Source: Eledone cirrhosa
Taxonomy: Eukaryota
NCBI GenBank assembly: GCA_964016885.1
Contig: OZ024766.1
Span: 5,146,001 to 5,210,000, forward strand
DNA length: 64,000 nt
Reading direction: 5' to 3'
Below are positions 1 to 64,000 of the stretch, piece by piece. A program made the position numbers and the translations under genes. Numbering within the stretch: position 1 is the stretch's first letter; each line of letters opens with the position of its first letter. The notes below the pieces were generated by a model. The model saw only the letters and a program-made list of their open reading frames with translations, searched no databases and had not been told where the DNA came from.

Positions 1-28339: not shown

Positions 28340-28674
28340 CATCATCATCATTTTATGTCCGCTTTTCCCTGCTTGCAAGGGTGGGACGGGAACTGATTCT
28401 GGCTTGATTTCTACAGCTGGATGCCCTTCCTAACACCAACCTCATTTACAGTGAGTGCTGGGTGCTTTTTTGCCGTGGCGCCTCCACGACCACTTTACAG
28501 TGGAATGATAGGGACCCCCAGTCCCTATCATCTCATTTCTACAGCTGAGTAAACTGGAGCAATGTGAAATAAAGTGTCTTGCTCAAGGAAACAACACATC
28601 ACCCGGTCTGAGAATTGAACTCACAACCTTTCGATTGCATGGCCAATGCTCTAACCACTAAGCCATGTGCCTCC
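28338..28674 (-). mobile_element. Full-length SINE family A with a single internal unit
   Basis: Head GGAGGC through (ATG)n tail on the minus strand. Confidence 0.9.
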
Positions 28675-28683
28675 ATATATATA

Positions 28684-28719
<36 letters not shown>

Positions 28720-28763
28720 TATCTATATCCAATACATGTTTCTCTCTCTCTGTTTTTGTCTAG

Positions 28764-28978
28764 TATTTCGCTGGAAGTCATGACTTTGAACCCTGTATGT
28801 GAATCTGTGGAGACCTTGGAAGGGGTCCCCATTACTGTGACAGGTGTGGCACAGTGTAAGATTATGAAAGAGAAAGACCTGTTAAACAGGGCGTGTGAGC
28901 AGTTCCTTGGCAAATCCATCGAACACATTGAAAGGGTTGTCTTGCAGACATTGGAAGGCCATTTACGAGCTATTCTTG
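28764..28978 (+). CDS. FLOT2: Flotillin-2 exon 3 (ISLEVMTLNP...QTLEGHLRAILG), SPFH domain
   Basis: tttttgtctag| acceptor and G|gtaagg donor; 215 nt. Contains GVPITVTGVAQCKIM and LEGHLRAILG. Confidence 0.97.
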
Positions 28979-29345
28979 GTAAGGCCATCTCTCTCTCTCT
29001 CTCTCTGTCTATCTATTTATATGTCTGTCTGTCTATCTATTTATATGTCTGTCTGTCTATCTATTTATATGTCTGTCTGTCTATCTATTTATATGTCTGT
29101 CTGTCTGTCTATTTATATGTCTGTCTGTCTGTCTATTTATATGTCTGTCTGTCTGTCTATTTATATGTCTGTCTGTCTGTCTGTCTATCTCTCTATCTAT
29201 TTGTCTGTCTATCTCTCTGTCTATCTATTTATATGTCTGTCTGTCTATCTATTTATATGTCTGTCTGTCTGTCTATCTCTCTATCTATTTGTCTGTCTAT
29301 CTCTCTGTCTATCTATTTATATGTCTCTCTGTCTATCTATTTATA

Positions 29346-29376
<31 letters not shown>

Positions 29377-29377
29377 A

Positions 29378-29408
<31 letters not shown>

Positions 29409-29644
29409 ATGTCTGTCTGTCTATCTATATGTCTGTCTATTTCTTCTTAAATCTTTCATTCTTTCTTCCGATGAAGGAGTAGCGTCCGAAACATCAAGAC
29501 CCTTTTCCTACTATATCCCGTGTAAAACTAATAACATATTTCTCCATCAACCTGTCTATTTACCTGTTGATTCACCTGTTTTCTTCTCCCCACCACACTT
29601 CTACTGACCATTGCCACCATCATCTTCTTCTTCTTCTTCTTCAG

Positions 29645-29877
29645 GCACCTTGAGTGTCGAGGCTATCTATCAAGACCGAGACCAGTTTGCCCTGCTGGTG
29701 CGAGAGGTTGCCTCACCCGATGTGGGTAGGATGGGTATAGAAATCTTGAGTTTCACCATCAAAGACATTTACGATCAAGTGGAGTACCTGGCCTCTCTTG
29801 GCCGGGCTCAGACTGCCAATGTGAAGAAGGATGCTGATATTGGTGTGGCGGAGGCCGTGAGAGATGCTGGGATTAGG
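29645..29877 (+). CDS. FLOT2: Flotillin-2 exon 4 (TLSVEAIYQDRDQF...EAVRDAGIR)
   Basis: (ctt)n-tcag| acceptor and AGG|gtgagt donor; 233 nt. Contains DVGRMGIEILSFTIKD and a Tyr at position 163 (VEYL). Confidence 0.97.
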
Positions 29878-29927
29878 GTGAGTACCATAGTGCTGTTGTG
29901 TCATTTCCGTTATCATCACTGTCTCTA

Positions 29928-29967
<40 letters not shown>

Positions 29968-29969
<2 letters not shown>

Positions 29970-31240
29970 CTACCGCTTGACCGTCGTGCCTTGTCCAGCG
30001 AAAACGCTCACCAAAATGGAGCGCGCGCTCTTCCAATTCCTTTGGAAGAGGCGGGCTCCTTTGGTGAGAAGATCCATCTGCTGCCAACACCCTTCTAACG
30101 GAGGGCTGGGGATGCCGTGGCTGACGATGCGCAAACACGCGCTCAGGCTGCGGCATCTCTACGTATTCCTCACCGGACAACCGGTGTGGGCCCCGTTTGT
30201 GAGGCGAGCCTTCCCACGACTCGTCTCGCTGACCGAGCTGCAGTCGTGGGTCAAGCAGAGACCGAGGAAAATGGGCGACTGGCACATCGAATGTGCTCAG
30301 GCGCTCACAGCCCTCTGGCAGGCGGACCCGGCGATCAGTGGAGACTCCACTTCGTCATTCTATAGAGGGTTGGTCCGCAGCAAGTGCGACGACGCGCTCG
30401 GTGAAACTCTAGGCGTGGAGGAAGATGAACTGGCCAGTCTGTTCGGTAGGACCTTCCGCCCGGGACCGATGGACAACTTCCAAAAGTCCCTGGCCTGGCA
30501 GTGCTACCGAGGAGCTCTACCAGTTCGAGACAAGCTCTACAGACATGGGCGCCCGGGCAGGGACCCTGCAAAAAAGATCTGTCCGAGGTGCGTGCGAGAC
30601 GAAGAAACCGTCGCGCACGCATTCATACACTGCCCGGGCGTCACTGACCTGTGGGTCTATGTAGAACGACTATTGTCGCGGGTGGGACCAATCCAGTTGA
30701 CCACCGAGTCCATTGTCATGATCAAACCGCCACCCTCCTTCAAAAACGAAGGAGAGGCGGTTTTCCTTTGTGTGATAGCTATGGCGAAAGAGGTTGTATG
30801 GTGGACAAGGTTGAAAGGGCTGAGGTCAGACACCTTTCTCTCCGGCGAGCAACTGATTCTTTTTTTCAAATACCACTTTGGAAGAAGAATCAGGATGGAG
30901 AGAGAGGTGCTGTACCCCAGCAAGTTTTATGAAAGGTGGGTGAAAGTGGCGAGAATGGCCCCAGTGAATGGGCCTTCTCTCTATATCAGCCTGTAGGTTG
31001 AGGAAAAGGAGGAGGAGAGGAAAGGAGTACAAGCTCTTCGTACTCCTGGAGATGAGGGTTGCACATTTTTTTCGGGGGTATGTGTTACCCATATAAACTG
31101 TCTCCCTCTATTGGGGAAAATCGACTAACTTTTAAATTCCATCTGTGATAACATTTTACACGTTTTTATTGTATGTAAACTTCCCCCTTTGTATTTGTCC
31201 CCTTCTTTTGTGCCCCTGTGGCTAATAAAGAAATATATCT
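29968..31240 (+). mobile_element. 5'-truncated Tx1/L1-clade non-LTR retrotransposon: open ORF2 C-terminus (to TAG 30996) plus 3'UTR
   Basis: FQFLW...GGLGMP post-RT motif and CPRC-x8-H-x4-C (zf-RVT) motif. AATAAA at 31224; (TATC)n on both sides. Confidence 0.92.
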
Positions 31241-31251
31241 ATCTATCTATC

Positions 31252-31750
31252 TACTACCGCTTGACCGTCGTGCCTTGTCCAGCGAAAACGCTCACCAAAA
31301 TGGAGCGCGCGCTCTTCCAATTCCTTTGGAAGAGGCGGGCTCCTTTGGTGAGAAGATCCATCTGCTGCCAACACCCTTCTAACGGAGGGCTGGGGATGCC
31401 GTGGCTGACGATGCGCAAACACGCGCTCAGGCTGCGGCATCTCTACGTATTCCTCACCGGACAACCGGTGTGGGCCCCGTTCGTGAGGCGAGCCTTCCCA
31501 CGACTCGTCTCGCTGACCGAGCTGCAGTCCTGGGTCAAGCAGAGACCGAGGAAAATGGGCGACTGGCACATCGAATGTGCTCAGGCGCTCACAGCCCTCT
31601 GGCAGGCGGACCCGGCGATCAGTGGAGACTCCACTTCGTCATTCTATAGAGGGTTTTATTTTCTATAGACGTTTTTATTGTATGTAAACTTCCCCCCTTT
31701 GTATTTGTCCCCTTCTTTTGTGCCCCTGTGGCTAATAAAGAAACATATTT
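31252..31750 (+). mobile_element. Second, internally deleted tandem copy of the Tx1 fragment
   Basis: Same 5' breakpoint (tactaccgcttg). Near-identical to about 31654, then jumps to the 3' tail. Confidence 0.9.
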
Positions 31751-31754
31751 ATCT

Positions 31755-31792
31755 ATATGTCTTTGTATCTCACTGCTTTTATCTCTCTCCCT

Positions 31793-31829
<37 letters not shown>

Positions 31830-33020
31830 CCTCTCTATCTCTCTCTCACTCCACCTCTCTATCTCTCTCTCACTCTCTCACACTCTCCATCTCTCTATAT
31901 ATCTCTCTCACTCTCCACCTCTCTATATATCTCTCTAACTCTCTCTCACTCTCCATCTCTCTATATATCTCTCTCACTCTCCACCTCTCTATATATCTCT
32001 CTATCTCTCTCTCACTTTCCACCTCTATATATCTCTCACTCTCCATCTCTCTATATCTCTCACACTCTCCACCTCTCTCTCTCTCCATCTCTCTATATAT
32101 CTCTCTCACTCTCCACCTCTATATATCTCTCACACTCTCCACCTCTCTATCTCTCTCTCACACTCTCCACCTCTCTATCTCTCTCTCACACTCTCCACCT
32201 CTCTCTCTCTCCATCTCTCTATATATCTCTCTAACTCTCTCACTCTCCACCTCTATATATCTCTCTCACTCTCCACCTCTATATATCTCTCTCACTCTCC
32301 ACCTCTCTATCTCTCTCTCACACTCTCCACCTCTCTATCTCTCTCTCACACTCTCCACCTCTCTCTCTCTCCATCTCTCTAACTCTCTCACTCTCCACCT
32401 CTATATATCTCTCACACTCTCCACCTCTCTATCTCTCTCTCACACTCTCCACCTCTCTATATATCTCTCTCACACTCTCCACCTCTCTATATATCTCGCT
32501 ATCTCTCTCTCACTTTCCACCTCTCTATATATCTCTCACTCTCCATCTCTATATATCTCTCTCACTCTCCATCTCGATATATCTCTCTCACTCTCCACCT
32601 CTCTATATATCTTTCTCACTCTCCACCTCTCTATATATCTCTCTCACTCTCCACCTCTCTATATATCTCTCCACCTCTCTATATATCTCTCTATCTCTCT
32701 CTCACTTTCCATCTCTCTATATATCTCTCTCACTCTCCACCTCTCACTCTCCACCTCTCTATATATCTCTCCACCTCTCTCTCACTTTCCACCTCTCTAT
32801 ATATCTCTCACTCTCTACCTCTCTATATATCTCTCTAACTCTCTCTCACTCTCCAACTCTCTCTCACTCTCCACCTCTCTATATCTCTCTCTCTCTCACT
32901 CTCCACCTTTCTCTCTATATATATATATCTCTCTCACTCTCCACCTCTCTATATATCTCTCTCTATATATATATCTCTCTCATTCTCCACCCCTCTCTCT
33001 AACTCTCTCCCCCCTGTCTT
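31755..33020. repeat. CT-rich low-complexity tract upstream of exon 5
   Basis: ctccacctctctatatatct-like units with almost no G. Confidence 0.9.
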
Positions 33021-33026
33021 TCCCAG

Positions 33027-33361
33027 GAAGCGGAATGTGAGAAAGTAGGAATGGATTCGAAATATGCTGCTGATGCTAAAATTGCCGATGCTTCAAGATT
33101 GTTTCAAATGCAGAAAGCAGCTTTTGACATGGAGGTCAACACTAAGAAGGCTGAGGCCGAGCTGGCCTACGAACTTCAGGGGGCTAAAGAGAAACAAAAG
33201 ATCCGTACAGAAGAAATCGAGATCGACGTCGTTGAGCGTCGTAAACAGATCGACGTGGAAGAGAAGGAAGTGATCAGAAAAGAGAAGGAGCTGATGGGCA
33301 CAGTTAAGCGCCCAGCTGAAGCTCAGGCTTTCAAAGTTGAAATGTTAGCTCAAGGTCAAAG
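33027..33361 (+). CDS. FLOT2: Flotillin-2 exon 5 (EAECEKVGMDSKY...MLAQGQR), flotillin coiled coil
   Basis: tttcccag| acceptor and AG|gtgagg donor; 335 nt. Contains KAEAELAYELQ and VVERRKQI. Confidence 0.97.
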
Positions 33362-33590
33362 GTGAGGAAAAAAATTAGAAAAAAAAAAAATATATATTTT
33401 TAAATATTTTATATATTTTATAATTTTGTATATGTATGTATGTATATGTATGTATGTATGTATATGTATGTATATGTATGTGTGTATGTATGTATGTATG
33501 TATGTGTATATATATGTATGTATGTATGTGTATATATATATATGTATGTATGTATGTGTATATATATGTATGTATGTATGTGTATATATA

Positions 33591-33992
33591 TGACCCCTTA
33601 GCCTTTGTCAAGGCAGAATTCTAGGAGAAGGAAAACTCTGATATAACACCTGCAACCCTGATGGTATCCAATGATGTTGAATTGTTCTTCTTTTTGGTAA
33701 ATATCATCTTGGTTAAGAGGGTGGGACTGGCTTTGTGCAGTGCCTTTGCTCACTATAAAAGCTTCACAGCACAGGAATTGCTTTATATCTGGAGATCTCC
33801 CTGTTCTTGTCGTCATATGGTACCATGGGCCCAGCACTATGTATCAATAATTGTCACAAGTGTAGTGTTTGTACCAGAGTTTTCAAGTCGCTGGCTGGAC
33901 TAAAAAGTCACACTCGTTCAGCGCATCGGTAGGGGTTCTCCTACATGGATATAAAGTAGTGGCCGTACTCGAAAACGAGTTGGCAGCCACCA
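33591..33992 (+). mobile_element. 5'-truncated non-autonomous RTE-derived element with (TATG)n tail
   Basis: Inverted near-copy of 46032-46431; remnant C2H2-like terminal motif. Confidence 0.75.
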
Positions 33993-34582
33993 TATGTATA
34001 TATATGTATATATATGTATATATATGTATATGTATATATTTATGTATGTATATGTATATATATGTATGTATATGTATATATATGTATGTATATGTATGTA
34101 TATGTATGTATATGTATATATATATGTATGTATATGTATATATATGTATGTATATGTATATATATGTATGTATGTATATGTATGTATATGTATGTATATG
34201 TATATATATGTATGTATATGTATGTATGTATATGTATATATATGTATATATATGTATGTATATGTATGTATATGTATGTATATGTATGTATATGTATATA
34301 TATGTATGTATATGTATGTATATGTATGTATATGTATATATATATGTATGTATATGTATATATATGTATGTATATGTATATATATGTATGTATGTATATG
34401 TATGTATATGTATATATATGTATATGTATATGTATGTATATGTATGTATATATATGTATGTATATGTATGTATATGTATGTATATGTATGTATATGTATG
34501 TATATATATGTATGTATGAATATGTATGTATGAATATGTATGTATATGTATGTATGTATGTATATATGTATGTATAAGTATG

Positions 34583-34616
<34 letters not shown>

Positions 34617-34693
34617 TATAAATATATACACACATATATACACACACATATGTTTATCTATCAACCTCTCTTTCCCTCTGTCTTTCTCATCAG

Positions 34694-34877
34694 GACTCAG
34701 ACAATGATGGCTGCCGAAGCTGAGGCTGAGAGGATCAAACTGATCGGTGAAGCCGAGGCCAGTGCCATTGAGGCAGTTGGCAACTCCCAGGCCAAGGAGA
34801 TGGTGTTGAAGTCTGAGGCTTTCAAACTATATGGCAAGGCAGCCATGTTGAACCTCATGCTGGAGACATTACCAAAG
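34694..34877 (+). CDS. FLOT2: Flotillin-2 exon 6 ([22 protein letters not shown]...MLETLPK)
   Basis: ctcatcag| acceptor and AAG|gtgagt donor; 184 nt. Contains the EA repeats. Confidence 0.96.
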
Positions 34878-37800
34878 GTGAGTCTCTTGGCGGGCGGGAG
34901 GGGGATTTTGGTGGTGAGGGTGGCTGCAGGTTGAGGCGGTTGGTAAGTCCCAGGCCAAGGAGATGGTGTTGAAGTCTGAGGCTTTCAAACTATATGGCAA
35001 GGCAGCCATGTTGAACCTCATGCTGGAGACATTACCAAAGGTGAGTCTCTTGGCAGGCGGGAGGGGGATTTTGGTGGTGAGGGTGGCTGCAGGTTGAGGC
35101 GGTTGGTAAGTCCCAGGCCAAGGAGATGGTGTTGAAGTCTGAGGCTTTCAAACTATATGGCAAGGCAGCCATGTTGAACCTCATGCTGGAGACATTACCA
35201 AAGGTGAGTCTCTTGGCGGGCGGGAGGGGGATTTTGGTGGTGAGGGTGGCTGCAGGTTGAGGCGGTTGGTAACTCCCAGGCCAAGGAGATGGTGTTGAAG
35301 TCTGAGGCTTTCAAACTATATGGCAAGGCAGCCATGTTGAACCTCATGCTGGAGACATTACCAAAGGTGAGTCTCTTGGCGGGCGGGAGGGGGATTTTGG
35401 TGGTGAGGGTGGCTGCAGGTTGAGGCGGTTGGTAACTCCCAGGCCAAGGAGATGGTGTTGAAGTCTGAGGCTTTCAAACTATATGGCAAGGCAGCCATGT
35501 TGAACCTCATGCTGGAGACATTACCAAAGGTGAGTCTCTTGGCGGGCGGGAGGGGGATTTTGGTGGTGAGGGTGGCTGCAGGTTGAGGCGGTTGGTAAGT
35601 CCCAGGCCAAGGAGATGGTGTTGAAGTCTGAGGCTTTCAAACTATATGGCAAGGCAGCCATGTTGAACCTCATGCTGGAGACATTACCAAAGGTGAGTCT
35701 CTTGGCAGGCGGGAGGGGGATTTTGGTGGTGAGGGTGGCTGCAGGTTGAGGCGGTTGGTAAGTCCCAGGCCAAGGAGATGGTGTTGAAGTCTGAGGCTTT
35801 CAAACTATATGGCAAGGCAGCCATGTTGAACCTCATGCTGGAGACATTACCAAAGGTGAGTCTCTTGGCGGGCGGGAGGGGGATTTTGGTGGTGAGGGTG
35901 GCTGCAGGTTGAGGCGGTTGGTAACTCCCAGGCCAAGGAGATGGTGTTGAAGTCTGAGGCTTTCAAACTATATGGCAAGGCAGCCATGTTGAACCTCATG
36001 CTGGAGACATTACCAAAGGTGAGTCTCTTGGCGGGCGGGAGGGGGATTTTGGTGGTGAGGGTGGCTGCAGGTTGAGGCGGTTGGTAACTCCCAGGCCAAG
36101 GAGATGGTGTTGAAGTCTGAGGCTTTCAAACTATATGGCAAGGCAGCCATGTTGAACCTCATGCTGGAGACATTACCAAAGGTGAGTCTCTTGGCGGGCG
36201 GGAGGGGGATTTTGGTGGTGAGGGTGGCTGCAGGTTGAGGCGGTTGGTAACTCCCAGGCCAAGGAGATGGTGTTGAAGTCTGAGGCTTTCAAACTATATG
36301 GCAAGGCAGCCATGTTGAACCTCATGCTGGAGACATTACCAAAGGTGAGTCTCTTGGCGGGCGGGAGGGGGATTTTGGTGGTGAGGGTGGCTGCAGGTTG
36401 AGGCGGTTGGTAACTCCCAGGCCAAGGAGATGGTGTTGAAGTCTGAGGCTTTCAAACTATATGGCAAGGCAGCCATGTTGAACCTCATGCTGGAGACATT
36501 ACCAAAGGTGAGTCTCTTGGCGGGCGGGAGGGGGATTTTGGTGGTGAGGGTGGCTGCAGGTTGAGGCGGTTGGTAAGTCCCAGGCCAAGGAGATGGTGTT
36601 GAAGTCTGAGGCTTTCAAACTATATGGCAAGGCAGCCATGTTGAACCTCATGCTGGAGACATTACCAAAGGTGAGTCTCTTGGCGGGCGGGAGGGGGATT
36701 TTGGTGGTGAGGGTGGCTGCAGGTTGAGGCGGTTGGTAAGTCCCAGGCCAAGGAGATGGTGTTGAAGTCTGAGGCTTTCAAACTATATGGCAAGGCAGCC
36801 ATGTTGAACCTCATGCTGGAGACATTACCAAAGGTGAGTCTCTTGGCAGGCGGGAGGGGGATTTTGGTGGTGAGGGTGGCTGCAGGTTGAGGCGGTTGGT
36901 AAGTCCCAGGCCAAGGAGATGGTGTTGAAGTCTGAGGCTTTCAAACTATATGGCAAGGCAGCCATGTTGAACCTCATGCTGGAGACATTACCAAAGGTGA
37001 GTCTCTTGGCGGGCGGGAGGGGGATTTTGGTGGTGAGGGTGGCTGCAGGTTGAGGCGGTTGGTAAGTCCCAGGCCAAGGAGATGGTGTTGAAGTCTGAGG
37101 CTTTCAAACTATATGGCAAGGCAGCCATGTTGAACCTCATGCTGGAGACATTACCAAAGGTGAGTCTCTTGGCGGGCGGGAGGGGGATTTTGGTGGTGAG
37201 GGTGGCTGCAGGTTGAGGCGGTTGGTAACTCCCAGGCCAAGGAGATGGTGTTGAAGTCTGAGGCTTTCAAACTATATGGCAAGGCAGCCATGTTGAACCT
37301 CATGCTGGAGACATTACCAAAGGTGAGTCTCTTGGCGGGCGGGAGGGGGATTTTGGTGGTGAGGGTGGCTGCAGGTTGAGGCGGTTGGTAACTCCCAGGC
37401 CAAGGAGATGGTGTTGAAGTCTGAGGCTTTCAAACTATATGGCAAGGCAGCCATGTTGAACCTCATGCTGGAGACATTACCAAAGGTGAGTCTCTTGGCG
37501 GGCGGGAGGGGGATTTTGGTGGTGAGGGTGGCTGCAGGTTGAGGCGGTTGGTAACTCCCAGGCCAAGGAGATGGTGTTGAAGTCTGAGGCTTTCAAACTA
37601 TATGGCAAGGCAGCCATGTTGAACCTCATGCTGGAGACATTACCAAAGGTGAGTCTCTTGGCGGGCGGGAGGGGGATTTTGGTGGTGAGGGTGGCTGCAG
37701 GTTGAGGCGGTTGGTAACTCCCAGGCCAAGGAGATGGTGTTGAAGTCTGAGGCTTTCAAACTATATGGCAAGGCAGCCATGTTGAACCTCATGCTGGAGA

Positions 37801-38512
37801 CATTACCAAAGGTGAGTCTCTTGGCGGGCGGGAGGGGGATTTTGGTGGTGAGGGTGGCTGCAGGTTGAGGCGGTTGGTAACTCCCAGGCCAAGGAGATGG
37901 TGTTGAAGTCTGAGGCTTTCAAACTATATGGCAAGGCAGCCATGTTGAACCTCATGCTGGAGACATTACCAAAGGTGAGTCTCTTGGCGGGCGGGAGGGG
38001 GATTTTGGTGGTGAGGGTGGCTGCAGGTTGAGGCGGTTGGTAAGTCCCAGGCCAAGGAGATGGTGTTGAAGTCTGAGGCTTTCAAACTATATGGCAAGGC
38101 AGCCATGTTGAACCTCATGCTGGAGACATTACCAAAGGTGAGTCTCTTGGCAGGCGGGAGGGGGATTTTGGTGGTGAGGGTGGCTGCAGGTTGAGGCGGT
38201 TGGTAAGTCCCAGGCCAAGGAGATGGTGTTGAAGTCTGAGGCTTTCAAACTATATGGCAAGGCAGCCATGTTGAACCTCATGCTGGAGACATTACCAAAG
38301 GTGAGTCTCTTGGCGGGCGGGAGGGGGATTTTGGTGGCTGCAGGTTGAGGCGGTTGGTAAGTCCCAGGCCAAGGAGATGGTGTTGAAGTCTGAGGCTTTC
38401 AAACTATATGGCAAGGCAGCCATGTTGAACCTCATTCTGGAGACATTACCAAAGGTGAGTCTCTTGGCGGGCGGGAGGGGGATTTTGGTGGTGAGGGTGG
38501 CTGCAGGTTGAG
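34768..38512 (+). repeat. 163-bp tandem array: 3' part of FLOT2 exon 6 plus donor plus intron start (parent and 22 copies)
   Basis: Donor GT at 34878, 35041 and on to 38455; one 9-nt deletion before the last copy. Confidence 0.97.
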
Positions 38513-39008
38513 GATTTTGGTGGTGAGGGTGGCTGCAGGGTGGGGATTTTGGTGGTGAGGGTGGCTGCAGGGTGGGGATTTTGGTGGAGAGGGTGGCTGC
38601 AGGGTGGGGATTTTGGTGGTGAGGGTGGCTGCAGGGTGGGGATTTTGGTGGTGAGGGTGGCTGCAGGGTGGGGATTTTGGTGGTGAGTGTGAGGCAAGCT
38701 AGAGGTGAGGGTGGGGTGGGGAATTTTGGTGGTGAGGGTGGGCTGTGAGGTGGGGGTGGGGATTTTTGGTGGTGAGTGTCAGGCAAGCTAGAGGTGGGGG
38801 TGGGGTGGGGAATTTTGGTGGTGAGTGTGAGGCAAGCTAGGAGCGAGGGTGGCTTCACCTCATGCTGGAGACATTACCAAAGGTGAGCCAGGAATTGAGG
38901 GGCTGAGGTGGTGGCTGTGGGGGTGTGGGGTATGGACTTCGGGTGAGAGGCCTGTGGGGTAGGGATTTTGGGCTTGGGTGAGGGAAGCTAGAGGTGAGGG
39001 TGGCTTCA
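38480..39008 (+). repeat. G-rich about 32-bp minisatellite plus one further partial exon-6 end and donor (GT at 38883)
   Basis: ggtggggattttggtggtgagggtggctgcag units; cctcatgctggagacattaccaaaggtgag at 38858-38887. Confidence 0.85.
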
Positions 39009-39009
39009 T

Positions 39010-39111
39010 TTTAATAATAATAATAATTTCTACTTTTGGCACAAGGCCAGCAATTATACCAGTGTATTACTGGTACTTTATTTTATCGAACCCGTAAGGA
39101 TGAAAGGCAAA
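39010..39111 (-). mobile_element. 5'-truncated SINE family B
   Basis: Family B tail with (AAT)n. Confidence 0.8.
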
Positions 39112-39327
39112 AATGACAATTATTGTGTACAGTGCTCAGGTGCACTACAACTCATCAAAGGTGCATGTATAGTACATAGAATAATGTACAAATGTCAGCA
39201 AAGTGAACAGTGAATTGGTGAGCAGGGACTTGAGGGAGTTGGGTGGGCGGTGATCTATTTATTAGGTGAGGGTGGGTCGCACGTATAACTGGTATCAACA
39301 TCTTTTGTTATATCTCTCTCTCACTCC

Positions 39328-64000: not shown

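Follow-up and report, generated by a model that had tools for sequence, protein, structure and literature searches.

A single-locus minisatellite across the exon 6 donor of flotillin-2 in Eledone cirrhosa, with additional splice donors that are likely silent

Background

Minisatellites that span an exon-intron boundary and carry silent splice donors are already known, as the amphioxus mirages and the human F7 and LMNB2 repeats. Among the mirage minisatellites described by Ebner et al. 2010 (PMC3087553) are those of BflGb9 (157 bp, at the 3' boundary of exon 2), BflGb6 (3-6 units of 150-160 bp) and Adh3 (10-72 bp). According to the same source, the mirages of 150-160 bp left splicing undisturbed in RT-PCR, haplotype length variation was demonstrated, and the exonisation of units is stated as a hypothesis or model. 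In intron 7 of human F7 a 37-bp VNTR is found in 5-9 units, of which the most upstream donor is used (Borensztajn et al. 2006, PMC1557585). The Introduction of that paper lists LMNB2 (100 bp, 10-15 copies), intron 4 of PDGFA (81 bp, 16-18 copies), intron 13 of CBS (31 bp, 15-20 copies) and the interferon-inducible gene 6-16, with 25 pseudo-sites. By this account only the authentic first donor is used in F7, LMNB2 and PDGFA, and the two nearest pseudo-donors are used besides the real one in 6-16 and CBS.

The array analysed here lies in a flotillin-2 gene, within a window (the whole stretch of DNA analysed) of 64,000 nucleotides. As far as the mirages are described in the source cited, it resembles them in the duplicated exon-intron boundary, the nearly equal unit length, the presence of AG and GT signals, the homogenised units and splicing that was normal in the RNA studied. 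The side copied, exon end plus donor, is the same as in BflGb9. The flotillin-2 array differs in host (mollusc versus amphioxus), in copy number (23, versus one duplicate in BflGb9 and 3-6 units in BflGb6) and in unit identity (98-100% versus 81-100%). As in the published F7 VNTR, the first unit lies across the exon-intron boundary and identical donors follow down the intron. In contrast, the exon bases per unit are 4 in F7 and 110 in flotillin-2, hence the flotillin-2 units are open 36-codon stretches with internal AGs. Long units and 10-25 repeated donors are shared with LMNB2, PDGFA, CBS and 6-16, as these are summarised in PMC1557585. The most-upstream-donor rule was tested, in the work cited, in F7 minigenes in mammalian cells, and would extend to the octopod case by analogy.

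Dscam-type arrays likewise line up many exon-like copies with a donor at the end of each. In Dscam-type clusters and whole-exon duplications, every copy has an acceptor of its own, and the copies diverge under selection; the flotillin-2 array differs in having no copied acceptor and near-identical units. Literature searches found no report on cephalopod minisatellites or intron sizes.

Host gene and structure of the array

The host gene encodes flotillin-2, a member of the SPFH family. All exons are present and the frame is open. Exon by exon, identity to the Argonauta flotillin-2-like protein (P0002) is 92-97% in tblastn, and exons 1-8 sum to 427 codons, the length of P0002. The top PDB match is human flotillin-2 (E 4.6e-12). 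Exon 6, the parent of the repeat, is preceded by a phase-2 intron and ends in phase 0. The six introns measured span 666-16918 nt.

The array (Table 1) has in TRF a period of 163, 23.0 copies and 98% matches. Its first unit overlaps exon 6, which makes it a head-to-tail repeat starting across the exon-intron boundary. The first-pass annotation had described a 163-bp unit, made of the exon 6 end, its donor and the intron start, repeated 22 more times. The sequence agrees with the composition (110 nt of exon end with the AAG/GTGAGT donor, and 53 nt of intron start, a split ambiguous by the 6-nt overlap) and with the number of copies, but one of these, at 38301-38454, measures 154 bp because of a 9-bp deletion in the intron part. 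Parent and copies carry 23 identical AAG/GTGAGT donors, and the repeated splice signal AAGGTGAGT is found 23 times within 34690-38520. All of the matches (at least 28) obtained in a DNA search of the host genome fall at one locus, and no relative was found in 464 kb. The array is locus-born, and is not a dispersed element.

Table 1. Features of the flotillin-2 locus, in window coordinates
Feature	Position	Strand	Basis or remark
Coding exon 5	33027..33361	+	tblastn; the spliced contig continues from it into exon 6
Coding exon 6 of 8, 184 nt	34694..34877	+	tblastn with P0002; boundaries agree with the spliced contig
Minisatellite: the parent and 22 units, 21 of 163 bp and one of 154 bp	34768..38513	+	TRF, unit comparison; single locus
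Microhomology TTGAGG, 6 bp, exon side	34768..34773	+	parent matches unit back to 34768, diverges at 34767
Authentic first donor AAG/GTGAGT	34875..34883	+	spliced contig matches 34692-34879 with 0 differing letters
G-rich tract, four runs of at least three G, G-quadruplex-like, repeated in units	34892..34920	+	G4Hunter-type score up to 1.88
Candidate acceptor ctgcag, intron-derived, weak	34924..34929	+	9/22 pyrimidines, 11 G, 9 AG-free nt upstream
In-frame TGA, 18 codons into the intron	34932..34934	+	encountered when splicing takes a later donor but no new acceptor
New consensus donor TTG/GTAAGT	34940..34948	+	GGC>GGT plus AAC>AAG; 11/22 units
Candidate acceptor cccag (76-nt intron, 87-nt exon)	34949..34953	+	sequence scan
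32-bp minisatellite, 6.7 copies, immediately following the array and built from its G-rich intron motif	38478..38691	+	TRF
Microhomology TTGAGG, 6 bp, intron side	38508..38513	+	intron positions 54-59 past the last donor; 59-nt match to unit
24th partial copy, isolated, 31 nt, of which 26 nt are exon end and the rest is GTGAG (donor AAG/GTGAGC)	38857..38887	+	sequence match
Coding exon 7	42149..42292	+	tblastn; joined straight to exon 6 in the spliced contig
Coding exon 8, including stop	46723..46764	+	completes 427 codons

The array in sequencing reads

A 193-nt cyclic contig that "goes back 163" has been found in runs X1, X2 and X4, at depths of 33.3, 60.8 and 42.2, respectively. No contig of the unique 5' half of exon 6 is found in these three genomic-type runs of one sample. 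Since the head-to-tail loop reaches 33-61x while the unique exon half has no contig, the array is real and not an assembler artefact. The same runs contain a 62-nt cyclic contig for the adjacent 32-bp minisatellite. The depth ratio of the two loops is 4.1-4.5, versus 5.4 (19.5/3.6) predicted by the assembly; contig depth being a rough guide only, this suggests many copies, with an average that may lie a little below 23. The gap could come from a shorter second allele or from noise in the one DNA sample. A true locus with one or few copies, inflated by the assembler, deserves next to no credit: the units are nearly identical, and the runs showing the loop may come from the assembled sample, but both the loop depths and their ratio speak for many copies, and variant units stand in ordered blocks.

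Transcripts

Run X3, the kind of which is not on record, has been judged of RNA type only from its spliced contig. This contig (1231 nt, depth 25), the only one placed from that run, joins exons 5, 6 and 7 directly, leaves exon 6 unbroken, and carries parent alleles throughout exon 6, with zero array sequence. Identical donors are indistinguishable in it, and parent alleles are what it shows. X3 comes from sample S2, and the three runs featuring the array from sample S1, so that the animal behind X3 may carry another allele. Past the end of exon 6, exon 7 reads GTTGCT, the module start GCCAAG or GTTGAGGCGG, and the intron GTGAGTCTC; no array junctions, copy alleles or intron-start sequence were found among X3 contigs, which at depth 25 in one run represent abundant forms only, as assembled contigs drop rare ones. 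Uncovered parts in contig runs prove nothing alone, and weight is placed on the contig crossing an intron. Normal 5-6-7 splicing is seen in 1/1 spliced contig, and describes the dominant form in one sample. The transcript check suggested at first pass thus returned only the exon 6-7 junction and no copies, though from shallow data. A retrocopy was considered as source of the spliced contig and rejected, because DNA and protein searches of the host genome revealed no retrocopy or second flotillin-2 locus.

Candidate acceptors and additional donors

Each unit contains 10 AGs in frame (9 in AAC units), and not two as previously noted; the two named, ctgcag/GTT and cccag/GCC, are the only in-frame CAGs. 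Their predicted products stand as first described, a 111-nt exon after a 52-nt intron for the former and an 87-nt exon after a 76-nt intron for the latter, both stop-free with phase-0 ends. In one unit the putative introns shrink to 43 and 67 nt. Copies are open and in frame because a coding tail was copied, and in-frame NAGs are automatic for the same reason; five exons of the gene have 3.0-7.7 NAG and 0-1.6 CAG codons per 36 codons. The cccag site is a Gln codon also found in the parent exon (34788-34790), which ignores it. Both candidate acceptors are G-rich (9-10/22 pyrimidines, 4-16 AG-free nt upstream) and lack a real polypyrimidine tract, as anticipated, whereas the six acceptors of the gene examined have 12-21/22 pyrimidines and at least 45 AG-free nt upstream, in a comparison of sequence features. 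The authentic exon 6 acceptor is absent from the duplicated unit, and the 76-nt intron, in the AAC unit that was tested, contains no yUnAy branch motif. Exon 7 itself has a poor acceptor too (12/22 pyrimidines, no T), so this spliceosome can use odd acceptors.

The TTG/GTAAGT donor, overlooked at first pass, sits 13 nt past the ctgcag acceptor, inside the 111-nt exon. The gene's own donors include CTG/GTAAGT and TTG/GTAAGG. The TGA met by read-through lies two exons before the last exon. Recursive splicing at CAG/GTTGAG was also considered; the regenerated donor would be AAG/GTTGAG, far from consensus.

Unit variants and the protein module

Full-length units differ by at most two positions, and can be assigned to three types arranged in blocks. 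The variants already listed have all been found: relative to the parent, copies carry GCA>GCG and GGC>GGT, 11 of them read AAC and the other 11 AAG, and the last copy has ATG>ATT. An intron-side G>A change at unit position 15, present in 4/22 units, had been missed, as had the 24th partial copy. The differences had been called mostly third-position. All four substitutions are (P = 0.012), but two alter the residue (N>K, M>I). Two of four synonymous is expected with P = 0.21 without selection, and the three shared substitutions are no more than 17 nt away from the junction (P = 0.003, random placement). Third-position changes as a sign of selection were rejected, because half are non-synonymous and three cluster at the junction. 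GCA>GCG abolishes a CAG that lies out of frame immediately after the ctgcag site.

Homologues have been collected as the 8 hits of one search and the best 120 of 857 of another, three being shared; other cephalopods were compared as proteins. All 125 have one module with zero indels in it, and a second module was retrieved in 0/125. The K encoded by the AAG variant is the residue of 105/125. The module corresponds to human residues 330/338-366, and crosses the published CC1/CC2 boundary (351/352). The published flotillin cage is closed, with 44 subunits in which flotillin-2 alternates with flotillin-1, and the module leads from wall helix to roof helix. Since it straddles the CC1/CC2 boundary, the module is not a plain coiled-coil repeat, and the length-variable coiled coil of the first-pass annotation is not sustained. 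An AlphaFold2 monomer of P0002 (46 sequences; pLDDT 68.7, pTM 0.34) features one helix at 309-377 and no CC1/CC2 bend, hence the boundary rests on the published numbers.

Interpretation

The locus is best explained (probability about 0.82) as a single-locus intronic minisatellite across the exon 6 donor, in which the 22 extra donors are likely silent and the usual 427-residue protein is made. An ordinary intronic repeat is likely because the sole spliced transcript skips all copies; with silent donors, the array would leave with intron 6. By the human F7 model, splicing would select the most upstream donor, which pairs with the strong acceptor of exon 6, and the copies would be donors without a usable acceptor. 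Rare transcripts using a later donor would meet the stop 18 codons into the intron and probably be degraded. The reading of the copies as 22 decoy donors, offered earlier as an alternative, fits the evidence. Weighing against the preferred reading are the third-position bias (1.2%), the poor exon 7 acceptor, the use of pseudo-donors in CBS and 6-16, the mammalian basis of the F7 rule, the origin of the transcript data (contigs from one run of another sample), the loss of the out-of-frame CAG through GCA>GCG, the predominance of dispersed families among the neighbouring arrays, and the AlphaFold2 model lacking the bend.

It is rather unlikely that the array leaks, the first donor dominating and a minority of transcripts using near pseudo-donors or the GTAAGT donor, or retaining intron 6. 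As their early stop would have such transcripts degraded, copy number would tune the flotillin-2 level and no new proteins would result. The 23 identical strong donors and 11 new consensus ones, the early TGA, the weak exon 7 acceptor and the behaviour reported for human 6-16 and CBS would suit this; against it, intron-start sequence is missing from X3 contigs, as qualified above, and F7, LMNB2 and PDGFA are described as faithful to their first donor. Far less probable is the use of ctgcag or cccag as acceptors, by which 1 to 22 copies of 87 or 111 nt would be spliced in, yielding a longer flotillin-2. Both exons are in frame and stop-free, donors are intact, 87-111 nt is a workable exon size, and the AAG variant gives the K prevailing among homologues. 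Exonisation of such units is moreover the model proposed for mirages (PMC3087553). However, no such form is found in the sole spliced contig, NAG codons are in frame as a matter of course once a coding tail is copied, and cccag goes unused in the parent exon. The introns required are very short and G-rich, with weak acceptors, compared with those of the gene; in half of the units the consensus donor would truncate the 111-nt exon to 13 nt; homologues are uniformly single-module, and in the closed cage, where flotillin-1 alternates, the module links wall and roof helices. The suggestion that splicing could add 0-22 modules is accordingly not upheld. Very little credence is given also to a young minisatellite turning into exons, with 29- or 37-residue copies of the wall-to-roof segment spliced in in some tissue and array length setting the range of cage variants open to an animal. 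If true, it would be the first working case, among the literature searched, in which a mirage gave rise to new exons as proposed; spliced-in copies would show a minisatellite turning into exons, and one subunit varying within a cage whose helices are otherwise of fixed length.

Most likely the locus matters little, as one more boundary-spanning minisatellite, this time from a cephalopod, in which exon sequence takes up much of the unit (110/163 bp) and the copies are many. With 22 identical and 11 further consensus donors, it provides a natural test in a mollusc of the rule that the most upstream donor wins. The array is also a trap for gene predictors, because the match of each unit to flotillin-2, over 39 residues, is about 90%.

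Origin and genomic surroundings

Two TTGAGG hexamers that lie 163 bp apart, the first within the exon and the second in the G-rich start of the intron, may have delimited an initial tandem duplication, which plausibly arose through slippage or microhomology-mediated repair. Growth and homogenisation would afterwards be due to unequal exchange of multi-unit blocks. The array can persist because neither the coding exon nor its donor is damaged by a duplication across the donor. The G-rich intron motif seeded both the 32-bp array and the 24th fragment. G4Hunter-type absolute scores of at least 1.5 are found in 0.9% of 25-nt windows elsewhere in the 64,000-nt stretch, and the 4 units carrying the position-15 G>A change have their first G run broken. 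One unit folded as RNA, in a model that excludes G-quadruplexes, showed no special structure (z = -0.04).

Tandem repeats, a background that favours the preferred reading, make up 58% of the bases in the surrounding 464 kb, which host 89 arrays with a period of at least 30 and at least 5 copies, 9 of which have a period of at least 100 and at least 10 copies. As 75 of the 89 belong to dispersed families, the raw count overstates the background rate of arrays born at their locus. The other 14 have no relative inside the 464 kb. By a crude pattern, a donor-like motif is found in two of these, the flotillin-2 array and a 46-bp simple-sequence array (L025:6477).

Host gene and structure of the array

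The flotillin-2 gene is made of eight coding exons, modelled on the Argonauta flotillin-2-like protein P0002, whose 427 residues equal the sum of their codons. For the exon beneath the array, identity is 95% with Argonauta hians flotillin-2-like and 92% with flotillin-2 of Octopus sinensis. A protein search of the 3.0 Gb genome retrieved this locus and two weak matches on another contig (C19:13150770-13164628, 49-52% identity), which are probably exons of a paralogue, flotillin-1. The database model of the O. sinensis protein (P0003, 369 aa) lacks the exon 4 region and carries an unrelated stretch behind exon 3; a gap in the annotation or the assembly seems to be the cause.

Coding exons and tandem arrays (plain coordinates are window positions; L numbers are pieces of the surrounding 464 kb)
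Feature	Position	Remarks
Coding exon 1	9433-9481	P0002 guide
Coding exon 2	26400-26481	P0002 guide
Coding exon 3	28764-28978	P0002 guide
Coding exon 4	29645-29877	P0002 guide
Coding exon 5	33027-33361	P0002 guide
Coding exon 6	34694-34877	P0002 guide; parent of array
Coding exon 7	42149-42292	P0002 guide
Coding exon 8	46723-46764	P0002 guide
Flotillin-2 array	34768-38513	period 163, 23.0 copies, 98% matches (TRF)
65-bp unit array	19720-23308	
65-bp unit array	L006:4893	
65-bp unit array	L022:9209	
65-bp unit array	L037:9841	
65-bp unit array	L045:2880	
Complex unit, no relative in 464 kb	L033:8715	145 bp x 10
Complex unit, no relative in 464 kb	L035:8318	101 bp x 18
Complex unit, no relative in 464 kb	L038:2185	67 bp x 13

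The unit joins 110 nt of exon 6 end to 53 nt of intron start, and the donor AAG|GTGAGT occurs 23 times, in the parent and in 22 copies, as the first-pass annotation had counted. Twenty-one copies measure 163 bp, and one is short by 9 bp in the intron part. Full-length units vary at just two sites, AAG/AAC (11 units each) and G/A at intron position 15 (A in 4 units), and unit types are arranged in blocks, a pattern expected if unequal exchange moved more than one unit in each event. The first copy differs from the parent by GCA>GCG, GGC>GGT and AAC>AAG, the last by ATG>ATT. A DNA search of the genome gave 28 matches, a lower bound, and all of them fall at this locus. Codon 34794-34796 of exon 6 (module position 10) stands for K; the residue is E in 123 of 125 homologues, Argonauta and O. 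sinensis among them. K is present in the parent, in all copies and in the spliced contig described below, and is therefore either older than the array or spread with it.

Contigs of four sequencing runs were compared with 34650-34965. Three of them (X1, X2 and X4) come from one sample, comprise about 1.4 Gb of contigs apiece and are genomic judging by content. In every one a 193-nt contig returns on itself after 163 bases, a closed loop of one unit, at depths of 33.3, 60.8 and 42.2, and the unique 5' half of exon 6 is without a contig. The adjoining 32-bp loop has depths of 7.48, 15 and 10.3. The resulting ratios, 4.45, 4.05 and 4.10, may be set beside the 19.5/3.6 = 5.4 predicted by the assembly, bearing in mind that contig depth is not copy number. 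We read this as many copies, of roughly the number assembled, seen in data that did not come through the same assembler, though not from an independent animal, as the sample may be the assembled one. One or a few copies multiplied by misassembly are hard to reconcile with loops in three runs, and this is the least probable of the explanations considered.

Splicing across the array

The fourth run (X3, 88 Mb of contigs, a different sample, kind of run off record) has a contig of 1231 nt, depth 25, matching 34692-34879 with zero mismatches. Its loose ends correspond to 33330-33359, the end of exon 5, and 42151-42180, the start of exon 7; it is thus the product of splicing, and its exon 6, which carries the parent's alleles, runs directly into exon 7. 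Over 34650-34965 no X3 contig shows a module junction, either a joint back into the exon or a 52-nt skip, and none lies on the intron start. This is one run, contigs drop rare forms, and the X3 animal may or may not carry the array; within these bounds the proposed addition of modules by splicing is not borne out.

Two acceptors per copy had been put forward, ctgcag|GTT (111-nt exon, 52-nt intron) and cccag|GCC (87-nt exon, 76-nt intron). In fact units contain 10 in-frame AGs (9 in AAC units), of which two are CAG. When the end of a coding exon in phase 0 is copied, the parental frame stays open in the copy, and each CAG, GAG or AAG codon there is an in-frame AG; five exons of the gene have 3.0-7.7 NAG and 0-1.6 CAG codons per 36. 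The cccag|GCC site is a Gln codon also in the parent, where the transcript reads through it, and ctgcag, derived from the intron, would fall in frame by chance one time in three. The apparent quality of the cassettes is therefore deceptive. At -25 to -4 the two sites contain 9-10 pyrimidines and 9-11 G, against 19-21 pyrimidines in five real acceptors and 12 in that of exon 7. Upstream of them 4-16 nt are free of AG, where real acceptors have at least 45 nt, and no yUnAy, the branch consensus, was found within the 76-nt intron of the one AAC unit examined. The exon 7 acceptor (42110-42148) is C/A-rich and preceded by a 77-bp x 36 array (39395-42121).

In 11 of 22 units GGT and AAG together create a donor missed by the first-pass annotation, TTG|GTAAGT, 13 nt behind ctgcag and no farther from the consensus than CTG|GTAAGT and TTG|GTAAGG, two donors of the gene itself. 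A 111-nt exon would there tend to shrink to a frame-shifting 13 nt; in the same units this donor lies 11 nt upstream of the first base of the 87-nt exon. Use of a later donor without a new acceptor would lead 18 codons into the intron to a stop at 34932, two exons before the end. RNAs with such early stops are subject to decay, which would presumably remove stray transcripts of this kind.

The array is a real feature of a known kind, a minisatellite spanning an exon-intron boundary; neither this locus nor such arrays in cephalopods were found in the literature searched, which included few subscription journals. Minisatellites whose first unit crosses the boundary are described by Borensztajn et al. 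2006 (PMC1557585) for F7 (37 bp, 5-9 units), LMNB2 (100 bp, 10-15 units) and PDGFA (81 bp, 16-18 units). In F7 the most upstream donor alone is used, later ones being functional and not competing; in CBS and 6-16 two pseudo-sites are used besides. Amphioxus 'mirages' are similar (Ebner et al. 2010, PMC3087553): 157 bp are duplicated at an exon's 3' boundary in BflGb9, units of 150-160 bp occur 3-6 times in BflGb6, RT-PCR suggests normal splicing, and exonisation of units is proposed as a model.

We hold the flotillin-2 array to be silent, with a probability of about 0.8; the F7 rule of donor choice would apply in Eledone cirrhosa, and the array would be neutral. Against silence speaks the exon 7 acceptor, which has no T at -25 to -4 and is nevertheless used in the X3 transcript. 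Leaky use of copies, with decay of the products, would accord with the CBS and 6-16 precedents and with the stop at 34932; it is unlikely. A working cassette array, for which open frames and intact donors could be adduced, is much less likely still, given the weak acceptors.

The duplicated segment corresponds to human flotillin-2 residues 330-366 (111 nt) or 338-366 (87 nt). A review places flotillin CC1 at 161-351 and CC2 from 352 (PMC11775717), and cryo-EM reports describe a closed dome of 22 flotillin-1 and 22 flotillin-2 alternating chains, with CC1 helices of 189 residues as wall and converging CC2 helices as roof (PMC13000311; bioRxiv 10.1101/2024.05.09.593390). Each module would hence repeat the wall-to-roof junction, rather than lengthen a plain coiled coil as had been supposed. 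The AlphaFold monomer of P0002, at pTM 0.34, does not show the CC1/CC2 bend. The 125 homologues (8 from a first search and the best 120 of 857 from a second, three shared) have exactly one module match each, with no insertion or deletion in it.

Origin of the array and repeat background

Behind the last donor, 59 nt of intron still agree with the unit, while the match to the exon begins at unit position 54; six bases, TTGAGG, are thus common to both sides of the unit junction. Duplication between two TTGAGG hexamers 163 bp apart would yield exactly the observed unit, and we infer this mechanism. At its start the intron is rich in G: it contains four runs of at least 3 G, and the G4Hunter-type score reaches 1.88, a value approached by less than 1% of windows elsewhere. 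The same motif builds a 32-bp array directly behind the 163-bp one, and a 31-nt exon-end piece recurs at 38857; the site was thus duplicated more than once, and G-quadruplexes might, at a guess, have driven it. The region behind the array (38478-39012) is a patchwork of this motif, including looser 49/89-bp repeats, and the 31-nt fragment (38857-38887) has the donor AAG|GTGAGC. Three junction-near substitutions sit in the first 17 of 110 nt (P = 0.003 under random placement). Such clustering fits breakpoint errors, or exchange with the parent not reaching the homology edge, and would not be expected from selection on the peptide.

The tandem-repeat background is extreme. Across a 464 kb stretch that contains the window, TRF arrays take up 58% of bases, and 89 arrays have a period of at least 30 and at least 5 copies, nine of them a period of at least 100 and at least 10 copies. 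Relatives at more than 2 kb distance were found for 75 of the 89, as though mobile elements had carried these satellites; 14, including the flotillin-2 array, have none within the 464 kb. A crude pattern detected no donor-like motif in the three other arrays with complex units listed in the table. One 65-bp unit is arrayed in 13-60 copies at five places, and 72-, 61-, 59-, 84- and 48/49-bp units are likewise recurrent. Intron 4 (29878-31700) has long open frames, one running on from exon 4 (29608-30993), and a stretch present twice, at 30099-30362 and 31383-31646, with near-identical translations; the translated sequence appears to resemble non-LTR retrotransposon protein, and related pieces occur at 6680-7243. 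Intron 1 hosts a (TAG)n tract with some 388 units (18122-19284).
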